DNA of 64,000 bases, taken from positions 1,376,001 through 1,440,000 of the forward strand of contig CAWKDB010000010.1 of NCBI GenBank assembly GCA_963848295.1, given 5' to 3'. Source of the DNA: an uncultured delta proteobacterium. GTDB taxonomy: Bacteria > Myxococcota_A > Polyangia > Haliangiales > Haliangiaceae. Under the pieces are notes generated by a model that was not told the DNA's origin, did not search any database, and saw only the letters and a list, made by a program, of their open reading frames with translations. The position numbers were made by a program, and so were the translations under genes. This document shows, piece by piece, positions 1-64,000 of this stretch. The first letter of the stretch is position 1; each line of letters begins with the position of its first letter.

Positions 1-490
1 GCGCGAGCTCCCACGCGCCGTCGTGATACGCCGCGACGCTGTCGTAACGCAGCGTGACCTCCACCGTGCTATGCGCGGGGATCGCCGACACCGCCTGGGT
101 GAACACGTCGGGCCGATCTTGATCGAGCAGGCCCGCACCGAGCCCCGCGGCGACGGCTTGTTCGTAGCGCTTGACCGCGGCGTCGCGCGTGACGACCTCG
201 GCGTGAACCGTGCGCGTGCCGTAATGGATCGCCATCGCGGAGACCGCGGCATCCGCGGGCAGCGGAAAGATGTACGTCGCCTCGACCACGCGATCGGCGT
301 CGTTGCGATAGCGCTGGGTCACGACGGTCTCCACGATCGGCCCGCGGACCACGACCTCGAGCTTGCTATCGAGCATCGCGAGCGCCTGCGCGCTCGTCGT
401 GTACATGCCCATGTGATGCGGCAGCGTCACGGCATCGGCGCGCGTCGCGACCGACGCCAACGCGATCGCGAACGCAAGCTGCCGCCGCAC
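1..490 (-). CDS. VIT (vault/inter-alpha-trypsin) domain protein, 5' part only; runs off the window edge
   Basis: Not in the ORF track. Manual translation from GTG at 490 gives a signal peptide, then V..RGPIVETVVTQRYRN...VEATYIFPLPADAAVSAM...YEQA...AGLLDQDRPDVFT, the VIT pattern. TAAGGT lies 6 nt upstream. Confidence 0.85.
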   Translation of the reverse strand, partial: MRRQLAFAIALASVATRADAVTLPHHMGMYTTSAQALAMLDSKLEVVVRGPIVETVVTQRYRNDADRVVEATYIFPLPADAAVSAMAIHYGTRTVHAEVVTRDAAVKRYEQAVAAGLGAGLLDQDRPDVFTQAVSAIPAHSTVEVTLRYDSVAAYHDGAWELA

Positions 491-648
491 GGTGACACCT
501 TACACGCTCGACGACGCGGCTCGATCTAACACTCGAACCGTCTTGGGTATTTCCGTGTCTCGAGCCGTGTCGGCCGGCCCACACCGTCGGCCAAGTGGCC
601 GTTCTCGCTCGGGCCGGGTTCGGCATTACCGCTGCACTTGCCTCGGCA

Positions 649-3600
649 ATGCGGCTGCGCCCTTTCTCGATCGCGTTCTCGCTTGCGCTCGTCTCCGGCT
701 GCGGCTCCAAACCGCCGCAAGACCTGCGCGTGATGTCTTACGCGCCGACCGGGCCGACCGAGCGCGACGAGCCGGTCGAGCTCCACTTCGACAAGCCCGC
801 GGTGAGCGAGGCGATGGTCGGCAAACCCGCGCTGCCGGGCTCGGTCCGGATCGTCCCGCAGCTCGAGTGGAAGGGGTTCTGGCAAGACCGGCAGACGCTC
901 GTGCTCGAACCGACCCAGCCGCTCGCGCCGTCGACGCGCTACAGCGTCTCGCTCGCCGGCGAGCTCGCGACTCGGACCGCAGACTTCGGGTTCTCGTTCG
1001 TCAATCGCCCGCTCGCGGTCGAGGGTGTGTGGGGCGTCGATCCCGATGCGATCGCGCCCGACGGCGAGGTGCCGGTGTCGTTCAATCAACCGGTGCAACC
1101 CGCGGATGCCGCGGCGCACTGCAAGCTGACCGGCGCGCACGGCGAGGTCGCGCTCGCGGCGGCACCCAACGATCGCGACGCGGCAACGAACGTCACGTTG
1201 CACCCGGTTGCGAAGCTCGCACCCGGCACCGGGTACACGCTCGCGTGCGCGGGCCTCACCGGTGCCGGCGGTAACACGCCGCTCGCGCAACCGTACGCGC
1301 TCGCGATCCGCGCGCGACCGCTGCTCGCCGTGACCTCGATCTCTCCGCAGGGCACCGACGTCTCCGCCGATGACGTCACGCTCACGTTCGCGTTCACGAC
1401 TCCGGTCGCGCTCGATGCCGCCCGTAAAGCGGTGTCCGCGAAGCCGGCGATCGCGGGGCTCGATCGCGGCTCGTTATCGAGCGATGGCACGGAGTACAGC
1501 GTCACCGCGGATCTCGAGACCGAGACCGACTACAGCCTGAAGCTCGCCGGGCTCGTCGATCGCTTCGGTCAGAAGCTCGACAAGCCCGTGGTCGCGACGT
1601 TTCACACCGGCAACGCGCAACCGCGGCTGTCGATGGAGCGCGGCATCTTCACGCTCGAGGCGAGCGCGAAGGGCTATCCGGTGTGGTCGCGCAACGTCCA
1701 CAAGATGGAGATCGAATGCGCGGCGATCCCGAAGGATCGGATCGCGCGGCTGCTGACGACCGACATGAACTACGACCCGTGGGGCGGCAACGACGACGAC
1801 AAGCCGCTCGATTGGCGCGCGATCAAGGCGAAGCCGAAGACCAAGCAGATCTTGCAGCCCGCGAAGGACAAGTGGGTGCTGTCCGAGGTCGACCTCGGCG
1901 CGACGTGTGGCGCCACGGCGGGCAAGCGCGGCGTCTATCTCGCCGAGGTCCACTCCGACGAGGTCCACGAGGACGATTCGCGGCCGTGGCTGTCGGCGCG
2001 GCGCAATCGCGTGCTCGCGAACGTCACCGATCTCGGCGTGCTGATCAAGGTCGGCCCGGCGTCCGGCATCGTGTGGGTCACGTCGTTGTCGACGGGCCTG
2101 CCGGTCGAAGGCGCGACGGTCGCGGTCCAGACGCCGCAAGGTAAGCGCGTGTTCACCGGCACGACCGACCGCGATGGCCTCGTCAAGGTGCCGGGCAGCG
2201 CGCTGTTGAAGCAGCAACCTGCGACCGGCGCCGCGCCCGACCCCGAAGCCGACGAGGATTGGGACAGCTACCGCTCGCAGCGGCTGATCGCGACGGTCGA
2301 GAAGGGCGATGACCTCGCGATCGTCGACGGCAACTGGGCGAACGGCATCCAGACCTGGAACTTCGGGTTGCCCGAGGATCGCGGCGGCGGCGTGACCCGC
2401 GTGCGCGGCTTCATCGAGAGCGACCGCGGCCTCTATCGTGCGGGCGAGCAGGTCCACTTCAAGGGCATCGTGCGCGAGATCGCCGGCGGCGCACCGCCTC
2501 GCATCCCCGGCAAGCCGGGCGTCGCGATCGAAGTCCAGGACAGCCGCGGCCAGGTCGTGTTGACGACGAAGACGAAGCTGTCGAGCTTCGGCGGGTTCGC
2601 GTTCGACATGCAGCTCGCCGACGATGCGTCGCTCGGCGATTACTACGTCGCGGCGACCGTCGCCGGCCAGGTGTTCCGCGAGCGGTTCGAGGTCCAGGAG
2701 TTTCGGCCCGCGGCGTTCGAGGTCGGGCTCGCGCGAGCGGGCAAGCAACCGAAACCGATCCGGCCGGGCGAGCGGATGGCGTTCGATCTCGACGCCACCT
2801 ATCTGTTCGGCGCGCCGGTCGCGTCTGCGAAGGTCGAGTGGAGCGTGCGCAAGCGCAAGCACGTCGTGACGTTCCCGGGGTTCGAGGACTACGCGTTCTC
2901 GGCCGATCCGCGCGACGGATGGTGGTGGTCGCGCCGTGACGATTACGGCGAGCTCGTGTCCGACGAATCGGGCGCGACCGACGACCGCGGCCACCTCGAG
3001 CTCGCGGCGCGCGACGCGAACCCGTCGAAGACCGACCCGACCGACTACATCGTTTCGGCGACCGTGACCGATGCGACCGATCAGTCGTCGAGCAAGTCCG
3101 TGATCGTGACCGCGCACCCGACGTCGCTCTACATCGGCATGCACGCGAACGAGATGGTCCAGGCGGTCGGCATGCCGTTCGGCGTCAACCTCGCCGCGTT
3201 CCAACCGGACGGCACTCGGACCGCGACGAAGCTGCACTTGTCGTTCATCCGCACCGCGAACACGTGCGGCTGGGATTCGGTCGGCATCCGCAGCTACGAG
3301 AGCTGCACGGCTACGGACACGACGATGATCGAGCGCGATGTCGAGGTCGCGGCCGGCGGCTCGCACACCGAGCGGATCTATCCGACCGAGCCGGGCGATT
3401 ACGTCGTCAAGGCCGAGGCGAAGGATGACGCGGGTCGACCGGTCATCACCGAGAGCGAGATCTGGGTGATCGGCAAAGGCGAGGCCTTCTGGAGCGGCGA
3501 CGAAGGCGACCGGATGACGTTGATCGCGAGCAAGCCGACGTATCAGATCGGCGAGACCGCGAAGCTCGTCGCGCAGGCGAACCTGCCGCACCCGACCGCG

Positions 3601-6183
3601 CTCGTCACGATCGAGCGCGACGGCGTGCTCGATGCGCGCGTCATCAAGATGGCGTCGGCCGGCGAAGGCGTCGAGGTGCCGATCGTCGACGGCTTCGCGC
3701 CGAACGTGTTCGCGAGCGTCGTGCTCGTCAGCGGCCGCGATGGCGAAGGCGATGCGCATCGCCCGAAGTTCAAGATGGGCGTCGTCGAGCTCGCGGTGTC
3801 GAGCGCGAAGCAAGAGCTCGCCGTCGACGTCACGATCGCGAACGACCACGTCGAGCCCGGGCAAAAAGTCATCGGCAAGATCCACGTCAGCCGCGACGGC
3901 AAGCCGGTCAAGGCCGAGGTCGCGGTGTCCGCCGCCGATGAAGGTGTGCTCCAGCTGATCGCGTATGCGACGCCGAATCCGATGAAGACGTTTTATGCGG
4001 CGTACGGCCTCGGCGTCGATTCGGCGACGAGCTGGAACCGGCTCGCGCGCCTCGCCGATCCGCAAGCCGGCGACCCGGATCAAGGCGGCGACATGCGCGC
4101 GCGGGGTGGCCAGAAGGTGCGCTCGAAGTTCGTCGCATCCGCGTTCTGGGCGCCGATGCTCGTCACCGACGACCACGGCGACGCGCCGTTCGAGTTCGCC
4201 GCGCCCGACAACTTGACCGCGTATCGCGTGATGGCGGTCGCCGCGGATGCGGGCGCGCAGTTCGGCGCCGGCGAGCATCGCGTCACGATCGACAAGCCGG
4301 TGATGGCGCAACCGATCCTGCCGCGATTCTTGCGCGCCGACGATTCGGCGACGATCGGCGTCGAGGTCTTCAATCACACCGGCAAGGCCGGCGTCGCGAT
4401 CGTGACCGCGAGCGGCAATGGCGCGGCGCTCGACCATGGGCGCGAGCGAGTCGATGTCCCGGCGAACGGCAGTGCGCGCGTTCGGTTCGTCGCCCGGGCG
4501 TCACAGAACGCCGCCGCGAGCTTCGACTTCGTCGCCACGATCGACGGCGCGAAAGACGCGGTCCGCGTCACGCTGCCGATCGAGAAGCCGCGCGTGATCG
4601 ACACCCACACGCTCGCCGATCAGACCCTCGCCGACGGTGGCAGCTGGACCGGTACGCTCGGGTTGACGCCCGATGTCATACGCGAGGACAGCACGTTGAC
4701 CGTCACCGTCGATCGGACCGGGGTCGGCGCGCTCGCTCCCGCGTTGCGCGCGCTCGTCGCATATCCGTACGGCTGTCTCGAGCAGACGCTGTCGCGATTT
4801 CTGCCGCTCGTCGCGGCGAAGGACCTCGCGACCGCGCTCGACGACCCGGCGCTGCAGGGCACGAAGCTCGAGCAGTTCATCACCGCCGGCGTCGCGAAGG
4901 TGATCCGCCATCAACAAGGCGATGGTCTGTTCTCGCTGTGGCCGCAATCGCAGACGTATCCCGAGCTGTCCGCGTACGCGCTGTACGGCCTGACCGTCGC
5001 GCAGCAAGCCGGCGTCAGCGTACCGGCCGACGTGTTCACCCGCGGGATCAAGGCGATCGACACGTGGGCGACCGCGAAGGCACTCGCGCCGGACGGTGAT
5101 GCCGCGGCGCTCGCGATGGCGGCGTACGTCATGGCGTTGCGCGGCAAGCCCGACGCGCCGCTCGTCGCGCGGCTGTACGCGATCCGCGCCGGCATGCCGA
5201 CATGGGGCCAGGCGTTCTTGCTGCGCGCGCTCGCGGTCGGCAAGGGTGACGCGAAGCAGATCGCGGAGCTCGAGCAGCAGATCGTCGGCGCCGCGGTCGT
5301 CAAGGACGGTCGCGCGATGATCCACGAGAGCTCGGGCCCCGACGTGCGCGAGCACTACATGGACTCCGACGTGCGCGCGACCGCGATGACGCTCGCCGCG
5401 CTGCTCGATGCCGACCCGGCTTCGCCGCTCGTCGACCCGCTCGCCGCTGGCTTACTCTCGGCGCGCAGCGACGCTGGCAGTTGGCAGACGACCCAGGACG
5501 ACGTCTGGTCGCTCGTCGCGCTCGCCCGCTACGCGAAGCGCGTTCCGGCGGGCGATTCGACCGCGACGATCATGGTCGACGACAAGCAGGTGTCGAGGAA
5601 GAGGCTCGTCGGGCGCTCGCCGAGCGTCACGACGCTACGGCTCGATCGCGTCGCCGGCGACCGGATCAGCGTCGCGGTCGACCACGGCGCGAAGGTGTCG
5701 GTCCGAGTCGCGGCGGCGCGGCGTGACACCGGCGCGGCTGCGTCCGCCGGTTACGCGATCGCACGCGACTACGTCGACCCGCACGGCAAACAGGCGACGA
5801 CGTTCAAGGCCGGCGACTTGCTCACGGTCGAGGTCGAGATCGATGCGAGCGCGAAGCACAGCTGGGTCGCGGTCGTCGATCCGCTGCCGGCGGGCTTCGA
5901 GATCGTGAACGACAAGCTCGCGACGAGCGGCGCGGGCGACGACGCTCCCTCCGACCCCTGGGACGCGCGGTGGAACGCGCCGACCTGGTCGTACCAGGAG
6001 CTGCGCGATGACAGCGCGCGGTGGTTCGCCGACGAGCTCCCCGCCGGCCACTATCACCTCACGTACCAGGTGCGCGCGACGATCGCCGGCAGCTTCACCG
6101 CGCCGCCGGCTTCGGTCGAAGCGATGTACGAGCCCGACGTCCACGGCCGCAGCGCGGCCACCGCGATCTCGATCTCCCGATGA
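649..6183 (+). CDS. Bacterial alpha-2-macroglobulin family lipoprotein with N-terminal Ig-like repeats
   Basis: Lipobox LVSGC, MG2 motif SDRGLYRAGEQVHFKG, thioester YPYGCLEQ (CLEQ at 4774-4785), FAAPDNLTAYRVMAVA, C-terminal VEAMYEP. ATGA-coupled to pbpC. Confidence 0.95.
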   Translation: MRLRPFSIAFSLALVSGCGSKPPQDLRVMSYAPTGPTERDEPVELHFDKPAVSEAMVGKPALPGSVRIVPQLEWKGFWQDRQTLVLEPTQPLAPSTRYSVSLAGELATRTADFGFSFVNRPLAVEGVWGVDPDAIAPDGEVPVSFNQPVQPADAAAHCKLTGAHGEVALAAAPNDRDAATNVTLHPVAKLAPGTGYTLACAGLTGAGGNTPLAQPYALAIRARPLLAVTSISPQGTDVSADDVTLTFAFTTPVALDAARKAVSAKPAIAGLDRGSLSSDGTEYSVTADLETETDYSLKLAGLVDRFGQKLDKPVVATFHTGNAQPRLSMERGIFTLEASAKGYPVWSRNVHKMEIECAAIPKDRIARLLTTDMNYDPWGGNDDDKPLDWRAIKAKPKTKQILQPAKDKWVLSEVDLGATCGATAGKRGVYLAEVHSDEVHEDDSRPWLSARRNRVLANVTDLGVLIKVGPASGIVWVTSLSTGLPVEGATVAVQTPQGKRVFTGTTDRDGLVKVPGSALLKQQPATGAAPDPEADEDWDSYRSQRLIATVEKGDDLAIVDGNWANGIQTWNFGLPEDRGGGVTRVRGFIESDRGLYRAGEQVHFKGIVREIAGGAPPRIPGKPGVAIEVQDSRGQVVLTTKTKLSSFGGFAFDMQLADDASLGDYYVAATVAGQVFRERFEVQEFRPAAFEVGLARAGKQPKPIRPGERMAFDLDATYLFGAPVASAKVEWSVRKRKHVVTFPGFEDYAFSADPRDGWWWSRRDDYGELVSDESGATDDRGHLELAARDANPSKTDPTDYIVSATVTDATDQSSSKSVIVTAHPTSLYIGMHANEMVQAVGMPFGVNLAAFQPDGTRTATKLHLSFIRTANTCGWDSVGIRSYESCTATDTTMIERDVEVAAGGSHTERIYPTEPGDYVVKAEAKDDAGRPVITESEIWVIGKGEAFWSGDEGDRMTLIASKPTYQIGETAKLVAQANLPHPTALVTIERDGVLDARVIKMASAGEGVEVPIVDGFAPNVFASVVLVSGRDGEGDAHRPKFKMGVVELAVSSAKQELAVDVTIANDHVEPGQKVIGKIHVSRDGKPVKAEVAVSAADEGVLQLIAYATPNPMKTFYAAYGLGVDSATSWNRLARLADPQAGDPDQGGDMRARGGQKVRSKFVASAFWAPMLVTDDHGDAPFEFAAPDNLTAYRVMAVAADAGAQFGAGEHRVTIDKPVMAQPILPRFLRADDSATIGVEVFNHTGKAGVAIVTASGNGAALDHGRERVDVPANGSARVRFVARASQNAAASFDFVATIDGAKDAVRVTLPIEKPRVIDTHTLADQTLADGGSWTGTLGLTPDVIREDSTLTVTVDRTGVGALAPALRALVAYPYGCLEQTLSRFLPLVAAKDLATALDDPALQGTKLEQFITAGVAKVIRHQQGDGLFSLWPQSQTYPELSAYALYGLTVAQQAGVSVPADVFTRGIKAIDTWATAKALAPDGDAAALAMAAYVMALRGKPDAPLVARLYAIRAGMPTWGQAFLLRALAVGKGDAKQIAELEQQIVGAAVVKDGRAMIHESSGPDVREHYMDSDVRATAMTLAALLDADPASPLVDPLAAGLLSARSDAGSWQTTQDDVWSLVALARYAKRVPAGDSTATIMVDDKQVSRKRLVGRSPSVTTLRLDRVAGDRISVAVDHGAKVSVRVAAARRDTGAAASAGYAIARDYVDPHGKQATTFKAGDLLTVEVEIDASAKHSWVAVVDPLPAGFEIVNDKLATSGAGDDAPSDPWDARWNAPTWSYQELRDDSARWFADELPAGHYHLTYQVRATIAGSFTAPPASVEAMYEPDVHGRSAATAISISR

Positions 6184-8144
6184 AGCGAGTCGCGCGTTGG
6201 CTGCTCGTCGCGGCGCTGCTGCCGCTGACGATCGTGACGCAGGTCGCGATCGTGCTCGTCGTGATGTTTCCGTTCGATCCGGCCGAGCTGTCGGTGTCCG
6301 GCGCCCCACTCGTGATCGTCGATGTGCGCGGCGAGGTGATCGCGACGCTTCCCGCCGACGGTGTTGATGCGACCCGGTGGGCGAAGCTCGCCGATGTCCC
6401 GGCGATCGCGGTGTCCGCGGTCATCGAGTCCGAGGACGAGAACTTTTGGAGCCATCACGGGGTCGACGCCGGCGGGATCGCGCGCGCGGCATGGCTCGAC
6501 CTCCGAGGCGGCCGCTTCGGTGGCTCGACGTTGACGATGCAGCTCGCACGCATGCTGCGCAACGACGAAGCGCGCACCGTGACGAACAAGCTCGCCGAGA
6601 CCGTGCTCGCGCTCCGCATCGATCGCGCGGTCGACAAGCGCGACATCCTCGAGCAGTGGCTGAACCGCGCGTACTACGGCAACGGCGCGGTCGGGTTCGC
6701 CGCGGCCGCACAACTCTACTTCGGCAAGCCGCCTGCCGCGCTGTCCGCGGGTGAAGCGACGCTGCTCGCGGTCTTGCCGCGCGCACCGACCGCGTACGAT
6801 CCGCTGCGCAACCTGTCGGCCGCGTTGCGCCGCCGCGATCACGTGCTCGATCTGCTCGTCGCGCGAGGCGTCATCGCACCGGAGATCGCGGACGAGGTTC
6901 GCGCCGAGCGCGTCGTCGCCGCGCGCTTCGAGCCGGTGAACGCGGCGCCCCAGTTCGTGCGCTGGGTACTCGAGCAGGTGCCGCCCGAGGTTCGCCGCGC
7001 CGGCGGCACGGTTCACACGACGCTCGATCTCCGGCTGCAGCGACTCGTCGAGCGCCGCGTCGCCGACCAGGTCTCCGCGCTCGCCGAGCGCCACCTCGCG
7101 CAAGCCGGGCTCGTCGTGCTCGACGCGCAGACCACCGAGGTGCGCGCGTTCGTCGGCTCGACCGGCTCGAGCCAGCTCGACATCGCGACCCGCCGCCGTC
7201 ATCCCGGGTCCGCGCTCAAGCCATTCGTGTACGCGACCGCGATCGAGCACGGCGCCTCGCCGGCGAGCATCGCATGGGACGTCCGCGACACGCGGCCCGA
7301 CTACTTCTTGCCGTCCGGCGGCGTCGAGCACGGCCCGGTCCGCTACCGCGTCGCGCTCGCGAGCTCGTACAACTTCGCGGCGGTCGACGTGATCGAGCGC
7401 GCCGGGCTCGAGCGCGTGATGAGCGTGTTGCGCGCGGCAGGCGTCGCCGAGCTCACCGGCGCACCCGACGACTACGGACCGCGGCTCGCGCTCGGATCCG
7501 CGAAGGTGCGGCTCGTCGATCTCGCGGCGGGTTATGGCTTCCTCGTCAAGGGCGGCAAGGTCGGCACGCCGCGCGCGATCGCCGACGTGATCGCGCCGGA
7601 CGGCAGCCGGTGGGCACCCGCGATCCCGGCCGAGCGTCAGATCTTTTCGCCGCAGGCCGCGTGGCTCGTGATGGACATGCTCTCGGATCCGGAAGCGCGG
7701 CGCGCCGGGTTCGGCACCGAGCTGCCGTTCGACCTGCCGTTCCGGATCGTCGCGAAGACCGGCACCGCGCGCGGCTTCGCCGATACCTGGGCGATCGGCG
7801 CGACCCGCGAGGTCATCGTCGGCGCGTGGGCCGGCACGTTCGATGGCACGCCGACCCAGGGCCTCGTCGGGATGGACGCGGCCGCGCCGCTCGTGCGCGC
7901 CACGATGCTCGCGGTGGCCGAATCGCATCCGCTGACGCTGCCGCCCCGCCCCGCCGGCATCGACGACATCGTCGTGTGCGCGGACACCGGCGCGCCCGGC
8001 ACCGCGTGCCCGACCGTCCACGACTACGCGATCCACGGGCGGCCGCTCGACGACTCGGGGATTCGCCGCGCCGCCGACGGCACGCTGAGCTATCCGAAGC
8101 GCGCGGACGGTTGGCTCGCGCGTCGCGACCAGCGCAAGCCCTAG
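6180..8144 (+). CDS. pbpC: Penicillin-binding protein 1C
   Basis: Transglycosylase motifs EDENFWSHHGVD and GGSTLTMQLAR; transpeptidase SALK, SYN, KTGT; canonical position after alpha-2-macroglobulin. Confidence 0.92.
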   Translation: MKRVARWLLVAALLPLTIVTQVAIVLVVMFPFDPAELSVSGAPLVIVDVRGEVIATLPADGVDATRWAKLADVPAIAVSAVIESEDENFWSHHGVDAGGIARAAWLDLRGGRFGGSTLTMQLARMLRNDEARTVTNKLAETVLALRIDRAVDKRDILEQWLNRAYYGNGAVGFAAAAQLYFGKPPAALSAGEATLLAVLPRAPTAYDPLRNLSAALRRRDHVLDLLVARGVIAPEIADEVRAERVVAARFEPVNAAPQFVRWVLEQVPPEVRRAGGTVHTTLDLRLQRLVERRVADQVSALAERHLAQAGLVVLDAQTTEVRAFVGSTGSSQLDIATRRRHPGSALKPFVYATAIEHGASPASIAWDVRDTRPDYFLPSGGVEHGPVRYRVALASSYNFAAVDVIERAGLERVMSVLRAAGVAELTGAPDDYGPRLALGSAKVRLVDLAAGYGFLVKGGKVGTPRAIADVIAPDGSRWAPAIPAERQIFSPQAAWLVMDMLSDPEARRAGFGTELPFDLPFRIVAKTGTARGFADTWAIGATREVIVGAWAGTFDGTPTQGLVGMDAAAPLVRATMLAVAESHPLTLPPRPAGIDDIVVCADTGAPGTACPTVHDYAIHGRPLDDSGIRRAADGTLSYPKRADGWLARRDQRKP

Positions 8145-8938
8145 CTCGGCTCGACGCCGCGCGGCGACGTCGGCGGCAATGCCGCGAGCACGCCATCGAC
8201 GATGATCAGCGCGGTCGCGGTCAGGTCCGCGAGCGCATCGGCGCCGGCAACTTCGCGTGCGGCGGGATAGACGACGACGAGGTTCGCGAGCAGCTCGACG
8301 ACGAGGTCGCGCCGGCTCGCGCGATCGAGCACGTCGGCGAAGCCGTGCGCGAGCAACGACGCGAGCAACGCCGATGACCCGTAGGCGCGCCAGCCGTCGG
8401 GCAGCGCCGCGTCGAGCGCGTCGGCGGTCAGCGTCTTCGGCAGCTCGGATTCGTGATGAGTGCCGAGCCGCAGCGCGAGCCGCACGCGCTTCGGCATGCT
8501 CGACAGGCGATCGATCTCGGTGTCTTCTCGGAGCTCGTCACCCCGGCCCGCGCGCTTCAGCAACAGGTGCGGCAGGTCGGTTCGATCGATCTCGCACACG
8601 ACCGTGCTCACGAGCCCCGCGATACGAAACGGCGGGACGACCGGCAGCTGCGCCCACTCGCCGCGCCGCTCGCGGTGAGTCTCCAGATCGAACGCGGTGA
8701 CCGTGACGTCGCCGTGATCGCGAGCAAACGACCCGCGCACGACGCGACGTTCGAACCCGCCCTCGGACAGCAACCACAGCGCGGTCTGCTGCAACGCGGG
8801 CGAGACGTGCATGAGGTCCTCGCACGGTTCGAGCCCCGCTGCGTCGGCGGCGGATCGCTGCTCGCGCCGGCGATACACGTGGCGCGCGGCCAGTGCAGCA
8901 AACCCGGTCGCGATCCCGCCGATGAACATCCAATCCAC
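8141..8938 (-). CDS. Hypothetical protein with N-terminal membrane anchor
   Basis: Fills the gap between pbpC and ogt; hydrophobic N-terminus; no family recognised. Confidence 0.65.
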   Translation of the reverse strand: MDWMFIGGIATGFAALAARHVYRRREQRSAADAAGLEPCEDLMHVSPALQQTALWLLSEGGFERRVVRGSFARDHGDVTVTAFDLETHRERRGEWAQLPVVPPFRIAGLVSTVVCEIDRTDLPHLLLKRAGRGDELREDTEIDRLSSMPKRVRLALRLGTHHESELPKTLTADALDAALPDGWRAYGSSALLASLLAHGFADVLDRASRRDLVVELLANLVVVYPAAREVAGADALADLTATALIIVDGVLAALPPTSPRGVEPS

Positions 8939-8979
8939 GCGCTATGGCTCCTGCATCTCGCGCCGACGCTAGCACGCGG

Positions 8980-9492
8980 TCAGCTCGACAGCTCGAGCTG
9001 CGCTCGGCCGCGCGGAGATCGCGGCGCGCCGTGTTGTTCGTGCGCGAGCAACCACTGCTTCGTCGGCAGCCCGCCGCCGTAGCCAGTCAGCGTACCGTTC
9101 GCGCCGATCACGCGATGACACGGCACGATGATCGCGATCGGATTGCGACCGTTCGCGAGCCCGACCGCACGACTCGCCGCGGGCCGCCGGATCGCGCGGG
9201 CGATCTCGCCGTAGCTGCGGGTCTCGCCAAACGGGATCGCGAGCAGCGCGCGCCACACGATCTGCTGGAACGGCGTGCCGTCCGGCGCGAGCGGCACTTC
9301 GAACTCGCGGCGCTTGCCCGCGAAGTACTCCGCGAGCTGCTTCGCAGCGCGTGCGAGCACACTCGCGCGCTTCATCGGCGCATCGATCCGCGGACCGTTC
9401 GGCAGGTTCAACATCGCGAGCTCGTCGCCGCGCGCGACGAGTTGGAGCTCGCCGATCGGCGAATCGAGCAGGATCATCGTGAGCGTCGACAT
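8980..9492 (-). CDS. ogt: Methylated-DNA--protein-cysteine methyltransferase
   Basis: GTPFQQIVW...IPFGETRSYG...RAVG.ANGRNP...PCHRV active site. Confidence 0.96.
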   Translation of the reverse strand: MSTLTMILLDSPIGELQLVARGDELAMLNLPNGPRIDAPMKRASVLARAAKQLAEYFAGKRREFEVPLAPDGTPFQQIVWRALLAIPFGETRSYGEIARAIRRPAASRAVGLANGRNPIAIIVPCHRVIGANGTLTGYGGGLPTKQWLLAHEQHGAPRSPRGRAQLELSS

Positions 9493-9493
9493 G

Positions 9494-10987
9494 TCAGTCT
9501 CCTTCCGAGAGTGCGGTCCACAAGTGGATCACCGCGTACGAGCGAAATGGCCGCCACGCCTCGGCGCGCGCCTCCGCGGCTCGTGGCCCGGCGCCACGCA
9601 GCGCCTTCTTGATGCCGAGATCGGCGGCCGGGAACGCATCGGGATCGTGGAGCGCGCGCATCGCGAGGTAGTGCGCGGTCCATGGCCCGACGCCGGCGAG
9701 CCGCGTCGCTTCGGCGACGAACTCGTCGAGCGGCCGCGCCCCGTCCAACCGGAGCTGTCCGTTCGCGACCGCGCCGGCGAGCCCGTGCAACGCGACCGCA
9801 CGGTTCACGGGCATCCCGATCTTGACGATCCGCTCCCAGCCGACCGCATGAACCTCCACCGCGGTCGGGAACCGAGACGACAGCGCGGGCTCGGAGCCGG
9901 CGTACCGCCGACCGAATGCCGCGGCGAAGCGGCCGGCGAGCGTGCGCGCGGCCGCGACCGAGACTTGCTGTCCGAGCATCGCGCGCACCGCGGCCTCGAA
10001 CGGATCGATCGCGCCCGGCAAGCGCAGACCCGGGCGCGCCGCGACGGCCTTGCCGATCGTGCGATCGCGACGGAGCACGCGCGCGATCGCGTCGGGGCGT
10101 GCATCGAGATCGAACATCCGCCGGACGCGTGCACGCAGCGGCATCAGCACCGGCATCAGCTCCGGCGTCACCGCGAGCAGCAGCGCCGATCGGTTCGGGG
10201 CCGGCCGGACTTCGAGCTCGCCGGTATGTCCCGCGATGTGAACGATGCGGCGATAGACGTCGTCGCCGACGACCTCGACGCCGGGGATCGCGCGACCGCG
10301 CAAGAATCCGAGCAGCCGCGTCCAATCGTACGGCGGGCGATAGTCGAGCCGGAGTGCGACGCGGTCGCGGACCTCCGCGATCGGCCGAGCGCGCGACGGC
10401 GACTTGCCGATGCGCTGCGCGAACACCGCATTGAACCGGCGCACGCTCGAGAACCCGGACGCGAACGCGATCTCCGTGATCGGCAGCGCGGTGTCGTGCA
10501 GCAACTGTTTCGCGAGCGCGAGCCGCGCACTCTGGGCGAGCTCGACCGGCGACACGCCGAGCCGGGTCTCCGTCGCGCGCCGCACGTGCCGCGCCGTGAC
10601 GCCGAGCTCCGCCGCGAGCTCGTCGATCGAGCGGTCGTTCAGCGCGCCTTCTGCGATCCGGCGCGTCGCCGCTGCCGCGAGCGCATCGACCGCGTCGACA
10701 GGCGGCACGCGCTGCCGGCCCGCCGCCCCGCCGAATCGCGGTGCGATTAGATAGCCCGGCGGCGCACCGGGCGCGACTTCGGGGCGGCAGCGAAAGCACG
10801 CGCGGAAGCCGGCGCGCTCCGCGAGTGCAGCGCTCGCGTAGAACTCGCAGCGCGCTCGCGCGGGCACGCGCACCGGGCAGATCGGCCGACAGTAGATTCC
10901 TGTCGTCGTGACGCCGACGAAGAACACGCCGTCGAATCGCCGGTCGCGCGCGGCGAGCGCGGCGTAGCGAGCGTCATCGGTCATCAC
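9494..10987 (-). CDS. alkA: Ada Zn-binding/AraC-AlkA fusion (DNA-3-methyladenine glycosylase II)
   Basis: RDRRFDGVFFVGVTTTGIYCRPIC...FRACFRCRPE, AraC HTH, AlkA_N, HhH GVGPWTAHY, DAFPAADL, WRPFRSYA. Confidence 0.95.
   Translation of the reverse strand: MMTDDARYAALAARDRRFDGVFFVGVTTTGIYCRPICPVRVPARARCEFYASAALAERAGFRACFRCRPEVAPGAPPGYLIAPRFGGAAGRQRVPPVDAVDALAAAATRRIAEGALNDRSIDELAAELGVTARHVRRATETRLGVSPVELAQSARLALAKQLLHDTALPITEIAFASGFSSVRRFNAVFAQRIGKSPSRARPIAEVRDRVALRLDYRPPYDWTRLLGFLRGRAIPGVEVVGDDVYRRIVHIAGHTGELEVRPAPNRSALLLAVTPELMPVLMPLRARVRRMFDLDARPDAIARVLRRDRTIGKAVAARPGLRLPGAIDPFEAAVRAMLGQQVSVAAARTLAGRFAAAFGRRYAGSEPALSSRFPTAVEVHAVGWERIVKIGMPVNRAVALHGLAGAVANGQLRLDGARPLDEFVAEATRLAGVGPWTAHYLAMRALHDPDAFPAADLGIKKALRGAGPRAAEARAEAWRPFRSYAVIHLWTALSEGD
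10719..10745. repeat. Palindromic element copy A, inside the ada-alkA coding sequence
   Basis: CCCGCCGCCCCGCCGAATCGCGGTGCG; 23/27 identical to 12240-12266. Confidence 0.65.
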
Positions 10988-11057
10988 GGCTAGGGAGGTA
11001 GCACGCGGCGGTCAGACCGACTGGCCGTTTCCGGACCTCATCGCAAGATCGCGGCGG

Positions 11058-11240
11058 CTACTGCTTCTCGAGCGGAATCGCGCCGCTGTCGACGCTGATC
11101 GTGCTGAGGCCCGCGACTTGCCAGCCATCATCTCGCCGCATCGCGGCGGCCATGAGCTGCGCACGGGACGCTTGGTCCAGCGCTTCCCACTCCTCGGCCG
11201 TCATCACGAACCCGGCGAGCGCGATGTCACCCTTCATCAT
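11058..11240 (-). CDS. Small hypothetical protein (about 60 aa)
   Basis: MMKGDIALAGFVMTAEEWEALD...; purine-rich upstream sequence; fills the intergenic space. Confidence 0.5.
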   Translation of the reverse strand: MMKGDIALAGFVMTAEEWEALDQASRAQLMAAAMRRDDGWQVAGLSTISVDSGAIPLEKQ

Positions 11241-11294
11241 TTCACTTTCCGCATCCGACGACGCGGCGGCAAGTTTTCGTGCTAAACGCCGCCG

Positions 11295-12386
11295 GTGCCG
11301 CGTCACGTTACGTCTCGCTACGGCGATCCACTTACGCAAGTGTGGCTCGGGGCCGCGCGCGCGATCGGGCTACGAATCGTCCGAAGTCCGGACGCTTACG
11401 CCGCGACCGACGGCCGCGGCACGCTAGCGATCGCGACCGACGACGCGCTCGACGCCGACGACAGCCTCGCGCAGATGATCTTCCACGAGCTGTGCCATTC
11501 GCTCGTCGAAGGCGAAGCCGCGTTCTCGCTGCCGGACTGGGGCATGGACGCGACGGATTCCGGGGGCCCCGACCACGACTGGCGCGAACATGCCTGCTTG
11601 CGTGTGCAGTGGGTGCTGACCGGCCGCTACGGGCTGCGAACGCTGTTCGCCCCGACGACGGACTTCCGCGCGTTCTGGGATCCGCTGTCGGGAAACGTGC
11701 TCGCGGATCGCACCGAGCGATCCGTCCAAGCCGCGATCGCAGCGCTGCGCCGCGCCGAGCAGCCGCCGTGGTCGCCCGCGCTAGGCAACGCGCTCGCCGC
11801 GACGTCTGCGATCGCGATCGCCGCCGCGCCGTTCGCCGCTGCGGACTCGCTATGGCTTGGCGTCATCGCGCCACGACCACCACATCCGACGGGCTTACCC
11901 GGTGGAGACGCGAACGCGGGAACGTGCGGCACGTGCGCTTGGCGTCACGAGCAACGCGGTGCCGCGCGCTGCCGGCAAACCGAGACGAAGATCTCGGATG
12001 CGTGGCCGGCGTGCGAGCGACACGAGCCGGCGCTCGATTGCCAGACCTGCGGCGCGTGCTGCCGCGCCGCGTATCATTCCGTCGAAGTAGGGCGGCGCGA
12101 CCCGTGCGTCAAAGCGCAGCCGACGTACATCGTCGACCGCGGCACGCGACTCGAGATCCGCCGCGAGGGCGATCGCTGCGCCGCGCTGCACGGCGGCGAG
12201 CTCGAGCGCGACCACTCGACGGTCACGGCTTGCCCGGGACCGGCAGCACCGCCGAATGGCGGTGCGGTGTTGCAGACGCGCTATCACTGTGCGATCTACG
12301 ACGACCGGCCGAAGACGTGCCGCGACTTCACGCTCGGCTCCGCTCATTGCCTGACCGCACGCCGCCGAGTCGGCCTCAGCTCGTGA
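11295..12386 (+). CDS. HExxH domain fused to a YkgJ-family (CxxCxxCC) cysteine-cluster domain
   Basis: FHELCH...DWG...REHAC; CGTC...C...C; DCQTCGACCR...C...CAIYDDRPKTCRDF. Confidence 0.85.
   Translation: MPRHVTSRYGDPLTQVWLGAARAIGLRIVRSPDAYAATDGRGTLAIATDDALDADDSLAQMIFHELCHSLVEGEAAFSLPDWGMDATDSGGPDHDWREHACLRVQWVLTGRYGLRTLFAPTTDFRAFWDPLSGNVLADRTERSVQAAIAALRRAEQPPWSPALGNALAATSAIAIAAAPFAAADSLWLGVIAPRPPHPTGLPGGDANAGTCGTCAWRHEQRGAARCRQTETKISDAWPACERHEPALDCQTCGACCRAAYHSVEVGRRDPCVKAQPTYIVDRGTRLEIRREGDRCAALHGGELERDHSTVTACPGPAAPPNGGAVLQTRYHCAIYDDRPKTCRDFTLGSAHCLTARRRVGLSS
12240..12266. repeat. Palindromic element copy B, inside the YkgJ-domain coding sequence
   Basis: Perfect hairpin GCACCGCC-GAAT-GGCGGTGC; 23/27 identical to 10719-10745. 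Confidence 0.65.
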
Positions 12387-12440
12387 GCTTGACGCAATGT
12401 GTTTCTCGCGGTTGCGCGGATTTCGCGCCACGATGGCGCC

Positions 12441-14225
12441 ATGCCCGACGAGCGCGACCGCGACCGCGACGCCGCCACTGATCCGATCGTCACCGAGATG
12501 CCCGCCTCGACCGCCGCGCAACTCGCGACGCTCGCCGGCAAGTTTCCCGAGCGCTATCGCCTCGCCGGTACGCTCGGCACCGGCGGCATGGGCGAGGTGA
12601 TCCTCGCGACCGATACGCAGATCGGCCGCGAAGTCGCGATCAAGCGCATGCGGCTCGCGCCGAGCGCCGGCTCGATCGCGCGGTTCGAGCGCGAAGCGAA
12701 GATCCAGGCGCGACTCGAGCACCCCGCGATCGTGCCGGTCCACGAGCTCGCGAACGATGCGGCCGGTCAGCCGTTCTTCGTGATGAAGCGGCTCGCCGGC
12801 ACGACGCTGTACGACGTGATCGTCGCGCGCAACGCGAAGTTCTCGCGCAACAAGCTGCTCCGATCGTTTGCGGATGCGTGCCTCGCGGTCGAGCTCGCGC
12901 ACAGCCGCGGCATCGTGCATCGCGACCTCAAGCCGAACAACATCATGCTCGGCGACTTCGGCGAGACCTACGTGCTCGATTGGGGCATCGCGCGCGTGCT
13001 CGGTGAAGCCGACACGATCGAGCCGGCGTGGCGCGACACGTCGGTCGGCGGAGCGACTCAGGTCGGCGCGATCTTCGGCACGCCTGGCTACATCGCGCCC
13101 GAGATGTTGCGCGGGCAGCCGGTTGACGGCCGAGCCGATGTCTATGCGCTCGGCTGCATCCTGTTCGAGATCCTCGCGGGCGAGCCGTTGTTGCCGCCCG
13201 GTCGAGCCGGCATGACCGCCGCGCTCGACGACGTCGATGCTCGCCCGTCCGTGCGCGCACCGGATCGCGAGATCCCGCTCGAGCTCGACAGCATCTGCGT
13301 CGACGCGACTCGCACCGATCGCGACCTGCGGCTACCGACCGCGCGATCGCTCGCCGAACGCGTCGAGCACTTTCTCGATGGCGATCGCGATCACGCGCAA
13401 CGCAAGGCGCTCGCCGAGGGCCATCTCGCGACCGCTCGCGCCGCGATCGCGGCCGGCGACTCCGAAGCACAGCGCGCGTTCGCGATGCGCGAAGCCGGGA
13501 GCGCGCTCGCGCTCGATCCCACCGGCGGCGGTGCCGCCGAGCTCGTCGGCCGGCTCATGCTGGAGCCGCCGCGCGAGGTGCCTCGCGAAGTCGAGGACCG
13601 GCTCGCCGAGCTCGACGATCGCGCGCGCCGGACGAAGCTCGCCGCGGTATGGCCAGCACACCTGATATATCTCGCGCTCTCACCGCTGATCGTGATCCTC
13701 GGCCTGCACGGCGGCGCCGCGATCGCGACGCTGTGCACGGCGATCGCGCTCAACGCGTTCGTGTCGTTTCGACTGTCGCGGCAACACGAGCCGATCTCCG
13801 CGAACGACATGTACTTCACGGTGATCGTGACCGCGCTGTTGATCGGCACGATCGCGCGGCTGTTCTCGCCGCCGCTCGTCGCACCCGGCATCACGACGCT
13901 CGCGGTGTTCATGTTCGCGGTCGATCAGCGGATTCGCCTGCTCCCGCTGATCGGCGCGTTGATGGGCGCGATGCTCCTGCCGTGGGGCCTCGAGCTTCTC
14001 GGCCAATGGTCGCGCACGATCAGCTCGGACCACGGCAACCTCGTGCTGCACTCCGAAGCGTTCGAGGCGCGATACCCCAACTCCGAGATCGCGCTCGCCG
14101 GTTTCATCGCGACACTCATCGTGTTCTCCGCCATGTTCGCGCGCCGCGTCGCCTCGTCGGAGCGCTCCGCCGTGCGCGCGCTCGAGCTGCAAGCGTGGCA
14201 CTTGCGGCAGCTCGTTCGGCGCTAG
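12441..14225 (+). CDS. Ser/Thr protein kinase with C-terminal multi-pass membrane domain
   Basis: GTGGMGEV, VAIK, HRDLKPNN, DWG, GTPGYIAPE, DVYALG; several C-terminal hydrophobic helices. Confidence 0.95.
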   Translation: MPDERDRDRDAATDPIVTEMPASTAAQLATLAGKFPERYRLAGTLGTGGMGEVILATDTQIGREVAIKRMRLAPSAGSIARFEREAKIQARLEHPAIVPVHELANDAAGQPFFVMKRLAGTTLYDVIVARNAKFSRNKLLRSFADACLAVELAHSRGIVHRDLKPNNIMLGDFGETYVLDWGIARVLGEADTIEPAWRDTSVGGATQVGAIFGTPGYIAPEMLRGQPVDGRADVYALGCILFEILAGEPLLPPGRAGMTAALDDVDARPSVRAPDREIPLELDSICVDATRTDRDLRLPTARSLAERVEHFLDGDRDHAQRKALAEGHLATARAAIAAGDSEAQRAFAMREAGSALALDPTGGGAAELVGRLMLEPPREVPREVEDRLAELDDRARRTKLAAVWPAHLIYLALSPLIVILGLHGGAAIATLCTAIALNAFVSFRLSRQHEPISANDMYFTVIVTALLIGTIARLFSPPLVAPGITTLAVFMFAVDQRIRLLPLIGALMGAMLLPWGLELLGQWSRTISSDHGNLVLHSEAFEARYPNSEIALAGFIATLIVFSAMFARRVASSERSAVRALELQAWHLRQLVRR

Positions 14226-15496
14226 GTCTTCGCGCCCGGTAAGCGCGGCGCGAGCGACGCGAGGCCTTGAAGCGTCGCCGGGAGATCGACGCCGAGCATC
14301 TGCTTGAGTTGCTCGGACGTCACCGCCGCTTTGACCGCGAAGTTGCCGCCGTTCATCGCGAGATCCTTGTCGATCACGGTGAGCCGATCGACCGGCATGT
14401 CACCGACCGTTTGCATCATGGTACCGATCAGACCGGAGAGCTTCTGCGCGACGAAGATCTGACGCGCGCTGTCGCCTGCTTTTGCCCAGGTCTCACCGAG
14501 CGCGCGGATCGCCGCCGCGGTCGCCTTGCCCTCTTCGCTGATCTTCGACGCCTGGCCGCGTGCCTGCGCGACGAGCTGCGACTTGCGCGCCTCCGCCGGC
14601 TTGACCTTGTCCGCGATCAGCTGGAACCGCACCTGCGCGAGCCGCGCGCGTTGCACCGCGACATCTGCGATCGCTTGCGCGAGCAGCGCTTGGACCTGGC
14701 CTTTAGATTCAGCGATCAACGCGCCGCTGCGAGTTTGCGCTTCCGCGATCCGTCGTTGGCCTTCCGCGCGCGCCGTCGCGATCTGCGCCTCGACCTTCGA
14801 GATCTCTTGGTTCTGCAAGTTCGCCGCCGCGTTCTCGGCCGCGAGCGCACCGTTCTCCGCTTCCGCGATCCGCGACTTCTTCAACAGCTCTGCGGTCGAC
14901 CGCCGTCCGATCGAGCCGAGATAGCCCTTGTCATCGGACACGTGCTGGATCTTGAGCGTGTCGAGCTCCAAGCCGAGCCGGCCGAGATCGTGATCCGCTT
15001 CGCGCAAGAGCTCGCCCGCGAACTTCTCGCGATCCTGGTTCACCTCCTCCGGAGTCAGCGTCGACAGCACGCCGCGCAGGTTTCCTTCGAGGGTCTCGCG
15101 CGCGATCGTCATGATCTGATCGCGCGTCATCCCGAGGAACCGCTCGACCGCGTTCGCGAGCTGCTGGGGCTTGCTCGACACCTTGACGTTCGCGACGCCC
15201 TGCACGTTCAGCGCGACGCCGCCCTTCGAGTACGCGCCTTGAACGCGCAGCTCGATCATCATGTTCGTGAGATCCATGCGATCGACGACCTCGATCAACG
15301 GGATGCGCAGGCCGCGCCCGCCCTGGACGACGCGGTACCCGATCGTGCGGTCCTCGCCGGGAATCTGGTGGTGGCCGCCGGAGAAGATCAGCACCTCGTT
15401 CGGCGGGCAGATGTAGACGATGCGCTTGATGATCGCGGCGAGCACGGCGAACGCGCCGACGATCGCGACCGCAGCGACGACGATGACGTTCTGCAT
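14222..15496 (-). CDS. Flotillin (SPFH) family protein
   Basis: N-terminal TM, ICPPNEVLIFSG, AYSKGGVAL.V.GVANVK, TLEGNLRGVL, AEA-rich coiled coil. Confidence 0.93.
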   Translation of the reverse strand: MQNVIVVAAVAIVGAFAVLAAIIKRIVYICPPNEVLIFSGGHHQIPGEDRTIGYRVVQGGRGLRIPLIEVVDRMDLTNMMIELRVQGAYSKGGVALNVQGVANVKVSSKPQQLANAVERFLGMTRDQIMTIARETLEGNLRGVLSTLTPEEVNQDREKFAGELLREADHDLGRLGLELDTLKIQHVSDDKGYLGSIGRRSTAELLKKSRIAEAENGALAAENAAANLQNQEISKVEAQIATARAEGQRRIAEAQTRSGALIAESKGQVQALLAQAIADVAVQRARLAQVRFQLIADKVKPAEARKSQLVAQARGQASKISEEGKATAAAIRALGETWAKAGDSARQIFVAQKLSGLIGTMMQTVGDMPVDRLTVIDKDLAMNGGNFAVKAAVTSEQLKQMLGVDLPATLQGLASLAPRLPGAKT

Positions 15497-15498
15497 GA

Positions 15499-16782
15499 CT
15501 AGCTCCTCCCGCTGCCACCGGGCGTGCCGGTGATGACCTTCGAGATGTCGATGCCGAGCGTTCGCGTGACCTGCTCGAGTAGCGCGTTCATCGTCGCGGG
15601 ATACGACGCGGCGTACGCGGGCAGCGTCTTGCCGTCGCCGCCGTCGATGACGTGGACCTCGCCGACCTTGAGCCGGCGCGTCGCAGTCGCGACGTCCGCG
15701 AAGATCTGCTCGAGGTGCTGGAGTACGAACATGTCCATCGCGCGGCCACCGCTGTCACGCCACGCGGCCGCGACATCGGACAGCGATTGCGACATGGCCT
15801 CGCCGTCGGCTTGGATCGGCGCGGCTTGGCCGGCGTTGAACAGCTCGCGCACTTGCGCTTCGATCTCGGCGGGGATCGAGACCTCCGCTTGCAACCGCAA
15901 CGTCTCGAGCTCGCCGCGTACTTTCTGAAGCTCGAGCTCGGCTTCGGCGCGCGCTTGTTGGCCCGAGGCCTCGGCGCGCAGCTCTTCGGAGCGCGCTTCG
16001 CCATCGACCTCGGCGACGATCTGGCGGAGCTCGTTCTGCTTGCGCTGGACCGCGGCCTGCGCGTTCGTCTGGGCGACTTGCCCTCGCGCCGCCGCTCCGG
16101 CCTCGGCTTGAGCCGCTTCGCGCGCTGCATCGGACTCCGAGACTTCTGCGGAGCGCAGGATCTCGGCGATGCGCTGGCGGCTGATGCTCTCGAGGTAGTT
16201 GCCGTCGTCCGCGACGTGCTGGATCTTCAAGACGTCGAGCTCGAGGCCGAGCTTCTGCAAGTCGGGCGTCGCCGATTCTTCGAGGTGATGTGCGAACTCG
16301 AGCCTGTCCTCGTTCAGCGACTCCGGTGTCATCGCCGCGAGCACGCCGCGCAAGTGACCTTCGAGCGTCTCTTTGACGACACGCGCGATCTCGAGTTGGT
16401 CCCGGCCGAGGAAGCGCTCGATCGCGTTGCCGACGAACCGGCGATCGGTCGACACCTTGACGTTCGCGATCGCGTGGACATTGAGCGGGATGCCGCCCTT
16501 CGAGTACGCTCCCTGCACCGCGATCGGCACCGAGATCAGCGAGACGTCCATCCGGTTGACCGATTCCATGACCGGCACGCGCACGCCACGGCCGCCGAAC
16601 ACGACGCGGTAGCCGACGATATGGCCATCTTCGGTCGCGTGCTTGCGGCCGGAGAAGATCAGGATCTCGTTCGGCCGACAGATCCGCAGCAAATAGCGGT
16701 ACAGCACGATCAGCACCACCAAGACGGCGGCGCCGGCCACGACCCCTGCGATCACTTCGGGCGGAATTTTGACGTTGCTCAT
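15499..16782 (-). CDS. Flotillin (SPFH) family protein, paralog
   Basis: ICRPNEILIFSG, AYSKGGIPL, TLEGHLRGVL, coiled coil. Confidence 0.93.
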   Translation of the reverse strand: MSNVKIPPEVIAGVVAGAAVLVVLIVLYRYLLRICRPNEILIFSGRKHATEDGHIVGYRVVFGGRGVRVPVMESVNRMDVSLISVPIAVQGAYSKGGIPLNVHAIANVKVSTDRRFVGNAIERFLGRDQLEIARVVKETLEGHLRGVLAAMTPESLNEDRLEFAHHLEESATPDLQKLGLELDVLKIQHVADDGNYLESISRQRIAEILRSAEVSESDAAREAAQAEAGAAARGQVAQTNAQAAVQRKQNELRQIVAEVDGEARSEELRAEASGQQARAEAELELQKVRGELETLRLQAEVSIPAEIEAQVRELFNAGQAAPIQADGEAMSQSLSDVAAAWRDSGGRAMDMFVLQHLEQIFADVATATRRLKVGEVHVIDGGDGKTLPAYAASYPATMNALLEQVTRTLGIDISKVITGTPGGSGRS

Positions 16783-16819
16783 CCTGTGCCTCCCCAGACG
16801 ATTAGCGCGACGGCCGACG

Positions 16820-17353
16820 CTACATCTCGGGCTTGGCGACGAGCAACGCCCCGTGCTCGTCTTCTGCGACGACCGTCACCGGTGCTCCCGTCGGTAACTC
16901 GCCGGTGCCCTCGGCGACGACCGCGGTGAAATCCTCGGTGTGACCCTTGATCGAGATCCGCACTTGGCTCGGCTTGCCGGGGCCCGCCGGCAGCAGCAAC
17001 TGTCCGGTCATCCCGACGAGCTCGTTCGAATCGATCGCGCTCGACACGCTGCGCTTCGTCAACCCGCGAATGATGCCGACGGCGAGCGCGCCGCTCGTCC
17101 AGCCGATCGCGAGCGCGGCGAGCGCGGTGACGAGCTCGCTCGAGCCGAGCGCCCCGAGCGCGAGCCCGGCCCCGCCGCCGAACGTGAGCACGAACACCCA
17201 GAACCGCAGCGACGTCACCGGCGCCCAGCCCAAGCCCGGTGCGCTGTCGCCGTGGCTCCCATGGCCGGCATGAACATCCTTGCCGTCGAGGACGAACGAC
17301 GCGATCAGCAGCGTCAACCCGAAAGCCACCGCGCCTAAGTAGAGATGCGTCAT
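16820..17353 (-). CDS. NfeD/YqiJ-like membrane protein, flotillin partner
   Basis: Likely start MTHLYLG (ATG 17353); three TM segments, His-rich loop, SLRFW..LTFGG.G, C-terminal OB-like domain; directly upstream of the flotillins. Confidence 0.85.
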   Translation of the reverse strand: MTHLYLGAVAFGLTLLIASFVLDGKDVHAGHGSHGDSAPGLGWAPVTSLRFWVFVLTFGGGAGLALGALGSSELVTALAALAIGWTSGALAVGIIRGLTKRSVSSAIDSNELVGMTGQLLLPAGPGKPSQVRISIKGHTEDFTAVVAEGTGELPTGAPVTVVAEDEHGALLVAKPEM

Positions 17354-17379
17354 CGGCTCGCCCCTAACGTAACGCGAGC

Positions 17380-18708
17380 TTACCCCAGCGATCGCGGTCG
17401 CGCCCGCAGGAACACCGCGTAGACGACCGCACCGAGCGCCATCACGCCGACGCCGAACAGCGAGACCATCGGCGTCGTGACCAGCGTATTCGCGAGCAGC
17501 AGGATCGCTACCACGATGAACACGACCGGCACGATCGGAAAGCCGGGCACTCGAAACGGTCGCTCGCGATCGGGCTCGCGCCGGCGGAGCGCGAGCACCG
17601 ACACCGCGTTCATCGCGTAGAACAGCCACGAGGCGAACACGACGGCGTCGGTCAAGTCGTCGAATTCGCCGGACAGCGCGAGCACACTCGCCCACGCGCC
17701 TTGCACGACCACCGATACTCTCGGCACCCGCGCACCCGCGGCGACGCGCGCGAACATCTTCGGAGCGAGCCCGTCCTTCGCGACCGCGTAAGGCACGCGC
17801 GCGCCCGTCAACATCGCGCCGGTCATCGCCGAGATCGCGGCGATCGCCATCGCGGCCGTGATCAGCAGCTCGCCGGTCGGTCCGACGAGCGCGGCCGCGA
17901 CTCGACTCGCGACCGACGGCGCATGCGGAAAGCGCTTCGAGTTGCTCGTCACGACGTCGGCGAGCGGCACGGCGTGAAAATAGCCGGCGTTGATCGCGAG
18001 ATAGATCGCGAGCACCGCGAGCGATCCGAGCAACAGCGCACGCGGCACGTTGCGCCCGGGGTCGCGCACCTCCCCGGCTGCCATCGGCAAGTTGTTCCAG
18101 CCGTCGTAAGCCCACAACGCGGCGACGACCATCGCGCCGAACGCACTCCACCCGGGAAAGCCGCCGGCCGCGGTCAGCCGGCCGAAGTCGCCGCTCGGCG
18201 AGCCGAGCGCGGCCGCCGCGAGCCCGACGATCAACGCGACCTTGAGCGCGGTCAGCGCGGTCTGCACCCCGCCGCCGGCCTTCACGTTCAGGCAGTTGAC
18301 GCCGGTGAACAGCGCGATCACGCCGAGCGCGACCGGCGTGCCGCCGCCGACGAACGTCGCCGTGCCGACGGCGTACGCCGCGATCGATCCGGGCGTGCCG
18401 ATCCAGAACCGCGTCCAGCCGTACAGAAAGGCGGCGAACCGGCCCCAGCCCTCGCGGAGGTACACGTACTCGCCACCGGCGAGCGGAAACATCGCGCCGA
18501 GCTCGGCGTAGGTCAGCGCGCCGGCGAGCGAGAGCACCCCGGCGACGATCCACGCAGTCAAGACCCACGCCGGCGAGCCGAGCTGGGCCATCACCGCGGT
18601 CTTCAAGAACACGCCGGTGCCGATGATCGTGCCGACGACGAGCGACGCCGCGGCCCACGGCCCGAGCGCGCGTCTTAATTCATTCGTGCTCGTAGTCGCG
18701 CTCGTGAT
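17380..18708 (-). CDS. APC family amino acid permease; start codon non-canonical or mutated
   Basis: LRRALGPWAAASLVVGTIIGTGVF, YAELGAMFP.AGGEYVYL, LWAYDGW, RPFRVPGFP. Family-like sequence extends upstream of the first canonical start (18612). Confidence 0.9.
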   Translation of the reverse strand: MTSATTSTNELRRALGPWAAASLVVGTIIGTGVFLKTAVMAQLGSPAWVLTAWIVAGVLSLAGALTYAELGAMFPLAGGEYVYLREGWGRFAAFLYGWTRFWIGTPGSIAAYAVGTATFVGGGTPVALGVIALFTGVNCLNVKAGGGVQTALTALKVALIVGLAAAALGSPSGDFGRLTAAGGFPGWSAFGAMVVAALWAYDGWNNLPMAAGEVRDPGRNVPRALLLGSLAVLAIYLAINAGYFHAVPLADVVTSNSKRFPHAPSVASRVAAALVGPTGELLITAAMAIAAISAMTGAMLTGARVPYAVAKDGLAPKMFARVAAGARVPRVSVVVQGAWASVLALSGEFDDLTDAVVFASWLFYAMNAVSVLALRRREPDRERPFRVPGFPIVPVVFIVVAILLLANTLVTTPMVSLFGVGVMALGAVVYAVFLRARPRSLG

Positions 18709-18728
18709 CGAGCGAGTATAAGCGACTC

Positions 18729-19586
18729 GTGAGGGTCCACCTGTTCGACGGCACCTACGAGCTGTTCCGCTCGTGGTTCGGCGCGCCGCCCGGCGAAGCG
18801 CACGGCAAAGAGGTCGGTGCGACGCGAGGCTTTCTGCGCAGCCTCGCGACCGTGTTGCGCACGGGCGCGATCACCCACGGCGGTGTCGCGTTCGATCACG
18901 TCATCGAGTCGTTCCGCAACGACTTGTTCCCCGGCTACAAGACCGGCGAAGGCCTCGACCCGCGCCTCGTCGCGCAGTTTCCGCTCGTCGAGCGCGCCGC
19001 GGCCGCGCTCGGGCTCGCGGTCTGGCCAATGATCGAGTTCGAAGCCGATGACGCGATCGGCACCGCCGCGGCGGCGCTCGCGAAGGACGCGCACGTCGAG
19101 CAGATCCGGATCGTGTCGCCCGATAAAGATATGTGCCAGTGCGTGACCGGCACGCACGTCGTCACGTGGGATCGCTGGAAGGACGTCGTGCTCGACGAGC
19201 CGGCGGTGGTCGCAAAGCACGGCGTGTCGCCGGAATCGATCCCCGATCTGCTCGCGCTCGTCGGCGACACCGCGGACGGCATTCCGGGCTTGCCCGGCTG
19301 GGGCAAGTTGTCGGCCGGCAAGATCTTGACGGAGTACCGCCATCTCGACGCGATCCCCGACGATCCGAAGAGCTGGCGCGTGACCATCCGCGGTGCCGAC
19401 AAGCTCGCGCGCTCGCTGCGAGATCAGCGCGACGACGCGGCGCTGTACCGACTGCTCGCGACGCTGCGCACGGACTGCCCGATCGCGTGCGACATCGAAG
19501 CCGTCGCATGGAGAGGCCCCGACCTCGCAGCCCTCGGGGAGCTGTGTGAAGAAATCGGCCTCGCGCGCGATGCGATCCGGCTGTGA
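18729..19586 (+). CDS. Stand-alone 5'-3' exonuclease / flap endonuclease
   Basis: DGTYELFR, SFRNDLFPGYK, EFEADDAIGT, SPDKD, LVGDTADGIPGLPGWG. Confidence 0.93.
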   Translation: MRVHLFDGTYELFRSWFGAPPGEAHGKEVGATRGFLRSLATVLRTGAITHGGVAFDHVIESFRNDLFPGYKTGEGLDPRLVAQFPLVERAAAALGLAVWPMIEFEADDAIGTAAAALAKDAHVEQIRIVSPDKDMCQCVTGTHVVTWDRWKDVVLDEPAVVAKHGVSPESIPDLLALVGDTADGIPGLPGWGKLSAGKILTEYRHLDAIPDDPKSWRVTIRGADKLARSLRDQRDDAALYRLLATLRTDCPIACDIEAVAWRGPDLAALGELCEEIGLARDAIRL

Positions 19587-19604
19587 TCGAGCCAAGCTTC
19601 GAGC

Positions 19605-20321
19605 GTGCACCCCCTCGCCGTCGTTTGGCTCGCGCCCGCGCTCGCGCTCGCGCTCGCGGCGTGTGGCGCGGCCCACCTGCCGCCGCCACCTCGCACGACC
19701 GGCTCGATCGTCGGGCTCGCGCGCGATCACGATAGCGGCGACCCGATCGCGCAAGCGGAGCTACGGCTCCGGGCGCAAGGCTCGTTCGCGCCTATGGTCG
19801 CGCACTCGGCGAGCAACGGTACGTATGCGTTCGATCACCTCGAGCCCGGCCTGTACAGCCTCGATGCGACCTTCGCAGGTCAGCCGGTGTTCGTGCAGAA
19901 CATCGCGGTGCGCCAAGGCAACGCGACGTTCGTCGACGTCGTGTTCACGCTCGGCCACCCCGACGCGATCCACATCGACTTCGGCAACTGGCACGATGGC
20001 GAGATCGCGTACTGCCACCCGCATCGGCTCGGCGGCCAGCTCGCGATGATCGAGGGCACGATCAGCGACACCCGTTCGCGCGATCGCGTCCCGGGGGCGG
20101 TCGTCACGGTGTCCGGGGGCCCGAACCGCGAGGTCGAGCAAGCGGTGTCCGACGACCAGGGCAGGTACGAGTTCGACGCGCTCGCGCCCGGCACGTACGA
20201 GGTCAGCGCGTACTACTCGATCTCGGGCCGCGCGCAGATCGAGGTCCGGCGCAGTGATGTCCACGTCGCCGGTGCCGAGGCCGCGATCGTGCCGCTGTGG
20301 ATCGAGATCGCGAAGCAGTAG
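19605..20321 (+). CDS. Lipoprotein with two carboxypeptidase-regulatory-like domains
   Basis: Lipobox LAAC; two G.I.G...GA.V...SD..G.Y.F..L.PG.Y repeats. Confidence 0.85.
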   Translation: MHPLAVVWLAPALALALAACGAAHLPPPPRTTGSIVGLARDHDSGDPIAQAELRLRAQGSFAPMVAHSASNGTYAFDHLEPGLYSLDATFAGQPVFVQNIAVRQGNATFVDVVFTLGHPDAIHIDFGNWHDGEIAYCHPHRLGGQLAMIEGTISDTRSRDRVPGAVVTVSGGPNREVEQAVSDDQGRYEFDALAPGTYEVSAYYSISGRAQIEVRRSDVHVAGAEAAIVPLWIEIAKQ

Positions 20322-20351
20322 CCCGCGGCCGATCGCCCGTTTACCGGGCCG

Positions 20352-20912
20352 CTAGTCGAACCAGTAGCGGGCGCCGACCGAGATATCGAGATCCGGCAAG
20401 ATCGTGTGGTCGTAATTGACGAACAGGTCGACGACGAAAGCGGCCTGGATGAACGCGTCGAGCGGGATCTCGTTGAAGTCGAAGGACACGCCGGCCGGCA
20501 CGCGAACGCCGAACGCGTAGGCGCGGGCATCGGGATTGTTGTTCGCGGCGTCGTTGAAAGGAAACTCCAGGAATCGACCGCCGACGCCGAAGAAGAAGGG
20601 CAGCTCGAACGCGTCCGCCGACACGAACGACAGCGGGTGCCACAAGTAGTCGGCGTAGGTGTTGAAGCCGCGTTGGTTATAAAAGTAGTCGTACGAGTAG
20701 CCCGCACCGAAGTCGATCGCCTGACTGCCGCCCTCGGATAGGAAGTACTTGCCGTTGACCCCGATCGGGGACCCGAGCTCGAGGCCAAGGCCGAACGTCT
20801 TGTTCGATTCGAACCGCTTGTTGTGGCCGGCCGGGCGAGGCCGAGCCAGAGCCGAGCTCGCGACAGCGCCGACGAGCGCCAAGGCGATCGCGATAGAGCT
20901 GTTAGCTTTCAT
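20352..20912 (-). CDS. Small outer-membrane beta-barrel-like protein
   Basis: Signal peptide MKANSSIAIAL...ALA; FGLGLELGSPIGVNGKYFL; amphipathic strands; C-terminal GARYWFD. Confidence 0.8.
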   Translation of the reverse strand: MKANSSIAIALALVGAVASSALARPRPAGHNKRFESNKTFGLGLELGSPIGVNGKYFLSEGGSQAIDFGAGYSYDYFYNQRGFNTYADYLWHPLSFVSADAFELPFFFGVGGRFLEFPFNDAANNNPDARAYAFGVRVPAGVSFDFNEIPLDAFIQAAFVVDLFVNYDHTILPDLDISVGARYWFD

Positions 20913-20968
20913 GGCACCGATCGTAAGCCGTACTTCGCGTCGCGACGATCGCCGTGCAACAATAAGGT

Positions 20969-22552
20969 GTGCGGTTCGCGCCCGCCTGGCGGTTCGTCTT
21001 GACGTCGAGTGTCGCTTGTGGCTCGGCACCGGGCGGACAGCTCGCGCCGCCGCAAGCGCCGCCCGCACCGACGGCTCCACCCGCGCCGCCGATTCCGCAC
21101 GATGCCGCGCTCCCGCCTGCTCCCGATCTACCGAAGCTATCGTGCGATGCCGGGACCACGCCGATGCCGGCGGTGTTCCCCGAGCCCACGTGGTTTTGCG
21201 TACGTGATGGCGGCGTCCGGCAGGGGCCGTTCATCACGATGTTCCCGGACGACACGATCGAGATCAACGGCTCGTACAAAGACGGCAAGCTCGATGGGCC
21301 TTGGCAGCGGCACTATCCCGGCGGCGCCCTCGCCGAAGACGGCAGCTACACGGCCGGGCAGAAAGACGGCAAGTGGCGCCAGCTCTCGCCGACCGGCGCG
21401 GTGCTCGGCGAATACGAGATGAAAGCGGGCACCGGCACCGAGCGCCGTTGGTACGATGAAGGTCCGCTGTACAGCGAGCGTGGATTGCGCGGCGGTGTCG
21501 CGAACGGCCCGGCGAAGATCCTCGCGCCCGACGGCACGGTCCTGGTCAGCGCGAGGTACTGGGCCGGCAAGCTCGATGGTCCGCACGTCGTCGGCTACAA
21601 GCCATCGCTGCGCGTCGAGGAGACGTTCGGTCATGGCGTGCGCTTCGGCTCGCGCCAGATCTGGCAGTTCTGGCAGCTGCTGATCGACGAGGAATACGAC
21701 AACCACGGCAAGCTCGACGGCTCGTTCACGATCTGGCGCGACAAGAAGGTCCCGCGCGTCCAAGGCCGTTACGACCACGGCAAGCGCACCGGCACGTGGA
21801 CCTGGTTCGATCGCGGCAACAACAAGGAACGCGAGGGCGGTTTCGCCGACGGCAAGCGCGATGGCACGTGGACCGAGTGGTACGAGAACAAGGTCACGTT
21901 CACCGGCACGTACGTCGACGGCAAACCGGACGGCGACTTCACGTACTCCGATCGCGCCGGCAAGCAGATCGGCGAGTTCACGATGAAGGACGGCACGGGC
22001 ACGATGGAGACGTTCTGGCCGAACCATCAGGTCGCGACGCGGACGCGGCTCTATCAAGGCGATATGGACGGCGCCTACGAAGAGCTGACGCCGCACAAGA
22101 AGCGCGTCGTGCTCGGCTCGTACTCCGGCAATCGCAAGAACGGCTGGTGGCGCGAGTGGACCGAGCTCGGCGTGCTCACGCTCGAAGAGCACTGGAAGCG
22201 CGGCAAGCTCGACGGCTCGATGAAGAAGTACATCGATGGCAAGGTCGCGGTCGATGCGACGTACAAAGACGGCAAGCTCGAGGGGCCGTACACCGAGCTC
22301 AGGGGCGGCAAGCCGGCGCTGTCCGGGCAATGGACCGGCGATCGCAAGACCGGGACGTGGACCGAGTACGACGACGCCGGCTCGGTCACGCTGACCGCGA
22401 GCTACAAAGACGGCGTGCTCGACGGGCCGTGGCACCAGTTGATCGGCGGCGCCGTGATCGAGGGCACGATGGCCGCCGGACGGCGCTCGGGCGAATGGAA
22501 GCGCACCGACAAGGCGGGCACGGTCCAAACGACGGTTTACAAGACGCCGTAA
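20969..22552 (+). CDS. MORN-variant (YwqK-like) repeat lipoprotein
   Basis: Many G.Y.DGK.DG.W..Y repeats; N-terminal SVAC followed by a Pro-rich linker. Confidence 0.9.
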   Translation: MRFAPAWRFVLTSSVACGSAPGGQLAPPQAPPAPTAPPAPPIPHDAALPPAPDLPKLSCDAGTTPMPAVFPEPTWFCVRDGGVRQGPFITMFPDDTIEINGSYKDGKLDGPWQRHYPGGALAEDGSYTAGQKDGKWRQLSPTGAVLGEYEMKAGTGTERRWYDEGPLYSERGLRGGVANGPAKILAPDGTVLVSARYWAGKLDGPHVVGYKPSLRVEETFGHGVRFGSRQIWQFWQLLIDEEYDNHGKLDGSFTIWRDKKVPRVQGRYDHGKRTGTWTWFDRGNNKEREGGFADGKRDGTWTEWYENKVTFTGTYVDGKPDGDFTYSDRAGKQIGEFTMKDGTGTMETFWPNHQVATRTRLYQGDMDGAYEELTPHKKRVVLGSYSGNRKNGWWREWTELGVLTLEEHWKRGKLDGSMKKYIDGKVAVDATYKDGKLEGPYTELRGGKPALSGQWTGDRKTGTWTEYDDAGSVTLTASYKDGVLDGPWHQLIGGAVIEGTMAAGRRSGEWKRTDKAGTVQTTVYKTP

Positions 22553-22653
22553 CGCCGCGCCCGGCTTGGCACGTGTGGTTGAACCGGAGCTGCAACGAAG
22601 ATATTCCCGAGTGCAACCTCCGGCCGGCTCGCGCGTTCTTAGCTGTGTCAGCC

Positions 22654-23364
22654 GTGAACCGCGACGCCAAGACCCAATCGGCACTCCTCGCGCTTGCCCG
22701 CAACCGCCGCATGCAGCGCGCGGTCGCTCACGCGTACATCCATCGCGACACGCCGATCCCGACGCTGCGCGCCTCACTCGGCTTCATGACCTCCACCGCG
22801 TGCACCGCCGAGCTCGAGCACGCGACGCTCGCCCCGCCCGGCCACAGCATGCGGGTGCTCGGGGTGTCGCTGCTCGAGGGCGTCGCGTACGTCTGCGAGG
22901 AGCTCGATCCCGGCGAACCGCCGATCGCGTACCGCCTGTTCTTGCGCGGCGCGCGCGCTGGCTACCTCGTGCCGATCCACGCGTGGTACGAGCACTGCGG
23001 CCCGTCCGACGAGGTTCGCGCCCGGGTCGCCGCCGTCGGTTCCACGCTCGAGCCGGTCGTCAAGATCACGACCGAGGCATGGATGCTGTCGACCCGCGTC
23101 GTGCAACGCCGCGCGCTCCGCGTCGCCGGCCAGGCCGTGCCGATCCGAAAGTTCGCGCTCCAACTCGCGGTCGACCCGGTCAGCGGCCATGGCCCTTTCG
23201 GCCGCACCACGGTGACCGCGTTCCTGAGGCCGAATGCCACGCTGCTCGACGTCTGGGCGGTCCCCGGCGACGCGACCTTGGCGATCGCGCGCGTCTCGTA
23301 CACCGGCATCCCGAGCGGCGTCGGACTCACCAAAGATACCGTCGTGCTGCTCGCCCAAGCGTGA
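22654..23364 (+). CDS. Hypothetical protein (start 22654 or 22786)
   Basis: 3' part of ORF 21796-23364 has normal amino-acid composition and fills the gap. Confidence 0.65.
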   Translation: MNRDAKTQSALLALARNRRMQRAVAHAYIHRDTPIPTLRASLGFMTSTACTAELEHATLAPPGHSMRVLGVSLLEGVAYVCEELDPGEPPIAYRLFLRGARAGYLVPIHAWYEHCGPSDEVRARVAAVGSTLEPVVKITTEAWMLSTRVVQRRALRVAGQAVPIRKFALQLAVDPVSGHGPFGRTTVTAFLRPNATLLDVWAVPGDATLAIARVSYTGIPSGVGLTKDTVVLLAQA

Positions 23365-23383
23365 CGGAGATCGCCAAGGCTCG

Positions 23384-23923
23384 TCACCGGGTGAGCGTGT
23401 CGCAATCGATCAGCTTGAGCTCGACCGGATCACCGTGTTCGTCCGGCCCCGAGCTGGAGGTGGATTCGGTCTGCGATGTCAGGCCTCCGGATGACATCGC
23501 GAACGTCGTGGTGCTCGTATCACCCGAGCGCGCGTCGGTGCGCTTGATCGTCCACGACGTCCACTGCCACGGCGGTCCTTCGAGCTTGCCTTCGGCGCCG
23601 ACCCCGTCGTGGGTGGTGACCTTCGTCAGCGTGTCGAGCTTCACGCCGTGGACCGAGAACATTTCGGTCGACGGGCGCTGGCCTTTCGCGAGTCGGACGA
23701 GCGCGATCGTCCGGTGCGTGGGATCGAGCGTGATGCGAAGGGCGTCCTCGGGACGGGCCGTCGCGCGATAGCACGTCGTGGTCGGCGCGATCTGCGCCGG
23801 GCGAGCGAGCGCAGCGGATGGGGACGTCGCGCCAGCAGCGGGTTGTCCATGGTCGCTCGATGTCGGCTGCGACGAGCTCGAGCAGCCGACGACCGCGATT
23901 ACGCACACCCATGTGCCGTGCAC
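23384..23923 (-). CDS. Hypothetical lipoprotein
   Basis: Lipobox VVGC, Ser-rich linker; TAGGAT 6 nt upstream. Confidence 0.7.
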   Translation of the reverse strand: MHGTWVCVIAVVGCSSSSQPTSSDHGQPAAGATSPSAALARPAQIAPTTTCYRATARPEDALRITLDPTHRTIALVRLAKGQRPSTEMFSVHGVKLDTLTKVTTHDGVGAEGKLEGPPWQWTSWTIKRTDARSGDTSTTTFAMSSGGLTSQTESTSSSGPDEHGDPVELKLIDCDTLTR

Positions 23924-24010
23924 GGCGTCATCCTAACACCCGAGGTGCGCGCCGGATCGGCCGTCCCACGGGACGTAGTGTGGCGGCGTCAGGCCGCGTA
24001 AGGTGCGTGC

Positions 24011-24229
24011 ATGCGATCCTCGGTCCTGTTGTCGGCGCTGATCGTGGCGACCTCGGCGCGCGACCTCGGCGCGAATGGCCGGCCGCCGGAGATCGTATCG
24101 ATCCACTTCCGGTCGGGCCATGCCGACATCGTCATGGGCGCGACGTTCGGGGTCGTGCTCAGCCGAGATGGCGGCTCGAGCTGGCAGGAGCAGATCGCGG
24201 ATCCTGCGATTACCGAGTGTGGGATCTGA
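24011..24229 (+). pseudogene. Truncated N-terminus of a secreted BNR/Asp-box beta-propeller protein
   Basis: Signal peptide, ANGRPP...GATFGVVL, one Asp-box SRDGGSSW, then a stop after 72 aa. Confidence 0.55.
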
Positions 24230-24243
24230 CGCTACAGGCCGGC

Positions 24244-24816
24244 TCACCACATCTGGAGCGCGCAGCCCAGCGTCTTGCCCTCGGGCCGGCGCGGCGGCCG
24301 ACCAGCGGTGAGATCGTCGAGCGCATCGGCGAGAAACGGGGTCGCGTCGGCACGTAGGTGCGACTTGTCCGCGTCGATACCACCGCGATAACGAATCTGG
24401 CCCGCCGAGTCGACGACCACCGAGTAGGTCGCGTAGACGGCGCCGAGCAAGGTCGCGAGCTTCGCCCCGGGATCGAGCAAGATCGGCGCGGGAAGCTTGC
24501 GCGCCTGTACCTCGTGGGCGTCTTCGTCCATCGTTCGACCGATTTCCGGATCGACGAACACGAACCGGACGCCACGCGGACTGAACTTGTCGACCAGTGC
24601 GCGCAGCCGTGGCTCGTGCGCGCCGAAGCACAAACAGTCCTTCGAGAAGAACACGAACACCGTGAACGGGGCGGCGGCCAGGTCGCGTGGATAACTCTCG
24701 ACCGCACCGGAGGTGGCGGTGAGCGTGAGGCTCGGCCAGTCGCCGGGCGCGATCGGCTTGGGCGTCGAAACACACGCGCCGAGCGCCAGACCCAACGCGA
24801 CCGATGTCCACTTCAT
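24244..24816 (-). CDS. Redoxin/AhpC-TSA family lipoprotein
   Basis: Lipobox LGAC; VFVFFSKDCLC; RYRGGID; C-terminal GCAL. ATGA-coupled to the upstream gene. Confidence 0.88.
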   Translation of the reverse strand: MKWTSVALGLALGACVSTPKPIAPGDWPSLTLTATSGAVESYPRDLAAAPFTVFVFFSKDCLCFGAHEPRLRALVDKFSPRGVRFVFVDPEIGRTMDEDAHEVQARKLPAPILLDPGAKLATLLGAVYATYSVVVDSAGQIRYRGGIDADKSHLRADATPFLADALDDLTAGRPPRRPEGKTLGCALQMW

Positions 24817-25721
24817 AGCCATGCGTAGATCACCGTGACAGTGGCAGCGACGCCCGCAACGGATTGGTTGGCTCCGAATGCCGAGAGCGGAGGATCGACC
24901 GTCAGGGCACCCTGTAACCTTAGCCGATCGCTGAGCGGCCTGACGCCCGAGATACTAAACGCGATCAACCTGCGATGTGTGCTCGGTTCGGTCACCCCGT
25001 CGATCTTCGCGTCGCCTTCGGCGGTAAACGATCCGGACAGCGCGATCGCGGTCTCCGAACGAAACGTGTAGGCGCCGACGAGCAGCGCAGTCCACTGCGT
25101 CGCGAGTGCCTCGGTGACGCCCTGCGCGGTTCGGTCCGCGCGCTTGGCGACGAGCCCGGTCGCGCCGACCAGCCAAGGCCCGATCGCTTTCTCGAGCGAG
25201 ATCCCGAAATTCGCCTGGTACGTCCCGACACCGGTCGCGTCGGTCGCGAGCGGCTTGGTCGCCGACTCGGGCGGCGTTCCGGTCGGGAACGTGACGCCCG
25301 CGAGCACCGCGATCCCGGGCGCATAGCGCGCCTCGGCCGCGTAGATAAAGTCATAGCGCACGCTCGCGTTGACGTCGCCGATGCCGCCGCCGAGCTCGGA
25401 GTCGGTCGTCGTCTTGCGCCAAGTCTCGACAAGCGGGACGAGCAACGCGGCTTGGCCCCGTGACAACACGCGGACCGCGCCGAACAGATCCTGCTCGAGA
25501 TCGACCTCCGAGGCGCCCGAGGGCATCGCGACGAACGTCCCCGTCGGATCGAAGGAACCGTACCCGTCGGTGAAGCGCGCGTCCGTCCCGACGAGCGCAT
25601 CCTCGTGCAGGGCAAGTCGGCCCGGCGTCACGGCGCTCGACCCGGCACAGCACGCTTGCGCGCGCGCCAGCGCTGGCGCGCCGACTAGTACGGCCAGCAC
25701 GGCCAGCGCGGCCACACCCAC
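24813..25721 (-). CDS. Putative outer-membrane beta-barrel transporter with N-terminal CC motif
   Basis: Signal peptide then QACCAG; GGIGDVNASVRY, FPTG, TGVG patterns typical of MetA-pathway-like barrels. Confidence 0.75.
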   Translation of the reverse strand: MGVAALAVLAVLVGAPALARAQACCAGSSAVTPGRLALHEDALVGTDARFTDGYGSFDPTGTFVAMPSGASEVDLEQDLFGAVRVLSRGQAALLVPLVETWRKTTTDSELGGGIGDVNASVRYDFIYAAEARYAPGIAVLAGVTFPTGTPPESATKPLATDATGVGTYQANFGISLEKAIGPWLVGATGLVAKRADRTAQGVTEALATQWTALLVGAYTFRSETAIALSGSFTAEGDAKIDGVTEPSTHRRLIAFSISGVRPLSDRLRLQGALTVDPPLSAFGANQSVAGVAATVTVIYAWL

Positions 25722-25724
25722 GGT

Positions 25725-26162
25725 TTACTGGACCTGTAGCGAAGGCGCCACGTACGCGGGCAAAGACGCGATCGTCGTCCGTAGCTCCCACGAGCCCGCC
25801 ATGAACAAGTCGAGGTCATCGATCTGGTAAGCGCCTTCCCCGAGCGCGGTGACGACCGGCGTGATCGCGGTGCCGTGTCCCATCGCCGGCATCCACGGGA
25901 CGATGCTCAGCGCGAGTCCATCGACCGGCGAAGCATCGCTCGCGGTCGTGACGATGTACTGCATCGAGTGATTGCCGCGGGTCAGCTGCGGTTCGTGAGC
26001 GAGGACCGCGACCGTGTAGCCACCGTCGCTGGCCTCAGCGACTTGCACGAGCGGCCCGTCGTCGATGCCGGTGCCGTCAGACGTGCATGCCCCGAGTGCC
26101 AGCGCGGCCGCAACAACGTGTCGCGCAGCACACAGCGTCGAGCGCGGAGCGAGCGGCAACAT
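25725..26162 (-). CDS. FixH/YtkA-like lipoprotein
   Basis: Lipobox LGAC; PWMPAMGHG...G.Y....L.L.MAGSWEL. Confidence 0.85.
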   Translation of the reverse strand: MLPLAPRSTLCAARHVVAAALALGACTSDGTGIDDGPLVQVAEASDGGYTVAVLAHEPQLTRGNHSMQYIVTTASDASPVDGLALSIVPWMPAMGHGTAITPVVTALGEGAYQIDDLDLFMAGSWELRTTIASLPAYVAPSLQVQ

Positions 26163-26197
26163 GCGTCGTGTATAGCCTAACCGACCACGCGTCACGC

Positions 26198-26214
26198 TGC
26201 GGTGAGTTTGCGCA
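26198..26214. promoter_or_regulatory. Putative RegA/PrrA-family binding site
   Basis: TGCGGTGAGTTTGCGCA resembles GCGNC-N5-GNCGC; in a divergent intergenic region. Confidence 0.5.
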
Positions 26215-26244
26215 CCCCTCATCTCGACCTCGTCACGAACAGCG

Positions 26245-26261
26245 TGCGGTAAATTTTCGCA
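26245..26261. promoter_or_regulatory. Putative RegA/PrrA-family binding site
   Basis: TGCGGTAAATTTTCGCA, 14 nt upstream of TTGACA (26276-26281). Confidence 0.55.
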
Positions 26262-26311
26262 TCGGGGCTGTCGCATTGACACCGGTACGTTCGAGCTGAG
26301 CAAATGGCTGC

Positions 26312-26953
26312 GTGAAGAGCCAAACGATTCGGTCGATCGTAATTCCCCTTGCCACTCTCGTCGGCGCCGCCGGTGCCGCCGGTGTTCTGATCGTGAGCTG
26401 CAACAGCGATAGTGGGCCCGTCGGCGGCGATGTCGAAGGCGTGATGGACATGCACTGCATCGCGCCCGATGGCGGTTTGATCACGCAAACGACGAGCCAG
26501 AACGACTGCCAGTACCGTCCGCCGATCGACGCGCCTCTTGCGATCGATGCCCCGCCGCCCACCGCCGACGCGCCGCCCGATTTCGGCGCGACGATGTACA
26601 ACGCCACCGGCGACGACGACGATTGCAAGTACCACGTGGTCTGGACGTCGACCCCGATCCAGGAGAACAAGGACGTGTTCTTCACCGTGGTCGCCACCGT
26701 GAATGGCTCGAGCCCACCCGCGTCGGTCACCGGCGCGAACATCTACGCCGAGGTCTACTTGAGCTCGACGCACGAGGCGCCGCCGACCAACCAGAGTGCG
26801 AGCGAGATGCCGCCCGGCACCTACAAGGTCGGCCCGATCCGGTTCGATGCCCCCGGCAACTGGACCGTGCGGTTCCACCTGTTCGAGAACTGTCTCGACT
26901 ACGCGGATGATTCGCCGCACGGGCACGCCGCGTTCTACGTGGACGTGCCGTGA
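26312..26953 (+). CDS. FixH/YtkA-like Cys/His-rich lipoprotein
   Basis: Lipobox IVSC; DDDDCKYHV; G.YKVGPIRFDAPGNWTVRFH...C...SPHGHAAF. Confidence 0.8.
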   Translation: MKSQTIRSIVIPLATLVGAAGAAGVLIVSCNSDSGPVGGDVEGVMDMHCIAPDGGLITQTTSQNDCQYRPPIDAPLAIDAPPPTADAPPDFGATMYNATGDDDDCKYHVVWTSTPIQENKDVFFTVVATVNGSSPPASVTGANIYAEVYLSSTHEAPPTNQSASEMPPGTYKVGPIRFDAPGNWTVRFHLFENCLDYADDSPHGHAAFYVDVP

Positions 26954-26954
26954 C

Positions 26955-27308
26955 GTGCAGCGCGTCGCAGTCGTAGTTGTGGTAGCGGTGTGCACGGCCT
27001 GGTTCGCATGTACGACGAGCCCGAATTGTCCTGCCGACGAACCGATGACGTGTCCGAGCCCGATGCCGAGCTACGCGAACGACGTGGCACCTCTGATCGG
27101 CAAGTACTGCGCGGTCAGCGGGTGCCATGTGCCCGACGGCTCGTCGGCGGATCAGCCGCTGAGCACGTATAGCGACCTGTACGACCGTCGGATCAATGCG
27201 CAGAACCAGATCTATCAGTGCCGGATGCCGTACAACCCACCGGATCCGACGCTCGACGAGCGCGTCACCTTGCTCGGCTGGTTCGTCTGCGGCGCACCGA
27301 ACAACTGA
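26955..27308 (+). CDS. Small lipoprotein with atypical c-type heme motif
   Basis: WFAC lipobox; PSYANDVAPLI..YCAVSGCH...CRMP...LT..ER..L..W...GAPNN. Confidence 0.75.
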   Translation: MQRVAVVVVVAVCTAWFACTTSPNCPADEPMTCPSPMPSYANDVAPLIGKYCAVSGCHVPDGSSADQPLSTYSDLYDRRINAQNQIYQCRMPYNPPDPTLDERVTLLGWFVCGAPNN

Positions 27309-27321
27309 GCGGCGAGCTCGT

Positions 27322-27855
27322 CTAGCGCTTCACCGGAAACTTCGCGAGCTTGTACTGGAGCGTGCGGCGATGCACCCCGAGTGCTCGCGCCGCCATCGAG
27401 ACGTTGCCTCCGCACTCGCGCAGCACGCGCTCGATGTGCTCGCGCTCGAGCTTCGCCAGCGTCGGGATCTCGAACGCGGGACTCGCCGTGGCATCCGGAT
27501 CGAGATCGAACGCGGCGAGGATCTGATCCGCGTGTGCGGGCTTGGTCAAGTAGTTGCGGGCGCCGAGCCGGATCGCCTCGACCGCGGTCGCGATGCTCCC
27601 GTAACCGGTGAGCACGACGACCTCGGTCTCGGGCCGTAGCGCGAGCAAGTCCTGGAGCACGACGAGGCCGTGGCGCCCCGGCATGCGCAGGTCGATCACC
27701 GCCCGATCGATCACGCGCCGGCGCGCGAGCTCGATCGCCGCATCGTGATTCGCGGCGGAGAACGTTTCGTAGCCGCGATCCGCCAGCGCAGCGGTCAGGC
27801 GCTCGCGCAATCGGTCGTCGTCGTCGACCACGAGCATTGTCGGTCGCTCGCTCAT
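27322..27855 (-). CDS. regA: RegA/PrrA/ActR family response regulator
   Basis: VVDDD, DLRM, LTGYGSIATAVEAIRLGA.NYLTKPA, EREHIERVL..CGGNVS.AAR.LG.HRRTLQ.KL.K. Confidence 0.93.
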   Translation of the reverse strand: MSERPTMLVVDDDDRLRERLTAALADRGYETFSAANHDAAIELARRRVIDRAVIDLRMPGRHGLVVLQDLLALRPETEVVVLTGYGSIATAVEAIRLGARNYLTKPAHADQILAAFDLDPDATASPAFEIPTLAKLEREHIERVLRECGGNVSMAARALGVHRRTLQYKLAKFPVKR

Positions 27856-29090
27856 CCGACCTCCGCCGGGAGACAGATCGTCGCACGGGTGCCGACGCCT
27901 GGCGTCGATTGGATCGTGAGCCGCCCGCCCCGGCTCTCGCAAAACGAGCGCGCGAGGAACACGCCGAGCCCCAAGCCCCGCCCGTCTCCCTTCGTCGTGA
28001 AGAACGGCGTCCCGATACGGGCCAGCACGTCGTCATCGATCCCGTCGCCGCGGTCCCGGACCTCGATCTCGATGCCGGCCTCACCGCCCAGCGTCACGAG
28101 CACGCGACCATCGCTGGCGTCGAGCGCGTTACCGACGAGCGCTGCGACCGCGTGCACGAGCTCGTCGCGCGGGATCGTGACCACGACCTCCGCGGAGGCG
28201 ACCTCGAAGTCGACGCGGTGCCCGCGGTCCTCGCCAAAGAGATCGCGGAGCCGCTCGGCGAGCTCGCCGAGGGTCAGCACCTCGTCAGACTCCGCCGAGT
28301 TGCTCGCGGCCATGCGCCCGAGGATGCTCTGGCACCGGCCGACCTCGAGTGCGATCAGCTCGAGATCGGCGACGATCGCCGACGCGCGCGCGCCGTCGGC
28401 GAAGTGGAGCTTCGCTTCGTGCGCCGCCACCGCGATCGTCGCGAGCGGGCTACCGAGCTCGTGCGCGGCCCCCGCGGCGAGCCGGGTCACCGCGGAGATC
28501 CGCTCCCTGCGTTCGCCGGCCTCGCGCAGCTGGGCGATCTGGTCGCGTTGCGACGAGATCGCGCCGGTGACCCGCGCCACGAAGAACGCGATCAGGATCG
28601 CCGCCAGGGCGAACGCGGCCCACATCGCCTGGAGGTGCATCCCGAAGCTGGAGCCACCGTGATGCATCATCGAGTGATCGGTCGACCCGACGAATAGCAG
28701 ACCAAACCCGGCGAGCGACAACGCCGCGATCGCTATGGTCCAGCGGGCACGCAGGACGATCGCGGAGAGCGTGATGTGCACGAGGTAGAGCACGGTGAAA
28801 GGATTCGCGGCGCCGCCGGATCCCATGAGCAACAGTGTGATCAGCGCTGTATCGAGTGCCATCGAGGCGCCGATCACCTCCGACCGCAGCCAGCGCCGCT
28901 TGGTGCGCGCGAACGACAGGGCCACGTTCGAGGCCGCCATGATCGCGATCTCGAGCCCGAGCGCGAACCAGTCGAGCGCGACGCCAAACCCATACGCGAT
29001 CGGTAGTGCGATCAGCTGGCCGGCGAGGAATGCCCAGCGCAATCTCACGAGCCACGGCAAGGTCACCGCGGGCTCGAGGTCGAACGTCAT
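27852..29090 (-). CDS. regB: RegB/PrrB family sensor histidine kinase
   Basis: WLVRLRW, SGGAANPF, AAGAAHELGSPL, NALDA, PFFTTK, GLGLG. Confidence 0.92.
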   Translation of the reverse strand: MTFDLEPAVTLPWLVRLRWAFLAGQLIALPIAYGFGVALDWFALGLEIAIMAASNVALSFARTKRRWLRSEVIGASMALDTALITLLLMGSGGAANPFTVLYLVHITLSAIVLRARWTIAIAALSLAGFGLLFVGSTDHSMMHHGGSSFGMHLQAMWAAFALAAILIAFFVARVTGAISSQRDQIAQLREAGERRERISAVTRLAAGAAHELGSPLATIAVAAHEAKLHFADGARASAIVADLELIALEVGRCQSILGRMAASNSAESDEVLTLGELAERLRDLFGEDRGHRVDFEVASAEVVVTIPRDELVHAVAALVGNALDASDGRVLVTLGGEAGIEIEVRDRGDGIDDDVLARIGTPFFTTKGDGRGLGLGVFLARSFCESRGGRLTIQSTPGVGTRATICLPAEVG

Positions 29091-29137
29091 CGTCCTATCT
29101 TAGCGGCTTCGCTCGGCGCCCCCAGCACGTTGGACAC

Positions 29138-29154
29138 TGCGGCAATTTTGCGCG
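29138..29154. promoter_or_regulatory. Putative RegA box upstream of regB
   Basis: TGCGGCAATTTTGCGCG, about 35 nt upstream of the -10-like TAAGAT (29097-29102). Confidence 0.6.
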
Positions 29155-29173
29155 GTCCCAGAATTCGTCCAGC

Positions 29174-29656
29174 TCAGTCCGGCAGACAGAACTTGTAGAC
29201 GGCCGCGTCGTTGCCGGCGTCCGACTGCACGCTGATCGTCGTCTCCCAGTACCCCGGCATCCATAGATTGACCGGCGTCAGCTCGTAGTCGCCGTTACCG
29301 TCATCGGTGACCTGGACGACAATCGGGGAACCGTGGCCGTGATCGGGCATGTATGGAGTCGCTTCGACCGTCGCGCCCGCGACGGTCGAGCCGACGATGC
29401 CCTGCGCCATTGCCGAGACCTCGATCTGCCACGTGTTGTCGCCACGGGCCGGCGGCGCTGGATCGGCGGTCATCAGCTTGAAGTCCAGCATGCCCGCCCG
29501 CCCCTTGATCTCGAGCCCCGGCGTATACGGGGTCCAGCGGTTATCGGCGGCGCAATCGTAGGTCGCCCCGATCGAATCCGGGACCGCCATGCCCCCGTCG
29601 TGACAGCCCAAAGCCGCGGCCGGGAGAACTGCGAGCAAGAGGTGGATTGGGCGCAT
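29174..29656 (-). CDS. FixH/YtkA-like lipoprotein
   Basis: Lipobox ALGC; PPARGDNTW...PYMPDHGHGSP...VNLWMPGYWE...FC. Confidence 0.87.
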   Translation of the reverse strand: MRPIHLLLAVLPAAALGCHDGGMAVPDSIGATYDCAADNRWTPYTPGLEIKGRAGMLDFKLMTADPAPPARGDNTWQIEVSAMAQGIVGSTVAGATVEATPYMPDHGHGSPIVVQVTDDGNGDYELTPVNLWMPGYWETTISVQSDAGNDAAVYKFCLPD

Positions 29657-29783
29657 AAAGGTCCCTACGTCGGAGCTGACTCGAAGTTACCAGAGTACGA
29701 GCGGCGGATGACTTTAGTTTGCTCACCCCGGCTGACAGCCCGATGCAGCCGAACGTCTTGTATTCCGGCCAGGTCGAGCCACG

Positions 29784-29800
29784 CGCGGCATTTAGCCTCA
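29784..29800. promoter_or_regulatory. Putative RegA box upstream of the third FixH-like gene
   Basis: CGCGGCATTTAGCCTCA (GCGGC-N5-GCCTC). Confidence 0.4.
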
Positions 29801-29810
29801 CGCCGTGGCG

Positions 29811-31235
29811 TCAATCGGGGTTGCACGGCGTGTCGAGCGCGGATCCCGTCCCCATCGTCGCGCGGGTCCATGTGCGCTCGGTACCCTCGATATCGAGTGG
29901 CTGATCCATCGCAACAAACGACGGATCGAGGTCACCCGACGAGACGAGATCGTTCAGCACGCCATAGCTGTACGGGAGGATGCGCATCTTCGTCGTGATG
30001 TGGTCGACCATCGAAAAGTTCGCGATGTTGAACGTCGCGGTCGTCGAGTGATCTCCCATCAACGTGATCGCCACCTTGAGCGTCGGCGGAACCATCGCGG
30101 GCAGCTGAGTGTTCTCCGCGGCGACATCCCAGAAGAAGTGCGCCGGCGTCCCGTCGGATTTGTAGGTCCGATCCCAGAACCGATCACCGCCACTCGCGAG
30201 TTGTGGATCGGGATCGTCGGGGTCTTGCCCGGCCGGCACCGACGTGTCGAGCATGAGGTTGTTCGAGGCATCGAACGCTTGGACCTCGAGCCAAGCGCGA
30301 CGATCTTGTGCCGCGCCGGTCGGCCACGAGTGCCCGGGCCCGATCGAGACCATGCGCACGGTCAGCGTGCCGTCCGGGTTGAGGCAGATGCCGCCGGGAA
30401 TCGGCGGTCCGGTGATCGGTGTGGGCGAGATGATCGTGACCGCCGGGGCCAGGTCTCGCGCGATGTCCATCGCCATCACGTCGGTGTTCGGGAACGGCGT
30501 CAGCGCTTGATCGATGCCCGGCCAGACGTGCTCGTGGAATCCGTTCGTGCGCAGCGGCACATCCAGGCCAGGCTTGTCGGCGATCACATTCGTGCTCGAG
30601 ATCATGTGGCAGCCGGTGCACGTCAGCGGCAGGTGGTGCATGGGATCGTTGTTCGCGAACAGCGAGGCCTGCCACTCGGTATACGTCCGCTCGATCGGTA
30701 CGTTGTTCGGTGCGGGGGTGATGACGTCGTGACACGAGCCGCACATCGTCGAGTTGTTGGTCGCGGTCGCCATCATCGGATCGTTCAGCGAGTCGTGCGC
30801 TGGCGTGTGGACCGGGTTCGCAGCGCCGCCGCGCATGGTCTGGTCCAGCGCGAGCACGAGGCCGTTGTTGTGATCGGCCTGGATGGACTCGACGTCGTGG
30901 CAGAAGTAGCAGGTGATGCCGCGTGCTGCCGGCGGCAACGTCGTCGGATCGAAGTCGGTGCCGTCGGTCAGGCCGAGCGCGACCGCCATCGGCGCGTGAC
31001 ACTGCACGCAAAACGTGCCGAGCTGCGCTTCGCGTTGCCCGCGCTTGTTCATCGCGAGGAACACCGGATCGTCCGACGCGTACGCGTGCATCGATCCCGA
31101 CCACTGATCGTAGTGCGTCGGGTGGCAGGTCATACACGTGCCCGGGTCCTCGAGTTGTTCGATCGTGTCGAGCGGCGGATCGCTGCAAGCGGTCATCACG
31201 GAGACCACAGCAACGAACAAGACGGTGACCTTCAT
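29811..31235 (-). CDS. Pentaheme c-type cytochrome lipoprotein (c554-like N-terminal region)
   Basis: Lipobox MTAC; CMTCH, CVQCH, CYFCH, CGSCH, CTGCH; W.GSMHAYA; GH.WPTG...R. Confidence 0.92.
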   Translation of the reverse strand: MKVTVLFVAVVSVMTACSDPPLDTIEQLEDPGTCMTCHPTHYDQWSGSMHAYASDDPVFLAMNKRGQREAQLGTFCVQCHAPMAVALGLTDGTDFDPTTLPPAARGITCYFCHDVESIQADHNNGLVLALDQTMRGGAANPVHTPAHDSLNDPMMATATNNSTMCGSCHDVITPAPNNVPIERTYTEWQASLFANNDPMHHLPLTCTGCHMISSTNVIADKPGLDVPLRTNGFHEHVWPGIDQALTPFPNTDVMAMDIARDLAPAVTIISPTPITGPPIPGGICLNPDGTLTVRMVSIGPGHSWPTGAAQDRRAWLEVQAFDASNNLMLDTSVPAGQDPDDPDPQLASGGDRFWDRTYKSDGTPAHFFWDVAAENTQLPAMVPPTLKVAITLMGDHSTTATFNIANFSMVDHITTKMRILPYSYGVLNDLVSSGDLDPSFVAMDQPLDIEGTERTWTRATMGTGSALDTPCNPD

Positions 31236-31672
31236 CGTGCGCTCCCACTGCCGGGCCCTGGAGCGCCAGCTTCGACCCATTGAATCAACGAGCAGCGCTC
31301 GGCCGCATCGAGTGCGTCGCCGATCGGCATCTGATAGTCGGCGCCGGGGGAGTCGGTGCGCACGATCATCAGGCTACATGAGGCGTCGCCTGGAACGACG
31401 CGTTTTCTCGACGGATCGATCGTCGAGTTATCGAGCAGACCGGCGTACGCGGTGGCCTCGTCGCCGAACGATAGACCCGCCTGATGACCCGCCGAGGAGT
31501 GGCATGACACCGCCTGAGAACCGCACGAATTCGTGAGGGTGAAGCTGTAGACGTTATCGAAGGTGGGCGAGTAGGCCGGTTTACAGGTCGTGTCCACTGT
31601 GATGCACGCGGGTGGCGACGACTTGACACAGCCGGCTGCAACCGCAAATACAGCGAGAGCCACTCCGCGCAT
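31232..31672 (-). CDS. Lipoprotein with atypical c-type heme motif
   Basis: AAGC lipobox; PTFDNVY...CGSQAVSCH...GL...RVVPGDA..S....MP.....I.W...GA; ATGA-coupled to the multiheme gene. Confidence 0.78.
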   Translation of the reverse strand: MRGVALAVFAVAAGCVKSSPPACITVDTTCKPAYSPTFDNVYSFTLTNSCGSQAVSCHSSAGHQAGLSFGDEATAYAGLLDNSTIDPSRKRVVPGDASCSLMIVRTDSPGADYQMPIGDALDAAERCSLIQWVEAGAPGPGSGSAR

Positions 31673-31775
31673 CCTGAAGTACTGTACCCGAGCGAACCCA
31701 CCACCGACGTGACGAAGCACGCTGCTGGGATGACACCTGCTCGCGGGTGCGACCTCGAGGACTCGGCCGCCGATT

Positions 31776-33224
31776 TCAGCAAACCAGATCCTGATATCGC
31801 TCGTACGCTCGAGCGAGCGAGCCGCGTTCGGCGGCCGGGGCAAACGTCCTCACCGGCGGCGGAGCGAGCGCCGCCGCGGCCTGGAGATCCGCGAGGTGTC
31901 CGATCGCGACCGCGGCGATCATCGCGGCTCCGATCGCGGTCGCATCGGGCCGCGCCGTCCGGCGATGCGGGCGGCCGAGAATGTCGGCGCGGAGCTGCAG
32001 CCAGGTCGCGCTCGCCGCGCCACCGCCGAGCACGACGATCTCCGAGGCTGGCAGCCCGAGCGCGGCGAGCCGGTCGACCACGTCGCGACACGCGAACGCG
32101 AGGCCCTCGAGCACCGCGCGTGCGACGTGCGCGGGCCCGTGGCGTGCGGCGAGGCCGTGCAGTGCGGCGCGCTGCGCAGGTCGCCAGGTCGGCGTCATCG
32201 CGCCGGCGAGCGCGGGCACGAACGTCACGCCGTCGGAGGTCGTGCCCGCGGCGAGCCGATCGAGCGCCGCGTCGTCTGCGACGCCGAGCAACCGCGTCGC
32301 CCAGCGGATCGCGCCACCTGACAGCCAGCCCGGGTGCTCGATGAAGTACGCGCCGGTCGGGAACGCGTGGGACTCGACCATCGGCTCGGCGAGCGCGCTC
32401 CAGCGCGTCGGCGCATGCGTGCGCGCCTCGGGGCGATCGAAGATCGGCGCGGTCGCAACCGCACCGACGACCTCGGCCGTGCCGAGCGTGCAGACGACCG
32501 GGCCAGGCGCCGCGATCCCGGCGCCGAGCGGCGTCGCGAAGTCATCTCCGGTGCCGACCGCGACCGGTGTACCGACCGGCAAGCCGGCGAGCGCTGCGCC
32601 GCGCGCGTGCAGGACGCCGGCGATCGCGCACGTCGGGGCCAGCGCCGGCAGCTCGCGCACGGGATCGATCGCGAAGACCTCGCACAGCTCGCGCGACCAC
32701 GCACCCGCGGCGAGATCGTAGAGCATCGTCGTCGACGCGTGCGCCGGATCGAGCACGGCGTTGCCGGTGAGCCGCTCGACGAGGTAGCTCACCGGCACGT
32801 GATAGCGAGCCGCGGCGACTCGCGCGCGCAGCCACGCGAGCTTCGGTGCGAGGTGGCTCGGATCGGCGACCTGACCGGTGATCGCGTGCACGCGAGCTGG
32901 ATCGGCGACCGCGGCTTCGGCGAGCGCGCGCCGGTCGTGCCAGATCACCGCGCGATGCAGCGCTGCGCCGGCCGGATCGACCGCGACGCAACCATCGAGC
33001 TGGCCGGCGATCGCGAGTGCGGCGACATCGGCGGGTCGCACGCCCGCGGCGGCGATCGCACCGGCGATCGCGGCACCGAGCGCGCGTTCCCAGTCCACGG
33101 GATCTTGCTCGCCGTCGCCGAGCGGGTGCGCGACCCGATGCGCGCCGCACACGGCGAGATCATCGCCGCACACGACCGCCTTGCAGCTCTGGGTTCCGAG
33201 GTCGACCCCGACGACGAGCGCCAT
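31776..33224 (-). CDS. FGGY family carbohydrate kinase (xylulokinase-like)
   Basis: GVDLGTQSCKA, IWHDRRA, ASTTMLYD, GTGDD, LGTAE, RAVLEGLAF, GGGAAS..W.Q..AD. Confidence 0.92.
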   Translation of the reverse strand: MALVVGVDLGTQSCKAVVCGDDLAVCGAHRVAHPLGDGEQDPVDWERALGAAIAGAIAAAGVRPADVAALAIAGQLDGCVAVDPAGAALHRAVIWHDRRALAEAAVADPARVHAITGQVADPSHLAPKLAWLRARVAAARYHVPVSYLVERLTGNAVLDPAHASTTMLYDLAAGAWSRELCEVFAIDPVRELPALAPTCAIAGVLHARGAALAGLPVGTPVAVGTGDDFATPLGAGIAAPGPVVCTLGTAEVVGAVATAPIFDRPEARTHAPTRWSALAEPMVESHAFPTGAYFIEHPGWLSGGAIRWATRLLGVADDAALDRLAAGTTSDGVTFVPALAGAMTPTWRPAQRAALHGLAARHGPAHVARAVLEGLAFACRDVVDRLAALGLPASEIVVLGGGAASATWLQLRADILGRPHRRTARPDATAIGAAMIAAVAIGHLADLQAAAALAPPPVRTFAPAAERGSLARAYERYQDLVC

Positions 33225-33247
33225 CGCGCTGAATGCTACAGTGAATC

Positions 33248-33874
33248 GTGAATTACTTCGGCCATGCCGCGGTCGCGAGTTGGCGCCGCGAGCCGCCCGG
33301 GTTCGTGCTCGGCGCGATGTTGCCCGACTTCTCGTCGATGTGTGGCGCGCGGCTCGCCCCGGGTGGCGACGCGGCGATCGAGGCGGGCATCGCGCTCCAT
33401 CACGCCACCGATGCGGCGTTCCACGCGCTCGCCCCGGTCACCGCGTCGATGCGCGAGCTCGACGGCCGGCTCGAGCACGGCGGGTGCGCGAAGGGACCGC
33501 GCCGCGCGGTCGCCCACATCGGCGTCGAGCTCCTGATCGATGGCGTGCTCGTCGCCGACGAAGCTTATCGCGCGGCGTACTCCGCCGCGCTCGACGTCGA
33601 CCCGGCGGGCATCGCCTGGCGCAATCCCGGCGACCGCGATCGGTTCGCGCAGTTGTTCGCGCGCTTGCGCGGCCACGGACCGCCCGACGACCTGCGCCGC
33701 GTCGACTCGATCGTGATGCGGCTGTCGCGCGTGCTCGCCCATCGGCCGCTGCTCGCTCCGAACGCGGCGGACCTGCGCGCGATCCACGCCGCGCTCGTCG
33801 ACCACCAGCCGCGCGTCACCGTTGCTGCCGAGACCGTGATGCGCGGGATGCGCGCTGCACTCAGTGCGCGATAG
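33248..33874 (+). CDS. ACP phosphodiesterase (AcpH)-like protein
   Basis: MNYFGHA...LG..LPD...GI.LHH.TD..FH...HI.VE...D. Confidence 0.75.
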   Translation: MNYFGHAAVASWRREPPGFVLGAMLPDFSSMCGARLAPGGDAAIEAGIALHHATDAAFHALAPVTASMRELDGRLEHGGCAKGPRRAVAHIGVELLIDGVLVADEAYRAAYSAALDVDPAGIAWRNPGDRDRFAQLFARLRGHGPPDDLRRVDSIVMRLSRVLAHRPLLAPNAADLRAIHAALVDHQPRVTVAAETVMRGMRAALSAR

Positions 33875-34784
33875 CGATCCGCCACGCGTGATGGATCTTC
33901 GCGTCGCGAAAATCGGGCGGAATCGTCGCGCGCGTCTCGTCGCTGACCGCGACGCCGGGTCGCTCCCACTCGAGCTTGAACCGGCGGCGATTCGTCGAGA
34001 ACCAGATGACGCGGGTCGTGACCGCCGCGACATCGTCGAGTAGCGCCGCGTGGTCGCGCTGGAGGTCGAACGTGTAGTCCATCCGCTTCGAGTTCGAGAA
34101 CGTCGGCGGATCGACGACCGCAACATCCCAGCGCCGGCCGGCCGTGCGCGCTTCGCCGAGAAACTCGCGGACGTCGGCGTGGACGAGCTCGCCATCGAGC
34201 CGGTTGAGCTCGAGGTTGTCGCGCGCCCGAGCGAGGTACGTGTTCGACAGATCGACGCTCGTCGTGGTCATCCCCGCCGCCGCGGCGTAGACCGTGAATG
34301 CGCCGGTGTAGCAGAACAGATTGAGCAGCGACGTCGCCGGCTCGGCCGCGACGCGCGCGCGCGTCATGCGGTGATCGAGGAACAGGCCGGTATCGACGTA
34401 GTCGTCGAGGTTGACGGCAAAGCGATGGCCGCCCTCGTGCACGATGCGAGTCTCGCCGCGGTCGGCGAGCCGTTCGTACTGCTGGCCCTCGCTGCGGTGG
34501 GCGAGGCGCTCGCGGCGCTTGACGAACACCTCGGTCGCACCGAGCGCGGCCTTCGCGGCCGCGACGACCGCGTCGAGCCAGGCATCGTCGTCGCGCTCGA
34601 TCCGGAAGTCGTTGATCACGAGCGCGCCTTCGTAGGTGTCGATCGTGATCGGCACCTCGGGGATGTCGCGATCGTAGACGCGCCAACACGTGACGTTCTC
34701 GCGCTTCGCCCACTTGCCGAGGTGGCGCGCGTTCTTGCGCACGCGATTGCCGAGCATCTCGCCGATTGCAGTTGGCTCGCTCAC
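33861..34784 (-). CDS. rlmK: Stand-alone RlmK-like 23S rRNA methyltransferase (C-terminal half of RlmKL)
   Basis: NRVRKN...KWA......RVYD.DIPE, VNL.DY.DTGLFLDHR, LNLFCYTG, DPPTFSNSKRM, FSTN. Confidence 0.88.
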   Translation of the reverse strand: MSEPTAIGEMLGNRVRKNARHLGKWAKRENVTCWRVYDRDIPEVPITIDTYEGALVINDFRIERDDDAWLDAVVAAAKAALGATEVFVKRRERLAHRSEGQQYERLADRGETRIVHEGGHRFAVNLDDYVDTGLFLDHRMTRARVAAEPATSLLNLFCYTGAFTVYAAAAGMTTTSVDLSNTYLARARDNLELNRLDGELVHADVREFLGEARTAGRRWDVAVVDPPTFSNSKRMDYTFDLQRDHAALLDDVAAVTTRVIWFSTNRRRFKLEWERPGVAVSDETRATIPPDFRDAKIHHAWRIAIAH

Positions 34785-36373
34785 ACGCCGGTGACGCCGC
34801 GCTGGGTCTTGATCTTGTACTCGAGCGTGACCGCGCGCCGGCCGTGCGGCGGGAGCTCGACCGACCACGTGATGAGGCCCCGCTCGTCGATCGAGCGGGC
34901 GGTGACTTGGGTGATCTCGTCGCCGCCGCCCTGCTCGTCGCTGTCGCCGAGCAGATAGGCATCGGCCGCCCCGAGCTGGACGTCGACCTGTTCGACCTCG
35001 GAGACCGGGATGCGCTCGGTGACGACGATCTCGCGCCGCTGCGCGCTGAGGTTCGACAGCCGCACCGCGACGCGCACGGTCTGGACGTTCCACCCGCCGA
35101 GCAAGCCGGCTTCGTCGCGTTCGCGCGTCTCGCTGCGATGGATGCGGACCTCGGACTCCGTGCCGAACCCGATGTAGGCTTTCTCGCCCGGCGCGACGAA
35201 CCCGATCTCGCCGCGGCCGACGTACCCCGATGCCATGATCAGATCGATCGGCCCCGCGAGCAACGGAGCCGAACCGGTGTTCACGACCCGGGCGCGCACG
35301 TGGACCCACGGCGACGCGAGCGGCATCGCGACGAGCGAGATCTGCGCCGGCGCGGTGAGCTTGCCGACCGAGATGCGATGCGGAGCGCCGTCTGCGACGA
35401 TCGTGACGCGACCCGCCGCGCGCAGCACGAGCCCGGTCCCGCCGTCGTCGATGCCAGGCACTTGTGGATCGCCGCCGCCGAGCCCGGTGGTCTGGACCTC
35501 CTGATCGCGAACCTCGACGACGACCGACTCGGTGCGCTTGCGCGTGTGCAGCTCGTCATCGCCGAGCACCGGCGGTTCGACGCCGAGCGACGGCCGCTCG
35601 AGCGAGCACGCGAGCTCGACGTCGCGCCAGTCCTCGCCGGTCGCCTGCCACACGCACGCCGTCGTCTCCCACTCCAGCTTCGCGGGCTCGCGCACGAGCG
35701 TCGCCCGGTGGTACGGCCGCCAGGCGGCGCCCGGCACGACGTAGCTCGCGACGATCGCCACGTCGCCGGGTATCTCCGCGACGAGATCGATCTCGATCCG
35801 GGCGGCTTCGCTGCCGAGGTGATCCTCGGCGCGGCCGATCTGCTCGGCGAGCCGCTCGACCGCAGCCGTCACCCTGCGCGCATCGAGCTCGGCGTCGACG
35901 AGTCGGACCCGCGCCGCGGCCTCGCGCGCGTCGAGCTCGGCGAGCGGGCCGGCGGCTTCGGCGATCGATCCGCGCGTCGCGGCGACCGAAAGATCGCGTA
36001 ACGCGGCGGCGTCGAGCTCGCCGAGCGCGCGGATCTCGTTGCGCGCGGCGACCGTGCGAGCGATCGCATCGTCGCGTTCGGCTTCGAGCCGGCTGCGCTC
36101 CGCGTGCAGCGCGGCGAGCGGTTGCATCTCGGTCGCAGCGCCCGCTGGATCGCGCCATGGTGCGAGAAACCGAGCACAGCGCACGTCGAGCACGCGCGCA
36201 CCCGTCGCGCTCGCGAACAGCGTCTTGTCGGCGAGGATCGGCGAGACGCCCTCGATCGAGATCCGCTGTTGCCCCGCGCGCACCGCGACGATGCCTCGCC
36301 GCGTGACCGATGCGCGATCTTCGAGCACCGTGACCGCGTCGATCGGCAACACCGCGACGATCTCGGCGCTCAC
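34781..36373 (-). CDS. DUF4140/DUF4139 (MuiA-like) protein
   Basis: IDAVTVLEDRA.V.R, SYVVPGAAWRP.H, WQATGEDW, LLAGP, VTERIPVSE. Confidence 0.9.
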   Translation of the reverse strand: MSAEIVAVLPIDAVTVLEDRASVTRRGIVAVRAGQQRISIEGVSPILADKTLFASATGARVLDVRCARFLAPWRDPAGAATEMQPLAALHAERSRLEAERDDAIARTVAARNEIRALGELDAAALRDLSVAATRGSIAEAAGPLAELDAREAAARVRLVDAELDARRVTAAVERLAEQIGRAEDHLGSEAARIEIDLVAEIPGDVAIVASYVVPGAAWRPYHRATLVREPAKLEWETTACVWQATGEDWRDVELACSLERPSLGVEPPVLGDDELHTRKRTESVVVEVRDQEVQTTGLGGGDPQVPGIDDGGTGLVLRAAGRVTIVADGAPHRISVGKLTAPAQISLVAMPLASPWVHVRARVVNTGSAPLLAGPIDLIMASGYVGRGEIGFVAPGEKAYIGFGTESEVRIHRSETRERDEAGLLGGWNVQTVRVAVRLSNLSAQRREIVVTERIPVSEVEQVDVQLGAADAYLLGDSDEQGGGDEITQVTARSIDERGLITWSVELPPHGRRAVTLEYKIKTQRGVTGV

Positions 36374-38442
36374 GATTCCCTCCGATTGCCGCCGACGAGC
36401 TCGAGCTTGCCCGAGAGCTTCACCTCGTAACCCGCGCGCAACATGAGCTTGCCGCTCGGGGGAACCGCGACGCGCCAGCGATAGCCGCCCCGCAAGCGCC
36501 GTTCGCCGGGCGCATCGGGCTCGGGTGCCCATTTCTCCCACGCCGGCTCGACCTTGCCGATCGCGAGCTCGACATCGCTGTCGCCTTCGCGGACGGTCGG
36601 CACGCGCTCGCGCACGTCGAGATCGATCGCGCGCGGCGACAAGTTCTCGACCTCGATCGCGATCGCGTGGATCAGCCGCAACCCGCCGCGCAACACGCCG
36701 GCGGTTTCTTCCCGGTACTCCGCGTTGCGCGCGATCTTGATCGTCGGGTCGACACCGAGCCCGATCTCGACGCTGGCGCCCGGCGGCGTGAAGTCGATCG
36801 TGCTCGTGACGAGGAACCGCCCGCGCTCGTACACGTCGATCGGCCCGGGCAACAGCGGTCCGGCGAGCTCGTTCGAGATCACCGCGATCCGAAACACGTC
36901 GGCTTGCTCGCGCGGCACCGCGACGTGGCGCTGCTTCGTCGCGGCAGGCGCCGCCGACAACGCGATCGACGACCACGCGCTGTCGGAGCGCACGTCGACC
37001 ACACCGTCGCTCGCGAATGCGTAGTCGTAGGCATGCGACCACTCGGTAGCGCTGCCCGGTGGCGGCACGAGCTGGTCGAGCGCGACCGCGGCATCGACGA
37101 GCGCCGCGAACGCATCGTGATCGATCACCGGCGGTGCCGCGACGAGCTGGCCGCGCTGGGCCGAGCCCGTCGGTGCCATGCGCAGCGCGGAGTAGTCGAG
37201 CCGCGGCGTTGGCGGGCTCGGCTCGCGCACGACCGGTGCCGACTCCTCGAGCTCGGGTCCACCATAGGCCGGCATCGACGGCGCTGGAGCGGCCGCCGGT
37301 GCACCGGCCCGGCGCGCCTGGACGCGGCCTTCGGTCCGAATCGCGCGCGACTCCTCGCCGAGCTCCTGCACCGACGAGTCTTCGTCCCAGGTCTCCGACC
37401 GCAGAAGGCCGAGCGCCATCGCCTCCCCCGGCGCCGTACCCTGGCGCGGCGCGGTCGGCGCGCGGCCCTCGTACGTCGAGTCGTCGAACGGCGGCTCGTT
37501 CGAGAACCGCTCCGCGATCCGGGCGGGAAACGCGCGATCGTAGTCCGCGAACAGCTCCGCGCTGCCGATCGGCGGCGGGCGAAACCCGGTGCGCGCCTGT
37601 GCCGCCTGACGCTTACCGATCTTCTGCGGCGCGAGCTCGGGCAACGGCGCGAAGCGATCCGGCAACGCGGTCGACAGCTGGATCGCGACCGCGGCCCAGT
37701 CCTCGCCGGTCGCTTGCGCGACGACGGCGCGGAGCTCGAGTCGACTCGACTCGCCATCGAGGCGCACGACGTAGCTCGGCGCCCACTTCGCGGCGGTGAC
37801 GCGGTACTCGATCGACACGACGAGCTCGCCGGTCGTCGCGGCGCTCGACAGCTCGAGCTCGATGAACTTGCGCGCCTCGTGCAGCTTCGCGGCCCGCGCG
37901 GTGCCCGCGCGGAGCTCGCGATCGGCGACGGCTTCGTACGCGAGGTTAGCGTCCTCGACTTCGCGTCGCGCGGTCGATAGCCGTTCGCGCAGCGCGAGCT
38001 CGCGCGCCGCTCGCAGCTCGACGACGCTGCGCCGCGCCGTGACAATCGCGGCCCACGGCGCCGGCGCCTCGTCGACCGTCGACCGCTGCACGACCGGTGC
38101 CCCGCCGAGCCGATCGAGCGCCTGGCTCAGCCGCTCGACCTCGCTCGTCGCGAGTGCGACCCGGCGCCTGGCCGCGACGCGCTCCGGCGACTGCTCGTCC
38201 GCGGCAGCAGGCGCTGCACCGGTCGCGAGCCCGACGCGCACCGCGGTCGCGAGCCCTCCGCCTTCGACCTCGGCGCGCACGCTATCGTCGGCGAGCGAGA
38301 GCGGCAGATCGGTGAACCGCACGACCGCCGGAAATGGCGCGGCGACTCGCGCGACCCGGTGCACCCGCGCCCCCACCGCATACACCGTCACTCGATCGAT
38401 TCGCGACTCGACATCGCGTCGGTCCACCGCGAACTCCACCAT
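36370..38442 (-). CDS. DUF4140/DUF4139 protein, paralog
   Basis: SRIDRVTVY..GA.V.R, Y....W.PSY, QATGEDW, LLPGP.DVY, GLGVD, VRERVP. Confidence 0.9.
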   Translation of the reverse strand: MVEFAVDRRDVESRIDRVTVYAVGARVHRVARVAAPFPAVVRFTDLPLSLADDSVRAEVEGGGLATAVRVGLATGAAPAAADEQSPERVAARRRVALATSEVERLSQALDRLGGAPVVQRSTVDEAPAPWAAIVTARRSVVELRAARELALRERLSTARREVEDANLAYEAVADRELRAGTARAAKLHEARKFIELELSSAATTGELVVSIEYRVTAAKWAPSYVVRLDGESSRLELRAVVAQATGEDWAAVAIQLSTALPDRFAPLPELAPQKIGKRQAAQARTGFRPPPIGSAELFADYDRAFPARIAERFSNEPPFDDSTYEGRAPTAPRQGTAPGEAMALGLLRSETWDEDSSVQELGEESRAIRTEGRVQARRAGAPAAAPAPSMPAYGGPELEESAPVVREPSPPTPRLDYSALRMAPTGSAQRGQLVAAPPVIDHDAFAALVDAAVALDQLVPPPGSATEWSHAYDYAFASDGVVDVRSDSAWSSIALSAAPAATKQRHVAVPREQADVFRIAVISNELAGPLLPGPIDVYERGRFLVTSTIDFTPPGASVEIGLGVDPTIKIARNAEYREETAGVLRGGLRLIHAIAIEVENLSPRAIDLDVRERVPTVREGDSDVELAIGKVEPAWEKWAPEPDAPGERRLRGGYRWRVAVPPSGKLMLRAGYEVKLSGKLELVGGNRRES

Positions 38443-38446
38443 ACCG

Positions 38447-40081
38447 CTACGCTAGCAGCTTGGTGTCTTCGAGCGGAGCGTCCGCGACCTGATCGACACC
38501 GTTCAGCGCGAATCGCCGCGCCGCCGCCGCCGCGCGTGGCCCGTGACCGTGACCGAGGCACCATTGCGCGTGCTCGGTGACCAGCGCGAGCTCCAACGCG
38601 CGGCCGAGCGTCAACGCGAACCGGCGCGCACCGGCCTCGAGACGATCGGGCTTCGTCATCGCCTCGGCGATCCACGCGCGCGCGCTGCGGATCGCGCCGC
38701 GCGCTGTCTCGCGCGGTGCCGCCAGGCTCGCATCGGTCGCAGCGGCGCAGCAACGCTCGACCTCGCCGGCGAGCGCGTCAAACGCTCCGCCCTTGCCGAG
38801 CGCGCGCAGGGTGTCGAGCGACAGCACGTTCGTCGTGCCTTCCCAGATCGGCAGGACCTGCGCGTCCGCGAGGATCCGCGGCAGCCCGGTGTCCTCGATG
38901 TAGCCGGCACCGCCGCACGCCTCGATCGCCTCGGACGTCACGGCGACGGCTTGCTTCGCGGTCGTCAGCTTCGCGATCGGCACGAGCGAGCGCTCGAGCA
39001 GCTCGTTCGCTTCCCCGCCGCGCTCGCGCGCGCCGATCAGCGCGGCGCTGCGAAACGCGAGGCAGAACGCGCCGGCGTACTCGGCCTCGAGCCCGGCGAG
39101 CGTATCGGCGTGCAGCGGCTTGTCGACGAGCAGCGCGCCGAACGCGGTCCGGCGCCGCGCGTAGTCGCGAGCGAGCGCCAGGCCGCGGCGCATCGCCGAC
39201 GCCGAGTTGATCGCGTTCCACGTCCGCGTGATCGCGAGCATCGGGGTGATCGCGCGCACGCCGCCCTCGAGCTGACCGACGAGCATCGCCGGCGTGCCTT
39301 CGAGCGTGAGCTCCGCGGTCGGCACCTTGCGGGTCCCGAGCTTGTCCTTGAGGCGATTGACGAGGATGTTGCGCAGTCGACCATCGCCGTCGCGCAGCTC
39401 GATGGCGAACAGCGCGAGGCCGCGGCTGCCATCCGCGTTGCCTTCGGGCCGCGCGAGCGCGAGCGCGAGCTGGCCGGTCGTCGCCGACGTGAACCACTTC
39501 GTGCCGTACAACCGCCAACCATCGCCGTCGCGCTTCGCGATCGTCTCGGTGTGCGATACGTCGGAGCCGCCGCTGCGCTCGGTCATCCACTGCCCGCTCG
39601 TCCACATCTGCGCCGGATCGCGCGACGTCAGCCGCGGCACGTAGCGATCGATGAGGTCGCGATTGCCGCTGTCGAGCAGCGTGCGGGCGGCGCCGTCGGT
39701 CATCGCGAGCGGGCACGAATAGACGTCGAGCGACGGCCCGAGCACGTGCGCGATCGCGAACTGGTGCGTGCGCGCGTGGACGCCGTAGGTCGGCTCGTAG
39801 CCGGCGGCGACCATGCCGTGGCGCGCGGCGAGCACCTGCGCCTCGCGCCACAACGGCGAGACCTCGATGCGATCGACGCGATTGCCCCACGCATCCCACT
39901 GCGTGAGCACCGGCTCGTTCGCGCGATCGAGTAGCTGCTTGCCGTAGTGCTCGATCGCGAGCTCGCCGAGCTGGCGCAATTCCCCAGCGGCCTCGGGGGC
40001 GAACCGCGCGATCCACGAGACGAGCAGCGGATCGTCATCGAATTGGTTGCCGAGGCGAGGCGGCTCTTGGAAGAACGGCAT
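38447..40081 (-). CDS. Acyl-CoA dehydrogenase, AidB-like subfamily
   Basis: CPLAMTDGA, SGQWMTERSGGSDV, GTKWFTS, RLKDKLG...PTAE, GGAGYIED, IWEGTTNV. Confidence 0.93.
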   Translation of the reverse strand: MPFFQEPPRLGNQFDDDPLLVSWIARFAPEAAGELRQLGELAIEHYGKQLLDRANEPVLTQWDAWGNRVDRIEVSPLWREAQVLAARHGMVAAGYEPTYGVHARTHQFAIAHVLGPSLDVYSCPLAMTDGAARTLLDSGNRDLIDRYVPRLTSRDPAQMWTSGQWMTERSGGSDVSHTETIAKRDGDGWRLYGTKWFTSATTGQLALALARPEGNADGSRGLALFAIELRDGDGRLRNILVNRLKDKLGTRKVPTAELTLEGTPAMLVGQLEGGVRAITPMLAITRTWNAINSASAMRRGLALARDYARRRTAFGALLVDKPLHADTLAGLEAEYAGAFCLAFRSAALIGARERGGEANELLERSLVPIAKLTTAKQAVAVTSEAIEACGGAGYIEDTGLPRILADAQVLPIWEGTTNVLSLDTLRALGKGGAFDALAGEVERCCAAATDASLAAPRETARGAIRSARAWIAEAMTKPDRLEAGARRFALTLGRALELALVTEHAQWCLGHGHGPRAAAAARRFALNGVDQVADAPLEDTKLLA

Positions 40082-40111
40082 GGCGCGAAGCTACCGCGGT
40101 AAGCTGCGCGC
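40082..40111. promoter_or_regulatory. Back-to-back -10-like hexamers for divergent, probably leaderless genes
   Basis: TAGCTT (minus, 40088-40093) and TAAGCT (plus, 40100-40105), each exactly 6 nt from its start codon. Confidence 0.55.
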
Positions 40112-40867
40112 GTGAACCTCCTGCTCGTCGAGCCCGCGGAGATCGCCGCCGATGGCACGTGCGCGCTCACCGGCCGTCGGGCCGAGCATCTGCGGCGGGT
40201 GCTCGGCGTCGAGGTCGGTTCGCAGGTCAAGGCCGGCATCGTCGGGGGCCTGGTCGGCAGCGCCGAGGTCATCGCCGACGATGGCGAGCGGATCGCGCTG
40301 CGGCTGACCACGACCACGCCGGCGGCGCGACCGCTCGACGTCGAGCTCGTGCTCGCGATCCCGCGGCCGAAGGCGATCGCGCGCGCGATCGAGACGTGCG
40401 CGACCTTCGCGATCCGCCGCGTCGATCTGACGAACGCGTGGCGAGTCGACAAGAGCTACCTGCGATCGCCGCGGCTCGCGCCGGATGTGCTCGCCCACGC
40501 GGCGCGGCTCGGCGCCGAGCAGGGCGCGACAACGCATCTGCCCGAGCTCGCGGTCCACGACCGGCTGATGGCGCTGCTCGAGGCGCGGTTTCCAAGCGCG
40601 ACCGGCGCGGTCCGGCTCGTCGCACATCCCGGCGCGCCGCCGATCGAGACCGCGGTCTCGGGCACGGCGCCGGTGACGCTCGCGATCGGGCCCGAAGGTG
40701 GCTGGATCGATCGCGAGCTCGCGACGCTCGCCGAGCGCGGGTTCATACCGGTGTCGCTCGGCGCGCCGATCCTGCGGGTCGAGGCCGCGATCGCGGCGGC
40801 GCTCGCGCAGATCACGCTGCTCCACCGGCTGCGGCCCCAGTTACAACGTGTAACAAACTCGCATTAA
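40112..40867 (+). CDS. rsmE: 16S rRNA (uracil1498-N3)-methyltransferase
   Basis: HLRRVL, LAIPRPK, AEQG, AIGPEGGW, SLG.PILRVE.A. Confidence 0.92.
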   Translation: MNLLLVEPAEIAADGTCALTGRRAEHLRRVLGVEVGSQVKAGIVGGLVGSAEVIADDGERIALRLTTTTPAARPLDVELVLAIPRPKAIARAIETCATFAIRRVDLTNAWRVDKSYLRSPRLAPDVLAHAARLGAEQGATTHLPELAVHDRLMALLEARFPSATGAVRLVAHPGAPPIETAVSGTAPVTLAIGPEGGWIDRELATLAERGFIPVSLGAPILRVEAAIAAALAQITLLHRLRPQLQRVTNSH

Positions 40868-40905
40868 CGCGCGACTCATGGCTCGTGCGAGCGTCTGTAC
40901 CGTCG

Positions 40906-42093
40906 ATGTTCATCGTCTTTGGTACGCGGAATTACGGCCGGATCGAGTCTCACGGCGGCGAGTACGCGCACACCACGTTCGCGCACTGCCAATACATGCC
41001 GTTGATCCCGATGAGCTCGACCTGGGTGACCGAAGACGTCGGAGCGGGCCTTCGAGGCTTCGCGATCCCGCTCTCCGCGAAGAGCGTCGTTGCGGGATAC
41101 CTGCGGATGTGGGGGCTGATTGCAGCTGCGATCTCGCTGCTCATCGGTGGGCTCGGTGGCACTGTCACGGCTGCGGTACTCGGAGCGCTGTGGCTGTGGG
41201 CGTGGGCGTGCCGGTGGCAGCGCGGATCGCGGCGCAGCGACTTCTCGTTGATCGCGTTCGGCACGCGCTGCCCGCCCGAGCGCATGCCGATCGAGATGCG
41301 CGCCGACCTCCGGCAGGCGCTCGAATCAGCTTGGCGCGACCTCGCGACGACGCGATCCCCCGAAGACATCGCGGCGTACGGCCCGCAGTCGACGACCGAG
41401 GCGGTGCTCGCGTTCGGCTTGCTCGAGCTCGCGGCACTCACCGGGCAGTCGGGGGCTGCCGCCGCGGCGAGTCGCATTCTGCGCGGCACACATGAACTGC
41501 TGCCGGAGGGTGATGGTCCGTACCGCAGCGGGGCGCGTACGATCGCGGACGATGTGCACGCGAAGGTGGCTGCGGCTGCCGGTGCGCGAGTCGCAGCGGT
41601 CGCCGCCGCGCGCGCGAAACGCGGATACGGCTGGCTCGCCACCGTCGCCGCGCTCGGCGTCATCGCGTCCGCTGTCGGCGTCATCGAACTGGGACCCGCG
41701 TTGCTCGGTACGACCCACATCGGCCACGCCGAGCTCACGCGCGGCAACGAGTCGACCAGGTTCGTTCAGGTCACGTGCGACTCGCTCGAGGTGATCGGTG
41801 AGTTCTCGGCGAGCGAACCGGTTCGGTCGTGCGCGATCGGCAACCGCGAGCTCGCGGTGGTCGGTGAGGTCGGCGGCCACGTCGTCGGCAAGCTGAAGCA
41901 CATGGGGGGGAGCAACGACCACTATGCTTGGCCGCCCGACATCGACGGCAACACGCCGTTCTACGACGTCTACCTCGAGGCCGAGAGTCCGTGCGGCGGT
42001 CAGATCGGCGCGATCGCTTCGATCCTCGTGCTCGCGGTGTGCGGTGGTGGCTTGCTGGTGCGCTGGCGCCGACGCCGCCGAGCAGCGGCGTAG
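40906..42093 (+). CDS. Hypothetical membrane protein
   Basis: Likely start MFIVFGTRNYG...T.F.H..Y.PLIP..S; several TM segments; GPYR linker. Confidence 0.8.
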   Translation: MFIVFGTRNYGRIESHGGEYAHTTFAHCQYMPLIPMSSTWVTEDVGAGLRGFAIPLSAKSVVAGYLRMWGLIAAAISLLIGGLGGTVTAAVLGALWLWAWACRWQRGSRRSDFSLIAFGTRCPPERMPIEMRADLRQALESAWRDLATTRSPEDIAAYGPQSTTEAVLAFGLLELAALTGQSGAAAAASRILRGTHELLPEGDGPYRSGARTIADDVHAKVAAAAGARVAAVAAARAKRGYGWLATVAALGVIASAVGVIELGPALLGTTHIGHAELTRGNESTRFVQVTCDSLEVIGEFSASEPVRSCAIGNRELAVVGEVGGHVVGKLKHMGGSNDHYAWPPDIDGNTPFYDVYLEAESPCGGQIGAIASILVLAVCGGGLLVRWRRRRRAAA

Positions 42094-43119
42094 TCAGAGC
42101 ACGAGGCACGCATCGCCGAGCTCGTGCGCCGACAAGTGATGCGCGGCCGCGACATCGAGCGCTACGAGCAAGCGGTTGCGCGGCGCGAACGCGCGCAGCA
42201 GCTCGAAGTGGCTCTCGCCCGGGGCGTGCAGGCCGCTGACGATGCCGTCGACGACACCCAGCGTCGACTCGGGACCGAGCCGCAGCGTCGCGACGCCGGG
42301 GCCGGGGCTGCCACCCGACGCCTCGAGCGCGCGCACTACCGTCGTGCCGATCGCGATGACTCGGCCCCCGCGTGCCTTCGCAGCGACGAGCTCGCGCGCA
42401 GTTCGCTCGGGAACCTCGTAGCGCTCCGGCCATGGCAACGCGCGATCGAGCGCGGCGTCACCGGTCGAGCTCAGGCCCGCGGCGTGGGTCAGCCTCGCGA
42501 GCGAGACGCCCGCGCGACGCAGCCCGAGCAGCACCTCCCAGGTCAGCGAGCGGCCGGCCGATGGCATCTCTGCCGCCCACGGCCGCGCGGCGTACGCGGT
42601 TTGCACCGACCACAGCGGCAGCAGCTCGGGGCGATGTGCGTACTGCACCGGCGCGCCGTGCGCGTACAGCGCCTGCCACAGGGCATCGCCGTCGCGTTCG
42701 GCGTCGAGCGCGACGAGCCGACCATCGGCACTCGCGACCTCGGCGATGATGCCGCCGACCGTGACGTGCTCGCCGCGCCGCAATGCGGGCGGCGGTGGGC
42801 GGTGCTCGGTGCGCGTGTGATAGTCGCCGGCGCCGAGCAACACGCCGGTCAGGCGCACGCCGTCGATCGGGCCGGCGAGCCGGAGCTCGAATGCTGCACC
42901 GTCGGCGGTGTGACCGTGGAGCAATGCCGGCAACGTCGCCGCATCGTTGACGACGACGAGGTCGCCGGCGCGCAACCACTGCGGCAGTGCCGCGAAGTCG
43001 GTAACGCGAATCGCGGGGCGGGCTCGATCCACGACGACCAAGCGCGCGAGCGGGCGCGGGACCTCGGCGGAGCTCAGCGACGGCACCTCGACGCTCGACA
43101 GTGCGAGCGCCGCGGTCAT
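42094..43119 (-). CDS. QueA-family (SAM:tRNA ribosyltransferase-isomerase-like) paralog
   Basis: GDLVVVND, QTAYA.RP..AEMPSAG, LTHAAG, RVIAIGTTVVRALE, SGLH, HELGD. Confidence 0.88.
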   Translation of the reverse strand: MTAALALSSVEVPSLSSAEVPRPLARLVVVDRARPAIRVTDFAALPQWLRAGDLVVVNDAATLPALLHGHTADGAAFELRLAGPIDGVRLTGVLLGAGDYHTRTEHRPPPPALRRGEHVTVGGIIAEVASADGRLVALDAERDGDALWQALYAHGAPVQYAHRPELLPLWSVQTAYAARPWAAEMPSAGRSLTWEVLLGLRRAGVSLARLTHAAGLSSTGDAALDRALPWPERYEVPERTARELVAAKARGGRVIAIGTTVVRALEASGGSPGPGVATLRLGPESTLGVVDGIVSGLHAPGESHFELLRAFAPRNRLLVALDVAAAHHLSAHELGDACLVL

Positions 43120-43850
43120 GGCTGCCACGCCGGCGCGACGAGGCGCGCTCCGCTCGGTGCGCGCACCGGATCCGCGATCATCGCGACGATCCGCGCCGCG
43201 ACGTCGGCCGGTCGCTGCAGCGCGTTGCGATCGGCGTCGGGGATCGCGTCCGCATGCATCTTCGTGTCCATCTCGCCCGGATCGACGGCGAGCACCCGAA
43301 CGCCGGTGCCGTCGAGCTCGGCCGCGAGGATCCGGCTCAGGTGATCCTGCGCGGCCTTCGCGATCCCGTACGCACCCCAGCGCGGATACGGTTCGATCGC
43401 GGCATCGGAGCTGATGTGAACGATCACGCCGTCGCCGCGCAGCGCCATCGCGCCGGCGAGGATCTTCGTGAGCCGGAACGGGCCGACCAGGTTCGTCTCG
43501 AGCACGGCGGCGAGGTCTTCGCATTCGGTGTCGAGCAAGAGGCGCAGCGGGACCGGACCGAGCATGCTCGCGGCGTGGACCGCGATCGCGATCTCGCCGA
43601 CGAGGCCCTGCGCTTGCCCTGCGATGCGATGGATCGCGGCCTTGTCACTGATGTCGGCCGCGATCGCGTGCGCGTCACCGCCGTTGTTACGGATCGTCCC
43701 GACGACGTCGGCGAGCGGCCCGGCTTCGCGCGCGACGAGCGCGACCTTGGCCCCGCGCCGCGCGAGCAGCTCGGCGATCGCCCGCCCGAGGCCGCGGCTC
43801 GCTCCGGTCACCAACGCCGCTCTGCCTGCGAAGTCTTCTTCGGTAGTCAT
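43116..43850 (-). CDS. SDR family oxidoreductase
   Basis: TGASRGLG, ISSDAA, YGIAK, VDPGEMDT.MH; ATGA-coupled to the QueA-like gene. Confidence 0.93.
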   Translation of the reverse strand: MTTEEDFAGRAALVTGASRGLGRAIAELLARRGAKVALVAREAGPLADVVGTIRNNGGDAHAIAADISDKAAIHRIAGQAQGLVGEIAIAVHAASMLGPVPLRLLLDTECEDLAAVLETNLVGPFRLTKILAGAMALRGDGVIVHISSDAAIEPYPRWGAYGIAKAAQDHLSRILAAELDGTGVRVLAVDPGEMDTKMHADAIPDADRNALQRPADVAARIVAMIADPVRAPSGARLVAPAWQP

Positions 43851-43920
43851 GACGTCACGGTAACCACGCTGCGCCAAACCGTCATCATCTGCGCTATTAT
43901 ATTGGCAGGAGGTTAGCCCG

Positions 43921-44475
43921 TTGCCCCGAGAACCCGACCACCTCGCCGATAACATCAAGGCGCTGCGCGAGACCCGCGGGCTGTCGCAACAGCAGATCGC
44001 GAAGGCGGCCGGCATTCCGCGCGCGACCTGGACTCACCTCGAGTCGGGCGCCGCGAACCCGACGCTCGCGGTGCTCGTCAAGGTCGCGAACAGTCTGCAA
44101 GTTCGGCTCGACGAGCTGCTGGCGGCGCCGCGGCAACCCGCCCGGCTGATCCGCGCGGACGAGCTACCGACCCGGCAGCGCGGCGACGTCGCGATCCGCA
44201 AGCTGCTCCCCGAGCCCCTGCCCGGGCTCGATCTCGAGCGCATGGTGCTGCCGCCGGGTGCGCGGATGGCCGGCGTCCCACACACGCCGGGCACGCGCGA
44301 GTATCTGACGTGCGAGCGCGGCAGTGTCGAGCTCGCGGTCGCGGGCGAGCGCTACACGCTGCGCGAGGGTGACGTCGTGACGTTCCGCGGCGATCAGCGC
44401 CACGGCTATCACAACCCGGGCAGCGCGACGGCGGTCGCTTACTCGGCGATCGCGTTCGCGCCGGTCACCGCCTAG
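43921..44475 (+). CDS. XRE-family HTH plus cupin transcriptional regulator
   Basis: HTH_3 (LSQQQIA...LESG.ANPT), cupin H..GTREY...GD...F.GD..H.Y.N; AGGAGG upstream. Confidence 0.92.
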   Translation: MPREPDHLADNIKALRETRGLSQQQIAKAAGIPRATWTHLESGAANPTLAVLVKVANSLQVRLDELLAAPRQPARLIRADELPTRQRGDVAIRKLLPEPLPGLDLERMVLPPGARMAGVPHTPGTREYLTCERGSVELAVAGERYTLREGDVVTFRGDQRHGYHNPGSATAVAYSAIAFAPVTA

Positions 44476-44591
44476 GTTGACAAAGTGAACACCGTCCCCA
44501 GCTAACCGCGCAGAATCTATGGGTCAGGCCGCGGGGCGCGGTTGACAAAGTGAACACCGTCCCCCCGGCTTAGAATTTATAGGTGAGGCCG
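44475..44591. repeat. Tandem direct repeat with two exact 25-bp copies
   Basis: GGTTGACAAAGTGAACACCGTCCCC at 44475-44499 and 44540-44564; 44511-44531 matches 44571-44591 at 17/21. Confidence 0.9.
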
Positions 44592-46789
44592 ACGCGGCCG
44601 TAGAAGTCGGGGTCGGTGTCGAGCATCGAGTGGGCGAACTCGTTCGTGAAGAGCGCGCGGCGCTGGCTCTGGAACGGCGCACCCTCGATGAGCGCGAAGA
44701 GGCTGAGCTGCTGTTGCAGCGCGAGCTCGGCGATGAGGCTGGTCATGAACCGCACGTTGTTGTCGCGGTTGAAGACGTCGTCGGGCTTCTTCCAGCCGGT
44801 CAGCGCCGAGACTTGCGCCATGTCGGTCGCAGATAGGCCGCCGTCCTTGAACTCGCGGCACACCGCGAGCACGTCGGTCGCGTTCGTGACGCCGTCGAAG
44901 CCGTCGTTCTGCGCGGTCGGCATCGAGCTCTTGCCCGGGCAGTGGCGGTCGCTCCACACGTCGAGGTAAGCGCGCGCGCTGATCGTGACGTGCGACAGCG
45001 CGGTCAACGAGCCGATCAGGCCGACGTCCCAGGTCAGGCCGTCGCGGCCCGAGTTGTCGATGATCTTGCTGCCGTAGTAGAGGTTCGTGAACGCGCCGAC
45101 GGCGAAGGGATCTTGGTTGACGAACATGGCGCGCACGCCCAGGCCGAGCTCGGTGCGGGCGAGCATCGTGCGCACGCCGACATTCGCGTCGAAGCCGAAG
45201 CGATGGGCGATCCGTCCGGCGCCGACCGACACGCGGCCGTCGAAGTAGTACGGATAGCCCGCGCTGATGTCGACCGTCGAGCGGCCTCGGGGCAGCGTGC
45301 GCGCGCCGTACGAGGTCAGGCCGCGCTGCTCCTCGAGCATCTCGGCTTCGCTCGGCCCGGCGACCGCGAGCTCGCGCGATAACGTGGTCGTCTTGCCGCC
45401 CTCGATCGTCACCGTCTGTTCGAACGCTTGGTAACCGGGCAACTCGAGGCGGACGACGGTCTCGCCGGTCTCGATCTCCTGATCGATCGGGGTCTTGCCG
45501 ACCGCGACGCCGTTGACGAGCACGGTCGCCTGTGCCGGCGTAGACAGGATCCGCAACCGGCCGACCGACTTGAGCTCGGCCTGCACGGTCACGGTCTGCT
45601 GCGCCTCGACGCTGACTTTTTGCTCGAAGTCTTTGAATCCGTCGAGCCGCACCACGACCGGGTGCTCGCCGGCGGCGACCTTCTTCTCTTGCGGAACTTT
45701 GCCGACCGCGGCGCCGTCGATGAACACTTCGCCTTCGGGCACGTTCGAGACGACCTTGAGCGTGCCCATGTCGCCCGACACCTCCTGGTTGAGGTCGAAC
45801 TTCACGATCTGCGACGCGCCGGCCGCGACCGTGACGTGCTTCTCGCCGGTCGCCATGCCCGGGGCTTTCACCTGCACGATGTGATCGCCTGCTTTGACAT
45901 CCTTGATGTCGACCGGGACCGGCCCCATGTCGGTGCCGTCGATGAACGCGCGTGCGCCTTGCGCATCGGACAGCACGCGCACGACACCGACGCCCCCGTT
46001 CATCCCGCCCTGCAATTCGGCGCGAACCTTCGTCTGCTGTCCTGCGCTGACCTGCACGGTCTGCTTCCAGGGCAGCGCCGGCGCTTTGCGCACCTCGATG
46101 ACGTGGAGACCCTCGATCACGTTGTCGATCACCGCCGGCGTGTTGTCGGGATGCTTGTTGCCGTCGATGTAGACCTCGGCGTCGGGGACGTCGGCATCGA
46201 CGACGACCGTGCCGTACTTCGGCTTCGCGATCTCCTTGAGCGTCGGGATGATCGTCTCGACCTGGTTGTCGGCGAGCGTCAGCCACTGCTCCGACGGCTC
46301 GAACCCGTCTTTCTGGAGGCGCAGCTGATGGCGACCCGAGGTCGTGACGACGACGGCCGGCGCCGTGCCCTTGACCTCGCCGTCGAGCATGATCGTCGCG
46401 CCCGCGACGCCCTTCGGATCGGCGTCCGCGCGGATGTCGATCTTCGGCGGATCAGCCTTCTTGACGAGCGGCGCGAACACTTCCTGCGCCGCGCGCAGCT
46501 TCGCGACCCTGAACGACTTCGAATACGTTTCGTAGCCCGGCGCTTCGATGATGATGGTGTAGTCGCCGTTGTTGAGCTTGCCCTGCCACGGGGTCACGCC
46601 GATCGCGGGGCAGTCCTTCGTGTTGATGTAGATCGCGGCGCCTTGCGGTGCGGAGTCGATCTTCACGGAGTACCTGCCGCTCCTGGCGACCGAACAATCC
46701 GCGGCCTGCGCGACGCGCGCGCTCGCGACGAGCCCGATGACCATGACGAAGACCGCGAGCGGTCTGACGAGACGACAGATCTGCATCAT
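44570..46789 (-). CDS. PEGA-repeat protein (six repeats) with C-terminal barrel-like domain
   Basis: Signal peptide; repeats S.P.GA.V.IDG...G.TP......G.H....GY; ends GLTYKF. Confidence 0.9.
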   Translation of the reverse strand: MMQICRLVRPLAVFVMVIGLVASARVAQAADCSVARSGRYSVKIDSAPQGAAIYINTKDCPAIGVTPWQGKLNNGDYTIIIEAPGYETYSKSFRVAKLRAAQEVFAPLVKKADPPKIDIRADADPKGVAGATIMLDGEVKGTAPAVVVTTSGRHQLRLQKDGFEPSEQWLTLADNQVETIIPTLKEIAKPKYGTVVVDADVPDAEVYIDGNKHPDNTPAVIDNVIEGLHVIEVRKAPALPWKQTVQVSAGQQTKVRAELQGGMNGGVGVVRVLSDAQGARAFIDGTDMGPVPVDIKDVKAGDHIVQVKAPGMATGEKHVTVAAGASQIVKFDLNQEVSGDMGTLKVVSNVPEGEVFIDGAAVGKVPQEKKVAAGEHPVVVRLDGFKDFEQKVSVEAQQTVTVQAELKSVGRLRILSTPAQATVLVNGVAVGKTPIDQEIETGETVVRLELPGYQAFEQTVTIEGGKTTTLSRELAVAGPSEAEMLEEQRGLTSYGARTLPRGRSTVDISAGYPYYFDGRVSVGAGRIAHRFGFDANVGVRTMLARTELGLGVRAMFVNQDPFAVGAFTNLYYGSKIIDNSGRDGLTWDVGLIGSLTALSHVTISARAYLDVWSDRHCPGKSSMPTAQNDGFDGVTNATDVLAVCREFKDGGLSATDMAQVSALTGWKKPDDVFNRDNNVRFMTSLIAELALQQQLSLFALIEGAPFQSQRRALFTNEFAHSMLDTDPDFYGRVGLTYKF

Positions 46790-46818
46790 TCACCCTCGAA
46801 AGACGGAGATTAACGCTA

Positions 46819-47634
46819 TCACAACCATCCGCGCGTCACCGCCGCCAGCAGTGCTCCACCGCACGCGATCCGGTAGATCGCGAACCCCGTGAGCTGATGC
46901 GTGCCGAGCCAGCGCAGGAGCCACGCGATCGTGATGTAACCCGTGATAGCAGCGACGCCGATGCCGATGCCGAGCGCAGGCAAGGCATCGCCTCCGAGGC
47001 CGGGAATCGCTTTCCAGGCCTCCAAGATCCCGGCGCCGCCGACCGCGGGGATCGATAGCAAGAATGAAAATCGCGCGGCGTCGCTGCGCGCAAACCCGAG
47101 CAACAACGCCATGCAGATCGTCGAGCCCGAGCGCGAGACCCCCGGTAGCAGCGCGAGCGTCTGCGCGAGACCGATGAGCATGACGTCGCGCCAGCCAATC
47201 GCGGTCAACGGTCGGGCTGCGTCTCCGGTGCGCGTCCCGTAGCGATCGACGAGCGCGAGCACGATCCCGAACACGATCAGCATGGTCGCGATGAACCGGA
47301 GCGAGTCGATCGCTTCGATCCGGTGCTTGAACGCGAGCCCGAGGACCACGATCGGGACGGTCCCGGCCGCGATCATCCACAACAGCTTGCCCTCGTGCGA
47401 CGACGGGCTCTGGATCATCGCGGTCACGAGCGCGATCAGGTCGCGCGCGAAGTAGATCAGCACCGCGATCAGCGTGCCGAGCTGGATCACCGCGATGTAC
47501 GCGGTGTACGTCTCGGTCGAGACGTGTTGCCCGAACAGCGCCGGCGCGATCTTGAGATGCGCGGTCGACGAGACCGGAATGAACTCGGTCAGCCCCTGGA
47601 TCAGGCCGAGGATTGCCGCGAACCACAGCGCCAT
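46819..47634 (-). CDS. uppP: Undecaprenyl-diphosphatase
   Basis: GLIQGLTEFIPVSSTAHL, IQLGT, PGVSRSGST, ARFSFLLSIP, FAIYR. Confidence 0.96.
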   Translation of the reverse strand: MALWFAAILGLIQGLTEFIPVSSTAHLKIAPALFGQHVSTETYTAYIAVIQLGTLIAVLIYFARDLIALVTAMIQSPSSHEGKLLWMIAAGTVPIVVLGLAFKHRIEAIDSLRFIATMLIVFGIVLALVDRYGTRTGDAARPLTAIGWRDVMLIGLAQTLALLPGVSRSGSTICMALLLGFARSDAARFSFLLSIPAVGGAGILEAWKAIPGLGGDALPALGIGIGVAAITGYITIAWLLRWLGTHQLTGFAIYRIACGGALLAAVTRGWL

Positions 47635-47660
47635 CGCGAATCCACGCTAACATCAATCGT

Positions 47661-48071
47661 GTGATCAGGTCGCTGTGCTGCCTCGTGGTGTTCGCGTGCG
47701 GGTCGGCCGCGCCCACCTCGCGGCCGCCGGTGCGTCCCATGGCGCCACCGGTCGCCGCGGAGCCTCCGCCCGACGAACGCGAATGCGACGCGCTGATCGC
47801 GCACGCGATCGACCTCGGGCTCGCCGAGCAACGCGCCGCGACACCCGATCGCGCCGCGACCGATGCCGACGGCCGGAAGCTCGAGACCGAGCTGCGCGCC
47901 GAGCTGGGCCCGGCGTGCCGCGCGCTAGCTCGCACCCGCTACCGCTGCGCGATCGCGGCGGCCAGCCTAGACGAGCTCGAGCGCTGCGATCAAGACACGC
48001 GCAGCAGCTCGACCTCGAACAACAGCGTCGCGCCCGGCGGGATCAACCCACCCGCGCCGCGATCGCCGTAG
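47661..48071 (+). CDS. Hypothetical Cys-containing lipoprotein
   Basis: VFAC lipobox; EC..LI.H...C......RC...A.....L..C; last 82 nt overlap FKBP antisense. Confidence 0.65.
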   Translation: MIRSLCCLVVFACGSAAPTSRPPVRPMAPPVAAEPPPDERECDALIAHAIDLGLAEQRAATPDRAATDADGRKLETELRAELGPACRALARTRYRCAIAAASLDELERCDQDTRSSSTSNNSVAPGGINPPAPRSP

Positions 48072-48340
48072 CCGAGCGCCGCCGGGATCAGCAGCGTGCG
48101 CTTGCCGCCGATCTTCATCGACGCGACGCCCTCGTCCCAGCCCTTGATGACCCGCCCCATGCCGAGCGGGAACTCGAACGGCTTGCCGCGGTCGACCGAA
48201 CTGTCGAACTTGGCTCCTTTCGCCCCGTCGAGCCATAACCAGCCCGTGTAGTGCATCACGCACGTTTGGCCCCGGGCCGGGCTCGCCCCGGTACCGACGA
48301 CGGTATCTTCGAATTGCAGTCCGCTGGCGGTTTGTTGCAT
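47990..48340 (-). CDS. FKBP-type peptidyl-prolyl cis-trans isomerase
   Basis: HYTGWL...KFDSSVDRG.PF.F.LG...VIKGWDEG...IP..LGYG..GAGG.IPP.ATLLFEVEL. Confidence 0.96.
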   Translation of the reverse strand: MQQTASGLQFEDTVVGTGASPARGQTCVMHYTGWLWLDGAKGAKFDSSVDRGKPFEFPLGMGRVIKGWDEGVASMKIGGKRTLLIPAALGYGDRGAGGLIPPGATLLFEVELLRVS

Positions 48341-48411
48341 GCGCGGACGTTACCGCGTGGCCTACGTCGCTTTCAGCCGGGAGCAGGCCATTGTACGATT
48401 CGCCCTAGGCG

Positions 48412-51400
48412 ATGAGCGCGAAGCATTGGGTCGGGCTGCTCTTCATTGTTGCAGTTGGGGCGTGGTCGCGTGGGGCGCGAGCCGCGAACGTGATCACGAT
48501 GAACCCGGATCCGGTGGACGCCGGGTCAGTCCGGGTCGGTACGCCGAGCACGGTGTTCGGCAGTCTTACCGATTCCGGTGCCGACTCGGTCGACCTCGCG
48601 ATCGATGGCGCGTGCACGTACGCGGCGGACTTCGCGCTCGGCGCGACCACGATGACCGATCTATCGATCTCGAGCACGGCGCTACCGATCCAGGTGACGT
48701 TCACGCCGTCGACCGACGCGCTCGAGAACTGCAACGTGTTCGTCTACACGACCGGCACGATGATCGAGCTCGGCAACTTCCACGTCCAGGGGACGGGCGG
48801 CGATCCGATGATCACGGTCACCCCGGCGTCGCCCGCCAATTTCGGCAGCGTGCGCGTCGCCGGCGGCTCGAGCACGGTCACGATCGTCGTCAAGAACACC
48901 TCGGGCGACACCGGCACCGCGGCGAACCTCGTGATCCCGGTCGGCGGGCTCACGCTCGGCGGGGTGAGCCCCGGCGACTACTCGATCATGACCGCGCCGA
49001 CGCTGCCCGCGACGATCGCGCCCGGAGGGTCGGCGAACGTCGTCGTGAAGTTCGACCCGACCGCGACCGGCACGCGCACGGCGGAGCTCGACATCGCGAG
49101 CAACGACCCGACCACCGCGACGTACAAAGAGGGCCTCACCGGCGACGGCACCGCCGCGCTGATCAACGTGACCGACGTCAGCTTCGGCACGCTGCTCGGC
49201 GGCGCGACCGGCACGGGCTCGATCATGGTGCAGAACACCGCGATGATGGGCGGCACGAACCTGAACGTGACGGCGGCGGCGATCACGCAGTCGTCGACGT
49301 GGTTCTCTTTCACCGGGGCGGGCGGCTGCGCACCGGGCTCGACGGTGTGCACGTTCTCGCCGCCGACCATGATCGCATCGGGTGGCATGGCGACCGTCGG
49401 CGTCCAGTGCCATCCGCCAGCGAACGCGAACACATCGCAGACCGCGACGGTCACGTTCACGAGCGATAGCGATCCGGGCGGCAACAACGTGGCGATGCTG
49501 TCGTGCACTGGAAGCTCGCCCGACATCACGCTGACGATGCCGGCGACGACGCCGGTCAACTTCGGCACGGTGGAAGTGCGCCCGGCGAACGCCAGTGCAC
49601 CGGCCACGCTGCAGTTCACGAACACCGGCACGGCGACGCTGAACATCACGAATGTCGCGTTGCCGGCGAGCCCGGACTTCGCCGTCACGAACGGCCCGCT
49701 CGGGCCGCAGACCACGCCGGTCGCCGCGGGAGCGACCGCGAGCTGGCAGGTCGTGTGTGAACCGACGACGTTCGGGACACGGACCGGGACGTTCCAGGTC
49801 ACGAGCGATGCGCAGAACGCGAGCACGCTCAACATCGGCCTGACCTGCGTCGGCAACCAGGCGATCCTCGCGGTCTCCTCACCCGCGTTCGGCGGCGTGA
49901 ATGAAGGCGACACCTCGAACAAGACCGTCACGCTCACCAACAACGGCAACGTCCCGATCACGAACATCTCGTACATGTTCGCGAACGCGGCGCTCGGCTA
50001 CAGCGTGACCGCGCCGACGTTCCCGATCGCATCGCTGAACCCCGGCACCCCGATCAACGTGACCGTGCAATTCGCGCCCGTCGCCGGCATGGACGGCGGT
50101 CCGGACGACCTCACGTTCAGCGGCGTCTGGGGCACGGCGCCGACCGCGATCAGCCAGGCCGCGCACTGCACCGGTACCGGCTTGAAGCCGGGCTGGGACG
50201 TGTCACCGGCGACGGTCGATTACGGTGACATGCGGTGGGACGCCACCTCCCCGATGACGTTCACGATCACACTGACCGGGACGTCGCCGACGACGTTCAA
50301 CGAGATCGATGTCGCATCGAATGCCGGCACGCCCGCAGGCGAGTTCCACCCGCCGACGTTGATCAAGCACGGCGGCACGACCGTCACCTTGCCGTTCCAG
50401 CTCACGACCACGAGCGACACGCTCGTCGTCACGATCCCCGCGGGTCCAGCGACGCAGCTCGGTCCGCTCGCCGGCACGGTCACGGTCCGCAGCGACTCCG
50501 CCGCGATCCCGACGCGCAGCCTCCAGCTCACCGCGAACGCGGTTGCGCCCGAGCTCACACTCGACCCCGGCGCGACCGTGCCGTTCGGCCCGGTCGACAT
50601 CCAAGGTCCCGCGCAGCACACGACCATCACGATCACGAACGGCGGCGACGGTCCGCTCAACCTCGGCGCGGTGACCGCGGCCGGCGGCAGCGCGCGGATC
50701 ACGTTCCCGAATGGCCTGCCGACCGCGCAAGTCATCCCGGCCGGCGGCATGGTCGCGATCGCGGTGACGTATGCGCCCACGCTGGTCGCGAATGACACCA
50801 CGACGCTGGTCGCGCCGCTCACCGGCTTGTTCGGCGCCCCCCAGCCGATGAACCAGATGATCATGATCACCGGCCGCGGCATCACGCGCGCGATCCAGGT
50901 CGGCGCTACCCCGACGTTCCCGGACACGTTCCGCAACCCGGGCAGCGACGCGCCGGTCCTGCCGTTACACGTTCACAACGGTGGCGAAGCGACGCTCTCG
51001 ATCTCGACCGTGATGCTCTCGAGCTCGCCGGTGTGGACGCTCGCCGACCCGGCGCCCGTCGACATCCCCGGCGACGGCGACCACGACTTCATGATCAAGT
51101 TCGCGCCGACGATGGCGGGCAAGGCGCCCGATGGCCAGCTCACGCTCGTGGATAACGATACCGGCACGCCGATGGTCGTCGTCGATCTCAAAGGCAACGG
51201 CCTCGACCGCGCGGTCGAGCTAGGGCCGCTATCGATCAACCTCGGCTATACCGGCGTCGGGATCCCGGTCCGGCTCTCTGACCTCGCGCCCGACAACTTG
51301 CTGAACGTGACGAGCCTCGACGGCAACGACACGTTCCAGATCCGCGCGATCTCGCTCGACGGCGACGACACGAGCGTGTTCGAGGTCGAAGATTCGTCGG

Positions 51401-53397
51401 GCAATACCCCGACGAACATCGCGCTCGCGCCAAACATGACCGACTCGTTCGACGTGGTGTTCAACCCGACCGCGGTCGGCGACTACACCGCGACCGCGAC
51501 GCTGTTCCTCGACCAAGATCCAACCGGGCAGGCGCAGGTCACGATCGAAGGTCACGCGGTCTACGTCGAGGCGAACGGTGGCGGCGGCTGCAACGCCGGT
51601 AATCGCGGCGGCGGCGGTGGCGCGCTCGTCATCGTGGGCGCTGCGCTGCTCGCCAGGCGCAGGCGGCGGCGCGCGGCGGGCGTCGTGATCGCCGCCGCGG
51701 CAGCGTGCGTCGTCGGCGAGGTCGCGCATGCCGAGCCGAGCCGCAACCTCGACCTGACGATGTTCGATCCGACCCCGGCGACGACCGGCACCGGGTTCCA
51801 GCTCCAGGCCGCGACCACGGGCAGCAACGGCGACCTCGTCGCGAACGCGCTCGTGTCGTATTCGAGCGAGCCGCTCGTGCTGGCGACGGTGCAGAACAAC
51901 GACACCGCGATCAAGAACCGCACGATGCTCGAGCTCGGCGGTGCCTACGCGTTCCTCGGTCGCTTCGAAGCTGGCCTGCGCATGCCGATCTACTTGCAGA
52001 GCGGCGACGACATCGATTCGTCGATGATGTTCGGTGTTCCGGCGGCGAGCGGCGCGGCGCGCGGCGATCTGACGCTACACGGTAAGGCTCAGCTGTGGCA
52101 CGGCCCGCTCGGCGGCGACTTCGCGGTCGCGATCGGCGCTGCGCTCACGCTGCCGACCGCCTCGTCCGACGAGTTCGCCGGCGTCACGAACCCGACCGGA
52201 CGCGTGCTCGCGCTCGCGCAGCTCACGCCCGACGTGCTCGCTCATCGGCTGTCGTTCGCGGTGAACGCCGGCGCGGTGCTGCGCGCTCGCAGCGAGTTCG
52301 CGAACATCGATCAAGGCAGCGGGCTCGACTGGGGCGTCGGCGCGTCGTACCGCGTCCTCGACCCGCTAACCGCGTCGGCCGAGATGTTCGGCGAGCTCGT
52401 GCCGTCCGGAGAGCTCGCCGCCGACGGCAGCAAGCGCGCTCTCGACACGATCGAATACCTCGTCGGCGTTCACTACCAGCTCGAGCGCCGGTTCAACCTC
52501 GGCGCGGCAGTCGGTCGCGGGCTCGACTCGGGGCTCGGCGCACCCGCGTTCTTCGGCGCGGTCACGCTCGCGTTCGTGCCGATGGCTCGGACCCAGCTGC
52601 CGATCGGTACGGTCGTGCACGAGCCGCATGACAGCGACGGCGACGGCATCGACGACAGCGTCGACAAGTGCCCGAACGAGCCGGAAGACAAGGACGGCTT
52701 CCAGGATCAAGACGGCTGCCCTGATCTCGACAACGACAACGACGGCATCCCCGACGCGCAGGACAAGTGCCCGAACGAGCCGGAGGACAAAGACGGCTTC
52801 CAGGATCAGGACGGCTGCCCCGATCCCGACAACGACAACGACGGCATCCCGGACGCGAAAGACAAGTGTCCGAACGATCCCGAGGACAAAGACGGCTTCC
52901 AAGATCAGGATGGCTGCCCCGACCCGGATAACGACAACGACGGCATCCCCGACACGAAGGATCGTTGCCCGAACGAGCCCGAGACGATCAACGGCTACCA
53001 AGATGACGACGGTTGCCCCGATAAGGGCGACCCGCTGGTCATCGTCAGCGAGGATCGCATCGAGCTGCTCGAGCCGATCGAGTTCTCCGGTACGAAGATC
53101 AAGGGCTCGAGCTTCAACCTGCTCGGTCAGGTCGGCGCTCAGCTGCGCGCGCACAAAGAGATCAAGCGGCTGCGTGTCACCGTCCACGTCCAGCCGACCT
53201 CGAATCCCACACGCGATCAGGAGATCACCGACAAGCGCGCACAAGCGGTGCGCGACTGGCTCGCCCAATGGGGCATCGACGAGAAGCGGATCGAGCCGCG
53301 CGGGTTCGGCGGCACCAAGCCCCTCGTCCCGGCAGACTCGAAGGGCGCGGCGGCGATCAACGAGCGGGTCGAGCTGATCGTGCTCGTGCGCGAGTAG
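48412..53397 (+). CDS. Giant surface protein: choice-of-anchor-D/Ig-like repeats, internal MYXO-CTERM-like segment, beta-barrel, TSP3 repeats, OmpA-like domain
   Basis: Repeats .FG.V.......I.N.G...L; GGGGCNAG-hydrophobic-RRRRRR at 51577-51672; DGIPD..DKCPNEPEDKDGFQD.DGCPD repeats; C-terminal RA.AV..WL...G...GFG..KP...N.RVE. Confidence 0.9.
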   Translation: MSAKHWVGLLFIVAVGAWSRGARAANVITMNPDPVDAGSVRVGTPSTVFGSLTDSGADSVDLAIDGACTYAADFALGATTMTDLSISSTALPIQVTFTPSTDALENCNVFVYTTGTMIELGNFHVQGTGGDPMITVTPASPANFGSVRVAGGSSTVTIVVKNTSGDTGTAANLVIPVGGLTLGGVSPGDYSIMTAPTLPATIAPGGSANVVVKFDPTATGTRTAELDIASNDPTTATYKEGLTGDGTAALINVTDVSFGTLLGGATGTGSIMVQNTAMMGGTNLNVTAAAITQSSTWFSFTGAGGCAPGSTVCTFSPPTMIASGGMATVGVQCHPPANANTSQTATVTFTSDSDPGGNNVAMLSCTGSSPDITLTMPATTPVNFGTVEVRPANASAPATLQFTNTGTATLNITNVALPASPDFAVTNGPLGPQTTPVAAGATASWQVVCEPTTFGTRTGTFQVTSDAQNASTLNIGLTCVGNQAILAVSSPAFGGVNEGDTSNKTVTLTNNGNVPITNISYMFANAALGYSVTAPTFPIASLNPGTPINVTVQFAPVAGMDGGPDDLTFSGVWGTAPTAISQAAHCTGTGLKPGWDVSPATVDYGDMRWDATSPMTFTITLTGTSPTTFNEIDVASNAGTPAGEFHPPTLIKHGGTTVTLPFQLTTTSDTLVVTIPAGPATQLGPLAGTVTVRSDSAAIPTRSLQLTANAVAPELTLDPGATVPFGPVDIQGPAQHTTITITNGGDGPLNLGAVTAAGGSARITFPNGLPTAQVIPAGGMVAIAVTYAPTLVANDTTTLVAPLTGLFGAPQPMNQMIMITGRGITRAIQVGATPTFPDTFRNPGSDAPVLPLHVHNGGEATLSISTVMLSSSPVWTLADPAPVDIPGDGDHDFMIKFAPTMAGKAPDGQLTLVDNDTGTPMVVVDLKGNGLDRAVELGPLSINLGYTGVGIPVRLSDLAPDNLLNVTSLDGNDTFQIRAISLDGDDTSVFEVEDSSGNTPTNIALAPNMTDSFDVVFNPTAVGDYTATATLFLDQDPTGQAQVTIEGHAVYVEANGGGGCNAGNRGGGGGALVIVGAALLARRRRRRAAGVVIAAAAACVVGEVAHAEPSRNLDLTMFDPTPATTGTGFQLQAATTGSNGDLVANALVSYSSEPLVLATVQNNDTAIKNRTMLELGGAYAFLGRFEAGLRMPIYLQSGDDIDSSMMFGVPAASGAARGDLTLHGKAQLWHGPLGGDFAVAIGAALTLPTASSDEFAGVTNPTGRVLALAQLTPDVLAHRLSFAVNAGAVLRARSEFANIDQGSGLDWGVGASYRVLDPLTASAEMFGELVPSGELAADGSKRALDTIEYLVGVHYQLERRFNLGAAVGRGLDSGLGAPAFFGAVTLAFVPMARTQLPIGTVVHEPHDSDGDGIDDSVDKCPNEPEDKDGFQDQDGCPDLDNDNDGIPDAQDKCPNEPEDKDGFQDQDGCPDPDNDNDGIPDAKDKCPNDPEDKDGFQDQDGCPDPDNDNDGIPDTKDRCPNEPETINGYQDDDGCPDKGDPLVIVSEDRIELLEPIEFSGTKIKGSSFNLLGQVGAQLRAHKEIKRLRVTVHVQPTSNPTRDQEITDKRAQAVRDWLAQWGIDEKRIEPRGFGGTKPLVPADSKGAAAINERVELIVLVRE
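52629..53025 (+). repeat. About four tandem 99-bp thrombospondin type-3-like coding repeats
   Basis: 33-aa unit DNDNDGIPDxxDKCPNEPEDKDGFQDQDGCPDP. Confidence 0.92.
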
Positions 53398-54072
53398 CTA
53401 TTCGGCTCGGGCGAGGGCCACGCCGACGACGCTGACCGCCCCCGCGGCGCGCAGGGCCCGCGCACAGGCCGCCAGAGTAGAGCCGGTCGTCACGACGTCG
53501 TCGATCAGCACGATCGCGCGACCGCTGACGTCTCGGCGCACCGCGAACGCACCCGCGACGTTGCGCGCGCGTTGCGATGCAGGCAGCGTGCTCTGCGCCG
53601 GCGCGGCCCGGATCCGGCGCAACGCCGCGACCGGTGGCTCGAGGTTCGCGGCGGCACACGCATGGCGAGCGAGGAGCCACGCGTGGTCGTAGCCGCGCTG
53701 GAGCCGGCGCCGCCAGTGCAACGGCACGGGCACGATCAGCGCGTTCGGCTCCGCCGCCGCGGCGACGAGCGGCGCCCACAGGGGAGCGATCGTGCGCGCG
53801 ATGTGGCTCTGGCCCGTGAACTTGAGCCGGCGGATCGCGGACGCGAGCTCACCGCCGAACCGCCACGGACACGCGATGCGATCGAGCGGCCACGCCTCGT
53901 GGGCGCACCGCCGGCAGACGACCGCACGTGCGCCGGTCGGCTCCGCGCACCGCGGACATGCCGGCCCGAGCTCGACCAGGGTCGTCGCGCACGGCTCGCA
54001 CATCGGATCGCGCGACCGGGCTCCGCACGCCGCGCATTGCGGCCGATACAACCATTCGAGCAAGCTCGCCAT
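53398..54072 (-). CDS. comF: ComF family protein (double zinc ribbon plus PRTase)
   Basis: CAAC, CEPC, CPRC, CRRC; VPVPLH..R...RGY; LIDDVVTTGST. Confidence 0.92.
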   Translation of the reverse strand: MASLLEWLYRPQCAACGARSRDPMCEPCATTLVELGPACPRCAEPTGARAVVCRRCAHEAWPLDRIACPWRFGGELASAIRRLKFTGQSHIARTIAPLWAPLVAAAAEPNALIVPVPLHWRRRLQRGYDHAWLLARHACAAANLEPPVAALRRIRAAPAQSTLPASQRARNVAGAFAVRRDVSGRAIVLIDDVVTTGSTLAACARALRAAGAVSVVGVALARAE

Positions 54073-54125
54073 GCCCAGCGTATCGGCCGGCGTCGCGCCG
54101 GGTTGCGTGATAAGGAACGAGTCGC

Positions 54126-54941
54126 GTGATCGACCGCTGTTACGTCTACGAACCCGGCTTCATCGACGACGCGGCCAACGCCGAAATCGAGGCTTGGCTC
54201 GCGACGCTGCGGCCGCTGTGGGAGATGCGCTATTCGACGAAACGCCCGCCGCCGTCCGGCAAGGCTCAGCGGCCGTTGCTCCGGCCGGTGTACTGGCTCG
54301 GCAACTGGCAGTTCGCTTGCCTCGGCTACTACGAGCCGCCGAAGCGGATCCGCGGCGTCGCGGTGCAGGCCGAGGCGTTCCCGCCGGTGCTCGCGCGGCT
54401 GGTCGCGGCGATCGAACGCCGCGTACGCGCTGGCTTTCCCCGCAACGTCGTGCCGCAGCGCTGGCACCTCAACACGTGCCTCGTGAACTTCTACGGCGAC
54501 AAGCTCGAGAACGGCAAGGAGATCGATGCCGCGCGCGTCGGCGAGCACCGCGACTTCGAGCCCGGGCCGGTCGCGTCGCTGTCGCTCGGCGAGCGCGCGC
54601 GGTTTCAGTTCGTCCGGCGCGGCGCACGCGATGCACCGCCGGTGCGCACCGAATGGCTCGAGGATCGCTCGTTGCAGATCTTCGCCGGCCCGCGCTGGAA
54701 GGACGACCTGTTGCATCGCGTCCAGCGCGTCGACGACAAGCGCGCGCTCGATCTGCCGCCGAACATCGCCGGCTTTCGCACGCGGCGCGTGAACTTCACG
54801 TTTCGCTACGTGCCCGACGACCACGTCATCCCGTTCGCGCAGCTGCCGCCGCCGGCGCGCGACGACGTTCGCGACTACGTCGCGGAGCTCGCAACGGCCT
54901 CGGCATTCTTTGCCAGCGCGCTGTCGTCAGAAAAGCGATAA
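54126..54941 (+). CDS. AlkB-family 2OG-Fe(II) dioxygenase
   Basis: NTCLVNFY, HRD, VASLSLG..A.F.F, H.V, RVNFTFR. Confidence 0.9.
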   Translation: MIDRCYVYEPGFIDDAANAEIEAWLATLRPLWEMRYSTKRPPPSGKAQRPLLRPVYWLGNWQFACLGYYEPPKRIRGVAVQAEAFPPVLARLVAAIERRVRAGFPRNVVPQRWHLNTCLVNFYGDKLENGKEIDAARVGEHRDFEPGPVASLSLGERARFQFVRRGARDAPPVRTEWLEDRSLQIFAGPRWKDDLLHRVQRVDDKRALDLPPNIAGFRTRRVNFTFRYVPDDHVIPFAQLPPPARDDVRDYVAELATASAFFASALSSEKR

Positions 54942-54950
54942 CAAGAAACT

Positions 54951-55247
54951 ATGGCGGCCCCGGACCAAGGACAGACGCCCGGGCGCATTCGCGCGCAGGT
55001 CTCGATCTCGCTCGGGCTGGTCGGCGGCGTCGCGATGCTCGCGATCGGCTACTGCGGCCAAGCGGGTTCGGCCGTGGCGGCGTACGGCAAGCTCGGCGAC
55101 TGCGGATTGGGTTGCGACCACGCAATCGCTGCGCCGGCTCCGCTCACCTGGGCCGATATCGTGTTCTACATCGGCGCGATCGGCGGCGCGGCAGCCGTAC
55201 TCGGCGGGATCATCGCGCTGGTTCTATTACCGGGCGGCCGGCGCTGA
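54951..55247 (+). CDS. Small two-TM membrane protein
   Basis: Two hydrophobic helices around a CGLGCDH loop. Confidence 0.6.
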   Translation: MAAPDQGQTPGRIRAQVSISLGLVGGVAMLAIGYCGQAGSAVAAYGKLGDCGLGCDHAIAAPAPLTWADIVFYIGAIGGAAAVLGGIIALVLLPGGRR

Positions 55248-55293
55248 CGATCACGCGCTAAGAGCCCGGGCAAGTGGTGGTCGTCGGGTGTCG

Positions 55294-55364
55294 CGAGATC
55301 GGTTGGAGTCGAACCAACGCCCCTCCGGTTAACAACCGGCCGCTCTCCGATGAGCTTCGATCTC
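55294..55364 (-). tRNA. Divergent tRNA-Asn(GTT)-like gene
   Basis: Acceptor GAGATCG/CGATCTC with G73; D arm GCTC-ATCGGA-GAGC; CCGG-TTGTTAA-CCGG; T arm GTTGG-TTCGACT-CCAAC. Anomalies: A8, 6-nt D loop, G27-A43; no encoded CCA. Confidence 0.75.
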
Positions 55365-55428
55365 AAATACCGGCGTGTTGCCACGCCGGCAGCGGTCGCA
55401 AGCCGCGCCTTCGCGCTTTCACGTATCG

Positions 55429-55713
55429 CTACGCGCGCGCGAAGTCGGCGATGACCGGCGGCGTCGACGCGTCGAAACCGACGACGTCTAGCATGCCGGC
55501 GTCGGTCGGATCAGCAACGCTGAACCGGTTCGACGTCATTCCGACCACGACCAGCTTGGCCGGAACGCCTCGTGCTTCTCGACCCAACCGTTGGTGCGGC
55601 GAGATCGGCGGAGTCTTGCCGCCGCGGTACGTCCGCAGCGCCGAAAGGATCGCGATCGGGTGAACGCGAGCCTTCGCGAGATGCTGCGGATCGGCGAGCC
55701 GATCCGCGACGTC
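55429..55713 (-). pseudogene. rsr: Ro60/TROVE (Rsr) remnant made of three in-frame fragments
   Basis: RLADPQHLAKARVHPIAILSALRTY + PISPHQRL + AKLVVVGMTSNRFSVADPTDAGMLDVVGFDASTPPVIADFAR; all recognisable Ro60 segments in native order, with most of the protein missing. Confidence 0.85.
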
Positions 55714-55714
55714 T

Positions 55715-55790
55715 CGTGCGAGGAAAAAGTATCGACGGATCGTTCTTGGGCGCACGTCCCGAAGTTGAAATAGCAACGATCCGATCGACG
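55715..55790 (-). ncRNA. Y-RNA-like structured element
   Basis: CGTCGATCGGATCGTT...AACGATCCGTCGA bulged stem, followed by a pyrimidine tract and TCGCACG; directly upstream of the Ro60 remnant. Confidence 0.5.
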
Positions 55791-55831
55791 TAGGAATTGG
55801 CGGCCCTCGTAGGGAACGAAGGCCTAGTGAC

Positions 55832-55873
55832 GCGAATCGCCGTCGGCGCACGAAGCAGCGTTCGGCGACTCGC
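55832..55873 (-). ncRNA. Short hairpin with candidate Ro-binding motif
   Basis: 11-bp stem GCGAGTCGCCG/CGGCGATTCGC with GCCGAACG (55859-55866) next to an internal loop. Confidence 0.35.
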
Positions 55874-55876
55874 TCG

Positions 55877-55949
55877 CCCCACCCCCCGGAGTCGAACCAG
55901 GACCTCTCGGCTTTGCAGGCCGAGCGCGTACCGACTACGCGAGAGTGGG
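55877..55949 (-). tRNA. Divergent tRNA-Cys(GCA)-like gene
   Basis: Acceptor CCCACTC/GGGTGGG; D arm GCGT-AGTCGGT-ACGC; CTCGGC-CTGCAAA-GCCGAG; T arm CCTGG-TTCGACT-CCGGG. Discriminator is G rather than U; no CCA. Confidence 0.7.
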
Positions 55950-56043
55950 GATCGTCTTCAATTTTCATAGACCACTCCAGCTATGTGAGATTGGCTATCT
56001 CGCGTCGGGAGAACCTAAATTGTGAGCCCGTGAAACGGGCCTG

Positions 56044-56084
56044 AAACGACGAAGGGCCGCTTGGCTTGCGCCGAGCGACCCTCG
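56044..56084 (-). terminator. Conditional (attenuator) terminator hairpin
   Basis: GAGGGTCGCTCGGC-GCAA-GCCAAGCGGCCCTT followed by CGTCGTTT (weak U tract); its 5' arm is shared with an alternative stem at 56079-56118. Confidence 0.6.
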
Positions 56085-56106
56085 CAGTGCAACGTGGATT
56101 ACGTCG

Positions 56107-56190
56107 TTACCGCGAGGGAACTCGACCGGAGAGCGCTTCGTTACCCGCTGCGCGGGCCGCGAGAACGTTATGGGTTGGACGCTTCGTCAT
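56107..56190 (-). CDS. Putative leader peptide MTKRPTHNVLAARAAGNEALSGRVPSR
   Basis: ATG shortly after the promoter; the last codons and stop overlap the antiterminator strand. Confidence 0.55.
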   Translation of the reverse strand: MTKRPTHNVLAARAAGNEALSGRVPSR

Positions 56191-56206
56191 AGCTGCGAGA
56201 CTTGAA

Positions 56207-56235
56207 CGATTAACAGGGGGCGTTCGATCTGTCAA
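56207..56235 (-). promoter_or_regulatory. Sigma70-like promoter of the tRNA-like/Ro60 unit
   Basis: TTGACA (56230-56235), 17-nt spacer, TAATCG preceded by TGn. Confidence 0.55.
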
Positions 56236-56281
56236 CGTCTTTCGCGCGTCCAGATCGAGAGTCGCGACTACCACGTTGGAT

Positions 56282-57262
56282 TCAGACTGATTTCGCGACC
56301 GCGATCGTCACCGGCGCGGTCAGGCCGAGCTCGATGTGGCGATGCCGACCGAGCAGCTCGCCGCCGGCCTCGACCGCGGTCTCGCGATCGAGATCGATCG
56401 CGACGCGATCGCACAGGAAGTCCGCCGTATGGTCGGAGAAGTACTCGCCGCGAAACGCCGCAGGGACATGACGGAGCACTTCGATCAAGCCGCCATCGCC
56501 GCAGCGCAGGTGAAATCTGCCGGCGCGCGCGTCGGAGAACGCGAACATCTTCAGCCCGAAGCCGAAGTACGGGATCGTCGCGCCGGCGACCAGCGTACAC
56601 GTGCCGGACCATAGCTCGCGGTCCGCGCCGATCGTCCGGCCGGTGGGTCCGCCGCGCGCCATCTCGATCGCCGGTGCACCGAGGTTAGTCACCGTCGCGG
56701 TCGGACGCGCCGCCGTCGCGAACCGTGGGATCGATCGCAACGCGACAGACAACGCGTAGCGCGCGCCCCCGCCGAGGCCGCGCACGACCGGCACGCGATC
56801 GACGACGCGGCCGAACGCGGCTTGATCTTCGAGTAGCTGCGAGTCGATGCCCAAGCCGACGAACGGAGCTCGGACGCCGAGCACGTCGACCATCGCGAGT
56901 TGTCTCCACACCGATTGCCCGCGCACGAGCCGGCCGAGGTCCGCGGCCACATCGTCACCGGCACCCACCGCGTCGGCGATCGCGTTGCCCGAGCCGAGAC
57001 GCAACATCCCGATCGCCGGCTCGGGCTTGGCGAAGCCGCGACATGCTTCGGCGACGAGCGCGAGCCCCATCACGAGCGTGCCGTCGCCGCCGCCGAGCAC
57101 GATCAGATCGACGCCTCGGCGAATCTCGGCGCGGATCCGGTCGCGCGCATCGTCGAGCGACACGGTGAACCGCACGCCTCCGGGCAGCGCGCGCTCGAGC
57201 TCGTCGGGCAGCCGACCGCGCAACCGCCGCGCATTGCGGTTGATGATCGCGACCGCTCTCAT
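56282..57262 (-). CDS. Diacylglycerol/lipid kinase family protein
   Basis: IINRNA, GGGDGT, LRLGSGNAIA, G.G.D, IPYFGFG; ATGA-coupled to the upstream gene. Confidence 0.88.
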   Translation of the reverse strand: MRAVAIINRNARRLRGRLPDELERALPGGVRFTVSLDDARDRIRAEIRRGVDLIVLGGGDGTLVMGLALVAEACRGFAKPEPAIGMLRLGSGNAIADAVGAGDDVAADLGRLVRGQSVWRQLAMVDVLGVRAPFVGLGIDSQLLEDQAAFGRVVDRVPVVRGLGGGARYALSVALRSIPRFATAARPTATVTNLGAPAIEMARGGPTGRTIGADRELWSGTCTLVAGATIPYFGFGLKMFAFSDARAGRFHLRCGDGGLIEVLRHVPAAFRGEYFSDHTADFLCDRVAIDLDRETAVEAGGELLGRHRHIELGLTAPVTIAVAKSV

Positions 57263-58953
57263 GGGCACAGCTCGCGCACGGCCTCGGCGGGATCCGACGG
57301 GATCACGAGCCGCGTCCGGCCGAACGCGCCGACGAGGTTGTCCCAGAACCTGCCCGCGGTCAGCGGCTCGCGCACGGATGCGAGTAGCTCGGCGACGGGC
57401 TCGCAAGTCATCACGCGGCGCGCCGCAGCGATGCCCTCGGGGCTCGTGCGATCCGGATCGGAGCGCATCACATCGAATGCGGGATCGCCGTACTCGGCGA
57501 GCACCCACGCCCACGGCAGCTGCTTCTCGTGACCGGTGCGCCCGGGGAACGTCGGAGTGATCCGCGCACCGATCGGATCCGCGAGCCCGTATCGGTCGGC
57601 TACTTCGCCGTCGAGCGGCGCGATCGCGCCTGCCGTCCCGAGTTGGTCGGCAACGATCACGACCGGTGTGTCGAGCGTCGGATCGACATGCATGGTCGAG
57701 CCATCGTGATCCCAGTACATCCGGTGCTGCACGCCGGCGTTGCTCGCGCGGCGATAGACGTCCGCGCCAAGGCTCCTGCGCACGTACGCCGCCGCATCGA
57801 CCGGGTGATCGTCTAGGGTCATCCGCACGTACGATTGGCGCTCGTCCCAGTCGCTGTACCAGTCGAACCCGACATCGGTGCCGTGATACGTGCGAACGCT
57901 CGCCGCGATGATCAGCGCCCAACCGGCGACGACCGCGAGCGCTGGCGTGCGGATCGGCACGAGCATCGCCGGCAAGATCAGCAAGAACATCGGCGCGAGC
58001 ATCATCCGCGCGAACATGAAGTCGCCGCCGACCCGCACGACGAAGATCGTGAGCGCGCCCGCCGCCGCGACCGGCGCGATCGCGATGATCCGATCGCGCG
58101 TGGCCAGCGTCTTGCGCGCGATCGCGAGTCCGGCGAGCACGGCGAGTGCGGCGAGTGGCACCCACAACCAGCAGTGCTCGATGAAGTGCCAGACGTAGCC
58201 GAGCCCGTGCAGCCACGCGCTCTTGCCGGCACTCTTCGCGAGCGCGGGCAACGGCACGAGCGAACCGTAGTAGCCGGCGCGAAAGATCTCGTAACCGAGC
58301 GGCAGCGCGATCGCATAGCCGGCGAGCGCGAGCGTCCGCCGGCGCGCCGGCCGGACGAGCAACCAACCCGCGACGAGGAACACCGCCGAGACCAGCGCGA
58401 GGTCGGGCCGGACGAGCGGACCGAGCCCGAACGCGATCGCGGTGGCGACGTGGCGGCGATCGCGCAACGTGACGAGCAGCCACCAGATCGCCGCGAGCCA
58501 GGCGAGCGTCAGCCCGGTCTCGAGCCCGGACGTCGCGAAGTCCCAGAACGGAAACGCGCCGATCAGCACGAACGCGCCGCACGGCGCGAGTCGAGCCGAG
58601 CTGCCCCGCGAGCGCAGCCAGCGGCGGGTCGCGTCCATCGCGATCACCAGCGCGAGCACCGCGAGCGACCCGCCGAGCGCGAGCGCGAGCCACTCGAGGT
58701 TCGCGCGCGTGACGAGCCCGGCGAGCGCGAGCAACCATGGCCACAGTGCGCTGGTGTTCGGCTCGGTGCGCTCGAACAGGTTGAACACCGGGCCGTTGCC
58801 CGCGAGGATCTGGCGCGCGACTCGGACGTCGATCAGCGCGTCATCGGTCATCCAGCGCCGTTGCCAGACGAGCGCGATGAACGCGAGCGTGACGACGATC
58901 ATCCCGACGAACGTCGCGCCGTCGGGCGTCGTTAGCCACGCGCGCCATCGCAC
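57259..58953 (-). CDS. GT-C-type membrane glycosyltransferase (AftB-like)
   Basis: W.TDDALI..RV..Q...GNGPVFN..ER.E.NTS.LW, FATSGLETGL, LVRPD, FR.GYYG.LVP, GGDFMF.R, GHEK. Confidence 0.85.
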   Translation of the reverse strand: MRWRAWLTTPDGATFVGMIVVTLAFIALVWQRRWMTDDALIDVRVARQILAGNGPVFNLFERTEPNTSALWPWLLALAGLVTRANLEWLALALGGSLAVLALVIAMDATRRWLRSRGSSARLAPCGAFVLIGAFPFWDFATSGLETGLTLAWLAAIWWLLVTLRDRRHVATAIAFGLGPLVRPDLALVSAVFLVAGWLLVRPARRRTLALAGYAIALPLGYEIFRAGYYGSLVPLPALAKSAGKSAWLHGLGYVWHFIEHCWLWVPLAALAVLAGLAIARKTLATRDRIIAIAPVAAAGALTIFVVRVGGDFMFARMMLAPMFLLILPAMLVPIRTPALAVVAGWALIIAASVRTYHGTDVGFDWYSDWDERQSYVRMTLDDHPVDAAAYVRRSLGADVYRRASNAGVQHRMYWDHDGSTMHVDPTLDTPVVIVADQLGTAGAIAPLDGEVADRYGLADPIGARITPTFPGRTGHEKQLPWAWVLAEYGDPAFDVMRSDPDRTSPEGIAAARRVMTCEPVAELLASVREPLTAGRFWDNLVGAFGRTRLVIPSDPAEAVRELCP

Positions 58954-58962
58954 GCAGCGACA

Positions 58963-59709
58963 CTACCAGGCGGCGGCGACGAACGCTCCGACCTCGGCGG
59001 CGAACCGCTCGAGCTGATCGAGGTAGACCCAGTGACCGGCCGGCTCGATCCCGATCCAGCGCACGCGATGCCGATCGAGCAGCTCGCGACTCCGCGCGCA
59101 GATGCCGTCGGGGACGCCGGCGACGTACAGCATCGGCACTCGCAGCGCTGCCAATCGAGGCGCGAGGCGATCGTCGCTCGACAACGCCACGAGATCGGTC
59201 GCATCGCGCTGGAACCCGGCCGGACTCGCGAAGCACATCGCCGCGAAGTAGCCGCGCAAAGCGGGCTGCGTCGCGCCATCGGCGTAGACCTGTGCGCGCA
59301 ATTCAGCGAGCCCGGCCGCCGCGTCGCTCCAACCGAGCGCCTGGCCGCTGAACGTGCAGTCGCCGCGCGAGATGTTGCCTTCGACATCGACGACCGCTCG
59401 CACCGGCGCGCGCTCGGCGACGAGCAGCGCGAGCACGCCGCCCATCGAGTGCCCGATCACGACCGCGGGCGAGCGCTCCGCGAGCCAGCCGGCGAGGAGC
59501 TCCGCGGTCGCGTCGAGCCCGACCGGATGACTCGGCCACGCCGACCGGCCGTAACCCGGGAGATCCGGCAAGACATGCGTGTAGCCGGGCAAGCGCGCGA
59601 CGACCGGGTCGAAGCTCGTCGACGATTCGCCGAGGCCGTGGACCCAGACGAGCTCGGGGCCGTGACCGACGCGGCGTACCGACATGCCGTGCTCGATCGA
59701 CCAGCTCAC
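58963..59709 (-). CDS. Alpha/beta hydrolase
   Basis: VHGLG, PDLPGYGRS, GHSMGG, AGHW. Confidence 0.9.
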   Translation of the reverse strand: MSWSIEHGMSVRRVGHGPELVWVHGLGESSTSFDPVVARLPGYTHVLPDLPGYGRSAWPSHPVGLDATAELLAGWLAERSPAVVIGHSMGGVLALLVAERAPVRAVVDVEGNISRGDCTFSGQALGWSDAAAGLAELRAQVYADGATQPALRGYFAAMCFASPAGFQRDATDLVALSSDDRLAPRLAALRVPMLYVAGVPDGICARSRELLDRHRVRWIGIEPAGHWVYLDQLERFAAEVGAFVAAAW

Positions 59710-60200
59710 TAGTTCCCGTAGTCTTGGACGATCGTCACGCCGGTGCCCATCTGATAGATGCCGCAGCCGAGTGTCGCGTAGGCGCCCATCATGTTGATGT
59801 AGTGGCCGTGGGTCGAGTAATCGGTGCCCGGTCCCTCGGCGTAGAATGCCGCGACGCAGGATCCGACGAGCACCTTCATGTCGCCGCCCGGCTGCAGCAT
59901 CCAGTTGCCTTGCACCGGGCACTCGTTCTCCGCGAACGCGATGCCGCCGCCGCTCGTCATCGTGAAGTGGTTGTGCGCCAAGCTCGAGAAGTCGACCATC
60001 GCGCCGGTCGCAGCGTACGCCTCGAGATCCGCCGACTCGGTGAGCGCCGGCTTATCGTTCATCGCGCGATAACGGTTGGTCTCGGACACGCAGAATTGCA
60101 GCGCGGTCTCGTTCGGATCGGCATCTGGCGAGCCGCCGCCACCGGCGTTACCGCCGCCGCACGCCGCGACCGCTAGCACGACGACCCAGGCTGACCGCAT
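59709..60200 (-). CDS. CAP (SCP-like) domain lipoprotein
   Basis: Lipobox VAAC; N.YRA, H.HF, AENE, EGPG...HGHY.NM, LGCG. Confidence 0.87.
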   Translation of the reverse strand: MRSAWVVVLAVAACGGGNAGGGGSPDADPNETALQFCVSETNRYRAMNDKPALTESADLEAYAATGAMVDFSSLAHNHFTMTSGGGIAFAENECPVQGNWMLQPGGDMKVLVGSCVAAFYAEGPGTDYSTHGHYINMMGAYATLGCGIYQMGTGVTIVQDYGN

Positions 60201-60211
60201 ACACCATCGTA

Positions 60212-61450
60212 TCAACCAAACGCGCGGCGGATCCGCGAAATCGCTTCCTCGATGTTCGCCCGCGAGTTGAACGCGGACAGCCGGAAGTAGCCCTCGCCGG
60301 CCGGACCAAAGCCCGCGCCCGGCGTGCCGACGATCTGCGCCTCGCCGAGCAGCCGATCGAAGAAGTCCCAAGACGAAGCGCCACCGGCGGTGCGCAACCA
60401 CAAGTACGGTGCGTGTACGCCACCGAACAGCGTGAACCCCGCGGCGCCGAGCCCTTCGCGGAGCAAGCGCGCGTTCTCCATGTAGAACGCGATCTGGGCG
60501 CGGGTCTCGGCGAGCCCGGCCGGCGAATACGCCGCCGCGGCGGCGCGCTGCACGACATACGAGGCGCCGTTGAACTTCGTCGTGTGGCGGCGCGCCCATA
60601 GCGCGTTGAGCGACGTCCGCTTGCCGGTCGGATCGACGCCGGTGACCGACTTCGGCACGACCAGGAACGCGCAGCGCACGCCGGTGAACCCGGCGCGCTT
60701 CGAGAAGCTGCGGAGCTCGAGCGCGCAATCCTTCGCGCCCGGGATCTCGTAGATCGAGTGCGGCAGCGACGGATCCGCAATGTAGGACTCGTAAGCGGCG
60801 TCGAACAGGATGATCGCGTCGGTCTCGCGCGCCCAGGCAACCCAGCGCTCGAGCTGCGCGCGGGTCGCGACCGTGCCGGTCGGATTGTTCGGCGAGCATA
60901 GATACGCGACATCGACCTTCGCGGCGCCGGTCGGCGGCTCGGGCTGGAAGCCATTGGCCTCGTTGCCGACCAGGTACACGAGGCCTTCGTAGCGGCCGTC
61001 GCCACCGAGCGCGCCGGTGCGTCCGGCCATCACGTTCGAGTCGACGTAGACCGGGTAGACCGGATCGGTGACCGCGACCTTCGCGGCGAGCGCGAAGATC
61101 TCCTGGATGTTGCCGCTGTCGCACTTGCTGCCGTCGCTGACGAAGATCTCGTCGGCCGCGAGGTCGACCCCGCGCGCCTTGAAGTCGTGCTCGCGGATCG
61201 CCTCGACGAGAAAGTCGTAGCCCTGCTCCGGCCCGTAGCCCTTGAACGTCTCGCGCCTGGCCATCTCGTCGACCGCGGCGTGCATCGCCGCGATGATCGA
61301 CGGCGCGAGCGGCTCGGTGACGTCGCCGATGCCGAGCCGGATCACCTTCGCGTCGGGATGCGCGGCGGTGTACGAACGTACGCGGCGCCCGATCTCGGGG
61401 AACAAGTAGCCGGCGGGGAGCTTGCTGTAGTGCTCGTTGATCCGTGCCAT
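60212..61450 (-). CDS. dapL: LL-diaminopimelate aminotransferase
   Basis: [69 protein letters not shown]. Confidence 0.96.
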
Positions 61451-61562
61451 GCGCGCTGAGAATGTACGCCGTCTTGGGACCGGTGCGACGACGATCGCGG
61501 TTTGCGCGTCTCGGACAGCGGATTCTCGGTAACGTTTGGGGCGCTGGCGACAGGATAGGGTC

Positions 61563-62795
61563 GTGGCCGAAGTGCCGAGTCCAGAGCTGCTGCTCCAAGA
61601 CATCGCATGGCTGAAACGCCTCGCGACTACGCTCGCGAACGATCGAGACGACGCTGACGATCTCGTGCAGGAGGCGTGGATCGCCGCGTGGCGACGCCAA
61701 CCAGACGCCACTCGGCCGATGAGAGCGTGGCTCACCAAGGTGGTTCGCGACCTTGCTGGCATGAAGCACCGAAGCGATCGAAGGCGCGCTGCGCGCCACG
61801 TGCTCACGGATGACGCACAGGTACCTGCAGCGCCCGACGAGTTGGTGGCGCAGATCCGACTGCACCGACGGCTCGCGGAGCTCGTCATCGAGCTCGAGGA
61901 GCCGTATCGCTCGACCATCATCGGGCGCTTCGTCGAGGGCCGCACTTCGGCATCGATCGCCCAGTCTCTCGGCATCCCCGCCGGCACGGTACGGAAGCGA
62001 CTGCACGACGCGCTCTCGAAGCTGCGAGCAGGTCTGGATGCCAACGCTGGGGACCGCAAGCGATGGGCACCAGCCGTGCTCGCGTTCGCACAGGGAGGGA
62101 TACAAGTGGCGAAGCCGACCAAGCTTGTTCTTGTGGTTCTCGCCACACTCCTGCTGGCGACTGCCGCGACTGTCATGATCGTTCTCCCCATACGAGGCGG
62201 CGGCGGCGGGACGACGCTCTCGACGCGTTCACCGGAGACAACGGCGTCGAGCGATGCGGCGCCGGCCGGTCCGAGCGTGACTGCCGCCGCGACCGACGCG
62301 CGAACACCACTTGGGCCGCTATCCGCGCACCGCGCCGCGGAGCGTGCCGCGATGCTCGCGGCGATCGCGAGCGCACGAGAGGCCCGCGACCATCGCACCG
62401 CCGCATCCACGCACACGCCCACCACCCCCGGTGCGCCGACCACGACCGGTAGCGACTCGACTGGCACGGTGCTCGATCTACAGGACAACAGCGGCGACAC
62501 CAGCGACTGGGCGAAGCGGACGCTCAGCACGGTCGACCACCTGCTCGGCCAGTGCTACGACCTCGGTCTCGCCGAGGATGCCAACCTCGCAGGGACCATC
62601 AAGGTCCGGTTCACGCTCGTTGGAGAGCCCGGCGTCGGCGGTCTGCTCGAGAGCGTCGAGATCGTCGACGCGGACACGACGATCACGCAGCAGACGATCC
62701 GCGACTGTCTCACCCAGCAGCTCTACGCGCTGGAGCTCGACCCACCGCCCGACGGCGTGACGGTCAAGCGCGACATCAGCCTCAACGTCCCGTGA
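61563..62795 (+). CDS. ECF sigma factor fused to a TM helix and an AgmX/PglI-like C-terminal domain
   Basis: [39 protein letters not shown]...; QCY...L......GTI.V.F...G...V.......C. Confidence 0.88.
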
Positions 62796-63217
62796 CGATT
62801 GCGCGCGCCATCCATCCCCACGATCTAGCGCTGCGTCCGCGCGACCACGGACCAGGGCGCAGCTCGTCGAGTCGGTGATTCGGCTGATACCACGCGTGCG
62901 GCTGTTCGCGAATCGGTCCGGCCGGCTGCCGGCCTCCTTCCCACAAACCAAAAAAGGTCAGTAGCAGAGCCTGTGCGGCGATGTGGACGGGTGCGCCGCT
63001 ACCTCGGTGGTCTCGTGGTCATCGCGATCGATCGCGGCGCAGCCGTCCAAGCGAGCGAGGTCAGCCGTGGACGATCGATGGCGAGAACCTCGATCGCGGC
63101 GCGAGCGGCTGTCCGCGCGAGCGCCATCGTCCACAGGCAGGCACGCAACCAGGCTGCTCTAACTTGCGTTGCGCCGGGTCGAGCAGATCCACAACATACC
63201 GATATCTGCCGAATCAA

Positions 63218-63246
63218 TTGACGCGATCGTCGACGTGTGCTACGGT
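63218..63246 (+). promoter_or_regulatory. Sigma70-like promoter of the transposase
   Basis: TTGACG-17 nt-TACGGT, 7 nt before GTG 63254. Confidence 0.55.
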
Positions 63247-63253
63247 GCTCCTC

Positions 63254-63988
63254 GTGGCATCATATTCGCGAAACCGCCAAACTGAGCTCCCACGTCCCGA
63301 CAAGAACGGTCAGCGTCGAGGCGGCAAGCGGCCGGGCGCTGGGCGCAAACCGCGGGGCCTGCGGGCCGGTGTCACGCATGCGAGGCGCGCCGAGCTCGAC
63401 CCGAACAAGCCGCTCCACATCACGTTGCGCGTGGTTGCCGCCGTCGCCGCGCTGCGCACCGACAAGGCGTATCGCGCGATCCGTAAAGCGCTGGAGGTCT
63501 CGGCATTCAACCAACTCGGGCTGCGGATCTGCCACTTCAGCGTGCAGCGCAACCATCTCCACCTGATCTGCGAGGCCGACAGCAAGGCCGCGCTCGCTCG
63601 CGGCATGCAGAGCTTCAAGATCTCGGCGGCGAAGCAGCTCAACCACGAGCTCGGCCGTCGCGGCACCGTGTTCGCCGACCGCTACCACGTCGAGATCCTC
63701 GCCACGCCGACGCAAGCGAGCCACGCGATCAGCTACGTGCTTAACAACTGGCGCAAGCACGGCGAGCACCGCAACACGGCCGGGCTTTACCGCGGCCGCA
63801 TCGATCCGTTCTCGAGCGGCGCACAGTTCTACGGCTGGTCCACGCCGCGCTGGCGCACGAGCGTCTATCCAAGAGGATACGAGCGCGCCGCGATCGCCGC
63901 GCCGCTGACCTGGATGCTCGCTGTCGGTTACCTCCGCGGTAGCCCGGTCAGGGTATTCGCGGTGCCTTCCGGGCGAGCGACGCGCTAG
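63254..63988 (+). mobile_element. REP-associated tyrosine (Y1/HUH) transposase, RAYT-like
   Basis: GG.R.GAGRKP, PLHITLR, HFSVQRNHLHL (HUH), VFADRYH, YVLNN, DPFSSG. Confidence 0.9.
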
Positions 63989-64000
63989 ACGCCTTCATCG

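Follow-up and report, generated by a model that had tools for sequence, protein, structure and literature searches.

A short tRNA and Ro60 cassette in a Haliangiaceae genome as the probable remnant of a long tRNA array behind a predicted ribosome-sensing leader

The locus described here raises the question of whether a short row of tRNA-like genes and hairpins around a broken Ro60 gene is a transcript kept for its RNA products or a locus in the course of being lost. It lies on the minus strand of a 64,000-nucleotide stretch from an uncultured delta proteobacterium, the whole of which is called the window below. Read from 56235 to 55293, the 0.95-kb cassette comprised a promoter, a leader ORF, a switch, a tRNA with anticodon GCA, two hairpins, four pieces of Ro60, a two-hairpin spacer and tRNA-Asn (Table 1), and its flanking genes were DAGK-like, alkB-like and comF-like. 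Much of this order had been described in an earlier note made from the letters alone: the TTGACA promoter was present in a form that recurs in relatives, the leader ORF was found with two mutually exclusive folds, the tRNA-Asn-like cloverleaf was called with an Rfam tRNA score of 58.4 bits, and the multi-hairpin element ahead of it proved to be a conserved two-hairpin spacer. The three hairpins or bulged stems that it listed were also found in the order given, except that the third sits within Ro60 coding DNA. A short-read contig matched the window over 55489-56364 with no differences, so the junctions in that interval are not long-read errors; the run that holds it may be the window's own source sample.

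Table 1. Features of the cassette and its upstream neighbour, in window coordinates.
Feature	Position	Strand	Remarks
Sigma70-type promoter	56207..56235	-	TTGACA, 17 nt, TAATCG; form common to 24 relatives' leaders
Leader ORF	56107..56190	-	27 codons, the seventh being CAT (His); stop codon 28 nt ahead of terminator arm
Predicted antiterminator	56070..56126	-	Terminator 5' arm pairs with the final codons of the leader ORF
Predicted terminator hairpin	56044..56081	-	U-run weak, interrupted
tRNA-like gene	55876..55949	-	Body of array tRNA-Phe; CUGCAAA (Cys-reading) loop; discriminator G73
Hairpin 1	55832..55873	-	Conserved stem; 3x3 internal loop; small pyrimidine loop; one GNCGAAN0-1G match
Hairpin 2 + GCCAA	55797..55824	-	Equals the spacer 5' of tRNA-Gly in full arrays
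Ro60 piece 1	55716..55790	-	Residues ~79-104; folds as conserved RNA hairpin, then U-run
Ro60 piece 2	55626..55715	-	Residues ~295-325
Ro60 piece 3	55584..55607	-	~8 residues near 420
Ro60 piece 4	55429..55582	-	Final 50 codons and natural stop
Two-hairpin spacer, conserved	55365..55428	-	Between Ro60 stop and tRNA-Asn
tRNA-Asn(GTT)	55293..55364	-	Array gene after Ro60; A8 for U8, as in most orthologues; short D-loop
DAG-kinase-like gene	56282..57232	-	PF00781; fixed upstream neighbour, used as anchor; outside cassette

The identity of the Ro60 remnant was firm. It matched Pfam vWA_Ro60 (E = 4.8e-18) and Ro60/Rsr chains in the PDB (E = 2.5e-16 to 7.4e-13, the match being split into two separate stretches in the two alignments shown), which we take to be the Xenopus, human and Deinococcus structures. 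The start and roughly three quarters of the codons are missing from the window's gene. The search for an intact rsr elsewhere in the genome, which the earlier note had proposed, found neither a TROVE match nor a second Ro60-like place in this 85% complete assembly. The absence of rtcA, rtcB and rtcR at the locus was likewise upheld. One rtcB lies 1.7 Mb away, with no attenuator like that of the cassette seen ahead of it, and rtcR was not found in the genome (85% complete).

The comparison of syntenic loci that the note had also suggested revealed an array with an intact Ro60 at the same site in related genomes. Cassette DNA matched 41 of 61 related genomes and 32 of 36 of the same genus, and TROVE was found in 61 of 90 other genomes of the genus. 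At this site in the Kofleriaceae, the promoter, leader ORF and switch are followed by tRNA-Phe, Lys, Gly and Thr, a full Ro60 frame of ~530 codons, tRNA-Asn(GTT), up to ~20 further tRNAs and an HNH gene. tRNA-Phe(GAA) came first in 23 of 33 fetched loci, and the order Phe-Lys-Gly-Thr-Ro60-Asn recurred. The HNH gene (PF01844), missing from the window copy, was identified at the array end in one relative, and the pattern in many; downstream alkB- and comF-like genes mark the same chromosomal site as in the window. Some related arrays adjoin rtcA. To avoid picking loci by a feature of the cassette, 39 loci were fetched through the upstream DAGK-like gene alone. Ro60 was present in 23 of these, 12 of which had 8-26 tRNA calls in at most 6 kb; six loci kept the promoter with Ro60 deleted, six had no cassette, and four were uninformative (too short or unclear). 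The unpublished genome G010 (loci L005 and L062) supplies one row in the locus, promoter, leader, internal-hairpin, hairpin-motif, covariation and rRNA-mimicry counts and, with G075, is included in the TROVE tally (61/90); no conclusion depends on G010 or G075 alone.

On a neighbour-protein tree of 36 rows, from which the four uninformative loci were left out, loss of Ro60 required five changes, at least four of them forced by supported branches. Distances between Ro60 proteins followed those between neighbours (r = 0.90, n = 21), a value reached in none of 5000 permutations. The tree, this correlation and the fixed site together indicate that the array operon is passed on with the chromosome and has collapsed several times; an older transfer of the operon into the group may have taken place. 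In the window copy, the leader is shorter by 18 nt (an in-frame loss) and the spacer by ~80 nt; the ribosome-binding site and start of Ro60 are missing, as are three more internal stretches and all array genes past Asn. The cassette is thus probably what deletions have left of a long tRNA array that encloses a Ro60 gene at the same Kofleriaceae site, headed by a leader of intact sequence that we predict to be a ribosome-sensing attenuator. That it is the leftover of an array of 15-25 or more tRNAs with an intact Ro60 had been missed in the earlier reading. Synteny, gene order, deletions, the leader stop position and stem covariation are the observed parts of this account.

A promoter of the form TTGAC-N17-TAnnCnT was common to 24 relatives' leaders, with a 25th found by hand, and the same form stands ahead of the genome's housekeeping tRNA-Ala; a generic scan of the window returned 0 promoters and 0 terminators. 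A second copy of the promoter pattern was set aside, since it precedes an unrelated protein gene. Downstream of the promoter, the leader stop, the first in frame, fell 25-37 nt ahead of the terminator-like hairpin in 24 of 25 leaders (27-66 codons; 25-36 nt in this set) and in 21 of 21 testable metagenome loci, a position taken by stops in the other frames in 0 of 50 cases for the first 25 leaders and in none for the metagenome loci. Start codons of those first 25 leaders were picked by a motif seen in the data itself; the metagenome loci, some of them near-duplicates, were found by promoter alone (33 in all, and 21 could be tested with that rule for the start). When the rule was relaxed, the position held in 8 of 10 more metagenome loci and 15 of 20 further genome loci, though these counts overstate independence because the loci are related and the sets overlap. 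The leader of L039 stops early, and L072 keeps the promoter with its leader deleted. At codons 6-7, CAT occurred in 20 of the 25 leaders (TAT in two, AAT in one, another codon in two), mostly preceded by CCA or CTA, and all three codons are rare in the window's genome (1.6-4.3 per 1000). The peptide otherwise drifts in length (27-66 codons) and sequence. Amino acid shares over 1183 leader codons were within about twofold of the genome, and the idea that the leader is encoded in the codons of the array tRNAs was rejected, as no amino acid was enriched. Four arrays at other sites, three of them in other families, showed a similar leader layout with starts chosen afterwards.

Control by attenuation, as the earlier note had supposed, is well supported as a prediction by this fixed stop position and by covariation between the antiterminator strands. 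The antiterminator was more stable than its shuffles at p<0.05 in 21 of 25 leaders, and in the window it reached -32.4 kcal/mol compared to -22.2 for shuffles (p 0.005). Strands paired better with their own partners than with permuted ones (-20.5 vs -16.9 kcal/mol, 0 of 20000 permutations), the window's giving -21.5 against -12.2 with strands of other loci; here a change of one base in the arm is matched by changes in both of its alternative partners. Shuffles and strand permutation were used in place of RNAalifold, which found almost no consensus structure on a MAFFT alignment (-2.3 kcal/mol) because the stems vary in length. In the window, the probability of the terminator was 0.07-0.15 as long as no ribosome was masked at the stop and rose to 1.00 when one was. 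In equilibrium folds with a ribosome at codon 7, it dropped below 0.5 in only 4 of 25 leaders and the terminator won in most relatives, so the switch must be kinetic. A pairing-probability test on the RNA before the 3' arm is made did not discriminate, with 0.34-0.79 for shuffles and less than 0.5 with the ribosome at the stop in only 13 of 25. The predicted terminator hairpin has a conserved GC stem followed by a U-run that is interrupted in most copies and includes 5-7 U in several.

Under normal translation, a ribosome at the leader stop would cover one antiterminator strand, the terminator would form and the array would stay silent. With a stalled or absent ribosome, the antiterminator would form first and polymerase would read on into the tRNAs, Ro60 and HNH gene, provided that the antiterminator also persisted. 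Given read-through controlled by the ribosome, an intact operon would, under translational stress, provide tRNAs as spares or decoys together with an RNA-surveillance protein. The translation-stress logic of the earlier note is likely to be right in this respect, and its spare tRNAs are supported. The window copy, if induced, would yield only a tRNA of mixed Phe/Cys identity, some hairpins and perhaps tRNA-Asn.

That mixed identity bears on what the first tRNA could do. It has a normal arm order and an Rfam tRNA score of 44.2 bits, and the earlier note was right about a cloverleaf with GCA; the gene, however, is an orthologue of the array tRNA-Phe, aligning with array Phe genes and not with housekeeping Cys, and has G73 instead of U73. 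U73 is a determinant for CysRS (PMC5389517). Without it, and with its Phe anticodon lost, the GCA tRNA is likely to be uncharged. Position 73 is G in the window and A in a sister locus, L117. We rejected GCA as a private decay mutation since the sister has the same loop. A CUGCAAA loop also occurs on a free hairpin ahead of Phe in some relatives, and we would guess that it was transferred from there to the tRNA. Mimicry of a Cys anticodon by that free hairpin was not borne out, as its loops vary widely with CTGCAAA in a minority; a stable loop of the GCAA type is the probable explanation. The window's genome encodes Phe, Cys and Asn tRNAs separately, which makes those of the cassette supernumerary.

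The conserved hairpins were examined for stem covariation in orthologous loci, the lack of which the earlier note had listed as part of a refutation, and covariation was found. For hairpin 1, pairing held in 412 of 480 cells across 40 variants, where column shuffles reached no more than 359; for the terminal stem after Ro60, 167 of 168 in 21 variants (at most 146); and for tRNA-Asn, 418 of 442. None of 2000 column shuffles reached the observed value in any of the three, a result that the relatedness of the loci inflates. The two-hairpin spacer was present in 20 of 20 Ro60-deleted copies under a loose pattern. Mimicry of rRNA by the window hairpins was rejected, with at least 32 of 300 shuffles as good.

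A further RNA element lies inside Ro60 itself, where codons 84-99 form a stem of 9-12 bp followed by a U-rich run. Among 25 intact genes at the site, the synonymous codons that make the stem did not vary (CGG, GTT, GAT and CCG in all 25, TTT in 24), while at three of these five positions other codons were used in three Ro60s from elsewhere. The hairpin survived in 12 of 20 Ro60-deleted copies, some of which share one deletion event; among the survivors, three had changes on both sides of the stem, one had a broken pair and two had little U-run. Hairpins can also attract deletion ends. The element could terminate transcription whenever Ro60 goes untranslated, or it could be a site of processing or of Ro60 binding. 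In the window, where the Ro60 start is missing, it would always be free to form, and it may cut off tRNA-Asn.

Whether the window copy is a relic or a selected unit was addressed through the sister locus L117, whose neighbour is 88% identical. It has the same promoter, a leader of 33 codons (18 nt longer in frame) and the same GCA tRNA, and its Ro60 frame is open for 391 codons to the contig end. Between window and sister, differences numbered 1/45 in the promoter, 6/98 in the switch, 2/74 in the tRNA and 8/84 in the hairpins, against 64/189 at fourfold sites of the neighbour gene, which means that the RNAs were constrained over the split. Ro60 pieces differed equally little (5/74 and 4/90), and Ro60 was therefore intact for most of the time since then. 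Contigs from three other runs were ~96-99% identical to single pieces and ended at the window's junctions, one of them joining two pieces with unlisted letters between; these contigs were judged from their matches. Such near-identical DNA in other soils suggests that the deletions are recent. Most likely, the window copy is a recent relic heading for loss, as in several sister lineages. Low divergence of promoter, switch and tRNA from the sister and the frame-preserving leader deletion are observations that count against a relic. Of the two outcomes that the earlier note had left side by side, a recently eroding locus and a transcript with RNA products, the former fits the window copy better. 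Its remark that the protein has decayed while the RNA stems still pair applies at genus level to one hairpin, the Ro60-internal one, where RNA does outlive protein. In the window, stem pairing does not count as evidence of selection, since the divergence of the Ro60 pieces from the sister is as low as that of the RNAs.

Other accounts of the cassette's fate start from the same observations. The reduced copy might be a streamlined, selected RNA-only unit, delivering stress-induced decoy tRNAs and hairpins after discarding Ro60, most tRNAs and HNH. An intact promoter and switch, the in-frame leader deletion, two cloverleaves that pair, a GCA tRNA matching the sister at 72 of 74 sites and the Ro60-internal hairpin kept in 12 of 20 other Ro60-deleted copies (three with changes on both stem sides) would all be expected of it. 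We nevertheless think it quite unlikely: Ro60 pieces as conserved as the RNAs (5/74, 4/90) leave only a short time for decay, the surviving elements differ between lineages and 6 of 39 loci have lost everything. Moreover, Phe, Cys and Asn tRNAs are encoded separately in the genome, and G73 suits neither Phe, nearly all orthologues having A73, nor Cys (U73). It is extremely improbable that the product is instead a functional small protein from the 179-codon frame at 55968-55429, which crosses the tRNA and runs to the Ro60 stop. This frame is open, has GGAG 6 nt ahead of its ATG and joins Ro60 pieces 2-4 in frame, but in the sister species the same ATG frame ends after 10 codons, and in the window little of either Ro60 domain is left in it, piece 1 is read in the wrong frame and Arg stands where Gly is invariant in 28 intact Ro60s.

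For the leader and the hairpins, too, different functions were weighed. An interrupted U-run in most copies, the negative generic scan and equilibrium folds that rarely switch in relatives could mean that the hairpin is not an intrinsic terminator and that the leader works as a switch through which translation governs RNA processing, pausing or Rho loading. This seems very unlikely, as the geometry (a GC hairpin with pyrimidine tail ~28 nt after the stop, and an exclusive alternative helix) is that of uORF attenuators and 5-7 U in a row occur in several copies; with tRNAs as the first downstream genes, the output cannot lie in translation initiation. For the Y-RNA-like elements of the earlier note, a YrlA type was not supported. 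The locus had only tRNA matches in Rfam and no Y RNA family among them; the YrlA model (RF02553) had no match at the locus in any of five genomes (window and four relatives), and the cloverleaves have normal arm order, unlike YrlA, in which the T arm precedes the D arm. The Y RNA motif GNCGAAN0-1G (PMC4201824) occurred once, in hairpin 1, and in 8 of 34 variants of that element, with 1.5 matches per kb expected by chance. Hairpin 1 is the best Y-RNA-like candidate and no more. True YrlB-like Y RNAs that bind Ro60, in a Ro60/Y-RNA system in decay, appear unlikely, given the lack of a YrlA match in window and relatives, the common motif and a length of ~45 nt that is short for a Y RNA. On the other side, hairpin 1 combines a bulged helix with a small pyrimidine loop and GCCGAACG, is a neighbour of Ro60 on its strand and shows covariation; YrlB-type RNAs are described as long hairpins without a tRNA domain, and putative YrlA are reported near Ro60 in other myxobacteria, 189-389 nt away in Plesiocystis and Sorangium (PMC4201824). 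The YrlB-like reading is compatible with our main explanation, a remnant of a tRNA array behind an attenuator.

Among described systems, the intact operon resembles the tRNA L-array of the Anabaena PCC 7120 trn operon (PMC8421152) in its long one-strand row of supernumerary tRNAs, HNH neighbour, sigma70-type promoter and link to RNA-repair genes; induction by translational stress is likely to be a shared theme. Control differs, with a predicted leader ORF and alternative hairpins here and a repressor on promoter repeats there, TrcR, described for cyanobacteria (PMC10272220). Ro60 sits inside the array here, and whereas L-arrays are acquired patchily, this operon occupies a fixed chromosomal site and is, within the genus, inherited and repeatedly deleted. 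With two tRNA genes the window copy is below L-array length; relatives reach 8-26 calls. Among the matches listed in PMC8421152, Haliangium ochraceum has no tRNA array of more than four genes, and Sorangium and Chondromyces arrays reach at most 8-9 genes. The leader shares with the whiB7 uORF attenuator of mycobacteria (PMC10274678) an ORF variable in length and sequence, with efficient translation predicted to give termination and stalling antitermination. It differs in gating tRNA genes and Ro60 instead of a transcription factor, in a rare-codon pair at codons 6-7 and in a weak U-run. The trp and his leaders are presumably a more distant likeness, no sensed amino acid being enriched here.

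Co-transcription of Ro60 with structured RNAs, and probably a response to damaged translation machinery, is common to this operon and Salmonella rsr-yrlBA-rtcBA under RtcR (PMC4201824), although rtcR, rtcA, rtcB and YrlA are absent at our locus and its RNAs are tRNA cloverleaves of ordinary order. At the rsr locus of Deinococcus radiodurans, Ro60 likewise adjoins a polycistronic precursor that contains a tRNA and small hairpin RNAs (PMC4201824); the arrays here add 15-25 or more tRNAs and a predicted leader attenuator, and their RNAs are only candidates for Ro60 binding. By analogy, the operon would be an array like Anabaena trn with whiB7-type control, a combination that we did not find in print: a literature search with most subscription papers outside its reach returned no paper in which an attenuator controls a tRNA array or Ro60, nor one joining Ro60, a tRNA array and attenuation. 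A wider proposal is a myxobacterial translation-rescue operon with two RNA checkpoints, the leader attenuator and a Ro60-internal RNA that outlives the protein, delivering spare or decoy tRNAs, Ro60 and, in many copies, an RNA with an exact 30-nt copy of 23S rRNA helix 69, with reduced copies selected as RNA-only decoy cassettes; we put it forward as a doubtful possibility.

As a probable relic, the window copy is of limited interest as an object and has its value as a pointer to the intact system, the genus-wide operon with its leader. The genus offers a natural deletion series of full, reduced, Ro60-less and absent loci, marking which RNA elements stay. Switching on of silent tRNA arrays is known for one cyanobacterium, by way of a repressor. 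If our reading is true, the conserved ribosome-sensing leader would be a second, protein-free way to switch on tRNA arrays, and would tie bacterial Ro60 to translational stress without RtcR.

Full arrays of relatives at the same chromosomal site carried an additional conserved structured stretch in the leader, between the terminator and tRNA-Phe, with a CTCTGACAA-CGAAG motif at its end together with GAT repeats; the window retained a worn trace. The tRNA genes of the relatives' arrays deviated from the tRNA consensus in a conserved manner, in tRNA-Gly(GCC) (C33) and tRNA-Asn (A8) and often in tRNA-Phe (G37), with CCA mostly not encoded in these three.

Downstream of tRNA-Asn, tRNA-like genes with a long variable arm were found in L040, L042, L043, L048, L055, L060, L061, L032 and L045 (all relatives' loci), and were often retained in collapsed copies. 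ARAGORN often failed to call them. They appear similar to the irregular allo-tRNAs described in PMC5389517. L061, otherwise collapsed, had several near-identical tRNA-Leu-like copies in tandem 3' of its Ro60 remnant, with differing anticodon loops.

Features in the window, in a relative's locus (L033) and in genome G000 (contig C2)
Feature	Location	Strand	Remark
Worn trace of structured pre-tRNA-Phe stretch	window 55975-55950		all that the window retains of it
RNA with a 23S rRNA-identical segment	L033 4938-5200 and orthologues		3' of tRNA-Asn; sequence identity to genus 23S rRNA
Long-variable-arm tRNA-like gene	L033 5206-5290		tRNA-Sec model, 38 bits
Membrane protein, 564 aa	window 57259-58953	-	no match in Pfam search
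Frame similar to REP-associated tyrosine transposases	window 62981-63988	+	judged by eye, without a tool
Second promoter, same form as array leader promoter	G000:C2 near 563975	-

The second promoter was kept in many genomes of the genus and preceded a gene of 412 codons that looks, by eye, phospholipase-D-like. Related Ro60-tRNA arrays occurred at other sites in L052, L053, L054, L056 and L058; some of them adjoined rtcA (confirmed for L053), and that of L058 a putative rtcB-like frame. Leader layout was similar in four of the five, a likeness resting on start codons chosen afterwards.

Many full arrays also contained an RNA of ~200-250 nt that shares with the 23S rRNA of the genus itself, around helix 69, an identical stretch of as much as 30 nt. 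Matches were found in 21 loci, including some duplicates, whereas the opposite strand, used as a control, gave no more than 2. The RNA matched no Rfam family, and the window lacks it. In full arrays, it may possibly serve as an rRNA decoy, or be the array's real Y RNA.
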